64,000 bases of DNA from Octopus vulgaris (taxonomy: Eukaryota). The stretch is from positions 23,560,001 to 23,624,000 of the forward strand of contig OX597818.1 of the NCBI GenBank assembly GCA_951406725.2, given 5' to 3'. Shown here one piece after another: positions 1 through 64,000 of the stretch (positions are counted from its first letter, which is position 1; each line of letters starts with the position of its first letter). The translations under genes were made by a program, and so were the position numbers. Below the pieces are notes generated by a model. It made no database searches. It saw nothing but the letters and a program-made list of their open reading frames with translations, and had not been told where the DNA came from.

Positions 1-463
1 TCAAGCACACAAGTAGAATTACTCACAACTTCATGGTTGTATTCATAAATCTATATTAATTCACTAGTAGAGATACCCGGCGTTGCTCGGGATTAAGATT
101 ATACACACACACGTGCACACATAGTGTTGTCATTTCTATTCTTTTTGTTTTTTAACTGCTTGTTCAATCAAGCACACAAATAGAATTACTCACAACTTCA
201 TGGTTGTATTCATAAATCTATATTAATTCACTAGTAAAGATACCCGTCATTGCTTGGGATTAAGATTATACACACACACATGTGCACACATATTGTTGTC
301 ATTTCTATTCTTATTGTTTTTTAACTGCTTGTTCAATCAAGCACACAAATAGAATTACTCACAATTTCATGGTTGTATTCATAAATCTATATTAATTCAC
401 TAGTAGAGATACCCGGCGTTGCTCAGGATTAAGATTATACACACACACACATGTGCACACATA
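1..463 (-). repeat. Tandem repeat (~168-bp unit, at least 2.7 copies); each unit contains a Helitron-type 3' terminus on the minus strand
   Basis: Units start at 1, 168 and 337. Reverse complement of 63-95 reads TAATCCCGAGCAACGCCGGG-TATCTCTA-CTAG-T (GC hairpin, short spacer, CTAG). Confidence 0.75.
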
Positions 464-747
464 GGTACATACACACATACATACATATGCATTCACACAT
501 ATGTGCATGTGTACGTATATGTATATACGTGCATGTGTATATACATTTACCTTTATGTATTTTTTGTATGAGTGTATGGGGGTGTACACATACGTGTATA
601 GATATGTGTATGTGTAGGTATATATAAGTATATCCATATGTGGGTATGTATATGTAGGTGTGTACACAATATATATGTGTATACATATGCATGTGTATGT
701 ATATATATATATATATATGTATGTGTATGCACATTTTATTTCATTTG

Positions 748-786
<39 letters not shown>

Positions 787-937
787 CATGGTTGTGGGTT
801 TAAGAAGTTCACTTCACAAACACATTTTTATCCCCATCTCCTTGTAAATAGAGTAATGTTTCTGAAATTATAAAGATTCCAGAATTTGCTTTCATGTCAG
901 ATTCTTTGTACATTATCATTTAATTAATTGTTTTTAG

Positions 938-1076
938 GAAAATATTTACTGGACTGATCTCAGCAAACAAGCTTTATTGACTGCTAACAAAAATAATGGT
1001 TATGGTGTAACTACAATACTAACCAATGTGACTGGTATAACTGATTTGAAGGTTGTCCATCAATTAGCTCAAAGTA
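938..1076 (+). CDS. SORL1: SORL1 exon: last YWTD beta-propeller blade
   Basis: tttttag|GAA...AGT A|gtaagt; [46 protein letters not shown]. Confidence 0.9.
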
Positions 1077-4000
1077 GTAAGTATTGTTTTCTATTTTTCT
1101 CTAACATTTCTATTTCAGTAGTGTTTTTTGTGGCTTCTCCTACCCACATTCTGTCAACTTTGGTGACTGCCTCTCCCCCTTCCCCAAAGGTTTGCTTACT
1201 GTATGTCTTTTCTTTACATTAATGACCATTTACTATCACCTCTAATTTCACTCATGACTATGTGGTGGTGAAAATTAATTTTGGGAGTTTTTGTAGAAGC
1301 AACATTGAATGAAGAACTTGAAACACATTTTGCTTTATGAAATAGAGTAAATTAAAACTTAACCCTGAAAAATTTTTTTTTTTTCACTAATATTATGTAT
1401 ATTTTTTATTATTACTTTTACAGCTTCAAGTGCTTGTTCTTTCAAGAATGGGATGTGCTCACAGCTCTGTGTACCTCGACCTCATCATTTGCATATTGGA
1501 CACAACAATCGAACTTGTCTCTGTCAAAACCACATTGGACATATTCTAAAGCCTTCTGGAGATGAAGACTGTTATTGTCCTCCAGGGGAAACTTACCAAA
1601 ATGGAATTTGCAAACCAAACAACAGTAAATATGATATTCCCCCTTATCCAATCTCTTCTCTTCAGCTTTATTTTTCATTCATTATTCATTGTTATTCTTA
1701 TAGCTTTCACCTTGGATTGACCATTTTAGTTTTACTTCTGTAAAATCCTTCTTCCTTGTTTTCTATGTATTCCCACTTACCTCAACACGATGAGATAATA
1801 AGAACATCCTCTCAATGAAGGAAAAGGAATGAAATTAAAACAAATTGTAGATTAAATTACATGGTAACTTTTCAAAACTTTTAGAGCTCATTCTGATAGA
1901 CTGTGAAATTGATAAGAATTGTGAATAGAGTAACAGTGGTTAATACTGAAAAACTTGTACTTTAGTGTTGACAACAAAATTGTCAAAATTTTTGGATATA
2001 ACTCTACTGGCAGCTTCAAAACAATAGTAAGATTTTTTTTAAATATTCGTGGTTTCCATGAAGGATTATCCTTATGTTAGCTTATTTTTTAATCACCATA
2101 TATTTTTCTGAGTATTCACTGAATGAATTCATACATAGTTTTGTTAATACTTATCTTCCTATTTGTCAGATACTTGCGAACCGCATCAGTTTCAGTGTCA
2201 CAACAGCCAATGTGTCGCAGCTGCTGTGAAATGTGACCACGATCCTGATTGTGTTGATGGCAGTGATGAACTTAACTGTGGTTAGTATTACCAATATACT
2301 AGCATTATTTAATTGATCATGTAGTGTTTATATATATACAATGTTTATTCACACCATTTGTAAACAGTGTGTTTCCTTAAGAGCAATATTCTATTACTAA
2401 TATCATTTACTTTTTGTCTTGGCTATATTTTCATCACCAACAGCATCACTATCATCTGATTCACCCTTTTTTTTTTCTTGGAATAGAAATTCTTGATACT
2501 TTACTATTTACTTAGCTTCATGTCATTACTAATTAAGTAAATGAAATTACAGGATATAACTATTTTTCACTTTGTCACCCACACTACTCCACATCATGCA
2601 TTTAAACTATTGTTCCTTTGCCATTCAGGCTAATATTTCACTGCATTCATTCTTATACACACTGCCCAGTGTTGAGTTTCTACACATACCAATGTTGCAG
2701 ACTGAGTATAGCAATTTTCCTGAAACTATCGAACTAAGAAAACTCTTTCAAATAACTACTCCATTAATCTTGTCTTTCAACTTTCAAACTTGCCAATACA
2801 CTCCAACCACTGACCCACAAATATGCTGTCTCTTCACTCTGCCTTGCCTACCACTACTGCTGTGGCCTCTGCACCTTGGACCTGCCTTGTTCCATAACAT
2901 TTTCAGTCAGACACTCCCATCTTGCTTATGACTCCTTTTCTCTTTACTTGTATTGTGTATTCATCTCCCATTGGCCCAACAGTAACTACTTTGTTCTGTC
3001 CTTCCTTCTCAAAACATCTGGAATTCCCTACCTGCATATCTTCTTTGTAGTTAACAACTCTTCCAAGAGCAACATTAACGGCATCAATCCCACCAATCTC
3101 AGATGCAACCTCTTCATCCAGACTAAACCAATTAAAAACAAAAAAAGCTTACCATACTTCAGATTAACATTTTATTGGCTTCAGGACTCATGAAAAGACA
3201 AGCAAGTTAATACTGGAATCTTGGAAGATATCCATGTAACTTCCTTGCCTTGTTTAAAGTTTTCTGAACCAGAACTCACACTCCATTCAATCATTTCTAG
3301 CTTTCTTTTGTCCTGCAAACTATAGAATCTTCAGGAAAGCAATTTATTAGTTCTCTGATATTACACATTATCTTTTTCTTTAGCATGAGACCAGTTTTAT
3401 AAATGATGTGGATGTAATCAAACGATTCAACCTCTAGTATTATGCCATTACTTATTTTACATCCTGAAACTTTAAATTAAGAATTCCAAACCTAAAAGCA
3501 CATTCCTCTCAGACATCTACTCTGCCAATTCTTGTAAATATGTTAGTATGATTTAATTGCTGGGTGTTCACTTAAAAGCTAAGTTTTTGTTTCTTTCACA
3601 TATGGTGTATTTAAAATACTCTAAATACATTTAAGTTTTTGTTTGAGGTTTATGTTGTAATGTATCTAAGATATAGTTGCAATTTGACTAATAGTTGACA
3701 ATTTTTTTTCAACTGTATTACATTTATCTCAAAATCAATTAAAATCTGTCTTGGATTTGCAAAAGAAAATATTTTAGTGAATGTTGTAAAAATATTAAGA
3801 TGGTAATTATCATACATTAAATGAAATAACATAATATCTTGGTGCACCTTATTACTGTTACACATTAATTTTTTTTTGTCTCAGAATGAAAATATTTGCT
3901 ACTTCTATCTCACAGTTTCTGTGATTAATATTAGATAAGGTTTCCAACTTATTCCAATAATTTGTGTATTCCATTTGCAAGACAAATACTACTGCTTATT

Positions 4001-5934
4001 GAGAATACTCAAAAAAAAAAAATTTAAATTAAAAAAAATAGACTGTAAAGAAACTGAATAAGTCAGCTTTGTTGTAGCTCTAATCATAGTTATTACTATT
4101 ACAAAAGATAGATCCAGTTAGTCTCTTAAATGACACTAGCACAAAAAGAAAAAAGAGATTTCATGATGCAAATAAACTGGAGATGATATTAGGTGATGAT
4201 AGTTTTTATTATTGATCTCTTCTAACCAATCAAAGAAGAGGGGAATAGGTTATAATCATTTACTTTGTAATCATATATGGAACAGAAAGCTTGTAGATAA
4301 TATCTAATTAAAATGGATATGTTCCATAATGTAAGTAAAATTATATTTCTTTGTTTCTTAGACTTTTTTTTAATTTCATAATGAACATTCAGTTCCCTTA
4401 TACAAACAAACCTTTCCTTTTTCTTTTCTGTTTTGTACTTTGTTTTTTTTTCCCCCTCCTGTTTCTGATCAGCGTATTTAGATTGCATGAACTGCAAAGC
4501 TCCTCAGAAATAATTAATCGCACTTGACTGCAACTGAATGGTTTGTTATCACCCAGTGTAGCTATCACATTCTCATTTCACTGAGATTTTACATCATACC
4601 AGCTCCTATCAGCTGCTCTATGTTAGTTTTGTTTCCCTGCAGAATATCATCCATGTTCTGAAGGTAACTTCCGTTGTCCTAACATGCAATGCATCCCACA
4701 CCACTGGCTCTGTAACCATGAAAATGACTGCAGTGATGGCTCTGATGAGAAAAATTGCAGTGAGTATTTCTGTCTCATCTTCCTTAAATATTCCTGCGAT
4801 TTTATTTTTTATTTTATTTTTTGATATTTAAATATTTTTGTTACTATTTTATTTGTTTGTTGTTATTTTTTCTGAATTGATTAGCATAAAAAAAATAGAA
4901 ACACATACAGTATGCATTATTTACAACTCTTATTTTTGCATTAACATTCCATTGTGGCATGGGAATAATAACAAGGACAAAAATGTTGGATAAATTTGTA
5001 TTAGAAAAATTTTGGAAATCAACTTGAAATAATAGTAATAATCTGTTCTACTATAGAGGCAGAAGGCCTGAACTTTAGGGGTTGAAGCCAGTCAATTACA
5101 TCAACACCAGTGCTCAACAAGCACTATTTTATTGACTGCTAAGGGATGAAAAGTGAAGTTGAATGATTTAGTCATATAGCCAGCAGTTTTGAAGGAAAGA
5201 AAGCAGTTGATTATATCAACCCAAGTATTTGTTTGGTAGTTTATTTTCTCAACTGGAATTCAAACTCAGAATTTATATGACTAAAACTAAATACTGCAAA
5301 AGCACGGGTCTAACGCTCTAACGATTCTACCACTCCCTGCCCTTTATTATAATAATAATAATAATAATAATTTCAAGTTTTGCCACAAGGGCAACCATTT
5401 TGGGGGAGGTGATGAGTTGATTACATCAACCCCAGTATTTCACTGGTACTTAATTTATCAACCCCGAAAGGATGAAAGGCAAAGTCAACCTCAATGGAAT
5501 TTGAACTATAATAATAATAATAATTTTTAAAATAATGATAACAGTAATAATGAAATTTAGGCATAATTATGTAGGAATAGAAATGCTTCAACTGAAGCAA
5601 AATTATTTGCTGCTAGCAGGAGTGTTCTTCCATTCGTAACATATAAAAGTTAATATTTTCTCAATCCTTCAATATTTAGTTGTAAACCAAAGATATTAAA
5701 CTGGGTAGGTGTTTGAAATCACACTGTCTGATAAATTGCTTGACAGCCAAATAATAACAATTAGTTAAAGATATGGTTAGTATTGACATGATTCTTAATA
5801 CATTTTATTCTATTATAATCATAACTAATAGAAATTAGATGTCTAAATATTTGAGATAAATTGCTAAGATTATAATTTTTTTTAGGCTATTAACCCACTT
5901 ATCATTAAGTATCTAGTTCCTATATATATATATG

Positions 5935-5967
<33 letters not shown>

Positions 5968-8900
5968 CATCATCCGTTTAACGTCCGCTTTAAACAACGA
6001 TGATGATGATGATATATATATATATATATAGATAGATAGGTAGATATACAGATATACATATATCATCATTATCGTTTAACATCTGTTTTTAATGCTAGCA
6101 TGGGTTGGGCAGTTCGGCTGGGGTCTGGGAACCCAGGAGGCTGCACCAGGCTCCAGTCTGATCTGGCAGTGTTTCTACAGGTGGATGCCCTTCCTAATGC
6201 CAACCACTCTGTGAGTTTAGTGGGTGCTTTTTATGTGCCACTGGCATGGAAGCAAGTCAAGGCAGCGCTGGTATCGGCTATGTTCGGATGGTGCTTTTTT
6301 TACATGCCACTGGCACGGGGATCACAACTACAATTTCTATTTGATTTTCATTTTGATGTTGATGTACTTGACTCAATAGGTCTCTCCAAGCACAGCATGT
6401 TGCCCTACAATCCAAGATACTTTTGAATGAGCTGGGGCTGTAACACCAGATTTGATTAAAACTAAGAACCTATTATGTTGTGGATAAGAATGTTATTACC
6501 CCTTTAGTGTAGAATTAAAGGTTTCTAGTTTGAATCTAATTCAATACTATATATGTAAATAGTATGAAGATCAGAGGTCAATCTGATTGAAGTAGGGTGT
6601 AGATCTCAATATTTAAATTGTCTTATATATCTAATGATGGAATTAATAGTCCAAAAAATTATAACGGTTCTTTTGGTGTTTCACTCTTTAGCTGCAAAAT
6701 TAAATTTCATGGTTATTCCAGTAATGGTGTTAAATATCTACCAAAAAATAGGATTGGTATTTTTTATAAGTCATGCTCCCCAGTGCCGTTTGACTGGCAC
6801 ATGTGCTGGTGGCATATAAAAAGCACTATTCGAGTGTTGGGCCTCACAAAGGCAGTGACAGGTGACCAAGATCTTTGGCAATATACCATGCTTGTGTAGA
6901 CCTGTCAAGCCAGGTGAGACTGTAGTTGTGGTCATTGCCAGTGTCAAGTCAATGGCACCCATGCCAGTGGCATGTAAAAAGACACCCACTACACTCTTGG
7001 AGTGGCTGGCATTAGGAAGAGCATCTAGCCAAAGAAACCTTGCTAAATCAGATCAGAACCTGGTACAGCTCCCCGGCTTACCAATCAAACTGTCCAACCC
7101 ATGCCAGCTTGGAAAACGGATGTTAAATGATGATGTTGATGATGTTGCCTCAATAAACTTGATACATCTCAACAAAAAATAGTTTTAAATACAATATCAT
7201 TCCTCAATAGAAGATAGATTAGTATATAAAACTGCTTTCCACTATTAAGGGTAATGAAATTTTGAGTGGATATATCTGATTTCCACACTAAAAGGATGAA
7301 GTTAATCTCATTAAAAATATTGATAGGATTAATTTTTGATTTTTTCAAATGAAGCTCTAAAACACTTATTTCTGCAGGTCAGATTAAAGCACCAGATAGG
7401 GACAATTATTCATAAATTCCCTATTGATAACTAAACCAAAATAAATGGATAAAGTGGTCAATATAATCATAACAACTTTATTAACAATAAAGAAACAATG
7501 AGGTGTAAGCAATGTTGTTTGCAGCGATGTATGAGAAAAGCTCATTCATATGGTGTACATACAATCCTATTAAATAAGAGTCTTTAGTGTGAGAACAGAG
7601 ATAGAAATTGCTTAAATGAATGCAGGCAGTTTTTTTGAGAAGACCAGTGCTTGGTAGAAAGCTTGCACTATTTCATTTTCAAGCCCTTTCAACATCATCC
7701 ATGTATCAGTTGAATCTATTCAAATGAGCTCATACCTAAATATGAAAAAGAAACTTTCACTTCCATTTGCAATGTATAGACATAAGATTTATACACTTCT
7801 TTTTCAGTGGTTGAGAAAACAAAAGATTCTCTAAGATGCACTAATTTGACTCAACTCTCATTTGGATTCCAACACTGAATGTATGCTAACAATATATATT
7901 TTATGGAATATTTTAAAAGTTAAAGAATAATTTAATACTTTACTATAAAATTGAACTTGGAGGTGAGGTTAGACTAAACATTATCATGAGCCAGATCCAG
8001 TTCACTGCTCATTTGTTTGAGACTCCTACTTTCAAACATTTCAAGTGATTTCTTTCAAATTGTTGATTTAAAACATTAGTTATATTTGTTGTCCCCTATG
8101 TGCTGCTTTTCTCACCTATAGATATCAAGCTTTATTTCATCATGTAATAATTAAAGCTAGTAAAGAAAATCTTTCTTTTCAATTAAGGTAATAAATGAAT
8201 TTAGTAAGATGAATTATTGTAATCTATCTGAAATGAAACTCTACACTTAGTGAAGACATAATTGAATCAATTTGCCTAGATACTGATAATGTATCATTTA
8301 AGAGCTGTTTTCACTTTTCTTTTCTGACATTTTAGCTAATTCATGATTACATGTACCAACTTATGTAATGTTAACTTCCTTCTAGTCTGTTAATTTTCTT
8401 GATCTTTTTTTCTTCTTTGACATTAAAAATAACTCATCTCTAATAATGTTGGTCTGTTTCCCCTTCCATTTTCCAGCCTATCCACCTTGTTCTTCTGCTG
8501 AATTCACTTGCAATAATGGCCGCTGCATTCCTTTGAATTGGACTTGTGACTTTGATGATGACTGCCATGATTATTCTGATGAAGCTAACTGTGAAGATGG
8601 TAAGTTGTTTTGGAATAATTTTTTTCCTGACTTTATCTGTTTGCTAAATTACTTATGAAGTAAGATTTCTATGGGTTTTTAAAAATCCAAACAGAATAAT
8701 CTGGTACTGTAGACCAGATATTATTGACTACAAATTTTAGCACAAGGTCAGCAAGTTTGAGGAAGTGGGGAAGTTGATTACATCAACCCTGTTTCTCAAC
8801 TGGTGCTTATTTTTATTGACCCTGAAACAAAAAAAATTAAAGTCGACCTTGGCAGAATTTGAACTCAGACCATAAAGGTAGATGAAATGCCTCTTAGCAT

Positions 8901-11900
8901 TTTGCTCAGCATGCTAACAATTCTACTAGCTTACCAGGTATTATTGTATGTGACTTGGAAAGAAGAGAATGCTTCATAATAGAAACTACAATTCTTTCAG
9001 AAAAAACATTGCAAACAAAGAACTAGAAAAGATCTCAAAGTATGTTAAATTAAAAGTAGGAATATCAAGAATGTAGGGACACCCAGCTGTGTAATACGCA
9101 CCAGTGTTGCAAAATAAGTTTAATTACCAATAAACATCAACTTGGATGACACTTTACTCAACCGACAGAGGAAGGTGATTGATCAAACTGATTATGTAAA
9201 CAGAATTCTGGTTGGTCGAAAGTGTCCTCTTGTCTCAAGCTCTGATTTTCTGCCTATTCTTGTTGGAACCTTTGATATGGAGTATCGAAATTTTAATCCC
9301 TTTCGCACTTATAAAATGTCAAGCAAACTTAAAAATTTGTCATTACCATTTTAGCCGGAAGACCATACTGATAGTTTGGTAACCCGCTAAAATAAACATT
9401 AAAAATCAAAAGGAGAAAATAAACAGCTTTGCAAGTTTAACTCGGTGTTTATTGAACAAGGGAGGTGTGAAACTTAAGAAGCGACTTGTTAGAATATACA
9501 TGTCTGTGAGGAGACATAAACAAGAATAGCAAAAATCTACTATACCAAAAGAACTGGTAATACATACATTACAAGTGTTCTCTGAAGAGAACATAAAATT
9601 GCTGCATAATTCAGCATGAATGTGAAATGACATTAAACATTGTATAAGGTAAATGAAGGTTTCTGCAGGAACACCAAGTCATATTCACTTAGTGAGGATG
9701 AATTTTGACATCATTGGCATTAGATGCAGTAAGAGCTGGTAGCGGCAATGAATTTCATTGTCTTAATGCAGAGAAAGTAAGCAATAGTTTCCTGGAGGCA
9801 AATGCAAGCTAAACTTCTTAAATGGAGAAAAACTGATCTATTTAAGGAAATTGCTGGGCTCCATTGCAATAGGTAGAAACTCCAAGCTATGTAAAATTTG
9901 GCCCAGACCATGATTACTAGCATGAACATCAAACTTCAAAAAGTAGTTAACCATTTAATGGTTTTAGTAAATTTATACAGAAAAAGTAAGCATTATACCG
10001 TCCAGCATAAATAAAAGTCAACTTCATTATATTTTTTTTGTTAAAACTTATTCTGACATTAAATGAGTCAACTTCCTGTACAAATGTTTACATTTGTACA
10101 TCATTTTTCAAGAAAAAAAATTTCTAAAAAAGTTCTGGAAACAATCCAAAGTTTATTTTTGTTTTTGCAAACAAAAAGTTCGTAAATTACATGGGTTTTA
10201 TGGTAGTCTAAAAGTCTCTACTTCTAAATCATCTTAATACGAACTTGATAAAAAAGTAATGCACACTACATGTTTATAACCCATCTAATTGCTTTTAATG
10301 TGATATAAATATGTCAATATTTGATGCATGCAGGTTTCTATTTCTGCCTGTCTTTTCTAATGACATTTTTTTAAACACATTAGACTATAAATTTCATCAA
10401 AGCCATATTCTTTTTACCAAATTATTAGCAGCTGCTTTATGTTTGTTTTATTTCTCTACAGAATTTAACCAGTGTTCTGAAGGTAATTTCCATTGCCCTA
10501 ACATGCAGTGTATTCCAAGACATTGGATCTGTGATCATGAAAATGACTGCAGTGATGGTTCTGATGAGAAAAATTGCAGTGAGTATTTCTGTCTCATCTT
10601 CCTCAAATATTCATAACAGATTCCTTTTCTTCAAAATGTTTTTCATATTCTTTTTGTTTACCTTTTATCTTTTACTTGAGTCAATCATTGGACTGTGAAC
10701 CTACCTGTTGGGGCACCACCCAGAAGGGTCTGCTCAAACAAATCAACTCCAGGACTGAGTTTTAAGTCTGGTACTTATTCTATAAGTCTCTTTTGCCTAA
10801 CTGCTGTGGTATGAGGAGATAAACAAACCAACACCAGTCGTCAAGTGGTGGTGGTGTATGTGGAGGGGGGTATCTCTCACACACATGCACACGTAAGGTG
10901 TCATGTGGTGGAACTGAACCCAAAACCACATGGTTGCAAAGCAAGCTTCTAAACCACACAGCCATTACAATGTTAATTTTTAAAAATGATTTGTGTAAAA
11001 TAAATTGTATCTCACTACCATACAGGTATACAAGTATGCATGCATACACACAGTATTATAATTATACAGTTTGATTTAAAAGTGAATATTGTTATACTAT
11101 TTTCTCATTATGATATCAAACCAAGAATATACTAATCCTTTTCACTATCTAAAGTTTCATGCACTATTTTCATTTCCTTCTTCTAGCTTACCCGTCATGT
11201 TCTCCTAATGAATTCACATGTAAGAATGGCCGTTGTATTCTTTTGAATTGGACATGTGATTTTGATGACGATTGCCGTGATTACTCTGATGAAGCTAACT
11301 GTACAGATGGTAAGCCAATTTGAAAATCACCCTATCCAACTGCTAAATCAACTATGACATCATTTATATAGAACATTGATATTTTCAGTTTGAGCTCGTA
11401 TTTCCCCTCATTTTTTTATTTTCATATATTGCCTGATTAAAATATTAGCGTTTGATATGGATGGTGCACTATATGTTAGAACAATGGAATTTATCTTCCA
11501 TCTGTTGATAGCAGAGATTTCTTTGCTTAATTATTTAAAATCAATCCTCATGAGGATGATGGATTTAGTTATTGGTTGACCCACTATTTTTTGTATATAA
11601 AATTCTTTGTCTGTCTGTTCTCTATGCATTCTCAAATGGCTCAACCAAATCAAATCAAATTTTACAAGGTAATAAGTATGAGTGTAAACATCTAATTGAG
11701 TTTAATCACCTCATTGGTTCGCTGTTACCCACAAATGAACAAGCACAGTTCCTCCAAATTATGAGTGATGTAGGGCAACAAACCTGAAGAAGGTGTCAAA
11801 ACTTCAGACGATGGGTCGTGTTAGATGCAGCGCCAACTGCTGCAAAGAGTCTATCCACTGACAGCTTTTCGGTGTGTTCAAAAATCACATAACCCCCACC

Positions 11901-14900
11901 CCCAATTTTCCATGACAGGTTAGGACCTGCATACTCCAAATGGATGCATGCTATGACACTTAGTTGTATTAGCTCATCAATTACTTCACAAATGTTTTGT
12001 CATCAATGCTGCACTTTCTCATATCACCTGTTTTAACATAACTGTAATATATATACAAGCTATGCCATTTTAATCCCAAGCAACGCCAGGTATCTCTGCT
12101 AGTTACATATAAATAAGTATAAATTTAGGAGTATAGTGTAATGTCAGGAGCCACACAAAAATGTGTGTATATATATTTTAAAACCCAAACCATATTTATT
12201 TTATTTCCTAAGGACAGTGGGTTGACTGAATCAGCATACTGGCAAGCAAAATACTTTACGATTTATTATTACATCTCTTGTTACATGCACGCAGCCTACC
12301 GTGCTAATGATTCTGCCAGCTTACTACCAATGACTTTATGTGTATCAAATGCACATCTGTGTTTATTTATACATGTGCTTTAAATGTATGAAAGTAAACA
12401 TGTTTTATCATGATTGGTTGTGCTTTGATGAAATCGTTGATAAAAACCATCAGTGAAGAAGTAAAGGAAAACTAATTAATAACATTAGTTATGTGGAGTG
12501 ATGGAAGAGGGATAGTACTTTTTAATATCAGTTAGTACATTTCATTCAAGTTTTAGTTAACAAAAAAATTTTTTGTAGTATGTTTTACTTATTTATTTGC
12601 AGCAAGAATTTTATTTATACATGTGGTTTTTCTTTTTTGGTATTTTTTTCATTCCATATAGTTTACAAAACTACACAACCTGTTCCAACTACAACTAAGT
12701 CAAGTTCCTTGCCCAGATGTAATGGTGTAGAATTCCAGTGTGACAATGGCTTTTGTATTTTTGCCAGTGAACGTTGTGATGGCATCAATGACTGTGATGA
12801 TAACTCAGATGAAGAAAACTGTAAGTAACAAATTGTATATTACAAAGTATAATTGTTATAGTTCTAAGAATGTTAAAAAGAAAATAAAAATACTCAAGAT
12901 TTTCCAAGTTAATTCAGGTGAGATACAAGAAAAACGTGATTTCCAAATACTGAAGTAAAAAAAAATAAAATACAAAATATAGCAGCTTTAGACCAGTAAT
13001 TCCATAACTATTTTAGGACACTGGTCCTCTTGTCTTCTTAAAGACAATATTTGCTATTAAAGTCTTGTTCAGAATTGTATATATTATAGAAGATTATAAT
13101 ACTTCAAAATTCAAAACAGTAACAAATAGTTTCATAATTTATTCAAAATTAATTTTGCAAGGTGACGGTCAGTATAAATAGACTAGATATAGTTTCACTA
13201 CTACTCACTAAGCTCTGAATTTCTGAAATACTCTGATGAATTTTTACCATATATTTTCCTGTATATTTCTATCATGAGTCTTGTGAGTGGATTTGACAGA
13301 TGGAAACTGAAAGAAGTCTGTCACATATATACATTTATAATACACCTGTATATATATATGTGTATGTGTGTATGTTTGCATCTCCTTGTCTTGACATCGC
13401 ATGATTTTTTAAAAATGAAAATCATTTCCAATGTTTTAAGAAAACATGTCTAGGGAAATTATTACCTTGCTTGGAAACAGCTAAGGTTGACAACTGGAAG
13501 GGTTCTGGCCCTTAGAAAATATGCGTCTGAACGCATAGAAGATCTGCATCTGTGTTGAAACAATGATGACAATAGCAATGATCTGGATTTCTTTTTGTCA
13601 TTCATATATATTCCTCATAGTCTTCAGCATTTCATTGAGTTGCTTGATGTTATTTGTCAAAGGTAAACCAGCAGGACCAAGAAATGAAATTTGTGGCTTA
13701 GACCAATGTTAAAAATCATTGTCGAATTTGCTAATGGGCATGATTAGTGGAGCATCAGACAAAATATTTTGCAGTGTTTAGCTATAATCCTGAGTTCAAA
13801 CTTTGATAAGGTCAGCTTTGTTTTTCATCAGCGTCATCATTGCTTATCATCCACCTTCCATACTGGCATGGGTGGGACAGGAGCCGGTGAGGCAGAAGCC
13901 TGCACCAGACTTCTCCAACTGTTTTGGCAAGATTTTTACAGCTGGATGTCCTTAGAATCTATATAGCACCAGTCAACTACTGGGGAGTAATTTAATCAAT
14001 TCTACTCTCTCGCTTAAATGTGTGGCTTTTTGCCATTATTGGAAATCAGTATTATAGTTTTCACTTATCTTTAGTTATATATTTTTTGGTATTATTGCTA
14101 CTATAACTGTTATTTTTACCTTTTCAAGGTTTCCTTTCTCCTCCACCACCAAGCTGTAAAGCAGATGAATTTCAGTGCACTGCTGATAGAAAGTGCATCC
14201 TAACAAGGATGCAATGTGATGGCCATGTAGACTGCTCTGATCGAAGTGATGAAGAATATTGTCGTAAGTAAAGAGAACCCTTATTATACCAAACTAATAC
14301 GAGAGTGGGTTGTCCATGTTCACTGATTGTGATGATATGGGTTGATATTGTATATGTGTATAAGGAAAAGATATACATTATAAACAATAGCAAAATTACA
14401 GGGGAAAAGGATGTTAAATGGTAATGATGATGATTTAATAATACAGAAGGTAAAAATTAACAAGTTCTAGTAGTGATTCTGCTATGTGAGCAAGGTCATC
14501 AGCATAGAGTAGCTCCCAGGGGCAGCCTGTCTTGAATTCCTCTGTTATTGCCTGGATGACTATGATGAATAAGAGGGGGCTGAGGTCTGATCCTTGGTGA
14601 ACCCCTACTTCTACCCGGAATTTCTCACTATACTCATTGCCGACCCTTACCTTACTTACAGCATCCCTGTACAAGGCCTGTACAGCTCTTATTAACCACT
14701 TGTCAATCCCCAGTTTCCGCATCACCCACCAGACAAGGTGATCGGGGGACCCTATCAAAGGCTTTCTCCAAGTCAACAAAAGCCAAGTATAGGGGTTTAA
14801 CTTTGGCTTGGTATATTTCTCCTACAGTTGCTATACCAAGAATATAGCATCAGTGGTGCTTCTACCTGGCGCAAAACTGAACTGCATCTCATCTAAGCAG

Positions 14901-17900
14901 ACTCTCTCCCTAATTAGTTGGGCTATGACCTTCTCTGTGACCTTTATCACCTGATCCAGCAGTTTGATACCCCTGTAATTATCTCTATCTAAAGCATCAC
15001 TTTTATCTTTGTAACAGTTGACTATGGTGCTACTATGCCAAATGTACTGCTAATTTTGTCATAAGTTGATCAATTGATTAAATTAATATTTGTGTGTTAT
15101 GGAGATGTATTTTACCTTCTCCAGATGAGGGAAAGCAGACAACATGAGTGGAACAAGCCAAAATGCTACCATCTTGCTTGTCTTTGTTATCTGTTTTAAG
15201 TCATGTATTGTTAATCTATACAAACTGCTTATCCTATACAAGACTGGATTTTTTTGTTTTTTTTGATGGGTGGGTGGGAAAGAATATAGACAGCCAAACA
15301 ATTTCTCTCTTTGTTCCTTTCCTTATTTCATAATTCATGTATGTTTCCTTATTCTGCAACCCCTCCCCACCCTATTACACTATCCTTTCCTTTTGTAACC
15401 ATTCCTGTAAGCTATTAGGGAAGTATAGCAAATACATAGGTGTGTGCAGTTCAAATATATTATATTTAGAAATAGATTCCATTGTTTAATGAAATAATTA
15501 TTCTGTCGTCTATGGTTGAAAAACAATAGCCAAATCAAGCTTTTATTTTTATTAAAGCCTTGGGATAGGTCAGTGAGTCAATTATATAGATTTGTGACTT
15601 CATGAGTTGAAGTTTGACGTATATGAAATTAATTGCACCAATCCTTAAGCACTAAAATAAAATAGGAAGTATCTATTAATATTTTGGGATAATTGGTGCG
15701 GATGAGAGAAAAACAAGTATAAAAATCACAATGGGAAAATATATTTGGAAAATAATTTTTTATCTGATTTTTAAAATTTTAACATTTTAAAATTTTCTTT
15801 AACAATTGGTTAAAGTTTCAATATCACTTTCTGTTTTTTGTTCTTTTTATGTATTTTTTTAACTAGCATCAGGCAATGAACATAAATGTGAAGGATTTTC
15901 ATTCCGCTGTACAAATGGTATGTGTATTCACATGTCATGGACTTGTGATGGTGAGAACGACTGCAATGATAATTCTGATGAAGAAAATTGTCCAACCATT
16001 GAAAAATGTGGAGAAGGCATGTTTCACTGCGTACAATCCCCTGGCTGCATTCCACAAAGCTCTATTTGCAATGGTATCAATGAATGCATTGATCATTCAG
16101 ATGAAAGGGATTGTTACTACAACCACTCGAGTAACGGTGAGTACTTTACGTCATGGCTATTTTGAGGGAAGCAACTGATTTGTCTGAACTTCTAGAAATT
16201 GTCATATTAATAGAGAACAGCTAGATTTTGATATGGTCTTGTCTGTCTGTCCTTCTAGATTTAATGCAAGAGAAAAAGTTACAAGATGATTAGCTTCACA
16301 GGTATCAAGGAAAATATATCCTAATATGAAGCAACATTACAAGTAATCATTATTTGCTTGGAATATTGAGAAAGAAATTGGCAGATTTGGGGAAGATAAT
16401 GAAATGAAATAAGAATAGGAACATTCTTTATTATTTAAGAGTCAGCCATTTGTGACCTGTCTAAATATGTTAAAATGAGAACATTTCTGGAAAGCAGAAG
16501 CCATGTTTAGTTACAGTAACAGAAACTTAAAATTCACAACATTCAACAATATTTTGTTGTGGCTGACAGTTCCATTTTTCTCTCCCCCACCCCCGGAGAA
16601 GTTAACATCTTTTTAATGCTTTTGATACCAAACTACCCAAGGCCACTTGGATCTTATTCAAACTTCCTGCTTTAAAGTAATCTAAATTAAAACCTTCTAT
16701 CAAGATTTCTTATTAATCTATGTTCCAAACACAAAATTAGTACTGACAAAATTATTTTACTAAATTTTTCATTATTTTCAAAATTAATTGAAACAAAGTT
16801 AATGTATTTCAGTAGAAATATTGTAACAAAAGGGGTAGAAGATTAGTTTTAGAGAGAGACTTGAACTATTTTTTTATGCCAACATAAGCCAGAGTTGGAA
16901 TGGATTATATTTAAGGACACCTTCAGTGATGTTAGTAATATAACAACAGTTGCCTTTATAATTATTATTTGAACAATTTCATCTAGATTGTTCATGTAGA
17001 TAAATACTATAAGGACAAATACAGAGTTGATTCCTTCTATTTTCTCTCATAATTTCTGTATATCAAAGCCGCTTAGTTGTTAAGTGAAAATTTGTTTAAA
17101 AAGTAGAATAAATAAATCAAATGTATTTCATTTTACTAAGATAAAAATGTATTATTAAATATGTTGAAGAAAAATCAGTCTATTGAATAGCTTTGTCCTA
17201 AGCTATGAACTCCAAACTACTACATTTCTTGTTTTGATTTTCAGGATTTAACAGGCCCCCAAAGTCATGTGCTGACTATGAGTTCTTATGTGAACCTGAT
17301 AGTGACAGGTGTTTACCTTACTGGAAAGCATGTGACAGTCACATTGATTGTCTTAATGGCCGGGATGAAGAATTTGGAATGTGTAAAGGTTAGTGCCATT
17401 GTATATGATGAATGCATAAACTTCAATGATTATTATATGGTAGTTGTGTAAATGAAGCTAGTGTTAAGACTGTAGCCATGCTGGGGCACTGCCATGGAGA
17501 ATTTTTTTGAAGTCAAATGTTTCTATACAATATGAATTGTCTAGGTATTTTCTCTAGAGCTTATTATAAAATCCCATCCATTTCTGAGCCTAAATTGCTG
17601 TGACTGTCAAAGTATCTCTAGAGCAGTTGTTGTTATTTAACACTTGGTCAGTCCTGACTGAGCAGGCTTATGTCAAAGGCATTTCATTCATGGTCACTCT
17701 GTTCTCTCTTCAGCATTGCATATCTAGGACTACATTTTCCAATGTGCTCCCAATGCACCCACCTCCCAAAAAACTTTAAAAATCTGTAGGATATGATTTT
17801 AAGAAAATTTGGCTGCTATTTCTAGCAGGTTGAACAATCATAGAAAGTCTCTTTTGTTAGATTTCCCAAGATGGGTTTTCAGTTGTTGAAAACTTATGTA

Positions 17901-20900
17901 GAGAAAGAAATCTGTGCACAACCTCAGCATTTTTAAAACTTTTAACTAGCTTAATTTCATAGACAATTCTACAGTTAATTATTCCTATCTGAAGTCCTTG
18001 TTCTCTGCCATCTTTTCTGTGCAACCATTGCCTACAGAGAATGTACAGTATTCAGTTTTCATCTGCATAGTGGCTTCAAATTTTGGCACAAGGCTAGCAA
18101 TTTTAGGGTTGGGAGATAGTTGATTACATTGACCCCCTGTACTCATTTTATCAACTTTGAAAGAATGAAAGCAAAGTCAATTTCAGTGGAATTTTAACTC
18201 AGAACATGAAGAGCTGGAAGAAATACCACTAAGCATTTTATCCAATGTGCTAAAGATTCTGCTTGCTCACTGCCTTTCACTTACAATTTGATTTATGTTC
18301 CTTGTCAAATGGCACAAGGATTTTGTGTTTTCAGTTTCTAATTAGACTTTAGGACCTATTAGAGCAAAAAGATATCATCTTCATTTGCTTTTTATGTGAA
18401 ATTCTTGTTTAATATGAAAATTTTTCCTTTTTCAAGAGGAAGTGCGTGTGCCTAATCTGTGGTATACCAAAGTGACCAGCAACAGTGTTTTACTTTCATG
18501 GGAGGCAACCAAACATTTCTCCAGCAATATATCCTATATGCCAAGTATTGTGTAAGTTGAAATTTAACCTCTTAACATACACATTTTTTTTTTTCAATTT
18601 CCATACAAAATTTTTTTTTTTTAAATATTTTGAATGTATATATATATGGAACAATAAATACACAAATTATTTTGGATTAGTTATGATTTATTATAAACTT
18701 ACTGATAGAAAGGATAGTGGATGATAGAAAATGGGAATAACATTATGAACAAAGTATTTTGGGTTAGAAATAAGTGACAGATATCTCAGATATCTCAGTA
18801 TATTTTTGATCAAATATATATTTACGAGACATCTCTGAACAAAAATATATAGGATATGTTAAGAGGGTAATGGAATTATCATGAACTTCCATCTTCCCCA
18901 TTCTTTTTCTCTTTTGTGCATTTATGTGTATATATCATCTGTTCATTTGTTTTTATACTTATCTTTTTCCTCATGCTAGTATGAGTTAGGTGAATACATA
19001 TTATTGAAGAACTGTTTTACATCCAAATGCCTTTCCTGTTTCTCATCCTTACCTGTTTTTCAAATAAGGGATTTTTTTGTTCCAATCTCTTTGAAAGTGT
19101 AGAATGAGGGGTTGATTTGTCGACTTTTCATGAGAAGCACAGAATGTAAACTCACAAAAACACATGCACATACAACCATACCCCCCTCACACACATATAT
19201 ACAACAATCTTCTGTACAGTTCTTGTCTCCCAAATTCACACTCACAAGGTATTGGTTGGTTCAATGCTTTAATAGGATATACTTGCACAGAGCCACACTT
19301 TCACTTTCTCTCCTTCAAATTGGGTGTCAGCTGCCAAGTTATCCACAGTGCATACACTTTCCAATGTCCAGATTCTTCTCCCATCTTCTGTAATATATTG
19401 TGACCACAGTCAGTTGTGCAGCAAACTCATACTGTGACTCGTTTGTCCACATCAATAAATATGTCTGCTCACTGGAAATTCATGTCAGGGATGGAAATTC
19501 ATGTCAGGGGTCACAGATGATGGTTTCCTACTACATGGTTTGTCTTCTTGCTGGTTTCATCTTGTTTAAACTTCATCAATCTGTGTATGTCAGTGGTATA
19601 ATCTCCATACACAACCTTTAGTCTTCTGTGGATGTTGGACAGCCTGCACGCCACTTTTGACAAAAACTGAATAAGTGAATGTTGCTTCTGCTTGGAACCC
19701 ATTATTTGCCTGCAATTAAGAAGAACAGGAAGAAGAGTCATGAAAGAAAATGAATTACTTTGCTGACATGTGCAATTTGAACAATTTTTGTGGTTAAAAA
19801 TTTAAGTTATGCCTGCTTTTGATTTATTTCTGGTACAGCCCTCATATTTAAGTGTACACTGAGTGCTGTTGCTGATGCTGCATCAAAAAGCATCAGAGTT
19901 GGTGCCGCTTAAAAAGCACCCAGTACACTTTGTAAAATGGTTAGCATTAGGAAGGGCATCCAGCTGTAGAAACCATGGCAAAACAGATAATGGAACTTTG
20001 CTACAGCTCCCAGCCTTGCCAGTTCCTGTCAAACTGTCCAACCCATGTTAGAATGGAAAACAAATGTTAAATGATGATGAATGGAAAACAAATGTTAAAT
20101 GATGATGATGAGTACCATGTATTCAATATGAGCAATGGATGCACAGATAAAATAGTCAGTCCTAATAGATTACAAGGACTGCAGATTGGCATAATTAACA
20201 GTAGAAATGCCTACAAATTGAAGCCTATAAAAGATTTTTAAAAAGTGTGCAACAGAATAATATTTGATAATATCTGCTCTACCTTTGTCAGCACAAATCA
20301 TGTACCCACACACCTACCAGTCCATTCACACACACACACACATCTAGCAAGTATGAATTGGTTTTATATACCATGATTTCACTAATTGTTTTTGGCGTCT
20401 CTGTAGTCACAAGCAGACATAGGCACCCACTCACTACTTCCATTCTTGACCCAGCATGACATCCTGGATGTGACAACCAGAAGGGAAAGAGAGCTGCACT
20501 AGTACTCAGCTGGCACTCATTTCAGCTGAGTAGATTAGAGTAATGCAAAATGCAGTGTCTTGCTCAAGGACACAATATGCTGCCCCTTACAAGAATCAAA
20601 TCCACGGTCTTCTTATAATGAACCCAACATCCTAATCACTTGCTTATGTGCCTTCAACTCTAGATGTATAAGATGAATGCATGGCTGGGAATTTGTGTGT
20701 GTTTGCGAGTAAATATGAGCATAATGTTATATTTGTTGTATAATTACATCTATGATTGTATCTTTCTGCAGAGATGTGCCATCAAATACATGGCTGAACC
20801 GCAGCATCACCAAGAAAACCACCTACAATTTTACCAACCTAAAACCAGCAACCATCTACTATTTGTTTGTATCTGTGAAGGTCGCCAATGCCACCGGTAG

Positions 20901-23900
20901 CCGTATCTACAGCCCTGTGCATTTTGTTCCAGTGAAGACAAATGATGGCTGTAAGCATTCTTCAATGTTGTTGTTGTAGTAGTTGTTTAGCTTCAAATTA
21001 GACCTGATTGAGGAGAACTATGATGAAAGGCTTTCCAGCTAAGCCCATCTCATCTTTTTTTCATACATATTATATCCAATACTTCATTATCTAAAGTATC
21101 CCTTAGTTTTTTTTTAATATGGTCAGATGTAATTTGGGGGAGACCCAACCACCATTTCCAGCAAGTTGAGCAACCTCATAAAGGCTCTCTCTCTTTTGGT
21201 TGATATTATTGTTGCTGCTGCTCTTGTTGTTATTGTTTTATTATGTCAAGAACTACATTACCATAAGTGTTCTTTTTTAAGCCTGGAATCTATGATTTGT
21301 TGATATTAATTGAACATGATACTAATATATTATTAACTTTTTCTCCTGTGCACAAGGAATTTTTGCTGCATTTTGGGGCATTGTTAGTCAAATATAATTA
21401 ACTTGATCCCAATATTTTATTCCTGAAGAGAAGAAAAGTTTGATTTTAGTTAAGAAATATGAAACTCCTTAAGCTATACCATAGATCCTCTTGGATATTT
21501 CTTTATCACTTATTTAAGCTACCTTGTACTTAGAGAGCTAATATTTAATAAGACTGTTGTGTTGGCCAAGGGCTAATATTAAAATCCTCATTTAGATTAC
21601 CTCTATGATATATGCACAGACTGCAGAAAGTATATTCTAGACATAGGCACAAGACCTATGACATACGGAAAGTGGAAATTGAGGTTTTTTCTTGTGGACA
21701 TAAGCAGCATAACTGAATTTATATGATAAGAAGTGAATTGATTTCAAATGGGAATTGAAACTAAGCTATAGAATCAGCTTCATATATTTTAACCTGTACT
21801 CTATGGCTGAAAATTAATTAATTAATACAAGATTCTATCTTAGAATGTCTAATATTTTTTTCTTTATGTTTTGCAGTTCCTAGCAAACCTGTGCACTGTT
21901 CTGTCCACCAAGATGGAAATGGAGGTCTCATTGCCAGTTGGAAGAAACCAAATTATCCAAGGGGAAAGCTTATTTACTATCTAGTGAGTATGAAATTGCT
22001 TTGTAATTGAGGTGCAATTTTCTTCTCTAATAATACCGATAACATTAGCATGAGTGTATAGTTAAAAGCATTTCACTGATTAATTTCTACTTTATCATTG
22101 TATCTGAAGAAAAGAACCACTGTCTCTACTTTAAGAGGGAGGAGGGAGATGGGTAAAATTGGTGTGATAACTGTGGAGGGAACCTGTAGTAGAGGTAGAC
22201 CCGGGAAGACATGGGACGAGGTGGGGAAGCATGATCTTCGAACTTTAAACTTCACAGAGGCAATGACTAGTAATCAGACCTTTGGTGATGTGTTGTGCTT
22301 AAGAGGACCTGTCAAGCCAAGTGCACCTATGCTGGTGGCACGTAAAGAATACTTTTGAACGTTGGGCCTGACAGAGGCAAAGTGGTTGAGTTCCTTATGA
22401 GCATTGGGCCTCATGGAGGCAAAGTGGCAGAGTCCCTTTCAGGTGTTGAGTCCCATGGGGGCAAAGTGGCCAAATTTCTTTCTAGTATTGGGCCTCATGG
22501 AGGCAGTGACCAAGACCTTTGGCATTATGTCATGCTTGAGAAGAAGACCCATCAAGCCGAGCAAAATCACGGTTGTAGCAGATACTGGTGTGGTGCAAGT
22601 GGCACATAATCGCACCTATTACACTCTCAGAGTGACTGGTATTAGGAAGGGCACCCAGCTGTAGAAAACTATGAAAACTATGCCAGCCCAGTGAAACTGT
22701 CCAACCCATGCCAGCATAGACAACAGATGTTAAATGATGATGATGATGAGTGTTCCTGGGAAAACATTATTCAGTATGTCCTTTCTTAAAACCATCAGGT
22801 GTGATGTAAGAGATATTTCGTCTCTATTTCTAGCAGGTTGAGTGACAACATAGAGGCTCACTTGGTGGTTCATATCTGCACATTTAACATCCAGTGTTCA
22901 TCATCCATTTGCATAAAATATCTATGTTGAAGTTCTTGACTCTTTGCACACATTAGCAAACTCCTTCAAAATTGCAGCATCAGTTTTTCATTATCCTCCA
23001 ATCTTGCCATTTTCTTTTGCAGGTTACCATTGAAGACACAAGCATTGGGAACCAATACAGAATTGGTGTCAAAGACACTAGTCAATCAAACTATTCAGTA
23101 ACCCTGACTTCTCAGCCCTTAATAAAGAATCACACTTTTATCATAAAGGTAAGCCTGCTTTTTTAATTCATCCTTCATTACTAATAGCTGTGAGCTTGTC
23201 CATCTCTTCTCTCTCTTTGTGATTTCACTACATTAAATATTGTTTAAACATTGCAAAGTGTAAGAACTTTGAATTTTTAAAGAAAATATAATATATATTT
23301 CTTTATTACCCACAAGGGGCTAAACATAGAGAGGACAAACAAGGACAGACAAAGGTATTAAGTCGATTACATCGACCCCAGTGCATAACTGGTACTTAAT
23401 TTATCGACCCTGAAAGGACAAAAGGCAAAGTCGACCTCGGCAGAATTTGAACTCAGAACGTAACGGCAGATGAAATACCGCTAAGCATTTCACCCGGCAT
23501 ACTAACGATTCTGTCAGCTCGCCGCCCTTTTTAAAGAAAATATAATGTGTGTAACATAGAAGTGAAAACACTGTTTGAATAAGATATTGAATAGATAACT
23601 AAAAACCTGTGCTCAAATCCATTATGTATGTATCTGGGTAGTAAATTGCCTTAGTTCACCTAACCCTGGAGAATAAGCATAAAACATTTCTCTGGAAATG
23701 TTGCCTAAGATAGATTAGCATCTGATCCAAAACAATGGTCTTTTAAACCCCATTAGGGCTTAAAAGACTTTAAAAAAACTTTTTTTGCTTGTATATAATG
23801 CTGCAACATCTCTAATACTGTTCTGACAAAGTATAAATCCATGTTCTATGCTGGCATGGGTTAGTATTAAATATATATCAATTTCGTAACTAATTTCATT

Positions 23901-26900
23901 GTTTAAACTTGGTCATTATGTTGTAACTATAACTTCGCCTATCTTTGTCTGCCCCCTTTCTCTCCCCCTCTCCCTACTGGAAGACTATTTCTTCCATCAG
24001 TTTAAATGGGAATATCAAAATTTACAAAAAGCACCCTACGCACGCTCACCTAAGAGGATGGGGCTCTCCAGACTTCAGTCAAACCGTCCAACCCATGCCA
24101 GCATGGAAAACGGACGTTAAATGATGATGATTATTTCATTTAATTTTCATTTTACCCTATCTCTTACTAATTTCTACTTCTTTCTTGCATTTTGACTTCA
24201 TTCTTCATTTTTATGAACTTATCATTCCTTCAACTTGAGACTCAGTAAAAAGAATAAAAAGCAACACTTAAGTATTATTTATATTTGGACAACCTGACAG
24301 GTTTATAAGAGAAATTGTGTAGAAGCCAATCCAGTAGTCAGTACCTTTAATTAAAAGGGAAAATTCTAATTTACTTCCTCAATAGCTACCCACCATCATT
24401 GTTTGTATAGTTAACTTGCCCAAAATGAACCTGATGGCGCCAACCTTTAATCCCTTATTCTAATTCTCACCGTCTTATGGGACACGTATCAATCACTTCA
24501 CACTCTTCTTGTTTTCTTCAATCTCCATATCATCTTCAGTCTATTACTTCCTTACCTTTTTCTATCTCATTTCTTTCCTCTCTCTCATAATTCTTCTCTC
24601 TTTGTTTTTCTCTCTCTCTCTCTCTCATCCCTTTTTGTTCTTGTCTCTTTTTCTGTACATTTCATTCTCTTCTGTCTCTTTATATGCATGTACATTTTTG
24701 TATTTCTGTATTAGATTCTTGCTGCAACCAGTTCAGGTGATGGTGTAGCCTGTGAAAATAATGTAACCTATGACAGAGGTGGAGTGATTAGTCCAGTTAC
24801 AGGACTTACAAAGAAGTCTGAAAATTATCAAGTTACTCTCTCTTGGAATCGGGTACCTAAGGCAAAAGCTTACAAAGTCATATATCTTGATATATGGAAT
24901 GCTGAACACCGCATTGATGTTCAGAAGGAAACTGTAACTAGTAAGTGAAATAATAATTTTTTTTTTAAATACCTCTTATACTGCTAAAGCTCCCCAGCTT
25001 ACCAGTTTTCAGTCAAAACAACCAACCCATGCCAGCATGGGAAATGGACATTAAAAGATGATGATGATGATGATGACGATGACTACCACCACCACCATCA
25101 TCATCTCCTTTTATACTACTAAGCTGAAGCGAAGTAACTTAGTGGTTTAAATTTTGAAGTATCAGTCTTTAGATTGAAATCTAAAAATAGGTGTTTTTTT
25201 GTATTGTTAATGGTATAGTGCCAGACTAGCCTTGATTCAGCAGACATATGGTGAAAGTGTTCAAACCTTGATCAAATTATGTTTTAATGCTTAATAAATC
25301 TAGAACTAAGCTATCTTGGATAACACATATCTCCTATTTTTAAGTCTTTTGAAAATATTTTTTTATCTCGCTCTCATTTATCATTGCATTGTGTCTTTAT
25401 GTTTGTGTTTGCCACCCCATACCACTTGACAACTGATGTTGGCTTGTTTACAACCCTATAACTTAGCAGTTTGAGGAAAAGTGACCGATAGAATATGTAC
25501 CAGACTTTAAAAAAAAAACCCATGAGTACAGAGGTTGATTGTTTGAGTAAAGTCTTCAATACAATGCCGAATTGCTAAGTTACAGGGATGTAAACACACC
25601 AACATCGGTTAGTGTTTTTGTGGGGTGACAAACACATACATACATATATATATGACAGGCTTATTTTCAGTTTCTGTCTACCAAATCCACTAACAAGGCT
25701 TTGGTCAGATTTTTTTTAAAAAATGAATACAAAATGTGAAGTGGACCTATTTTGTGAAAAAATGCTAAATTTTCTTTTTCATTCTATCATTTTGGATTTA
25801 ACAATCTGTATTATATATCTCTTAATTACTGTGTTGCTAACAGAGTAGTGTAAAATACTGTGTTTGGTTCTGGTATCTGTTCATCTTTAGTTCATAAGTA
25901 ATTGAAATATTGTTTTTCCATGCTTGCATGGGACGGATGGAATTTTCTTTTTTAGGTAGATTTTCAATGGCTAGATGCCCTTTCTTTTGTCATCCCTTAC
26001 CTGTTTCTAAGCAAGGTAATATTTTCCTATGACCAAAGATATTTCCTCAGAATATTGGAAATAAAGGACATTAATTTATAATCATGTGCTGTCAAGACCA
26101 GAAGACACAAACATACAGCAGACGCACACTCACACATAAAACGTGCCCTTCAATTTCTGTTTACCAAATCCACTCACAAGGCTTTGGTTACCTTGGGAAC
26201 TATAGTAGAAGATACTTCCTCAAAGTACCATGCAGTGGGGCTGAACCTGAAACCATTGGGTTGGGATGCAAACTTCTTAACCACATATTATTTTTCATTA
26301 TTATTGTTATTTAAATTTAATGTTTTAAAACGATATTTTTCATTTTCTCTTCATCAGTTGTTTTATTATATGAAATCTAAAAAAAGGTTGGGAACCCTTG
26401 TTCTAGTCACCCCTTGATGAATGTTTTTGATTCAGCGCTTGGCTCTGCTGGATATCAATTTTATCTGTTTATTCTTATGTTTTCTAATGATCTTTCCTGT
26501 TTGTTTCAGTTAATAACTTGGCTCCTGGCTGCAATTATTTAATCCGAGTCCAAGGTTACAATGATATATCAGCTGGTCCCCCTGTAGAGATATCTGTTCA
26601 CACAAAAGGTACAGGATCTTTGTTACTTGAACTATTTTTTTTGTTCTCTCATTTGCTTTATTTACATTTTTTATAATCATTATTTGTATTATTGTTATTG
26701 TTGTTGTTTAACCCCAAGTTAGCCTCAGTCAACCAGACCATTGGTTAGAGGTATCCAAACAATGATCATCCTGTCCTTTTTTTTTTTTGCTGCATGTGTA
26801 CTTTTCTGAAAAACTAGTTGAAAGAGATTTGGCTACTAACAGATTGAGTGACCATGAAATGGCTCTGTTGTTGGCTAGGTTAATTTTAGTTTTATGCTTC

Positions 26901-29900
26901 AGTGCAAGTATTGTTTAACTCAAGTTCAAATCTTAGTTAAAAATATTTCTTCATTTACAATACTTGTACTCTTAGGAGAGAGAAGAGTATCACAAGAACT
27001 CCATCCATACCTAAAGGACAGAGGAAGAGAGACATAGACAGAACTACCTAAGCCACTAGCATAGCTAGAGTGTGTGCTACCCAGGGCGGCCCTTCCATTT
27101 CCTGTCCTTGGACCCCACAAAAACACATATCGCCTACAGCAGACCCAAAAGTGCCACCTGGGACAGGCTGCCCCTACTGCCCCCAAGCTACGCTAGTGGC
27201 CTAAGCTATGACTGACTGGAAAGTTTATTATATTCTTGAGATTAGAGACTCATATTACAAATAAATAAATGCTAACTTTTATGTATTGTGTGTTCTAATG
27301 AACTCATCCTTTCTGTAGCATGTTATTCTAAACCATGTTTAATTCAGTGATGGTATTAATTACTTAAGAGTTTTACTTCATAATTTTCCTCTGCTCTATT
27401 TACATAAACATGTAGTAAACATCTCTTCTTCTTAATATCATTTTGTAATGAAATTATAGCAAAATAAATTTTATGATTCACAGTATGCCTAATGTATCAT
27501 TTGTCAACTGTAGAACAGAGTTGCCAAAGCAAGCAGCACAAAATTTTCATTAAGTGGCAGATTATGTTACAGAGTACCCAAAATGGAAATTTTGCTTGTA
27601 ACACGAGAATGAAAAATAAATTATCCTTTTTAATACCAAGAAAGACATCAGGGATACTAGGTGTTTGTGTCTTGAAGATATGATACTGGTTATTGTAATT
27701 GTTATTTCCTTGTAATGATGAACCTCTTGAATGTGAATAATTTATTCAGTTTTGTTTTTCATCCATTAGGTAAAGAAATTACAATGCCCGATATTCTGGC
27801 AGCAATATTGGTAAAAAATAATTCTTTCAATATCACATGGATTGGACCAAGCCTTGGTCATCACCAGGTAAAATTATCTTTTCAGTTTTTTTCTGTTTAT
27901 TTTTTTAGATATAGATATATTGATGTAATGCTATATGATAACGAAACTTACTGTGAAAATATGTGTTGATTCTTTGGCGATGAATTAATAATTTGAGTAT
28001 ATTGAGTACATTCATCTCACAGATAATACATTCCAATCCTGAAAACATGAATATTATCAACAATGTACTTAAGGTAGAAGATATGTTATATAGGAAGCTA
28101 AATCATGCGGATGAAATAACCTAGTTGATAAGAATTATATAGCAGCAAACATTTTAATGCCATTTTCCCTGCTAAAGCGGGAATTTGCTTTGCAGGCCCC
28201 ATGACAGTACTCATACACATGGTTCCTTTTTTGAGACAGTAATTTTCAGCCAGATGCCCTTTCAGTCATCAACCTTGTTAGTTGCTTTTACTGTGTGTTA
28301 AAAAGACAGGTCATGGGTAAAAATAATATTAGCTAATTAACATTTACCTGGGCCGTCTAGAAATAAAAGATAGAAGTCACTTGAAAATGATCATCAGATA
28401 ACTTATATAGCATTATAACAATAAACGTCACCCTTTTCAAGCCTTGCCAGGTTCATGGGCCCGGTTTCCGTGGCGTATATGTTCCGCCAGCTGGACAGAA
28501 CACCAGTCCATCGCAGTGTTACTCAAGAAACAGGAAGAGAGAGTGAAAGTTGTGGCGAAAGAGTACAACAGGGGTTGCCACTACTCCCTGCTGGAGCCTC
28601 GTGGAGCTTTTAGGTGTTTTAGCTCAATAAACACACACAACACCTGGTCTGGGATTCAAAACCACAATCCTCCGACCACGAGTCCGCTGCCTTAACCACT
28701 GGGCCATTGCGCCTCCACACCATATAGCATTATGGAATAAACTAAATGTATAAAACTAAATGTATCAGAGCAAAAGAGAAATCACATCAGTGTCATTATT
28801 TATTTATGTGTAGCTTTTATAGATTACCCTCTTCCAGCTAAATGTGACATCCACAAAGATCACTTATCTTTCAGTTTTCTTTTTAATCTATATAATGATC
28901 ACCAACCTGTAATGATAATATTATAGCCACTATAACACATCTATATCGGTCCAGCATGTTTTCGTTGGTCTCCGTATGTTTTGTACATACATATCCTAAA
29001 ATGCAAATATTTTTAGATTGCTCTTTGGCAGAAACACTATAATACATTTTGTATTCAGCTTGTTTGAATTTAAATCAATATACACATCAATTAAGAAAGT
29101 AAGATCTAAAAGACAATTAGCAAGAAACTTTGTGATCACCTTGGAATCAATAAATTAAAACTGATGATAATTGTATTTCAAATATATTTTCTACTCCTAA
29201 CTCTTTTCTGTTTCAACCTGATTGCAGCGGTTTGCCATTTTCTATGACACAATTCCTCGTCATTTAGAGAATTCTCACATAAAAGATGCAAGATGGGTAG
29301 AATACACAACATCCCAGTTTATGGTCTTACAGAACTTACAGGCGTGTGAAGCTTATATTGTAAAAGTTGCAGTGGTAAGATCCAAGACAATCCCTCTTAG
29401 CCAACTCAGTTCTGAAATACTCTTCCAAACTTCATCAGGTAAATACTGTTTTATATCCATCATATCACATAAAATATTAACTTTAATAGTCATTACTGTT
29501 GCGTTAGATCAGCTAACAACAGCAACTATGATATTTTGTTGAGATTAACAATCATCATCATCATCATCGTTTAACGTCCGCTTTCTATGCTGGCATGGGT
29601 TGGACAGTTTGACTGAGGACTGGCAAGCCAGGAAGCTGCACCAGGCTCCAATCTGATTTGGCAAGGTTTCTACAGCTCAATGCCCTTCCTTATGCCAACC
29701 ACTCTGAGAGTGTAGTGGGTGCTTTTTATGTGCCACCAGGTGGCACTGGCATCAACCACACTTGAATGGTGCTTATGTGGCATTGGCCATGTTCAAATGG
29801 TGCTTTTTACATGCCAGATAGGCAGCACTGGCATCAGACACGACTACCATTTCACTTGACTCAACAGGTCTTCTCAAGCACAGAATATTGCCCGACGATT

Positions 29901-32900
29901 GAAGAGTATTTATAAAGGGTCAGTTATGCAACACTGGCATCAGCCAGGGCTACAATCCCACTTGGCTTGCTGTGTCTTCTCAAGCACAGCATATCCTCAA
30001 AGGTCTCAGTTGCTTGTCATTGCCTCTATGAGGCCCAACGTTTGATGGTCGTGCTTTACTACCTCAGCCCATGTTTTCTTTGGTCTACCTCTTCCACATG
30101 TTCCCTCCAAGAGTGTGACACTTCTTCACACAGTTGTCCTCATCCTTACCAGTGCAGTCATCTTTCTTGCACACCACATCTGATGCTTCTTATGTCCAAC
30201 TTTTCTCTCAGGGTGCTTACATCCAGTGAAGCACACTAGCTTCATTTTTTTTTCAAGCCTAGCATGTCCTCGGCAGTCACAGCCCATGACTGCTGTGTAG
30301 TATGGCTGTTTGCACAGATACATCATAGTCTACCTTTCACTCTGAGTGAGAAGCCCTTTGTTACCAGCAGAAGTAGGAGCTCTCTGAACTTTACCCAGGC
30401 TATTCTTATTCTGGTAGCTACGCTCTCAGAGCATCCATCCCCACAACTGACTTGGTCACCTAGGTAACGGAAGCTATCAACTACTTCTAGTTTTTCCCCC
30501 TGGCATGTGATGGAATCTGTTTTCTGTACATCTTAAGTGTTTATTGCCCCTGTGCATCTGACACACATAAAAGACTATCTTCTCAGTTAAACTTCCTTTG
30601 ATATTGCTGCATCTCTTATATGTCCATAGCTTATACCAGGTACATCTTATGGAGTTTCTACCTACACCTTTTCTACAGATCGAGCAGGGCCATCTACCTG
30701 AAGGGATTTGTGATTTGTCTGCCTTCCTATTTACTAAGACTTTGGTTTTTGCTAGATTGACTCTAAGGCCCTTCAATTTTAGACATTGCTTCCACACCTG
30801 AAACTTCTCTAGTTCTGGTAGATTCAAGGCCATTATGATAACAGAGAAAGTTCAATGTTTATTAAAGACTGCAGTTTGTCACTGAAAGGTTTCTTAATAA
30901 AACTCATTTTAGAGGCTGGCTGTTGTGTATGTCTCAGTTTCTCATCTCTGTTCATTATGATTGCGTGACTTGAATTGTAAACGTTTCGTTGCTTTTTTTT
31001 AAAATCAAGATGTTCGAGCACCACCTAAAGAAGTGCATGTGACTGAAGGCACCAATAAGAGTTGTATAAATATCACCTGGCAGCCACCATGCTCAGAAGA
31101 AAAAATTAAACAGGTTAGTTTTTGTGCTGAAATAGCTTAAATCTAATGTAAAAATATTTAACGTAGTGCTGTCGTAGCAAATTTATAGACTATTTTTTTT
31201 TATAAACTATCTGATGGAAAGACAGTTTCTCTTAGACAGGGAATATAGTCAATGTCTATTTGGATTCAGCATGAAAAGTTACATCAATATACCAAATTTG
31301 AAAATTTTCACTTAGTTTTAAAATTTCAAGATGTGTGACAATGGCCACAGAAGAGATCCAAAATTTGCTCAAAGACTAAGAGTGTAAAAACTGAATATTT
31401 TATACATTGTTTTAGTGGTTCTAAATGCAAATGACTGCTGGAGGCAACATCTCCTTTGACCTGTGCACATTAACTAGTCATTACTCTAAGATTTATGACT
31501 AATTAAAGAAGAGTTTTGGGAGTATCTGTCTTTCTTATAAATTACATTATCAACAATAAAATATGATGACCAGAAACTGAGTTTAAGTAAAACTAAATCA
31601 TAATACAAATATCTTCAGGTATTTTCAACACATTGTTTTTCTTTTATATTTTTTTTTCATTTTTTTCTTCAATGAAAATATTTTTTTGTTATTGCATGTT
31701 AAAGAAATATGTTTATTGACTGTCACTTACTTGATATACAGGTATACATCATCTATATCAATGGCTCTAACTCAGTGTCACCACTGCCACCTACAGACAA
31801 GAAATACCTTTCAACTGAGATCTGTAACTTCAGACGTGGTGCCACTTACAATATTTCCATAGGTCTTAGCCAGTCTCGTCTTTCAATACCAGTCTTATGG
31901 CAAGTTGGTAAGTTGTATTATTTTTCTGTTCTGTTTTCTTTATCTCATTTTCCTTGTATACTCAATTGTTCAAATAATGCATTTTACATATACACATCAC
32001 CAAACTAAAAAGTGTCTTTACTGGTTGACCAGCCTTTACAAACTATGACTATGGCAATCTCTTAGTTCTGATTCCATTACCTATGACAAATATATGATGT
32101 CTACATGATCATACTTTACCATCAGTATTATATATATAGAGAGAGAGAGACCAAAGTGTACGTATGCTGCTATATATTTTTTATATATAGAAAATATAAA
32201 AATGGGACAAGAATGCAAAACATCCAGTCAGACGATACAAAGAAAACAAGGACGGATCATTCGGAGTTTTCTATCCTCAGTCGAGTTCCAGATTATCTTT
32301 GCAATTTTGGCTGGTTATACTCGAGATTGCTCCAATCTGGCCAGCCCCAAGGAAAAACTAAGCTAAGAGCATTAGATTCCTTGGAAGAAAGCAGTGAATG
32401 TATACGAAAACGGATGGAAAAAAACAGGGAATGTTACACAAATACAAATATATATATAAGGAAGAAGGAGCAACCCTAGCCCTTTCAGGCCCTCTCTTTT
32501 TTATTTTTACCTTACTTGCTAAGTCCAGACAAAAGGCACTGCTCATGACCTTTGCAGCTTCTCCAAGACTGATGATCTTGATGTTTTGTTATAGACCAGA
32601 TTCCAGTAAGATGATGTTCTAGGGAGAAAGGATTGGGTATAGTGGTTAGTGCAGGGCCTGGTGGTTGGACATAACATGGATGATGAGCAGAAGAAAGATG
32701 AGTGGGCTAGAAGTGTCTGAGAGGAGGTGGCATAAGATCAGCCAACAAATGAGCAAATAGAGATCATTACAATAGTGGTAGAAAAGGCAGAGAGAGAAGA
32801 CATCGCATTTGTGCACCAGAATCTGAAGCACGTCTGTGAGGGATTTTATGTCCATCAGTTGGGTGACTTTCTCTGAACATGATCTAAGTTACAAGGGGAT

Positions 32901-35900
32901 ACTGAAGAGTTTCTGGCTTTGGGTAAAAGAAAATACAGGAGGATCAGTTAATTATGATTTTATTCAACATATTTCCCTCTCAGATTCACACACTAATTGC
33001 AGTGGTCCTTCAGTTTTTCTAAAACCTGTAAAAGAACTCAGAAGGTTGGGCTTCCAACCTGGCCTTTTGTGATAACCTAAAAGCCCGGAACTTTTCAGTA
33101 CCCTCTTGTATTTGTGTGTACAGCAGCAGCACCATTCAAGATATGGGAGTGATACTCCATTGTGGACCTTACCTGCACTTTGTAGAGATTCAGTATTTGC
33201 TAAGAGCTGAAACATTTAACTCATAAAGATCTTGTCTCTTTTTATGCCAAAAAACGAATATCTCAATTGCCACTTGTAACAAGAAAACACCAAGACACCA
33301 CACCTCCTTAGACATATGCAGCACTCAAAGCTTTGATGGTCACTGTAAATGCACTCTGTGTTATGTAAAATATGTGTAATACACATTGAAAATCATCAAG
33401 TATTGTAAAGTACTGAATTTTAGAGTATGCTGTGATTTTAGTTGTATGCTATTTGTGTAGTGAAGATGGAGAATTGCAAGTTTGATTCTTGAGTCATATG
33501 TTTAGAACCGTTTTGTGAGATAAACATTTCCATGACCAGATTCCTAATGTAATACGTTGCCTGTGATATTTAATTAATTTTGAAAGTAATCGGGCACGAG
33601 GAGAGTAAAATAAGTAATTTATTATCAAATTGGTGTTTATAGCATAAGCAAAGGCTCTACTTTAAAATTATGAGGGGAGGTTTTAAATTAAATAGGAATA
33701 ATTTTTAAAAATTGGTTTTGTATCATAGAGTTAGGTGGATTGGTACTGAAAGTTATAATACCATCATTGAAGGATATTTTGAAACTATGGAAGATGTGCA
33801 TGTCTGGCAGGTACACTTTGCCATACTGAAAGTCATCTATTCTTAGCCAAGCACATCTCACTACTATTTCTACTGGCTCTGTTATAGATTCTACTCTTTG
33901 GAACTTTTTAGATGTATTCCAACCTTGATTGTGCTTGCTTACCTCATTCCCAACTCTAAACCCTGTAACAAGCATTATAGATAGTTGATCATTTCATGGA
34001 ATACTACTTTGTAGAACTTACATCCGCTAATAAATAGCCACAATTCACTAACTTGAAATTCTTCAGGCACCACATCAACTACTCGTATCCCATTCACATA
34101 TGTACACAATATGTACACACACTCTCTCTCTCTCTCGCACGCTACAAGTCATGTGTAACTTGACATGATTCACTAACCAGCATTATTTCTTTCACTTTTC
34201 TAAAGAATATTAGTTTTGTCAAATAGTATTGATTATTATGATGATATTGTTTGTTTCTAATGGGTCCTATTCTGTAACTTTGCCAGAATACCAAGTTTCA
34301 ATAGGTTTCCCTGTGCTAATTTTGCACTACCAGTTTCTGATAGTTATTATTCTGTTGCAGAACGATACCCTGAGCCCAATGCTGTGAAGGTGGTCGATGA
34401 AGATCCGGATAAATATTATTACAAATTGATATGGAACAAAATCAACATACCATCACATTTGTTTACGGTGAGTCAATACACCCAAAGCAGTAAAACATGC
34501 ATGTACACACAAGTGTGTACAGGCAAGTTTATACAGATATACTTATAAATGTACACACACTGTTTAACAAAAAAAAAAAAAACTGGAAATCCCAGAAATG
34601 AAGCTGCTATGTATGTACGTATGTATGCAATGAAAACATCAAAGAATGGAGTTTGTGATATTACTTTTAATACATTGTTTGCAACCAATTCACACTTTGA
34701 CCAATCTTGTGTCATGTTCATTAACATGTCAGCTATTATTGATTTATTTCTATGCACTGTGTAAATGACCATTCACACAGTGTATAGAACTAAATCAATA
34801 ATTGCTTGCATGCCAATGAACATGACACAAGATTGGTCAAAGTATGAATTAGTGAAACAGTTGCAAACAATGTATTAAAAGTAATATCACTAAGTCCACT
34901 ATTTAATGTTATATATATATGTGTGTGTGTGTGTATATATATATATATCTAGTCTCTCCAACCACCAAGGTTGTCTGTTCTTCTGCACATGTATGTGCAG
35001 GCCTAGTGTGTGTTTTTTGTTTTGTTTTTGCTTTCTTTTCAAGAAAACTGACAGTTATCCATGCATACAAGTCTCTTTTCTTCCACTTATGTTTATTCAA
35101 GGGAAAGGTGACCAACTCTTGCATGATATGGCTTTTTTTGCCAGTGTCATTGCATGTGTTACTGTCAAAATACAGAGACCTAGATTAGATCTCACAAGGC
35201 ATCTTTTCCAACCCTCAAGCAATTTTGGATTGGTATTTTATTTATTGATCCAGAAACAATAAAACTCTATGTAGACCTCAGAGCACAGAGAATCACTACA
35301 AATACCACAAGGTTTTCTATCATCCACTATTCTGGCAAATCTGCCAATTTTCCACCTTATCTGTCTATCAATATACTGGTCAATAGGTTGGAAAGAAATC
35401 TTTCATAATGCATCAGCTTTCACAATTCAAATAAACTTGTCATTTGCATATCAAAAGGAAGTTTTGGTCAAGATACAACTCTCTTTTCTGATTTTATCCT
35501 GCTGAAGTGCTGAAGTCAGTTTTGCATTTCTTCTAGAAATGCTACTGTAAATATTAGTCTTTTATTTATATATTTTATATAATAATTTCTGAACAATAGT
35601 TAGTTAGACATTTCTAGTGAGCCAGTCACTGATTCACTACATTTCTGCTAACTAGAGTGATAAAAGAGTATCTGTAACTTGTAGCAGAGCTAGCTTGTAC
35701 TGTAATTGTAGCAAATACAACATATGGCTTCAACTTGTGACTATATGATTTGTGGTTCAGTCCATTAACCCCACATCTGTTTGTGTCTCATGTATAACTT
35801 TATAATTTCTGTTGCATCTTCAAAATATTCAATTCATTTAATCAGTATTGTGTTCATTTCTGATACAGGGCTATCAAGTAGTCTACAAAGTTGGTGGTGA

Positions 35901-37857
35901 GAAAGATTTTCAGCAGTACTGTGTTATCAACAGTACATCAGTCAGTTTGAATAAACTTGCTAAAGGATTCATGTATCAACTAAAAGTGCGACTGAATAAA
36001 ATTGAAGGCTACTATGGAAAATTTAGTAGTGTAGCTTCCCTTGCCATTCCTTGTAAGTATTTTTGTGTTATGTTGTTGTGTTTAAGAAATTAATATTACA
36101 AATATTTGTTTATTAATCTATGTTGCTTTGCTAACCCTGCCCCCCATTTTTTTTTCAAGTAGAAGACACTTGCCCAAGTTATCATGCAGTGGAACTGAAC
36201 CTGAAACCACATGGTTCCAAAGCAAGCTTTTTAACCATATAGCCATGCCTGCACCTATAAAGTTTAGTTGTGCCTGCAGAGGGCTGAATTCAGTTCAAGA
36301 CACATTCTTAATTAAGGCTTATTATTATGTTTGTTTCTTTGTTTTTTTCCTTAATCTTCTACTGTTTCCAACAACCTTTGAACCCCAAAACTTGCTGCTC
36401 CAAATTTCGGCATCCTTCTCTTAGAAACTACCTTTCTGTTCAGAATGACTTAATATATTTTAAAGAAAACATATATATTTAAAGAAAAATTATATTGAAA
36501 AGGAAACTAAATTACACACCTCTTTCTTTCTTTTCTTTTTTTTTTTTTACAGTGACTGTGAAGGCCTCAAGTGTCAATCTTGTTGCCATCGTTGTACCCA
36601 TCAGTGTTGTGACTCTCATCTTAGTCATCTTAGGCAGTATCCTCCTTGTTCTTTTTGTGCGACATAAACGCCTCCAACGCAGCTTCCTTGCCTATGCCAG
36701 TAGTCATTATGATCCTCGATCAGAACGAACGACCTTTAATTCTGCAGAATATCTAGGTAAGTTGCTTTTTTTTTCCCCCCTTAAATTTTATGTTTGCTTT
36801 ACTTTGTCATACATTTTTGATAAAGCCAGAAAAGCGCAAAGAAAATATTGTGTCATCCCATAACTAATGCGGTTTTTTATACTTCTTTTATTTTTCAAAA
36901 TTAAGAGAAACAAAGTTCTTTTTTAATCTAAAATATACTCTCCTTCATTTTCTACAATGCTCTTCAATCTATCTGGTAGACTTACAAGGTCCCTCTTCCA
37001 AAATTCACTTGTCCATTACAAAAAATACTCCTCCAGTACTGTTCTAACCTTGTCTACAGAATTCATATTTTCTCCGTCCAAATGATTTTGAAGACTTCAA
37101 AATAGATGATAATCAGATGGAGCAATGTCTGGCAAATATGGTGGATGGGGCATTGTTTCCCATTCAAACTGCTTCAGCCTTTGGAATATCATCCTCACTG
37201 TATGTGACCGAGCATTATCCTGATGGAAGAACATCTTTTGTCTTGAAACCAAAGATGGTCGTTTTTCTTCTAGCACTGACTTAAGCTGCTCGCAGTAATC
37301 TCCTTTGTTATCATTTGGTTTGGGTTTAAAAGTTCAAAGTGGACTAAACTTTTCATATCCCACCAAACATATAACCCACCTTACATGGGTGAAGACCTTT
37401 GTTAGCCTGAGGTGCTGGTGTTTCTCCTTTCCCTACCTTGACATTTTTATAGAGAACCCATTTATCGTCACCAGTCACTATTCAGTTCAAAAGAGGTTCA
37501 TTCATGAGACATGACAGCTAAAAAGAGCACACATTCGCTCTCTGCAAGTGATTAGACTCGGAAAGTTTGTGAGGAACCCACTGACCCAATTTGCTCACTT
37601 TTTCAATGGCACATATATACATCATATGTCTGTACCAGCTCAGTCTTCTCTCTTTTGAATTCCATTGTTCATGCACTGCTAACATCCTGTGGAACATGCT
37701 CACCTCATTCCTTCCCAACTTTTATACATCCTTCTCATTTAATTCCTGTATTTCATTACCATTTAATATTACTGTTTTTTCTTTCTTTTCAGGAGAAGAC
37801 GAAGATTCTCCAATGATAACAGGATTTTCTGATGATGAACCGTTAGTGATAGCATAG
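938..37857 (+). CDS. SORL1: Sortilin-related receptor (SorLA/LR11), 3' part of a multi-exon gene: 25 exons in the window, 5' end lies upstream
   Basis: Exons join in frame via GT-AG junctions (3630 nt). Domain order YWTD, 8-Cys EGF, 10 LDLa, 6 FN3, TM, tail is diagnostic. The tail [19 protein letters not shown]...[22 protein letters not shown] matches human SORL1 RRLQSSFTAFANSHY...[23 protein letters not shown]. Confidence 0.95.
1424..1624 (+). CDS. SORL1: SORL1 exon: 8-cysteine EGF-like domain
   Basis: ttacag|CT...AAC A|gtaaat; [65 protein letters not shown] (8 Cys). Confidence 0.9.
2170..2280 (+). CDS. SORL1: SORL1 exon: LDLa/CR repeat 1
   Basis: gtcag|AT...TGT G|gttagt; [36 protein letters not shown]. 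Confidence 0.92.
4643..4759 (+). CDS. SORL1: SORL1 exon: LDLa repeat 2 (duplicate A1)
   Basis: ctgcag|AA...TGC A|gtgagt; [38 protein letters not shown]. Confidence 0.9.
5371..5507 (-). mobile_element. tRNA-derived SINE, family 1, partial
   Basis: Homologous to the full copies at 23293 and 56812 (core GCCTTTCATCCTTTCGGGGTYGATAAATTAAGTACCAG); further decayed copies lie at ~5040-5340. Confidence 0.75.
6063..6430 (-). mobile_element. RTE-clade LINE 3' end
   Basis: (CAT)n-CGTTTAAC...CTAGCATGGGTTGG...GGATGCCCTTCCTAATGCCAACCAC, shared with the RT-bearing copies at 29551 and 51341. Confidence 0.75.
6772..7142 (+). mobile_element. RTE-clade LINE 3' end
   Basis: Same 3' UTR in the opposite orientation, ending GTTAAATGATGATG. 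Confidence 0.75.
8477..8599 (+). CDS. SORL1: SORL1 exon: LDLa repeat 3 (duplicate B1)
   Basis: ttccag|CC...GAT G|gtaagt; [40 protein letters not shown]. Confidence 0.92.
8727..8932 (-). mobile_element. tRNA-derived SINE, family 1, with 14-bp TSD
   Basis: Homology to the 23293 copy; flanked by ACCAGATATTATTG / ACCAGGTATTATTG. Confidence 0.75.
10462..10578 (+). CDS. SORL1: SORL1 exon: LDLa repeat 4 (duplicate A2)
   Basis: ctacag|AA...TGC A|gtgagt; [38 protein letters not shown]. Confidence 0.92.
10670..10965 (-). mobile_element. tRNA-derived SINE, family 2, deleted copy
   Basis: Reverse-complement homology to 55524-55953 (head GGCTGTGTGG...GGTTCAGTTCCAC). Confidence 0.65.
11187..11309 (+). 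CDS. SORL1: SORL1 exon: LDLa repeat 5 (duplicate B2)
   Basis: ttctag|CT...GAT G|gtaagc; [40 protein letters not shown]. Confidence 0.92.
11590..12102 (+). mobile_element. Non-autonomous Helitron relic in the intron after LDLa5
   Basis: Ends in CCCAAGCAACGCCAGG hairpin + TATCTCTG + CTAG|T (12075-12103). Internal peptide [18 protein letters not shown] (11707-11760) resembles the RepHel motif HRIGSLLP...KFLQI. 5' boundary approximate. Confidence 0.65.
12662..12820 (+). CDS. SORL1: SORL1 exon: Thr/Ser/Pro-rich linker + LDLa repeat 6
   Basis: atatag|TT...AAC T|gtaagt; [52 protein letters not shown](C; codon split T|GT). Confidence 0.9.
14129..14263 (+). CDS. SORL1: SORL1 exon: LDLa repeat 7
   Basis: ttcaag|GT...TGT C|gtaagt; (C)[44 protein letters not shown]. 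Confidence 0.9.
14462..15040 (-). mobile_element. RTE-clade LINE reverse-transcriptase fragment (pseudogenised)
   Basis: [17 protein letters not shown]...[18 protein letters not shown]...FVDLEKAFD...[16 protein letters not shown]...[10 protein letters not shown]; contains stops and frameshifts. Confidence 0.9.
15867..16136 (+). CDS. SORL1: SORL1 exon: LDLa repeats 8 and 9
   Basis: aactag|CA (in-frame alternative acceptor at 15873)...AAC G|gtgagt; [78 protein letters not shown]. Confidence 0.9.
17245..17388 (+). CDS. SORL1: SORL1 exon: LDLa repeat 10
   Basis: tttcag|GA...AAA G|gttagt; [47 protein letters not shown]. Confidence 0.88.
18073..18275 (-). mobile_element. tRNA-derived SINE, family 1, diverged
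   Basis: Homology to the 23293 copy along its length. Confidence 0.65.
18437..18551 (+). CDS. SORL1: SORL1 exon: FN3 domain 1, N-terminal half
   Basis: ttcaag|AG...ATT GT|gtaagt; [37 protein letters not shown]. Confidence 0.85.
19300..19705 (-). mobile_element. Mariner transposase N-terminal (HTH) relic
   Basis: [31 protein letters not shown]...KFKQDETS resembles the mariner KQRAVIEFL...EIHRRL..VYGD...FK.G..S region; degraded. Confidence 0.55.
20772..20950 (+). CDS. SORL1: SORL1 exon: FN3 domain 1, C-terminal half
   Basis: ctgcag|A...GGC T|gtaagc; [59 protein letters not shown]. Confidence 0.88.
21877..21983 (+). CDS. SORL1: SORL1 exon: FN3 domain 2 start
   Basis: ttgcag|TT...CTA|gtgagt; [35 protein letters not shown]. 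Confidence 0.87.
22140..22749 (+). mobile_element. RTE-clade LINE 3' end (ORF end + UTR)
   Basis: [33 protein letters not shown] (RGRP..TW motif) followed by a (GAT)n tail. Confidence 0.85.
23023..23148 (+). CDS. SORL1: SORL1 exon: FN3 domain 2 middle
   Basis: ttgcag|GTT...AAG|gtaagc; [42 protein letters not shown]; phase 0-0 fits both neighbours. Confidence 0.85.
23293..23527 (-). mobile_element. Full-length young tRNA-derived SINE, family 1, with perfect 19-bp TSD
   Basis: Head GGGCGGCGAGCTGACAGAATCGTTAG...GAGTTCAAATTC (A/B boxes); TSD TTTTTAAAGAAAATATAAT at 23274-23292 and 23528-23546. Confidence 0.9.
24715..24940 (+). CDS. SORL1: SORL1 exon: FN3 domain 2 end / domain 3 start
   Basis: tattag|ATT...ACT A|gtaagt; [75 protein letters not shown]. 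Confidence 0.87.
26510..26608 (+). CDS. SORL1: SORL1 exon: FN3 domain 3 end
   Basis: tttcag|TT...AAA G|gtacag; [32 protein letters not shown]. Confidence 0.87.
27054..27198. mobile_element. hAT-type MITE (145 bp)
   Basis: TIR CACTAGCATAGCT / AGCTACGCTAGTG; 8-bp TSD ACCTAAGC / GCCTAAGC. Confidence 0.75.
27770..27867 (+). CDS. SORL1: SORL1 exon: FN3 domain 4 start
   Basis: cattag|GT...CAG|gtaaaa; [32 protein letters not shown]. Confidence 0.85.
28417..28721 (-). mobile_element. tRNA-derived SINE, family 3 (V-SINE-like core), with 12-bp TSD
   Basis: Head GGAGGCGCAATGGCCCAGTGGTTAAGG...GGTTTTGAATCCC; core CTGCGATGGACTGGTGTTCTGTCCAG; TSD ATATAGCATTAT at 28405-28416 and 28722-28733. Confidence 0.85.
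29228..29438 (+). CDS. SORL1: SORL1 exon: FN3 domain 4 end
   Basis: ttgcag|CGG...TCA G|gtaaat; [70 protein letters not shown]. Confidence 0.87.
29551..30815 (-). mobile_element. 5'-truncated RTE-clade LINE
   Basis: [27 protein letters not shown]...[17 protein letters not shown]...[14 protein letters not shown]; ends in a (GAT)n tail at 29551. Confidence 0.9.
31010..31113 (+). CDS. SORL1: SORL1 exon: FN3 domain 5 start
   Basis: atcaag|AT...CAG|gttagt; [34 protein letters not shown]. Confidence 0.87.
31742..31907 (+). CDS. SORL1: SORL1 exon: FN3 domain 5 end
   Basis: atacag|GTA...GTT G|gtaagt; [55 protein letters not shown]. Confidence 0.86.
32160..32455. repeat. Unclassified element embedded in (TA)n
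   Basis: Compositionally distinct ~300-bp block bounded by TA-rich tracts; no coding signal. Confidence 0.4.
32470..32880 (-). mobile_element. Degraded non-LTR LINE 3' end (CR1/L2/Jockey-like)
   Basis: [21 protein letters not shown]...[11 protein letters not shown] resembles LQPL.HRR.VASL.LFYRY...SFFPRT..LWN. Confidence 0.55.
32890..33110. mobile_element. Tc1/mariner-type MITE (~220 bp)
   Basis: TA-flanked TIRs CAAGGGGATACTGAAGAGTTTCTGGCTTT / AAAGCCCGGAACTTTTCAGTACCCTCTTG; second copy at 57132-57352. Confidence 0.85.
34361..34467 (+). CDS. SORL1: SORL1 exon: FN3 domain 6 start
   Basis: ttgcag|AA...ACG|gtgagt; [35 protein letters not shown]. Confidence 0.86.
34648..34897. repeat. Foldback palindrome (~120-bp arms), MITE-like
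   Basis: GTGATATTACTTTTAATACATTGTTTGCAAC...TTTGACCAATCTTGTGTCATGTTCATT is mirrored by AATGAACATGACACAAGATTGGTCAAA...GTTGCAAACAATGTATTAAAAGTAATATCAC. Confidence 0.85.
35869..36052 (+). CDS. SORL1: SORL1 exon: FN3 domain 6 end
   Basis: atacag|GGC...CCT T|gtaagt; [61 protein letters not shown]. Confidence 0.87.
36553..36756 (+). CDS. SORL1: SORL1 exon: transmembrane helix + FANSHY-like motif
   Basis: ttacag|TG...CTA G|gtaagt; [67 protein letters not shown]. Confidence 0.95.
36846..37611 (-). mobile_element. Mariner (DD34D) transposase relic in the last SORL1 intron
   Basis: [59 protein letters not shown]: WVPHEL, catalytic Asp and YSPDLAP motifs. Confidence 0.88.
37793..37857 (+). CDS. SORL1: SORL1 last coding exon: acidic cluster + GGA-type motif, stop codon
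   Basis: tttcag|GA...GCA TAG; [21 protein letters not shown]. Confidence 0.95.
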
Positions 37858-38402
37858 AATGGCTATAGAATGGAGCAGAATAGCCATGGTAACAATCTGC
37901 TGCCACTGGCAGACTTACTTAGAATGTCTGCAGAACACATTTACTGAGCAACAATAACAGTATATTAGAATTGGCTATCCACACACCAAACACACACACA
38001 TATATATATATGCAATTAAAAACAGGCATACATACATCCATCAGTCATAAACAAACACACTCTTACATATGTATTCACACTGATATACATTTTACACTCA
38101 TTGGAGTTGGCCATAATTCTGAGTGTATTTCCTATGTGATATTGTTGTCCACTTGACTTGGGCTTGCTCCCTTCCTGCAGCTAAAAAAGACTCCCTTTTG
38201 GTCAATATGTTGGCTGGCTTTTAAATAGATCAGTTCCACTTTTCCCTTACACACAAGCACACACACTCACCATACATCTATACATGCCATCCTACAAACA
38301 TCAGAATTCTTAATTAACAGCTATTTAACATGCTGCTAAACTTCACTGAGATCATTTGACTGTTGTTATACATTCCTATTACACATTCCTTTTTATTTTT
38401 GG

Positions 38403-38605
38403 ATTGGCAGAGATGTTAGAGCATCGTTAAGAAATGCCTTCTGGCATTTCTTCCAGCTCTACATTCTGAGTTCAAATCCCATTAAGGCCAACCTTGCGTT
38501 TCACCTCTCTAGGGTTGTAAAATAAAGTACCAGTCAAGCACTGGGATTGATGGAATCGACAACCCCATCCCTCAAAATTGGTGGCCTTGTGCCTAAATCA
38601 GAAAT
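38403..38605 (+). mobile_element. tRNA-derived SINE, family 1, in the presumptive 3' UTR, followed by (ATT)n
   Basis: TGGCAGAGATGTTAG...GAGTTCAAATCCC...AAATAAAGTACCAG; (ATT)n at ~38612-38657. Confidence 0.7.
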
Positions 38606-38610
38606 CATCA

Positions 38611-38659
<49 letters not shown>

Positions 38660-39196
38660 ATGGGGGAACAAACTGAATAGAAACTGGAGAAAAATGAAAG
38701 AATAAAAATAACAATGTAAAATTACCTTCCATTTGTATATTTTGTGACAAAATTTAACATGTTCTTGAAATTTTTTTTTTTTTTGGCTCCTATGCATGGA
38801 GATGAAATCTTCACACAAAAATTATAAATATTCTAAAAAAAGACTTTTCATATATTTAGCTTTAACTCTACATAAAGATATTTCATTTTGTTTCCCTTCA
38901 GTAAAATCTCCATGGCCCCATTCCTAAAAAAAACAATGAGGTTTTTTTTTTTACAATTTAGCATATATTACTTTTTAATATTTTAATCTTTATTTTCATT
39001 TATACTGTATATTAGTTCATGTTTGTTTTAACTGCTTATGTTTGACACCATATTCACTTTGTAGTTTGTCAAAATATTGATTGTTTTAACATATCGAAAA
39101 GAGAGAGGAATGAAATGAGAACCTTTAAACCACACATGTATATACATACCACTCTCTCTTTCTCTCTCTCATAGATAAATACATATCAGTACATAC

Positions 39197-39248
<52 letters not shown>

Positions 39249-42200
39249 AAACAAAACAACATACATACAAACACATTTATAGCTAAATAATTATTAACAC
39301 ATAAGCTACATACACAAAAACTTAATTTACTTTCTCTTTGAAAATTCTCTAAAGTAAGTATATTCCATACAAGATCTTTATTTTATGGAAGTAATATATT
39401 TCTGTTGTGAATATACTGATTTATTTCATCCATCTACCCATTCCTACCAAAATTTATCTAATATCCTACGATACTTGGGAGTGTTGTATCATTCCCAGTG
39501 TTCTGTTCTTGATGAAAATTCTTCAAATGCCAAACATAAACTGTTATAAATCAGACATTATTTCTCGGTGAGCTGAGTTTGCCATCCAGTTTTAATTCCC
39601 GGTTGTAGCTATTTCATTTTGTTGTTAGTTGTTAATGCCTTTGGGAAAAAGCATCAGCTTCTCAGAACCTTGTTTCCCCTGTTTTACAAATAATTCTGTG
39701 ATTAGTATGTATGTAAGAAATCAACAGTTGTTTCTATTTACATATGTTAGTGTCTGATGACTTAGCTTGGTCCAAATGTATTAATTCCTATTCCTGTTTT
39801 CATTACTCCTCATTTTTCAGAAGCTAGTTTAACAGGAGATAGACACAATGCTACTATTAGTTTTTCTCACTGTTCTTTTATCTTGCCAGGGTTTTTAAAT
39901 TTCAAGTCTTAAATGCATTTTACTATTAAAAGAAATACTAAAATAAAACATTACTACTTCATAGTAAGAATTTGTTCAGGACTGTGTGTGTACATGTGTA
40001 TATCTGTGTACATACTATCAATAGATTTCCCTTTATCGCAAGCATTTTCAAATGAGAATGAATCTCTTTCAGCTAAACAAATTGTAACATACACACTTTT
40101 TGAAAGTGAATCTCATCTATTAAATATATTTACAATGAATGAACAAGTAGAATTGCTTACTGTACAACTAACATTTCTTTAAAAGTATTTTATCAAGTGA
40201 TTAGATTTTTTTCTCTTAAATTAACAAGTGGGTGAGTCTGTTTTTATAATGCTTCAGGTTATAGAACAAAGACATTTAATTTATGCCAAACTGGAAAAAT
40301 TACACACACAAATGTTCTTTATATCTACACTCTCTTGAATACCATACAATATTGATGTGCTCTCAACCAGAGAAGTCTGTGACAGATTTTTCATTGTTGT
40401 GTGCCCTTGCAATAGATATAAACATCATTCATCATCGTTTAACGTCCGCTTTCCATGCTAGCATTATGTCTTATAATTCCATTTCTATAAGTCTTAGACT
40501 CTGTATCTTTATGAATTTTTTTTGCTCTCCTGAGCAAACAAATGAGCCTCATTTTTGCAGTTTATAAAATAGTTTTGTCATCATTGCCTAAGGTAGCCAC
40601 TTCATCATAAAATACTGCCCAATCGATATCACTGTGGTAAAAGGGGTCTAATTTTTTTTTAAAGGAATAGTTTGAAAATATTTATTCTTACATTATTGGG
40701 GAAATATGAGTGAAAAAATTTAATTGTGTATTGATGATTATTTAGAAAACAATTTTTTAAAAATATAATTCTAATTGCTTTTTGCATTATTTTTGTATTG
40801 TATTTATAATATTTTCAATTTGCACATCTGTCATTTTCCTCAGGATCAAGGCTTGCAAGACATTCTCTTCCAAACCTAGCTCCTGAGATATATAACAAAT
40901 GTAAAAATTATTGATTTTTTTGTTTAGGACATTTATAAAGAAAAAAAACTTGTTAATCATGCATTTATAGTAAATACATTTATAATAAACTCTCATTATA
41001 CACTTGGAAGAAAAGGGTAAAATAGAATCAAATATACATTGTCATCTATATCAACAAAACTTACACATACATACATATATCATATATTAACTCACATGCA
41101 TTCAATTGCTTTCAGATATATCTAGTATTACGCATACCACCATACATTTAAATGCTTTTTATTTAGATTTATTTTCTTTGTATATGTCTGTATCTATTTT
41201 AATTGAGAATATTTGTTAGGATTCATTTATTATTCCTTCCATTGCTAATAATACTATTTTGTCTTCTATGTTAAATTTGTGAATTTCATTTTTTACTGAA
41301 GAACAAGGGTCATGATGAATCTTAAGTGTATCCAACTGTCTGATCATCATCACTATCATCATCATCATCATCATCATCATCTTCGAGATTTATTTTGGAG
41401 CTTGTATATTTGACTACCTTTTCTTAACATTCCTGACATTTGAAACAGATATTTCCTATTCACAAAATATTTCCCTGAACAATAGATTTGTAAGTATTTA
41501 TTGAAAAAGTAGCCATCCCCTTACTCCACTCAAGGCACTCATGGATCTGATGATACTAAACTAAGTAGCTTCCCAGGCATGTCACATTTAGCAAGTGTAT
41601 AGCAAAATAGATTTATTTTACATATTGTTATTGACCTGTAGAGATAGCAGGTATCACTAGAACATTACATACTGTTGAGGGGAAGAGCAAGGGAACTTTC
41701 CTACCTAACATTGATATCCTTCCCTGTTTTACTGAAGTAAATTTTGCATAAAGACATTTAGCAGTTTTTGTTTTGTTATAAACCTGAAGCATGTCTCTTA
41801 TACGCAGTCTTCTACATCATCCCCTATAAAAGTGTAACTGTGTTGCCAAATCTGCAATCAAATCTGAATACAGTGAAGTTATTCCAATAATCTTTCACTT
41901 ACTACGATTGGATTGTGGATTTTATGTTGCATTTCCTTTTCCTCTCATTTTTCTCTGAAATTAAATACTCTAGGAAAGTGTGTACTTTTAATAATAATAA
42001 TTATAATAATAATTTTGCATCTTTTATCATGCAACATTGTATGCCTATGGTTGTAATGTAAACAGTTCTGAATGATAATCTATTATAAATTCCAACTAAT
42101 TTATCCTTTTGTATCAAAATTTTATGCAATAGAGACCGGTTTTCAATTTGATATCTATTCATCAGATTTACCTCCCTTGAATGTCCTGTTCTAATAAATT

Positions 42201-44376
42201 CATTCAAGAAATTTTTTTCAACCTAAATAAAACTATGTAGCAAAAAATCTAACTGAATTTAGTATTAGTACAATGAAATTTTCAATTTCAATTTTATTGT
42301 AATTAACAAAATATCTTCGCAAACTGAATATTTTATTTTGTCCTTTCCTCCATTCATAAGTGCATTCATATATATGAATACATCTGCATACATAAACTAC
42401 TTATTTTTAACTTGTGGCCATACTTGGTTTTGTAATTTTATTATTTTGTCCATATATAAAATGTTTGCTTTTCTGAAAAGTGGAAAGGAATAAAAATTAT
42501 TTGTATATGTTTGGCTATTTTCTCCTTTTCTTTCATATATTTAGATTTGATATATTTTTGTTAAATTAAATTCAATCTATCTATCTATCTAATAAACCTA
42601 CAAACAGGAGTAATCTTCAAGTTTGCTCTATAAAAATGTAAAATGTTTACAAAACAATCTAGAACCTTTATTCTACCATCTCTACTATGTACTTTAAGTC
42701 TAAGCCTGTTTTCTTTTGAACTATAGCAAAACAAGTTCTATGCAACCTTTCATTTTCAAGAATTATATAGATAAAACATTGAACAAAATATTATCTATGT
42801 TTCTAAAGATAAAAAGAAATGTATTCTTCCCGCATTAATAGTATTTTGTATCAATTTCCACTAGATATCTTTAGAAATTAGAACAATATATTTTGTGAGG
42901 AGTTAAAAAAGTTATTTCTCTTGATTTTAATTCATATTTTCTTAATTGAAAATGTGTCTGTTAATAGCCTAATCTTAAATACTGTCTATTTTGGTTTTCT
43001 TAAAGAAATAGTTATATATGTTGAAGTCCAAAAATAAACTGCTTTGTGTTTGATTGTTAAAAAAAACTTTAGAAAAGGGCTTGATTTGCTTACTTCACTT
43101 ATCTATTAATACAATACATTTAATGATATTGATAACCCCATAGAAATCCTCAAAAATCCACCTCCAAAAAAATAACACTCCACACAAAAATCTTATAAAT
43201 GAAATATAGAAATATTTTATTTATAAGAGAAGTAACTCAAATAGTAAAAACTATTTGGTTGTTATGATAGTGGTGGTGGCAGAGGCAGTAATGATGATAT
43301 TGGTGCTGATGATGCTAAATTGAGAAAGATATACAGCAAAAGAAGAAAAAGAGAGAGTAAAAGTTATAGAAAATGGAAATAAGATCTGCTAATGGTAAAT
43401 GATGCTAGTAGCAGTAGCAGTGAGGTTTATATTGAAACTTTAGAAAATAGGGGTGAAGCAAGTGAGAGAGAGTAAGACAGAGTATTATAAGAAGTGAGTG
43501 GCTGAGTAAGAGTTAAAGTAAAAATGCCAGAGAAAGAGCAGAAAATTGAGAGGGCTAAAGTGATACAGGAAATAGATGGGGAAAACAGCAAAGTTTGTAA
43601 CATTACTGCATCTTTAGTTATCTTATTCTCTCTCTCTCTCTCTCTGCATTTATTTGATGTATTTTTTAAGGTTATTTTAGTGCATAAGTAATTGTGTGAT
43701 TGGTTGAAAGTTCACTACACAAATGCTAAGACCTGCATATATATGTGTATAAATATATATATAGTTCATTGTTCTCTAGAAAATTTCAACCATCGTTTTC
43801 AAAGTGATGGGGGGATTTTTTGTTCTTGTATGATTAATGTTGTAAAGTAAGATATAAATTGCTACAGAATGAAGTCTGGCATTCAGTTTCAATTCTTAGC
43901 TGTAGCAATTTCACTTCTCTTTGGAAAAGCATGAACACTGTTATCACAAAACTGCGAATTTTGTCTATAAAAGTAATTACTTATTGATGTGCTTGGCTAA
44001 TCAGGAAAAAAGACAAGCAATTGCCTGTGATTGCATTTGTCTGTAGGATTAATAAGTATTTTCATCTTTTTATCTTTTAAGTAAAACTATTGTATAAGTA
44101 TTGAATGAAGCATTTTAAAGTAAACAAATGGCAGTACCCCAGCTTGGCCACAGCCTACTTTAAGTCTAAACCCTATTTCTCAATTATAATCAAGGGTATT
44201 CTATACAACCTTTCCTTGTCAAGAATAAATAGAATAATTAATAAGATTAGTTGTATTGAAAGTTGTTTCTAATAAGTAGAGCTTCCTAAATTTTGAAGTT
44301 AAGAAAGCAACAATGTTTTTAAATCGTTTGTTGCTAGGGGGAAGGCTTTGGCTGAAATTAGTAATTTCCTTATAAG

Positions 44377-44592
44377 GCAGCAAGGTGGGAGAATTGTTAG
44401 AACATTGGGAAAATGCTTAGTGGCATATCTTCTGGCACTTTACATTCTGAGTTCAGATCCTGCCAACGTCAATTTACCTTTAGACCTTTCAGAGTCAATA
44501 GAAAAAAACTATCAGCAAAGTATTGGAGCTTATTTTGTCAACAAATCCCTGCTCCCTGCAAAATTGCTGACCTTGTGCCAAAATTTTGAAAC
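44377..44592 (+). mobile_element. tRNA-derived SINE, family 1, diverged
   Basis: GGCAGCAAGGTGGGAGAATTGTTAG...GAGTTCAGATCC...CTTGTGCCAAAATTTTGAAAC. Confidence 0.65.
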
Positions 44593-45100
44593 AATTTCCA
44601 TGGAGTTATTTGTGCCTATGGCCATGACATTAAAGTCTGATTTCCTTAGAATGTGTACTCATTTCCACAAATGACTGCATCTTTTTCCCTGACTGTGATT
44701 ACTAATACTTGGTACTTTGCACCAGAGTTGACTATTCTCATTGTACTAAAGTCATGACACTTAAGTTACTGACAACCACATGACATACATTTATTTTCTT
44801 ATTTAATCTTTTATGTAACTGTCATTGTAGACATTTAATTGTAAAATGTTTTTTTCAGAAAGAACTAATATTTAAACAACAACTATTGGTTGGAAAATTC
44901 AAGTTAACTAAGAAATTAGAATCTTATTATAGTAATGCATATCTTTGATAAAAAGTATTATGACACCTTAATATCCTTACATCATTACAGTAATTTGATC
45001 ATTAGATATAGAAAGACTTTTTTTTTTATTCAAGTTAAATACCATTATTATTTAACATTGAAACTGAAATTTTAAATATATTTTATCAGAAAATGTTTAA

Positions 45101-45317
45101 CCCCTTTAGCATTTAAACCAGACATATCTAGCTCAAATATTCTACTTGTTTTATGATAAAACAGGTCAAATCCAGCCTCTCACACCTATCCTACATTGTC
45201 ACTCTAAAAATAAACAATCGCATCATTGAAATCTCAGTTATAAGACAATGTATGACTAATTCAAAACAATGTGAATAAATATATTTTACATTTGACAGTA
45301 ATCTGAATGCTAAAGGG
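45101..45317. mobile_element. piggyBac-type MITE
   Basis: TTAA|CCCCTTTAGCATT ... AATGCTAAAGGG|TTAA. Confidence 0.8.
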
Positions 45318-47967
45318 TTAAAATATTTATGCTCATATAAAAGTGCTACATAATGCTAGTTGCAACAATCAGCATATCTGTATTGAGAGTAAAATATTAC
45401 TATGATTCCTCAATGCAAATTTATTGTTGACATGACCAAAACTTGAAACATTATCTAGAATCCTACTTGCTACTTACATACCATGTTATTTATTGAATCT
45501 TTATGCTTAAAAATTGCAAACCTAAATTATTTGTTGAGAAGGTTGGCACTTGTCCTTTGCAATGTTTTCATATTTTGGCAGGAAATTTTTTTCTATTTTT
45601 ACTCAAAAATATCTAGTTGTAATAAAGGAAGACAGAAATATATAGTACAAGCTTATATCCAAAGACCTCATCTTTGGCAATATGACAGTGTTGGTGATGG
45701 TGATAGTGATGATGATGAGGAGGATGGGGAAGATGATGATTATGATTGAAAATTCTTCTAACTGTTATCTGTTAAGATTTTGATTCCAGTTCTTCACTCT
45801 ACTGTTTATAGATTTACTTCAGAGACACTTGGTAATACTCCTAACCAAATTTCAACTACCATCTATATAGCTATAGAGAATTCAATATTAAACTTTTTAA
45901 GCATTTTCAAATTAGTGAAACCTTTTTATGTGTACATATGTGTATATTCTATCTTCTATCCCTGACTAACTGCTTACACAACTAATAGACATTGTGTTTT
46001 GGATTGGACCAAATCCCAAATAATAAGGATCTCAAAAAGTACTGAAATTTAAAAAAAAGAAACTCTTGTAAGAATACACTTCTTGTAAATCCCTTTGTAT
46101 ATAGAATACACATACACATAAGAAACTGGAAGAATATTTAAAAAACAAAACTATTCTTAGAAGCTATACATGTATAGAAGTAGGTTTGTACATATATAAA
46201 TATATACACCATGTGCACACACACACACATACATGCATACACTTTCCTTTCTTTTATTTTCTATATTTAAAATCTTGTAAATATTATATACCTGTATCTG
46301 ACAAAAGAACCAGAGACAATTTGGGTGAATTGTTTTGGCCAAATGTTGTTTTTACTAGCTTTTTTTTTTATTCATTCTCTCTATCTCTCTCTTTCTCTCT
46401 CTTGTTTGAATCTTCTTAGATTTAAGTTATATCCAGTCTCTTACCCAATTGTTTGCTTCACACACTCTGCCATTGAATATATCTTTTCTCAATACAGAAG
46501 CTGTATTTTAATTAAATTCTGTAATAAAATAAATTGTTCAATTTGCTTTCATTTTATTTTAAATTTAATTTGAGGTAAACATGCTGCATGGATATGATAT
46601 TGCACTATCACTGATGTGTTGTGAGTATTGCATTTGTGTTTCAGGACAAGACACTTGGTGCTTCAGAAGAAGTCACCTGAAAAACACATTCTTAGATAAC
46701 AAATCACTGTCACTCTCAAACACAAAAATAGAGCTTCTATTGTGTCTGCTTATTTTACCTTACTACAAGTATCTTCTGAGAAAGTTATATGTAACACATA
46801 TTATCAGGACTTAAGATCACACTGTTCAGTTTTCTCACCAAAGTTATATTTATCTAAGAGTGACTGGAACACGAGAATGGCATCTGTATTGTCCAATGCA
46901 TTTCAAAGTATTTCAAAGGAGAAATGGAACACTTAAATGTCAGAATAGAGAAGCACCTAAAGCCTTAATAAGTGGAGAAACATCCAAACCAGAAAAGGAC
47001 TGACTATATATGATGCATGAATGGAAATCGTATATCACTATTGAAAGAAATTTTCATACCTGATAGAGAACTGCAACGGAAATTTAGAAAAACCAACAAC
47101 ATATATAGATAACAACCTATTTTCTGAAGGTTAATTAACACATTCATATCAGTGTTTATGCTATTGTATGCCAAAGGACTAGGTTTTTGTACATTTGTGG
47201 CAACATTGTTTGTTCAGGGCTTAAAAGGTTGCAGTACACAGTTCATTGCTTCTGCAAGTGTAAGAACATCAGAAGATTGTTTTAAGAATGTCTTCTAGTT
47301 GTTGTTGAAGGCATTAGACCAGTGGTTAGGATATAGCACTAACACTCAGCTGTAAATGAATAATCTTACAACAGACTGGTGTCCCATTCGGGGAGTATGT
47401 TGTGATTCAAGGAAACTGATTAACTGACCCCATGAGTTCTAGGTTTTGAAGCAGTAATGTCCAGGGAATTATTTTCTCTAGTTGTTTGGTAGTAAAATAA
47501 TGGTACCACAGCATGGAAAATAAAGTAGCCTGCTGATCTACTCGATTCAGTATTATGGGATTTTATTCTTCTGTCAAAACCTCTCCTCTTGAAAGTACTG
47601 GACTTTGGGAAACAATTCACAGCAATTAAGATAGTGATGTATTTCAGAAAGATATTGTTATGCTGTAACAATCCTTATTGGTTCACAGAGAAGGATGAAC
47701 TACTATTGAATCTGTCCAATAACTTCTTGTAGATGGTGCTGAGATGGCTAATATTGTGGGTTTCTTCATCCTTGATAGTCTTAGAAATTGAACTTTCCCA
47801 GACAGCCTGGCAAACTTACATAATATGAAGAACCACACTTTGGACAGATTTAGAAAAGACTTGCTGGATGTATTCAAGGAATTTGACTTAGATATGATTA
47901 TGAGTATCATCCTAACAATAGCTAACTTTGAAGACATTACATTAGTTCTTAAACAGGTTAGTACACT

Positions 47968-48212
47968 CAGGGCCAGTGCTAGGAAGTGTGGAGCCCAATT
48001 AGAGAAATGTCAGTGGGGCTCTCTATTCTACAAAAACTGAAGACTGGTGTTTTTTGCTTCATGTAGTACCCCAGACCCAGCTAAAATGTATTGAGGGCCT
48101 GATATACTAAAAATTCACAGTATCCTCAAGCGTGTGTGCAAAGGGGAGGGGCCTCTCTTGGCACAGGACCCAATTTGAACAAATCTGTCTAATTGGCTTA
48201 AAACTGGCTCTG
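47968..48212. mobile_element. hAT-type MITE (245 bp) with perfect 8-bp TSD
   Basis: TSD AGTACACT at 47960-47967 and 48213-48220; TIR CAGGGCCAGT / ACTGGCTCTG. Confidence 0.85.
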
Positions 48213-48480
48213 AGTACACTATCCCTATAAAAAGCCAAGGTAAAGACTGTAAACATCCTCAAAACTTCAACAGTACAATTAGAAACTAAGCAGTTAATGT
48301 AGGAGACTGTTCGACCTACCGTCAGACAAAAAAAGAAATGGACAAAGTATTCCCATTCTATAACATGGTACTAGAAGGAGCGGTTTTAGTGAGGATAAAC
48401 CTCTCATTTAGAGAAACATTAGAAAGAGAAATGTAATCTGGTTTACTCCACCTTCATCACATGAATTTGATGTCTCCATA

Positions 48481-49360
48481 TACATTGTCTGATCAATAAG
48501 TATCCAGACTTGCCATAGTAAAGAAGCTAAAGCATGCAGAGTGAAGCCACTTGGCAAAGATTGACCTTAAACTCTGCTGTGCATGCACACTAAGTTTTAA
48601 CGTTCTAGCTCACTTCCACTGTTTACAGCAGTACCTGGAAGGAAGGTGTGTAGCATGTGATCTTTGCATTGACCATGACAATGTTGAGCAGAGAATCTGC
48701 ATCAAATTTTTCTAAAAGCTTGGCAATACCTATTCAGAGGCCCATACAAAGTTTTCATCATTCTCACTACAATGAAAGAGCTCTTGTGCAACTGAAACCC
48801 GAGTGTCTTTTTGGTCAGCTGAAAACAGTTTTGGCACAAACTTGGCAGACACACGTCTCATACCCAGATCTTCAGTGATAATGGACAGAACCGAATAATA
48901 ACTAATCTGCACATCTTCTGATAACTCACAAATGATTTGATAATTTCCCCTCACAGCTGCATGCATATCTGTGACGTTTCTCTCAGTTCTGCTGGTTGTG
49001 AGTCTCCCAGAATGTTCATCAATATCGACATTTTTTTGGCCATCTTGGAAACGTCTGAACCACTTGTACACTTGTGTGCAGCTCATACAATCCTCTCCAT
49101 ACACTTTCTGCAACTTTGTGTAAGCCTCTGAGCAGGTATCACCATGGCAACTTTCTCCATCATGATCAATGCGACAATCACATGCTACACACCTTCCTTC
49201 CAAGCATTACTGTAAACAGTGGCAGTGAGTTAGAATGTTAAAACTTAGTGTGCATGCACAGCAGAATTCAAGGTCAATCTTTGCCAAGTAGCTTTACTCT
49301 GCATGCTTTAACTTCATTACTATGGCAACAGTCCGGATATTTATTGATCAGGCCACTATA
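48481..49360. mobile_element. Mariner-derived foldback element made of two inverted left ends
   Basis: ~250-270-bp inverted arms (48481-48753 and 49111-49360), TA-flanked. Minus-strand transposase N-terminus SEAYTKLQKVYGEDCMSCTQVYKWFRRFQDG...SGR...LGMRRVSAKFVPKL. Confidence 0.88.
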
Positions 49361-50109
49361 TAAGTAGGAATTTCCTGTTTACTTGTAAAGAGCTACTTCC
49401 AACCAATATACACACATCTTAAGTTCTTTAATGCACACAATGCTTAGATAACATCGCTTCCACCAACAAATACCACAATTGGAAGCACACCGCTGCTCAA
49501 CCCCATTCTACAGCTATCTTCCCATTGTTGAAATCAGGGCATCTTGCCTCTCCAAAAAGAATTCTACCAAGTAATAGTTACTCCACCTCTGATGTGTTAC
49601 TGCTAATGACTTAGAGGACATTCCATCAACGTCTGCACTACTTTAGCTCTGGGAGTAAGGAAAATTCCACTTTCCTCTCAATTTACCTAGAAGCTTAGGA
49701 ATCAAGGATACAATCCTTCTATTATAACTTGGAACGATGTTGACAACACCACTCCATAGTCTAAAGAATACTGAAACAGCTTACAATAACCATCAATAGA
49801 ACATCCAGTGTTATTTAACTGTCACCACAAGCAAAGATTTTCCCTAAAGAATTATTGGTTGCTTCAGTCATACATCATATTACTCCACTATTCCTTGGTC
49901 TCTGCAAGTTATCTGTCTTAATAGGGATATTTGAAGTCAGAAATTTTTTTCATATCTCCACTTTGAATGAATTTTCAGCTGTCAATTTTCATCCTGAGTC
50001 AACATAACTTAATAAATTCTAACCATAAGACATGTAGAGTACTCTCCCTTGTTGATGAATATGAATGAATTAATACACATGCACGTATATGTGTGTGTGT
50101 GTGTGTGCG

Positions 50110-50300
50110 TGTAGTTCAAATTTATAGAAAAACAAAGATGAAGACAGGTGTAGAAACAACAAGCAAGTGTATTAGTTTGATGATTGGGAAAAAATGGAAA
50201 AGTCTTTTACATTTCGAGCCTACACTCTTCAACAGAAAAGAATAAGAGGAACTAAATAGAGAGAGAATGAAAAAAATGTGTTGAGTTCAGTGGCTCAACA
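50110..50300 (-). mobile_element. Solo Penelope-like pseudo-LTR end with HHR-like motif
   Basis: Homologous to the PLE 3' ends at 54050-54240 and 59095-59260. Confidence 0.7.
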
Positions 50301-50830
50301 TGCAGCCAAATACTCTGTTAGCTCTCAGTTAACTTCCAGGTAATGGCTAACCACCTCGATCAGTATTTAACATCTGTGACAACGATTTATTGCAAATCAC
50401 TCCATGAATTCTTCCAATAGGTAATTCCATATATGCTTCACTGGATGGCAAACACAATAGGACTTTGAGAGGTATAAGGATAATTCTTGATAGCCAATAT
50501 CCCAACAACATTTATGTTTGATATAATAACTATCCCAATAACTATTCATGCTCTAGTGAAGGATAACTGAGCTACTGACTTGTGCCAATATCTTCTCCCC
50601 GCCACCATATGCAGTACTCTATAGAAGGAACTGATATCACTGATGTCACTATGCCATAACCTACCTCCAAAGTAGCACCAACATCCTGTCCAAGCATATG
50701 AGCATAAAAATGAAAATAGCCGACATTCCTTTATTAGCATTAATACCAATGTGACCTGAGCTGATCAATAGCGCCATTAACACCTAAAAACCATCTTGAA
50801 TTTCTTTCAAACCTTCCACTCTACTTCTGA

Positions 50831-50882
50831 ACATCTGCTGAGATGGGTGTGTCCTACACACCCATGAAACATTAAGTCATGT
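50831..50882 (+). ncRNA. Type I hammerhead ribozyme-like motif (core variant CUGCUGA)
   Basis: ACAT-CTGCTGA-G-ATGGGTGTGT(CCT)ACACACCCAT-GAAAC(ATTAA)GTC-ATGT: stems I, II and III plus a GUC cleavage triplet. Confidence 0.65.
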
Positions 50883-50960
50883 GGAACTGAGTCAAACTAT
50901 TATTATACATATATGTATGTATGTATGAGTGTGAGTGTATACACACATATATACATATAG

Positions 50961-51019
<59 letters not shown>

Positions 51020-51023
<4 letters not shown>

Positions 51024-51225
51024 ATCCAAACAAGAAAGCACAAAAAAACACAACACGAGGACGTGGAACAAATATAGTATTATTGGACGCTCAGGAAAGA
51101 AGGAAAGAAGGAAGGTTTAACGTTTCAAGTGGAGCTCTTCATCGGAAACATAGGAGAAGGAAAGATCCAGAGAAGGGAAGACAGAGGGGAAAAAATCACC
51201 AACGGTACACACACGGTCACATTTT
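51020..51225 (-). mobile_element. Short non-autonomous element in (TA)n carrying a minimal hammerhead-like motif (51115-51149)
   Basis: Reverse complement GTTT-CCGATGA-AGAGCTCCACTT-GAAAC-GTT-AAAC; (TA)n on both sides. Confidence 0.6.
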
Positions 51226-51244
51226 GAATATATATATATGTATG

Positions 51245-51284
<40 letters not shown>

Positions 51285-51303
51285 CATACACATATATATA
51301 TAA

Positions 51304-51340
<37 letters not shown>

Positions 51341-51343
<3 letters not shown>

Positions 51344-52792
51344 TCATCATCATCATCGTTTAACATCCGCTTTCCATGCTAGCATGGGTTGGACGATTTT
51401 GACTGAGGGCTGGCGAACCAGATGGCTGCACCAGGCTCCAATCTTGATCTGGCAGAGTTTCTACAGCTGGATGCCTTTCCTAACGCCAACCACTTCGAGA
51501 GTATAGTGGGTGCGTTTTACGTGCCACCAGCATGGGGGCCAGTCAAGCAGTACTGGCAATGACCTTGCTTGAATCTTTTTACACATGCCACCGGCACAGG
51601 TGCCAGTAAAGCGACGCTGGTAACGATCACACTCGAATGGTGCCCTTTTACACGCCACCAGCACAGAAGCCAGTTAGCAGCTCTGGCAACGATCACACTA
51701 GGATGGTGCTCTTGGCACCCTTCTAGTGCGGGCACAAGTGCCAGTAAGATGATGCTGGTAACGATCACACTTGAATAGTACCTTTTATGTGCCCCTGGCA
51801 TGGAAGCCGGTTAGCCGCTATGTCAACAATCATACTCGTATGGTGCTCTTTGGACTCCGCCAGCACGGATGCCAGTCATCGAATTTGATTTTGATTTTGA
51901 TTTCACTTGCCTCAACAGGTCTTTGCAAGCAGAGTATAGTGTCCAAAGAAGGAAAAGGTATGCATAAGTGGGCTGGTTACACTCCTGGCATAGGCCACAG
52001 GTTATGGTCTCATTTGGCTTGCCGGGTCTTCTCAAGCACAGCATATTTCCAAAAGTCTCGGTCACTAGTCATTTCTTTGGTGAGGCCGAAAGTTCGAAGG
52101 TCGTGCTTCACCACTTCATCCCAGGTCTTCCTGGGTCTACCTCTTCCACAGGTTCCCTCAACTGCTAGGGTGTGGCACTTTTTCACACAGCTACCCTCAT
52201 CCATTCTCGCCACATGACCATACCAGTGCAGTCATCTCTCTTGCACACCATATCTGATGCTTCTTAGATCCAACTTTTCTCTCAAGGTACTTACACTCTG
52301 TCGAGTATGCACAATTACATTACACATCCATCAGATCATACTGGCTTCATTCCTTGAGCTTACGTATGTTCTCAGCAGTCACAGCCCATGTTTCCCTGCC
52401 ATGTAGCATAGCTATTCATACACAAGCATCATACAGTCTACCTTTTACTCTGAGCGAGAGGCTCTTTGTCACCAGCAGAGGTAAGAGCTCTTTGAACTTT
52501 GCCCAAGCTATTCTTATTCTAGCAGCTACACTTTCAGCGCACCCTCCCCTGCTACTGACTTGGTCACCTAGGTAATAGAAGCTATCAACTACTTCTAGTT
52601 TTTCTCCCAGGAATGTAGCGGAAGTTGTTCTCTGTGCATTTTCACTGTTTATTGCTCCTGAGCATCTGCCACATACAAAAACTATTCTCCCAGTTAGCCT
52701 TCCTTTGATATTACTGCACCTCTTATGTGTCCATAGCTTACACTGGGTACATCTTATAGAGTTTCTACCTACACCTCTACTACAGATTGGCC
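51341..52792 (-). mobile_element. 5'-truncated RTE-clade LINE inserted in (TA)n
   Basis: [25 protein letters not shown]...[15 protein letters not shown]...RIRIAWAKFKELLPLL...GRGRPRKTWDEVVKHDL; (GAT)n tail. Confidence 0.92.
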
Positions 52793-53209
52793 ATATATAT
52801 ATGTATATATATATAAGAAAAAAATAAAAACAAGGAGAGAAGGAAGGAGGAAGAAATAGAGGGGAAAGGAGAAGAAAGGGAGAAGACAAAAAGAAAGAAA
52901 GGGAGGGAGAGAGAGGTAAAGTAACAATGTGCGGATTGAGAGAAAACAGTAAGAAGAAACGACAATAGGAAAAAGCAGAAAGTACAAAAAATGTTCAGTG
53001 AAGTTCAAAAGATTCAAATGTCATGGTGTATTGGAGCGATTTCTCATCAATGGAAGAGTCCAGTGTAATGCATGTGAAAACCAGGTGGAAGTCCAAAGTG
53101 AAGGAGAATAAATAATCCAGGTAGAATAGTCTGAAGTGCAGAAGGTGTAGAAAATCAAAGTGCATGAGGTAGAGACAGGATGAAACTAGCACGACCATGT
53201 GAGCGTGCA

Positions 53210-53244
<35 letters not shown>

Positions 53245-53249
<5 letters not shown>

Positions 53250-54240
53250 GTACATCTCCTGCTCTCTCTGTTCTTCTCTGTACATTGGCCAAATGGGTTG
53301 CCACTTGGCTGACAGGTTTGTGGAGCACCTCTGAGACATCAGACTCGGCAACTGGTCTCGCGCCATTTCCATTCTACCAGTCATTCTTTACAACACCTGT
53401 CTGTGTTTGGATTGTCTTTGCACAGCCATCCAGACACCTGTCTTTGCCATGAAAAGGAGTTAATCTTCTCTCTTCACTCCTTTGCACCATATGGGCTCAA
53501 CTCTCCTCCCCTCTTCATCTAACCCCTTCTTCTCTCCTCTCTTCCTCTCACACCTATTTCCTCCCTTCACTCCCATCCACCTCTCCACTCTCACTCCGAC
53601 ACCTACTTCCTTTCTTCACTACTACCCACCTTCTCCCTTCCAGCCTCTCCCTTCATCATCACCCCCTCCATAGTTGCCCAAACCCTACACATTTTCACCC
53701 CACCATCCCTATACATCCCATCCCACCCCACCCCACCCTATCCCACACATTCCACTCCCACATACCCCACCCACACCACACCTTTGTATCCCCCATCCTG
53801 CCTCCCACACACCCCAACACCACCACACATCACACCCCACCACACACTAGCACTGACACTTCCCAGCACCCACACCGTTATCCACAAACCTACACATCCA
53901 CACATCAAGGTAACCAGCCCCTATCCACATGCACATACATGCTCTCATATACACATGCATGCGCACTTTCGTTTTGGGATCACCACTACTTTTTTTATCT
54001 CCCCTTCTTCCTAGCTCTCCTGCCTGGCTACCTCTGTCCGGCATTCACCATGATTGATCGCAAGCCACTAAACCTTTTTTATTTTCTCTCTCTGCTTATT
54101 TCTGTGTCCCTTTCTGTTGAAGAGCATAGGCTAGAAACGTAAAAGACGTTCCCACTTCCCAAGCATTAAACTAATACATCTCTTTGTTGTTTACACACCT
54201 GTCTTCATCTTTTATTCTGTTTTTTTTTTGTAAATTCCAA
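53245..54240 (+). mobile_element. Penelope-like element 3' part (GIY-YIG relic, C-rich UTR, HHR-like motif at 54106-54147)
   Basis: YISCSLCSSLYIGQMGCHLADRFVEHL*DIR; homologous in inverted orientation to 59095-60090. Confidence 0.85.
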
Positions 54241-54379
54241 TTATATATGTATGTATGTGTGTGTGTGTGTGTGTATATATATACATACATATATATATAA
54301 GTCCCAGTGTTGATTTGTTTGAATAAAAGCAGTGCTCCAGCATGGCTGCAATCAAATGACTGGAACAAATAAAAGAATA

Positions 54380-54421
<42 letters not shown>

Positions 54422-54756
54422 TAGAATGAAAAATGTGAGCAAGGTATATAACAATACTCTTAAGTATTTAATGAATCTAGAAAAATACAGGACAAGAAGA
54501 AAGCCTAAAATAAAAGAAAAGAGCTTAAAATATTGCAGCTCAAATAAAATTTGAATAAAATATTCAAAATAAGCCAAGCAATTCAATACTGATCAACCAT
54601 CTTTTACCCAAGAAGCAAGCCTAAAATAAAAGTGCTTAAAATACAGCAGATAGATATAAAATTCAATAAAAATAATTTGATGCCTTATCATAAATTCCCA
54701 TCTACCAAATAAAAATTGTTTTAAGATTTTTGAAACAGAAATTCATTTTTGTTCAT

Positions 54757-55387
54757 TTGTGCTTGAGAAGACTCAGCAAGCCCAAGTGAGACCATAACCT
54801 TGTCGCCTCTGCTAGGGGTGTAACCAGCCTACTTATGTGTACCTTTCCTTCATTGGACACTAAACTCTGCTTGCGAAGACCTGTTGAGGCAAGTGAAATC
54901 AAAATTGAAAAAATCAAATTCGATGACTGGCATCTGTGTTAATGGAGCACTAAGAGTACCATATGAGCGTGATCGTTGCCAGAGCAACAAACTTCCCGCC
55001 GTGCTGGTGGAACGTAAAAAGCACCATTTGAGCATGATCGTTATGTGCGTCGCCTTACTGCCACTTGTGCTGGTGGCACGTGAAAAAACATTCGAGCGAG
55101 GTCGTTGTCAGTGCCGCTGGATTGGCTTCTGTGCAGGTGGCACATAAAAAGCACCATTTGAGCGTGGCTGTTGCCAGTACTGCCTGACTGGCCCTCGTGC
55201 CGGAGGCACATAAAAGTACCCACTACACTCTCAGTGTGGTTGGTGTTAGGAAGGGCATCCAGCTGTAGAAACTCTGCCAGATCAGATTGGAGTCTGGTGC
55301 AGCCATCTGATTCACCAGACCTCAGTCAAATCGTCCAACCCATGCTAGAAGGGAAAGCAGACGTTAAACGATAATAATGATGATGAT
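54757..55387 (+). mobile_element. RTE-clade LINE 3' UTR
   Basis: Reverse-complement homology to 51341-52040, including the internal subrepeats; ends GACGTTAAACGATAATAATGATG. Confidence 0.85.
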
Positions 55388-55523
55388 TATTAATACAATG
55401 TTATAAAGATGATCTTTATTTTCATTCATTATGACTAACTCTATGACATCTGCATTTATTTGAGGAAAACTTAGATTCACCAAACAGTAAAATAATTCAA
55501 ATTTTAAAAGTAAAATAATTGTA

Positions 55524-55665
55524 GGCGTAGGAGTGGCTGTGTGGTAAGTAGCTTGCTTATGAACCACATGGTTCCGGGTTCAGTCCCACTGTATGGCACC
55601 TTGGGCAAGTATCTTCTGACCAAAGCTTTGAGAGGATTTGGTAGACGGAAACTGAAAGAAGCCAG

Positions 55666-55753
<88 letters not shown>

Positions 55754-55953
55754 TTGTGTCTGTCTCCCCAACATCGCTTGACAACCGATGCTGGTGTGTT
55801 TACGTCCCCCTAACTTAGCAGTTCGGCAAAATAGACCGATAGAATAAGTACTAGGTTACAAAGAATAAGTCCTGGGGTGGATTTGCTTGACTAAAGGTGG
55901 TGCTCCAGCATGGCCACAGTCAAATGACTGAAACAAGTAAACGAGTAAAAGAG
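55524..55953 (+). mobile_element. Near full-length tRNA-derived SINE, family 2, with internal (TA)n/(TG)n
   Basis: GGCGTAGGAGTGGCTGTGTGGTAAG...GGGTTCAGTCCC head; tail GAAACAAGTAAACGAGTAAAAGAG. Confidence 0.85.
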
Positions 55954-56811
55954 CACCAAAAATAAAACAAAGAAAACATTTAATTACATAAACAGGCTTA
56001 AATTTTACTGTAGTCAAACATTTAATTTATTTACCTACTTTCTTTACATTTGTAAAAAGTTTTAGAAAATGAAAAAAAATCTTTACTCATGTTACAAAAT
56101 ATGGCAGTTATCACTTTATTTTCATATATTGAAATAATTTAAAATTTATTTACAGTCAAGCTTAGCAATAGAGAAATATTTTGGGTGAAGATGGTTGATC
56201 AGTATTGGATAGCTTGGTTTATTTGAATATCTCATTTAATTGGCAACCTATTCAAATTTTATTTTAGCTGCAATATTTTTAAGCTCTTTTATTTTAGGCT
56301 TACTTCTTGTCATGTATTTTTCCAGGTTTATTAAATACTTAAGAATATTGTTATCCCTTGCTCACATTTTTCATTCTCGTTCACTTTTTTTTACAGGTGA
56401 TGCAATAAATTTAGCTTACTTTTTACATATTATTTCATTTCTTATTGATCAATAATTGATGCCTATTCATTTTTGTTAGAAATTCTAAATTGAATAGCAC
56501 ATTCTTTACATTGAATATTATGAAATCTGCCTATTTAGAATTAATTTTCTAATTAATATTTATCAGAAATAATTCTTTTTAAAAGAGAGCAATAATAGGA
56601 AAATATAAAGCACTAATTATGAGCAATGAAGAATCAAATGAATTAGGAGAGAAGTTCGACTAAAATACAAAACAATTATAGACTGGATTTTCTGTTTGCC
56701 TTGTATTGATGAGTTGTCATTTAAGTATCTTTCTAATTGTAACACATATATTTACAACTGGCAATTATTGAAAGCTGCATAACTTGTTTTCTCATTAATA
56801 TACTTTTATGG

Positions 56812-57042
56812 GGCGGCAAGCTGGCAGAATTATTAGCATGCCAGGTGAAATGCCAAGCAGTATTTTGTCTGACGTTACACTCTGAGTTCAAATTCCACTG
56901 AGGTCGACTTTGCCTTTCATCCTTTCGGGGTCGATTAAATAAATACCAGTTACGTGGTAGGGTTGATGTAATCAACTTAATCCCTTTGTCTGTCCTTGTT
57001 TGTCCCCTTTATGTTTAGCCCCCTGTGGGCAATAAAGAAATA
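56812..57042 (+). mobile_element. Full-length tRNA-derived SINE, family 1, with 17-bp TSD
   Basis: Homologous to the 23293 copy; TSD AATATACTTTTATGGGG / AATATATTTTTATGGGG. Confidence 0.9.
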
Positions 57043-57131
57043 AATATATTTTTATGGGGTTAGCATAGAAAAACAAGTGAAATGATGAATGAACAAATGA
57101 ATGAATGAATATATATTTATAAATGTATAGG

Positions 57132-57352
57132 TATGAGAGGGTACTGTAAAGTTTCTGGCTCTGGGTAAAAGAAAATACAGGAGGATCAGTTAATTATAAT
57201 TTAATTCAGTGTATTCTCATCTTAAATTCATGCACTTATTGCAGTGGCCCTTCAGTTTTCCTAAGCCCTGTAAAAGAACTCAGAAGGTTGAGCCTCCAAC
57301 CAGGCCTTTTGCAACGCCCTTAAAGCCAAGAACTTTTCAGCACCCCCTTGTA
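57132..57352. mobile_element. Tc1/mariner-type MITE, same family as 32890
   Basis: TA-flanked ~28-bp TIRs; colinear with 32890-33110. Confidence 0.85.
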
Positions 57353-58801
57353 TATATGTGTGTATAAATGTGTGTGTGTGTGTGTGTGTGTGCATGTTTG
57401 TCTATGTATATTCATATATATGGATGCTTATTTACTTACACAAACATGTACACATTAGCCTTACCAACCCAAAATCTTGAATTCTGTATCACAGCATTAA
57501 TTAAGGCATGTTTTTTACCAAACCCTTAGAAACAATTTAGGGAGTGTTGCCATATGGTATAAAGATGCTGAATGTGGGGACAGAGTGGGTGGGGTCTTGG
57601 AAAGACACTTTATGTTGTCTAAAAATAACCTTCACTATTAATAGTTTTGAGGCAGCAAATCCCAATTCTTGTGTTTTTTCTATGAACAGTTAATATTGTC
57701 TCAGAGCTTTCAGAGTTACTCAGGATGCCTTAATTTATTCCCAAGGGAGTAACACAAAATAAAAGATGGGGTGCTGTCAGTTTATTCTATAAAGTGAGAT
57801 TTCAATGCGCACACACTCATACATGCATGCATGCATGTGCACACACACACCTACATACACACATACATATATATATATATATACACACACACAACACATA
57901 TATATACACACAAACACACACACACATGTATAATATATACATATATACGTGTGTATGTGTGTGTGTGTGTATACATAGTGCTGCCTGACTGGTTCCTGTG
58001 TTGGTGGCATGTAAAATGCACACACTACACTCTCGGGGTGGTTGGCATTAGGAAGGGCATCCAGCTGTAGAAATCTTGACAGATCCGATTAGAGCTTTGT
58101 GCAGCTTCCTGGCTTGCCAGTTCTCAGTCAAACCATCCAACACATGCCAACATGAAAAGCAGACATTAAACGATGATGATGCTGATGATGATAACACATA
58201 TACTCATACATACACATACGTATACATGCACATATGTATATACACATACACACACACATCATATTTACACCCACATATATAAACACACACCACACCTGTA
58301 TGTGTATGTATAAATTTAAAATGATGACTGCATAGTGAAGAAGGTGTAGGCATAAGTGTATGGTGAAGGAGTTCACTTTCAGTCAGATGGTTTTGAGTTC
58401 AGTCTCAATGTGTGGCACACTGGATATCATCTCCTGTAACCCTCAGTTGAATTTTGGCAGAAAGGTTTCACTATGATAAATATAAAACAGAGAATTTGTA
58501 TCATAAAACCTGGTGATGTTGAACCAGGTGTGATGTTGGGTATGACGTTGAGCTCCTAGTAACAGTGGATTGAGCAGTGCCTTTGTTGACTGTTAAAGAG
58601 GATATCCAATCTCTAATGAAATACTAACACAGGATTGAAACTAATTTTGCTGAGCCCTCTTATTCTGTCCTCAAAACAAGAATTTATATTTGTCTGTTAC
58701 AAACACTGTTGGTTCAGATTTACAAATATATTCTGTAGTACAGTATAACACTTTTGAAATTGTTTACTAAACCAGACATACATATTTATACATATACTCT
58801 G

Positions 58802-58836
<35 letters not shown>

Positions 58837-58838
58837 GG

Positions 58839-58883
<45 letters not shown>

Positions 58884-59094
58884 AGGTCATCAGTATTTAA
58901 AAAACACCCACTACACTCTTGGAGTGGTTGGCATAAGGAAGGGCATCCAGCTGAAGAAACCTTGCCAAATCAGATCAGAACCTGGTGCAGCTCCCTGGCT
59001 TACCAGTTTTCAGTCAAACCATCCAACCCATGCCAGTATGGAAAACAGACATTAAATGATGATGATGATGATGATGATATATATATATATATAG

Positions 59095-61038
59095 TTGAAA
59101 CTTACAGAAAAATAAAAGATAAAGACAGGTGTATAAACAGCAAACAGGTGTATTAGTTTAATGCTTGGGAAGGTGACAAAGTCTTTTACATTTCAAGCCT
59201 ATGCTCTTCAACAGAATAAAAAAACTTTTGGAGCTAGTGGTCAATCGTGGCAGCTGATTGGACGAAGGTAGTTAGACAGGAGAGCTAGGAAGAAGGAAAA
59301 ATAATAAAATATTGGTGATCCCAAAATGAAGGTGCACGCGCATGTGTATGTGAAAGTGTGTAAGTGTGTACATGTGGATAAGGGCTGGTGACTTTGGCAT
59401 GTGGATATGTGCATCTGTAATGTGTGGATATGTGCATCTGTAATGTGTGGGTGTGTGGATGATGGTGTGGGTGTGTGGATGATGGTGTGGGTGCTGGGAA
59501 GTGGTCAGTGCTAGTGTGTATGGGGTGGTGTGTGGCATGATGTGGTGTGGTTGTGTGGAGTGGTGTGGCAGTGTTGGGGTGTGGCAATGTGAGGGTGAGG
59601 TGTGGGTTTAGAGTAAGGATGTTGGGGTAAGGGTGGGGTATGTGGGAGTGGGATGTGTAAGAGTGGAGTGTGGATGGAGGGGGTATCGATGAAGGGAAAA
59701 GGTGGGTAAGAATGAAGAGAGGCAGTAGGTGTCAGGGCAAGAGAGGAGAGGAGAGGTGGGTAGGTGTGAGATGAAGAGAGAAGAGGAGGGGAGTCAAATG
59801 AAGAGGGGAGGCGAGTTAAGTCCATGTAGAGCAAAGAAGCAAAGAGAAAAGATTAATTCCTGTTCACAGCAAAGGCAGAAGTCTGGATGGTCCCTATGCA
59901 AAGACAATCCAAACACAGACAGGTGTTGTAATGAATGACCAGTAGAGCAGAAATGGCGCGAGACCGGGGTGTAGTTGCTGTGTTTAATGTCTCGGAGGTG
60001 CTCTGCGAACCAGTCAGCCAAGCAATGTCCCATTTGACTGATGTACAGAGAAGGACAGAAAGAGTAGGTGATGCAGTGAATGACATTGCTAGAAGTGCAG
60101 GTAAAAGAGTCAGTGATATGATAGCGATGGTGATGGGTGCCTGTGAGAATGGTGGTGTTGGAGAGGTAGGGGCAAGTGTGGCAAGTGTTGGCAGGAGCAG
60201 GGGAATGAGCCAGGTTTGGAGGTGGGGTTAGGGAAGAAACTGTGGACCAGGAGGCCATGTAGGTTGTGGGCTCATTTGAAGGAGGGGAGGAGTAGGTTGG
60301 GGAAGATGTGCGAAGTGGAGAGGTCAGACTGGAGTTGTCAGAAGGCTCAGAGAATGTTGCATTGGAAGGGCAGGGTGGTGGTGGTAGGTGAGAGGAAACA
60401 GGAGACGGTAACGGTGGGGCAGGTGTGAAGAGAGAGAGCAGAGGTACAGAGAGTGGTGTGGATAGTGGTGAGGGCATAACCACAAAGGATGAAATGGCAA
60501 GCTATGAGTTGAGACTGAGTCGCAAAATCATGGTCGTCACTGCAGAGCCTGCGCAGATGGAGAAAATGGGAGTAGAGGATGGAGAGCTTGGTGTGGGTAG
60601 ATTGGGAGGAGGAGAAGTTGAGGTATGACTGTGAGTCGGTGTGTTTGTAGTGGATGGAGGTAATGAGTGGAGATGTGTATGTTGACCGAAATGTCAAGAA
60701 AGGCGACATAAGTGTTAGAAACGGTGCAGGAGAATTTGAGGGCAGGATGGAAGGATTGGACAAAAGAGAGGAAGGAGTCTAGTTGCTCACAGGAGAGTGA
60801 GGTCACACCGATACAGTCATCAATATAACAACTGTAAATTTCAGAAGTGGGACCAATGAATCTTGAAAATATTTGGGCCTCAACATAGCCAACGAACAGG
60901 TTCGCATAGTTGGGGCCCATTCTCGTTTTCATGGCCACTCTCAAGACCTGTTGGTAAAACTCCCCTGCGAACAAGAAGCCGTTGAAGGAGAGAACAAGTT
61001 CGGCCAGACAAAGAAATGTGGACGTGTTAGGTTGGGGG
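59095..61038 (-). mobile_element. 5'-truncated Penelope-like retroelement (RT, Cys linker, GIY-YIG, pseudo-LTR), pseudogenised
   Basis: LAELVLSFNGFLFAGEFYQQVLRVAMKTRMGPNYANLFVG...YIDDCIG...VAFLDI; CHTCPY...FTCTSSNVIHCITYSFCPSLYISQMGHCLADWFAEHLRDI. Confidence 0.92.
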
Positions 61039-61559
61039 ATGCAGGAGTCCTGCCTTGAAGGGTTTTAGCCAAACAAATCAACCCCAAGACTTATTTTTTT
61101 AAAGTCTAGTACTTATTCTACCAGTCTTTTTGCTGAACCACTAAGTTATGTTGACATAAACACACCAATACCAGTTGTCAAGTGGTGATGAGGGGACAAA
61201 TACAGACACAATAAACAATGACACACACACACACAGATACATATATATATATATATATTATATTAAATTAGAGACAAAACCACTATTATGCAAACAACAA
61301 AGAAAGACTTAAGCCAATACATAAAATAATTTATATAAATTAAATTTAATTAATTCATACCAGTCAAATTTTAATTAAATTTAATTTAATTAAATTTAAT
61401 TTATATAAATTATTTTATGTATTGGCTTAAGTCTTCTTTGTTTGATTTGATAATAGTGGTTTTGTCTCTAATTTAATATAATATAATATTTTACTATAAA
61501 ATTGGATTCAATCCTAAATCTGATTTTTCCCTGTAAATTTGGATTTATTCCCTAATATT

Positions 61560-61610
<51 letters not shown>

Positions 61611-61731
61611 GCTACATCCAGTTTCTGCCTACCGAATCACAAGGCTTTCAGTGCGATGCTATAGTAGAAGACACTTGCCCAAGGTGCCAACACAGCGGGA
61701 AGTGTCTTACCACACAGCCATGCCTGCACCT
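61032..61731 (-). mobile_element. SINE family 2 with a nested insertion in its internal (TA)n
   Basis: Reverse-complement homology to 55524-55953 on both sides of 61254-61563. Confidence 0.7.
61254..61485. repeat. AT-rich palindrome (~100-bp arms)
   Basis: TATATTAAATTAGAGACAAAACCACTATTAT...GACTTAAGCCAATACATAAAATAATTTATATAAATTAAATT is mirrored at ~61385-61485. Confidence 0.85.
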
Positions 61732-61744
61732 ATATATATACATA

Positions 61745-62210
61745 TATAATAACAATAATCCTTGAATGGAATTTATAAATATTTAATGCATCACTATGCA
61801 CATTTCAACAAATCTCATGTCTCTTAAGACCATAGTCCATATTCCAGGGATGATTACAATGTAATCCATAGTATCCATGGGTATTGGGTTGATCATCTTC
61901 ATGGATTCATTTCTTCAGTCGATATAACATTAATAGATGTACAACAGAGGGTTTCTTATCCCTTTTTACTCTGTCAACCTTCATACCAGTCAAAATGGAT
62001 AAGCATCCTTTTGTTGTACATCCATTAATGTTATATTGCCTGAAGAAATGAATCCATGAAGACCATGAACCTGATGCCCACAGACTACACTGTAATCATC
62101 CCCAGAACATGGACTATGGTCTTAAAAGACATGTAATTTGTGGGATCGTGTGTTGCGATGCATTAAATGTTTATATATTCCATAGAAAGATTAGTATTTT
62201 TATTATTATA
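61745..62210. repeat. Long diverged foldback (~225-bp arms)
   Basis: TAAGACCATAGTCCAT...TCTTCATGGATTCATTTCTTCAG...ATATAACATTAAT is mirrored by ATTAATGTTATAT...CTGAAGAAATGAATCCATGAAGA...ATGGACTATGGTCTTA. Confidence 0.85.
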
Positions 62211-62432
62211 TTTATCCTACATTATATCAGTACAACTTGATGCAACCCCCAAAAACTGGTTCACCAGTCAGCATCATTAAACTGTGACTGGCATAATGAT
62301 GGAAGAGGAATTTTATTTGCATATTCAAAATGTTTCCCATAGACAAATTTGAAAGATATATATATATATGTATACATGTATGTGTGTGTATGTATACATG
62401 TAAGTAAATATACATATATATATATATATATA

Positions 62433-63808
<1,376 letters not shown>

Positions 63809-64000
63809 GTATCTACATGTATATTTATACATACACACAGTAACCCTGGACTAGTAATTTCCTTTGACTCAGTTACTTAAGAGAAATATATATATATAAA
63901 AAAAAACGGTGGTGACTTGACTAGAACACATAGTTTCCTGATCTTGAAACAACTTTGAAATAATTTAATTATGGGAGTGGATGTCTGTTAACATCTTTAT

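What the first reader, a model, noticed from the sequence alone, without database searches (positions are those of the whole stretch)
4643..11309. Tandem duplication of a two-exon LDLa cassette (A1-B1-A2-B2) in SORL1
Seen: exons 4643-4759 and 10462-10578 (both 117 nt) differ at 19 nt by hand count. Exons 8477-8599 and 11187-11309 (both 123 nt) differ at 22 nt, about 12 of them synonymous, with 7 aa changes. All four have intact splice sites and Cys/SDE motifs, so both copies look under purifying selection. Known: the CR cluster is the ligand-binding region of SorLA, with 11 repeats in human. Here I count 10, two of which arose by internal duplication. Inference: a lineage-specific rebuild of the ligand-binding array, used either constitutively or as alternative A/B cassettes.
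Basis: partly seen in the sequence, partly recalled or inferred. Interest (0 to 1): 0.75.

Follow-up and report, generated by a model that had tools for sequence, protein, structure and literature searches.

The report
Octopus SORL1 swapped two binding modules
In octopuses the cargo-sorting receptor gene SORL1 carries a second copy of two neighbouring ligand-binding exons, all four spliced into one message, and the copies likely replaced two older modules that cuttlefish still have, so the count stays at ten: a tidy but ordinary case of exon shuffling.

Summary
In detail: A1/A2 differ at 19 of 117 nt and B1/B2 at 22 of 123, with dN/dS about 0.09. The gene is SORL1 with ten LDLa (CR) repeats. 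RNA contigs from 6 of 6 runs laid (5 studies) run CR1-A1-B1-A2-B2-CR6 in one path, so co-inclusion is the main form. Three of 11 database Octopus isoforms lack one A+B pair; these were not seen in the contigs and may be minor or mis-mapped. Octopus and Argonauta have A-B-A-B. Cuttlefish and other molluscs do not, yet cuttlefish also have ten repeats. Trees place octopod repeats 4-5 inside cephalopod repeats 2-3 (AU p=0.0003). So this is a replacement, not an expansion: one duplication before the Argonauta-Octopus split, with loss of the old repeats 4-5. A1 has Asn at a calcium-cage Asp in both genera. A 77-nt tract across the A exon-intron border is 97% identical between copies. I found no paper on it, nor an earlier scan note on other DNA. 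Near-identical internal repeats occur in 11 of 117 LRP-type proteins, so the process is ordinary.

The parts
1425..1624 (+). EGF-like exon of SORL1, just before the CR cluster
   Evidence: joint 1624>2170; weak PF14670 match below cut-off
2170..2280 (+). CR1 exon (111 nt), orthologous to cuttlefish CR1
4607..4642 (+). Intron flank before A1, 83% identical to the flank before A2 (10426-10461)
4643..4759 (+). A1 = CR2 exon (117 nt, phase 1-1); Asn at calcium-cage position 37 (codon 4714-4716)
4717..4793 (+). 77-nt tract (3' part of A1 plus 34 nt of intron) with 2 differences from 10536-10612: gene-conversion tract or conserved splicing element
8477..8599 (+). B1 = CR3 exon (123 nt, phase 1-1)
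10462..10578 (+). A2, copy of CR2 in array position 4; keeps Asp37
10536..10612 (+). Partner of the near-identical A tract
11187..11309 (+). B2, copy of CR3 in array position 5
12662..12820 (+). Thr-rich linker plus CR6 exon, orthologous to cuttlefish CR6 (80%)
14129..14263 (+). CR7 exon
15867..16137 (+). CR8-CR9 exon (borders approximate, from contig pieces)
17246..17389 (+). CR10 exon (borders read from sequence)
36553..36756 (+). Transmembrane exon with a FANSHY-like motif (YASSHY)
37793..37857 (+). Last coding exon: acidic tail ending in DDEPLVIA and the stop codon
   Evidence: read; same tail in P0186 and P0009

Best explanation
This octopus SORL1 gene holds two copies of the CR2-CR3 exon pair, all four exons are spliced into one mRNA, and the copies likely arose by a single unequal-crossover duplication in an octopod ancestor that, together with an inferred loss of the old CR4-CR5 exons, left a ten-repeat array. 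Shown: identity of the pairs, purifying selection, co-inclusion in RNA contigs, presence in Octopus and Argonauta, absence in cuttlefish. Inferred: because all four exons are phase 1-1, both gain and loss of a pair keep the reading frame. The event falls after the octopod-decapod split (about 260-235 Ma) and before the Argonauta-Octopus split (at least about 29 Ma). Predicted, untested: the protein is an ordinary SorLA sorting receptor whose positions 2-5 now present two similar A-B binding units; A1 lost Asp37 and would bind calcium and basic ligands more weakly, while A2 took over the canonical CR2-type site. The 77-nt near-identical tract is most likely a later local gene conversion between the A copies.
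For: Pooled dS 1.06, dN 0.096, Fisher p=3e-10. GT..AG joints 2279>4642, 4759>8477, 8598>10461, 10578>11187 and 11307/8>12661 in single contigs of X14 and X2. In X1, X4, X8 and X12 one contig spans A1 to CR6 with exactly the 362 letters of B1+A2+B2 between. Octopus positions 2 and 4 both match cuttlefish CR2 best (71%, 71%); 3 and 5 match CR3 best (77%, 74%). The repeat tree joins octopod CR2+CR4 at 100/98 inside cephalopod CR2 at 99/98. The pair tree rejects 'all 4-5 pairs one clade' (p-AU 0.0003), 'octopod 4-5 with cuttlefish 4-5' (0.029) and 'Argonauta 2-3 with Argonauta 4-5' (0.006). 0 of 26 non-octopod orthologue rows have any repeat pair at 75% or more. Asn37 in A1 and Asp37 in A2 are shared by Octopus and Argonauta. 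Dates are from passages of PMC12682272.
Against: AU tests on single 39-column repeats did not reject orthology of octopod with cuttlefish CR4 (p 0.22) or CR5 (p 0.27). Three of 11 Octopus database isoforms have eight repeats (A1>B2 in two labelled O. vulgaris, B1>CR6 in one labelled O. sinensis), so inclusion may not be strictly constitutive. Contigs drop rare forms, and the joint tables were cut (64 and 90 rows not shown). No relic of old CR4-CR5 was found in the introns (best non-exonic E 0.16), so the order of gain and loss is not shown. No Nautilus, squid, vampire squid or cirrate sequence was retrieved; the decapod side is one 90% cluster of cuttlefish-type sequences. Clustering of third-position differences inside the A exon alone is not significant (p 0.14). 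Asn at position 37 also occurs in CR9 here and in other orthologues' repeats, so it may be tolerated.
Confidence: 0.85

Rival explanations
1. One-step replacement: the CR2-intron-CR3 segment overwrote CR4-intron-CR5 by ectopic gene conversion or template switching, so a 12-repeat or 8-repeat intermediate never existed. This differs from the best explanation only in how the swap happened.
For: The count is exactly preserved relative to cuttlefish (10 and 10), positions 1, 6, 7, 9 and 10 match their own cuttlefish position best, and no relic exon was found.
Against: Repeat number does change in SORL1 (9 in Haliotis, Tegillarca, Aplysia, Biomphalaria; 11 in gar), so separate gain and loss is plausible. 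Relics would have decayed anyway at dS about 1 (inference).
Confidence: 0.25
2. Regulated pair-wise skipping: the duplicated pair is a tunable cassette giving 8- and 10-repeat receptors, and the conserved intron flanks of the A exons are splicing elements.
For: Three of 11 annotated Octopus isoforms lack exactly one A and one B. Both flanks of the A exons are more alike (83% over 36 nt upstream; 1 difference in intron bases +7 to +34) than synonymous sites (57% differ).
Against: 6 of 6 RNA runs give one contig through all four exons, and no skip joint is among those listed. The assembler does break contigs at real branch points (the shared 33-mer in CR8). The last 19 nt of A1 and A2 are identical, so A2>B2 reads can be mis-assigned as A1>B2. 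No convincing long-range RNA partner for the flanks was found.
Confidence: 0.15
3. Ancient similarity or convergence: positions 4-5 are the old CR4-CR5 and merely resemble CR2-CR3.
For: Single-repeat AU tests do not reject it. Amphioxus and one unnamed orthologue reach 71-73% between CR2 and CR4.
Against: The pair-level AU test rejects it. The copies share exon lengths, intron flanks and derived residues with cuttlefish CR2/CR3, not CR4/CR5.
Confidence: 0.02
4. Assembly artefact (haplotype or collapsed-repeat duplication).
For: None found.
Against: 16-18% exon divergence, unrelated introns, spliced RNA contigs, genomic contigs in other runs, and the same array under four species labels.
Confidence: 0.005

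Closest known systems
SorLA / SORL1 (sortilin-related receptor), human
   Same: Domain order VPS10P-10CC-YWTD-EGF-CR cluster-FN3-TM-tail (described in passages of 10.1101/2023.02.27.524103). The CR cluster is a major ligand-binding site (passages of PMC5357279).
   Different: Ten repeats against eleven. Repeats 4-5 are copies of 2-3. Human position 37 is Asp in all repeats, whereas A1 and CR9 here have Asn.
Cuttlefish SORL1 (cluster of P0250, including CAE1322764.1 Acanthosepion pharaonis)
   Same: Ten repeats; CR1-3, CR6, CR7, CR9 and CR10 match their own position best.
   Different: Keeps distinct CR4 and CR5, which octopods lack; CR2 has Asp37.
Internal LDLa-repeat duplications in LRP1/LRP2/VLDLR-type receptors
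   Same: Same process: 11 of 117 LRP-type proteins with five or more repeats hold a repeat pair at 75% identity or more. Exon-wise gain and loss of LDLa modules in this family is established knowledge (recalled).
   Different: Several of those are expansions with near-100% copies (some may be annotation artefacts; not checked). Here the copy is old (dS about 1) and the count is unchanged.

Membership tests
SorLA/SORL1 | VPS10P domain with 10CC module | tested here: met
   Upstream exons in L017 and L018 match PF15902 (43 and 62 bits, cut-off 33) and PF15901 (61 bits, cut-off 27); a third PF15902 piece is below cut-off and one L016 piece matched nothing
SorLA/SORL1 | YWTD propeller followed by an EGF domain | tested here: met
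   PF00058 on two L018 exons; the EGF-like exon 1426-1623 matches PF14670 only below cut-off
SorLA/SORL1 | Cluster of LDLa/CR repeats | tested here: met
   Ten repeats; nine pass PF00057's cut-off, CR10 is just under
SorLA/SORL1 | FN3 cassette | tested here: inconclusive
   Two single window exons tested gave no Pfam hit. The full-length Octopus protein P0186 lists PF00041 and orthologue P0001 matches fn3 and fn3_SORL1. The six domains were not counted.
SorLA/SORL1 | Transmembrane segment and tail with FANSHY-like and acidic motifs | tested here: met
   YASSHY in exon 36553-36756 and the acidic tail at 37793-37857; motif names from PMC5357279. 10 of 11 exon translations tested occur letter for letter in proteins named sortilin-related receptor (P0300, P0302); the eleventh was entered out of frame.
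LDLa (CR) module, canonical | Six cysteines | tested here: met
   Invariant in all ten repeats
LDLa (CR) module, canonical | Calcium cage D37, D41, D47, E48 and Asx-turn D44/S46 | tested here: not met
   Met in B1, A2 and B2. A1 has Asn37, so A1 alone fails (numbering, its supplementary alignment not seen).
LDLa (CR) module, canonical | Calcium and ligand binding | not testable with these tools
   Needs binding assays
Mutually exclusive or cassette tandem exon duplicates | Copies are used in place of one another in mRNA | tested here: not met
   All four exons lie in one contig in 6 of 6 RNA runs; minor skip forms are not excluded (3 of 11 annotated isoforms)

The most novel reading that the evidence does not exclude
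Octopods rebuilt SorLA's ligand-binding core as two interchangeable A-B units by overwriting old repeats 4-5, then used pair-wise skipping (8 versus 10 repeats, controlled by the conserved A-exon flanks) and loss of the calcium-cage Asp in A1 to tune cargo selectivity by tissue.
Probability: 0.12. Interest if true: 0.55.

Novelty: new variant of a known kind. Interest (0 to 1): 0.3.

Why it matters
It is a clean, datable natural experiment on an Alzheimer-risk receptor. It shows that SorLA repeats 4-5 can be replaced by copies of 2-3, which suggests that the number and spacing of modules may matter more than their identity. It also shows that Asn at calcium-cage position 37, a class of position tied to disease in human SORL1, has been kept in one copy in both Octopus and Argonauta once a second copy existed. 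The swap is also a rare-change marker for octopodiform phylogeny. The mechanism, frame-preserving exon duplication in an LDLa array, is well known, and no functional change is shown, so interest is modest.

Tried and rejected
Homologue searches with single exons were limited to proteins up to 2000 residues and returned one partial orthologue or only LRP-type proteins. PDB sequence searches gave LRP2/VLDLR/LDLR modules and no SorLA CR chain among the 60 of 73 rows shown, and two weak ephrin-receptor hits for the FN3 region. The ESM Atlas gave generic FN3 clusters only. The run search listed no holder on record as RNA; the runs used are guessed RNA, and their GT..AG joints show splicing. A1 and the region before it were thinly covered in the two genomic runs: no conclusion drawn. 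A search for long-range RNA pairing of the A and B flanks gave -21 to -30 kcal/mol against -20 to -29 for 6 shuffles each: rejected. A-to-I editing that would turn A1's Asn37 into Asp: no A>G row at 4714 in the difference tables of six RNA runs; contigs drop rare variants, so this is not supported but not excluded. Relic CR4/CR5 exons: 144 non-exonic tblastn hits of 354, none better than E 0.16. The contig break near 15960-15990 in three runs is not alternative splicing: a 33-mer is shared with another LDLa exon. Single-repeat AU tests lacked power. Octopus CR8 is closer to cuttlefish CR5 (63%) than to CR8 (54%); I considered relocation and rejected it because CR8 shares its exon with CR9 and Argonauta CR8 does not show the preference. 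Earlier scan notes: nothing by sequence or place and one unrelated sea-squirt note by words. No fold or complex was predicted.
Full report
Observation. Each encodes one LDLa repeat. Among the ten repeats of the gene only A1/A2 and B1/B2 reach 82% protein identity; the other 43 pairs are at most 62%. A DNA search of the whole 2.8-Gb genome found the A exon twice only, both in this window (the tool gives counts as lower bounds). Similarity extends about 36 nt into the intron before A and about 35 nt strongly (100 nt weakly) after it. For B it is confined to the exon and splice sites, and other intron matches are dispersed repeats.

The gene. Exons upstream of the window match Sortilin-Vps10, Sortilin_C and LDL receptor class B models. 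The window holds an EGF-like exon, ten CR repeats, the transmembrane exon with YASSHY and the acidic tail. Ten of 11 exon translations tested occur letter for letter in proteins named sortilin-related receptor of O. vulgaris and O. sinensis; the eleventh was entered out of frame. It is an octopus SORL1.

Selection. Codon counting gives dS 1.18 and dN 0.094 for A and dS 0.97 and dN 0.098 for B; pooled dN/dS is 0.09 (Fisher p=3e-10). The duplication is old and both copies are constrained.

Splicing. Six guessed-RNA runs from five studies were laid, of 24 runs listed. In X14 and X2 one contig carries all five joints from CR1 to CR6. In X8 the pieces for A1, B1 and B2 are listed with a 118-letter gap for A2. 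In X4 and X12 exactly 362 letters separate A1 from CR6, and in X1 the CR6 piece starts at letter 510, which fits the same path. No skip joint is among those listed, but 64 and 90 joint rows were not shown and contigs drop rare forms. The assembler does break at true branch points: three runs break in CR8 at a 33-mer that is identical in another LDLa exon elsewhere on the contig. Against strict constitutive use, 3 of 11 members of the Octopus protein cluster have eight repeats: two join A1 to B2 and one joins B1 to CR6. The A1>B2 form is open to mis-mapping because the last 19 nt of A1 and A2 are identical. B1 and B2 differ at 2 of their last 7 nt, so the B1>CR6 form is more likely a real minor skip (inference). 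The two genomic runs show none of these joints and hold unspliced pieces over B1, A2 and B2.

Age and direction. A search of 1.84 billion representatives and a follow-up gave full-length orthologues, named. Argonauta hians and three Octopus species have A-B-A-B. The cuttlefish cluster (Acanthosepion pharaonis and unnamed Logan proteins) has ten repeats with distinct CR4 and CR5. Of 26 non-octopod rows with five or more repeats (chosen as long proteins with the SorLA tail or high rank; two are near-identical cuttlefish rows), 14 have ten repeats, 10 have nine and 2 have eleven. None has a repeat pair at 75% or more; the highest are 73% and 71%. Octopus positions 2 and 4 both match cuttlefish CR2 at 71%, and positions 3 and 5 match CR3 at 77% and 74%; position 6 matches CR6 at 80%. 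In a tree of repeats 1-6 from 12 proteins, octopod CR2 and CR4 form a branch at 100/98 inside cephalopod CR2 at 99/98, with A1 copies of Argonauta and Octopus together and A2 copies together; octopod CR5 sits with CR3 at 81/91. AU tests on these 39 columns were inconclusive (p 0.22, 0.27). With two-repeat units from 14 proteins (79 columns) the tests reject a clade of all 4-5 units (p 0.0003), octopod with cuttlefish 4-5 (p 0.029) and separate duplication in Argonauta (p 0.006) (the tool warns of long branches among outgroup 4-5 units). So one event, after the octopod-decapod split (about 260-235 Ma) and before the Argonauta-Octopus split (fossil minimum about 29 Ma; passages of PMC12682272), put copies of CR2-CR3 where CR4-CR5 had been. 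No squid, Nautilus, vampire squid or cirrate sequence was obtained.

How it likely happened. All four exons have phase-1 borders and lengths divisible by three, so copying or deleting a pair keeps the frame. I favour unequal crossover giving a tandem copy, with separate loss of old CR4-CR5, because SORL1 repeat number does drift between 9 and 11. A one-step overwrite is a real rival, and no relic exon settles it. From exon position 75 to intron base +34 the A copies differ at 2 of 77 nt, against 18 of the first 74 exon positions; the 24-nt donor flank occurs only at these two places in the genome at up to one mismatch. Intron bases +7 to +34 differ at 1 of 28 where synonymous sites differ at 57%. 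Later gene conversion is my preferred reading; a conserved splicing element is the alternative. Within the exon alone the clustering is not significant (p 0.14).

What it likely does. The CR cluster is a main ligand-binding site of SorLA (passages of PMC5357279). In human SorLA positions 37, 41, 47 and 48 form the calcium cage and substitutions there were seen only in patients (passages of 10.1101/2023.02.27.524103; its supplements were not seen, so I placed the numbering from Cys36 and Cys42). B1, A2 and B2 are canonical. A1 has Asn37 in both Octopus and Argonauta, while A2 and cuttlefish CR2 have Asp, which suggests relaxed or altered function of A1 after duplication. Asn37 also occurs in CR9 and in other species' repeats, so it need not be disabling. 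Counting repeats with Trp34 plus acidic 37, 39 and 41 (a ligand fingerprint recalled from memory, not from a call) gives four in Octopus (positions 3, 4, 5, 8) and four in cuttlefish (2, 3, 5, 8) (read): the swap looks neutral in binding-site number too. No binding was tested.

Comparison and novelty. Internal duplication is common in LDLa arrays: 11 of 117 LRP-type proteins have a repeat pair at 75% or more. Searches for SORL1 with octopus (2 unrelated papers, listing only), sortilin-related receptor with cephalopod (0), SorLA evolution in invertebrates (2 unrelated, listing only), and exon duplication or skipping in SORL1 or LDL receptors (listings only) found no description of this event; subscription journals are mostly outside the library. 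The sequences are already in public annotations. Verdict: a real, old, octopod-specific, count-neutral replacement of two ligand-binding modules, mainly co-included; a new variant of a known process; interest 0.3.

Noticed in passing
Upstream of the window, between exons L017:5500-5700 and L018:1328-1510: Octopus isoforms differ by a 10-residue insert in the VPS10P domain (P0302 versus P0306). The cuttlefish cluster also has 2155- and 2145-residue forms (not aligned). This may be a coleoid-conserved alternative micro-exon in the other ligand-binding domain, a better splicing lead than the A/B pair.
   Followed up: partly
window 15959-15991 and L024:1501-1533 (G000:C5:78146496-78146528): A 33-nt stretch of CR8 is identical in an LDLa exon 54.6 Mb away; it explains the contig break in three runs. 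Chance or conversion not decided.
   Followed up: partly
window 2170-2280: CR1 lacks the Trp at position 34 in 5 of 5 cephalopod rows but has it in 14 of 14 non-cephalopod rows, so CR1 may have lost a ligand contact in coleoids before the duplication.
   Followed up: partly
window 1-480: About three tandem copies of a roughly 180-nt unit in the intron before the last YWTD exon (seen by eye).
   Followed up: no
L015:1616-3449 and L017:960-1658: Long open frames that look like LINE reverse transcriptase, and mariner-like transposase fragments in L014 and L018 (labels recalled from motifs, not from a library search).
   Followed up: no
window 5350-6340, 6830-7150, 8720-8900, 12300: High-copy dispersed repeats (SINE-like; label recalled) fill the A1-B1 and B1-A2 introns and attract thousands of contigs; they partly explain why the A1-B1 intron (3717 nt) is longer than the A2-B2 intron (608 nt).
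   Followed up: no
P0301 (gene end near window 37850): One annotated isoform ends in a different C-terminal tail instead of the final DDEPLVIA motif; it may be an annotation artefact.
   Followed up: no
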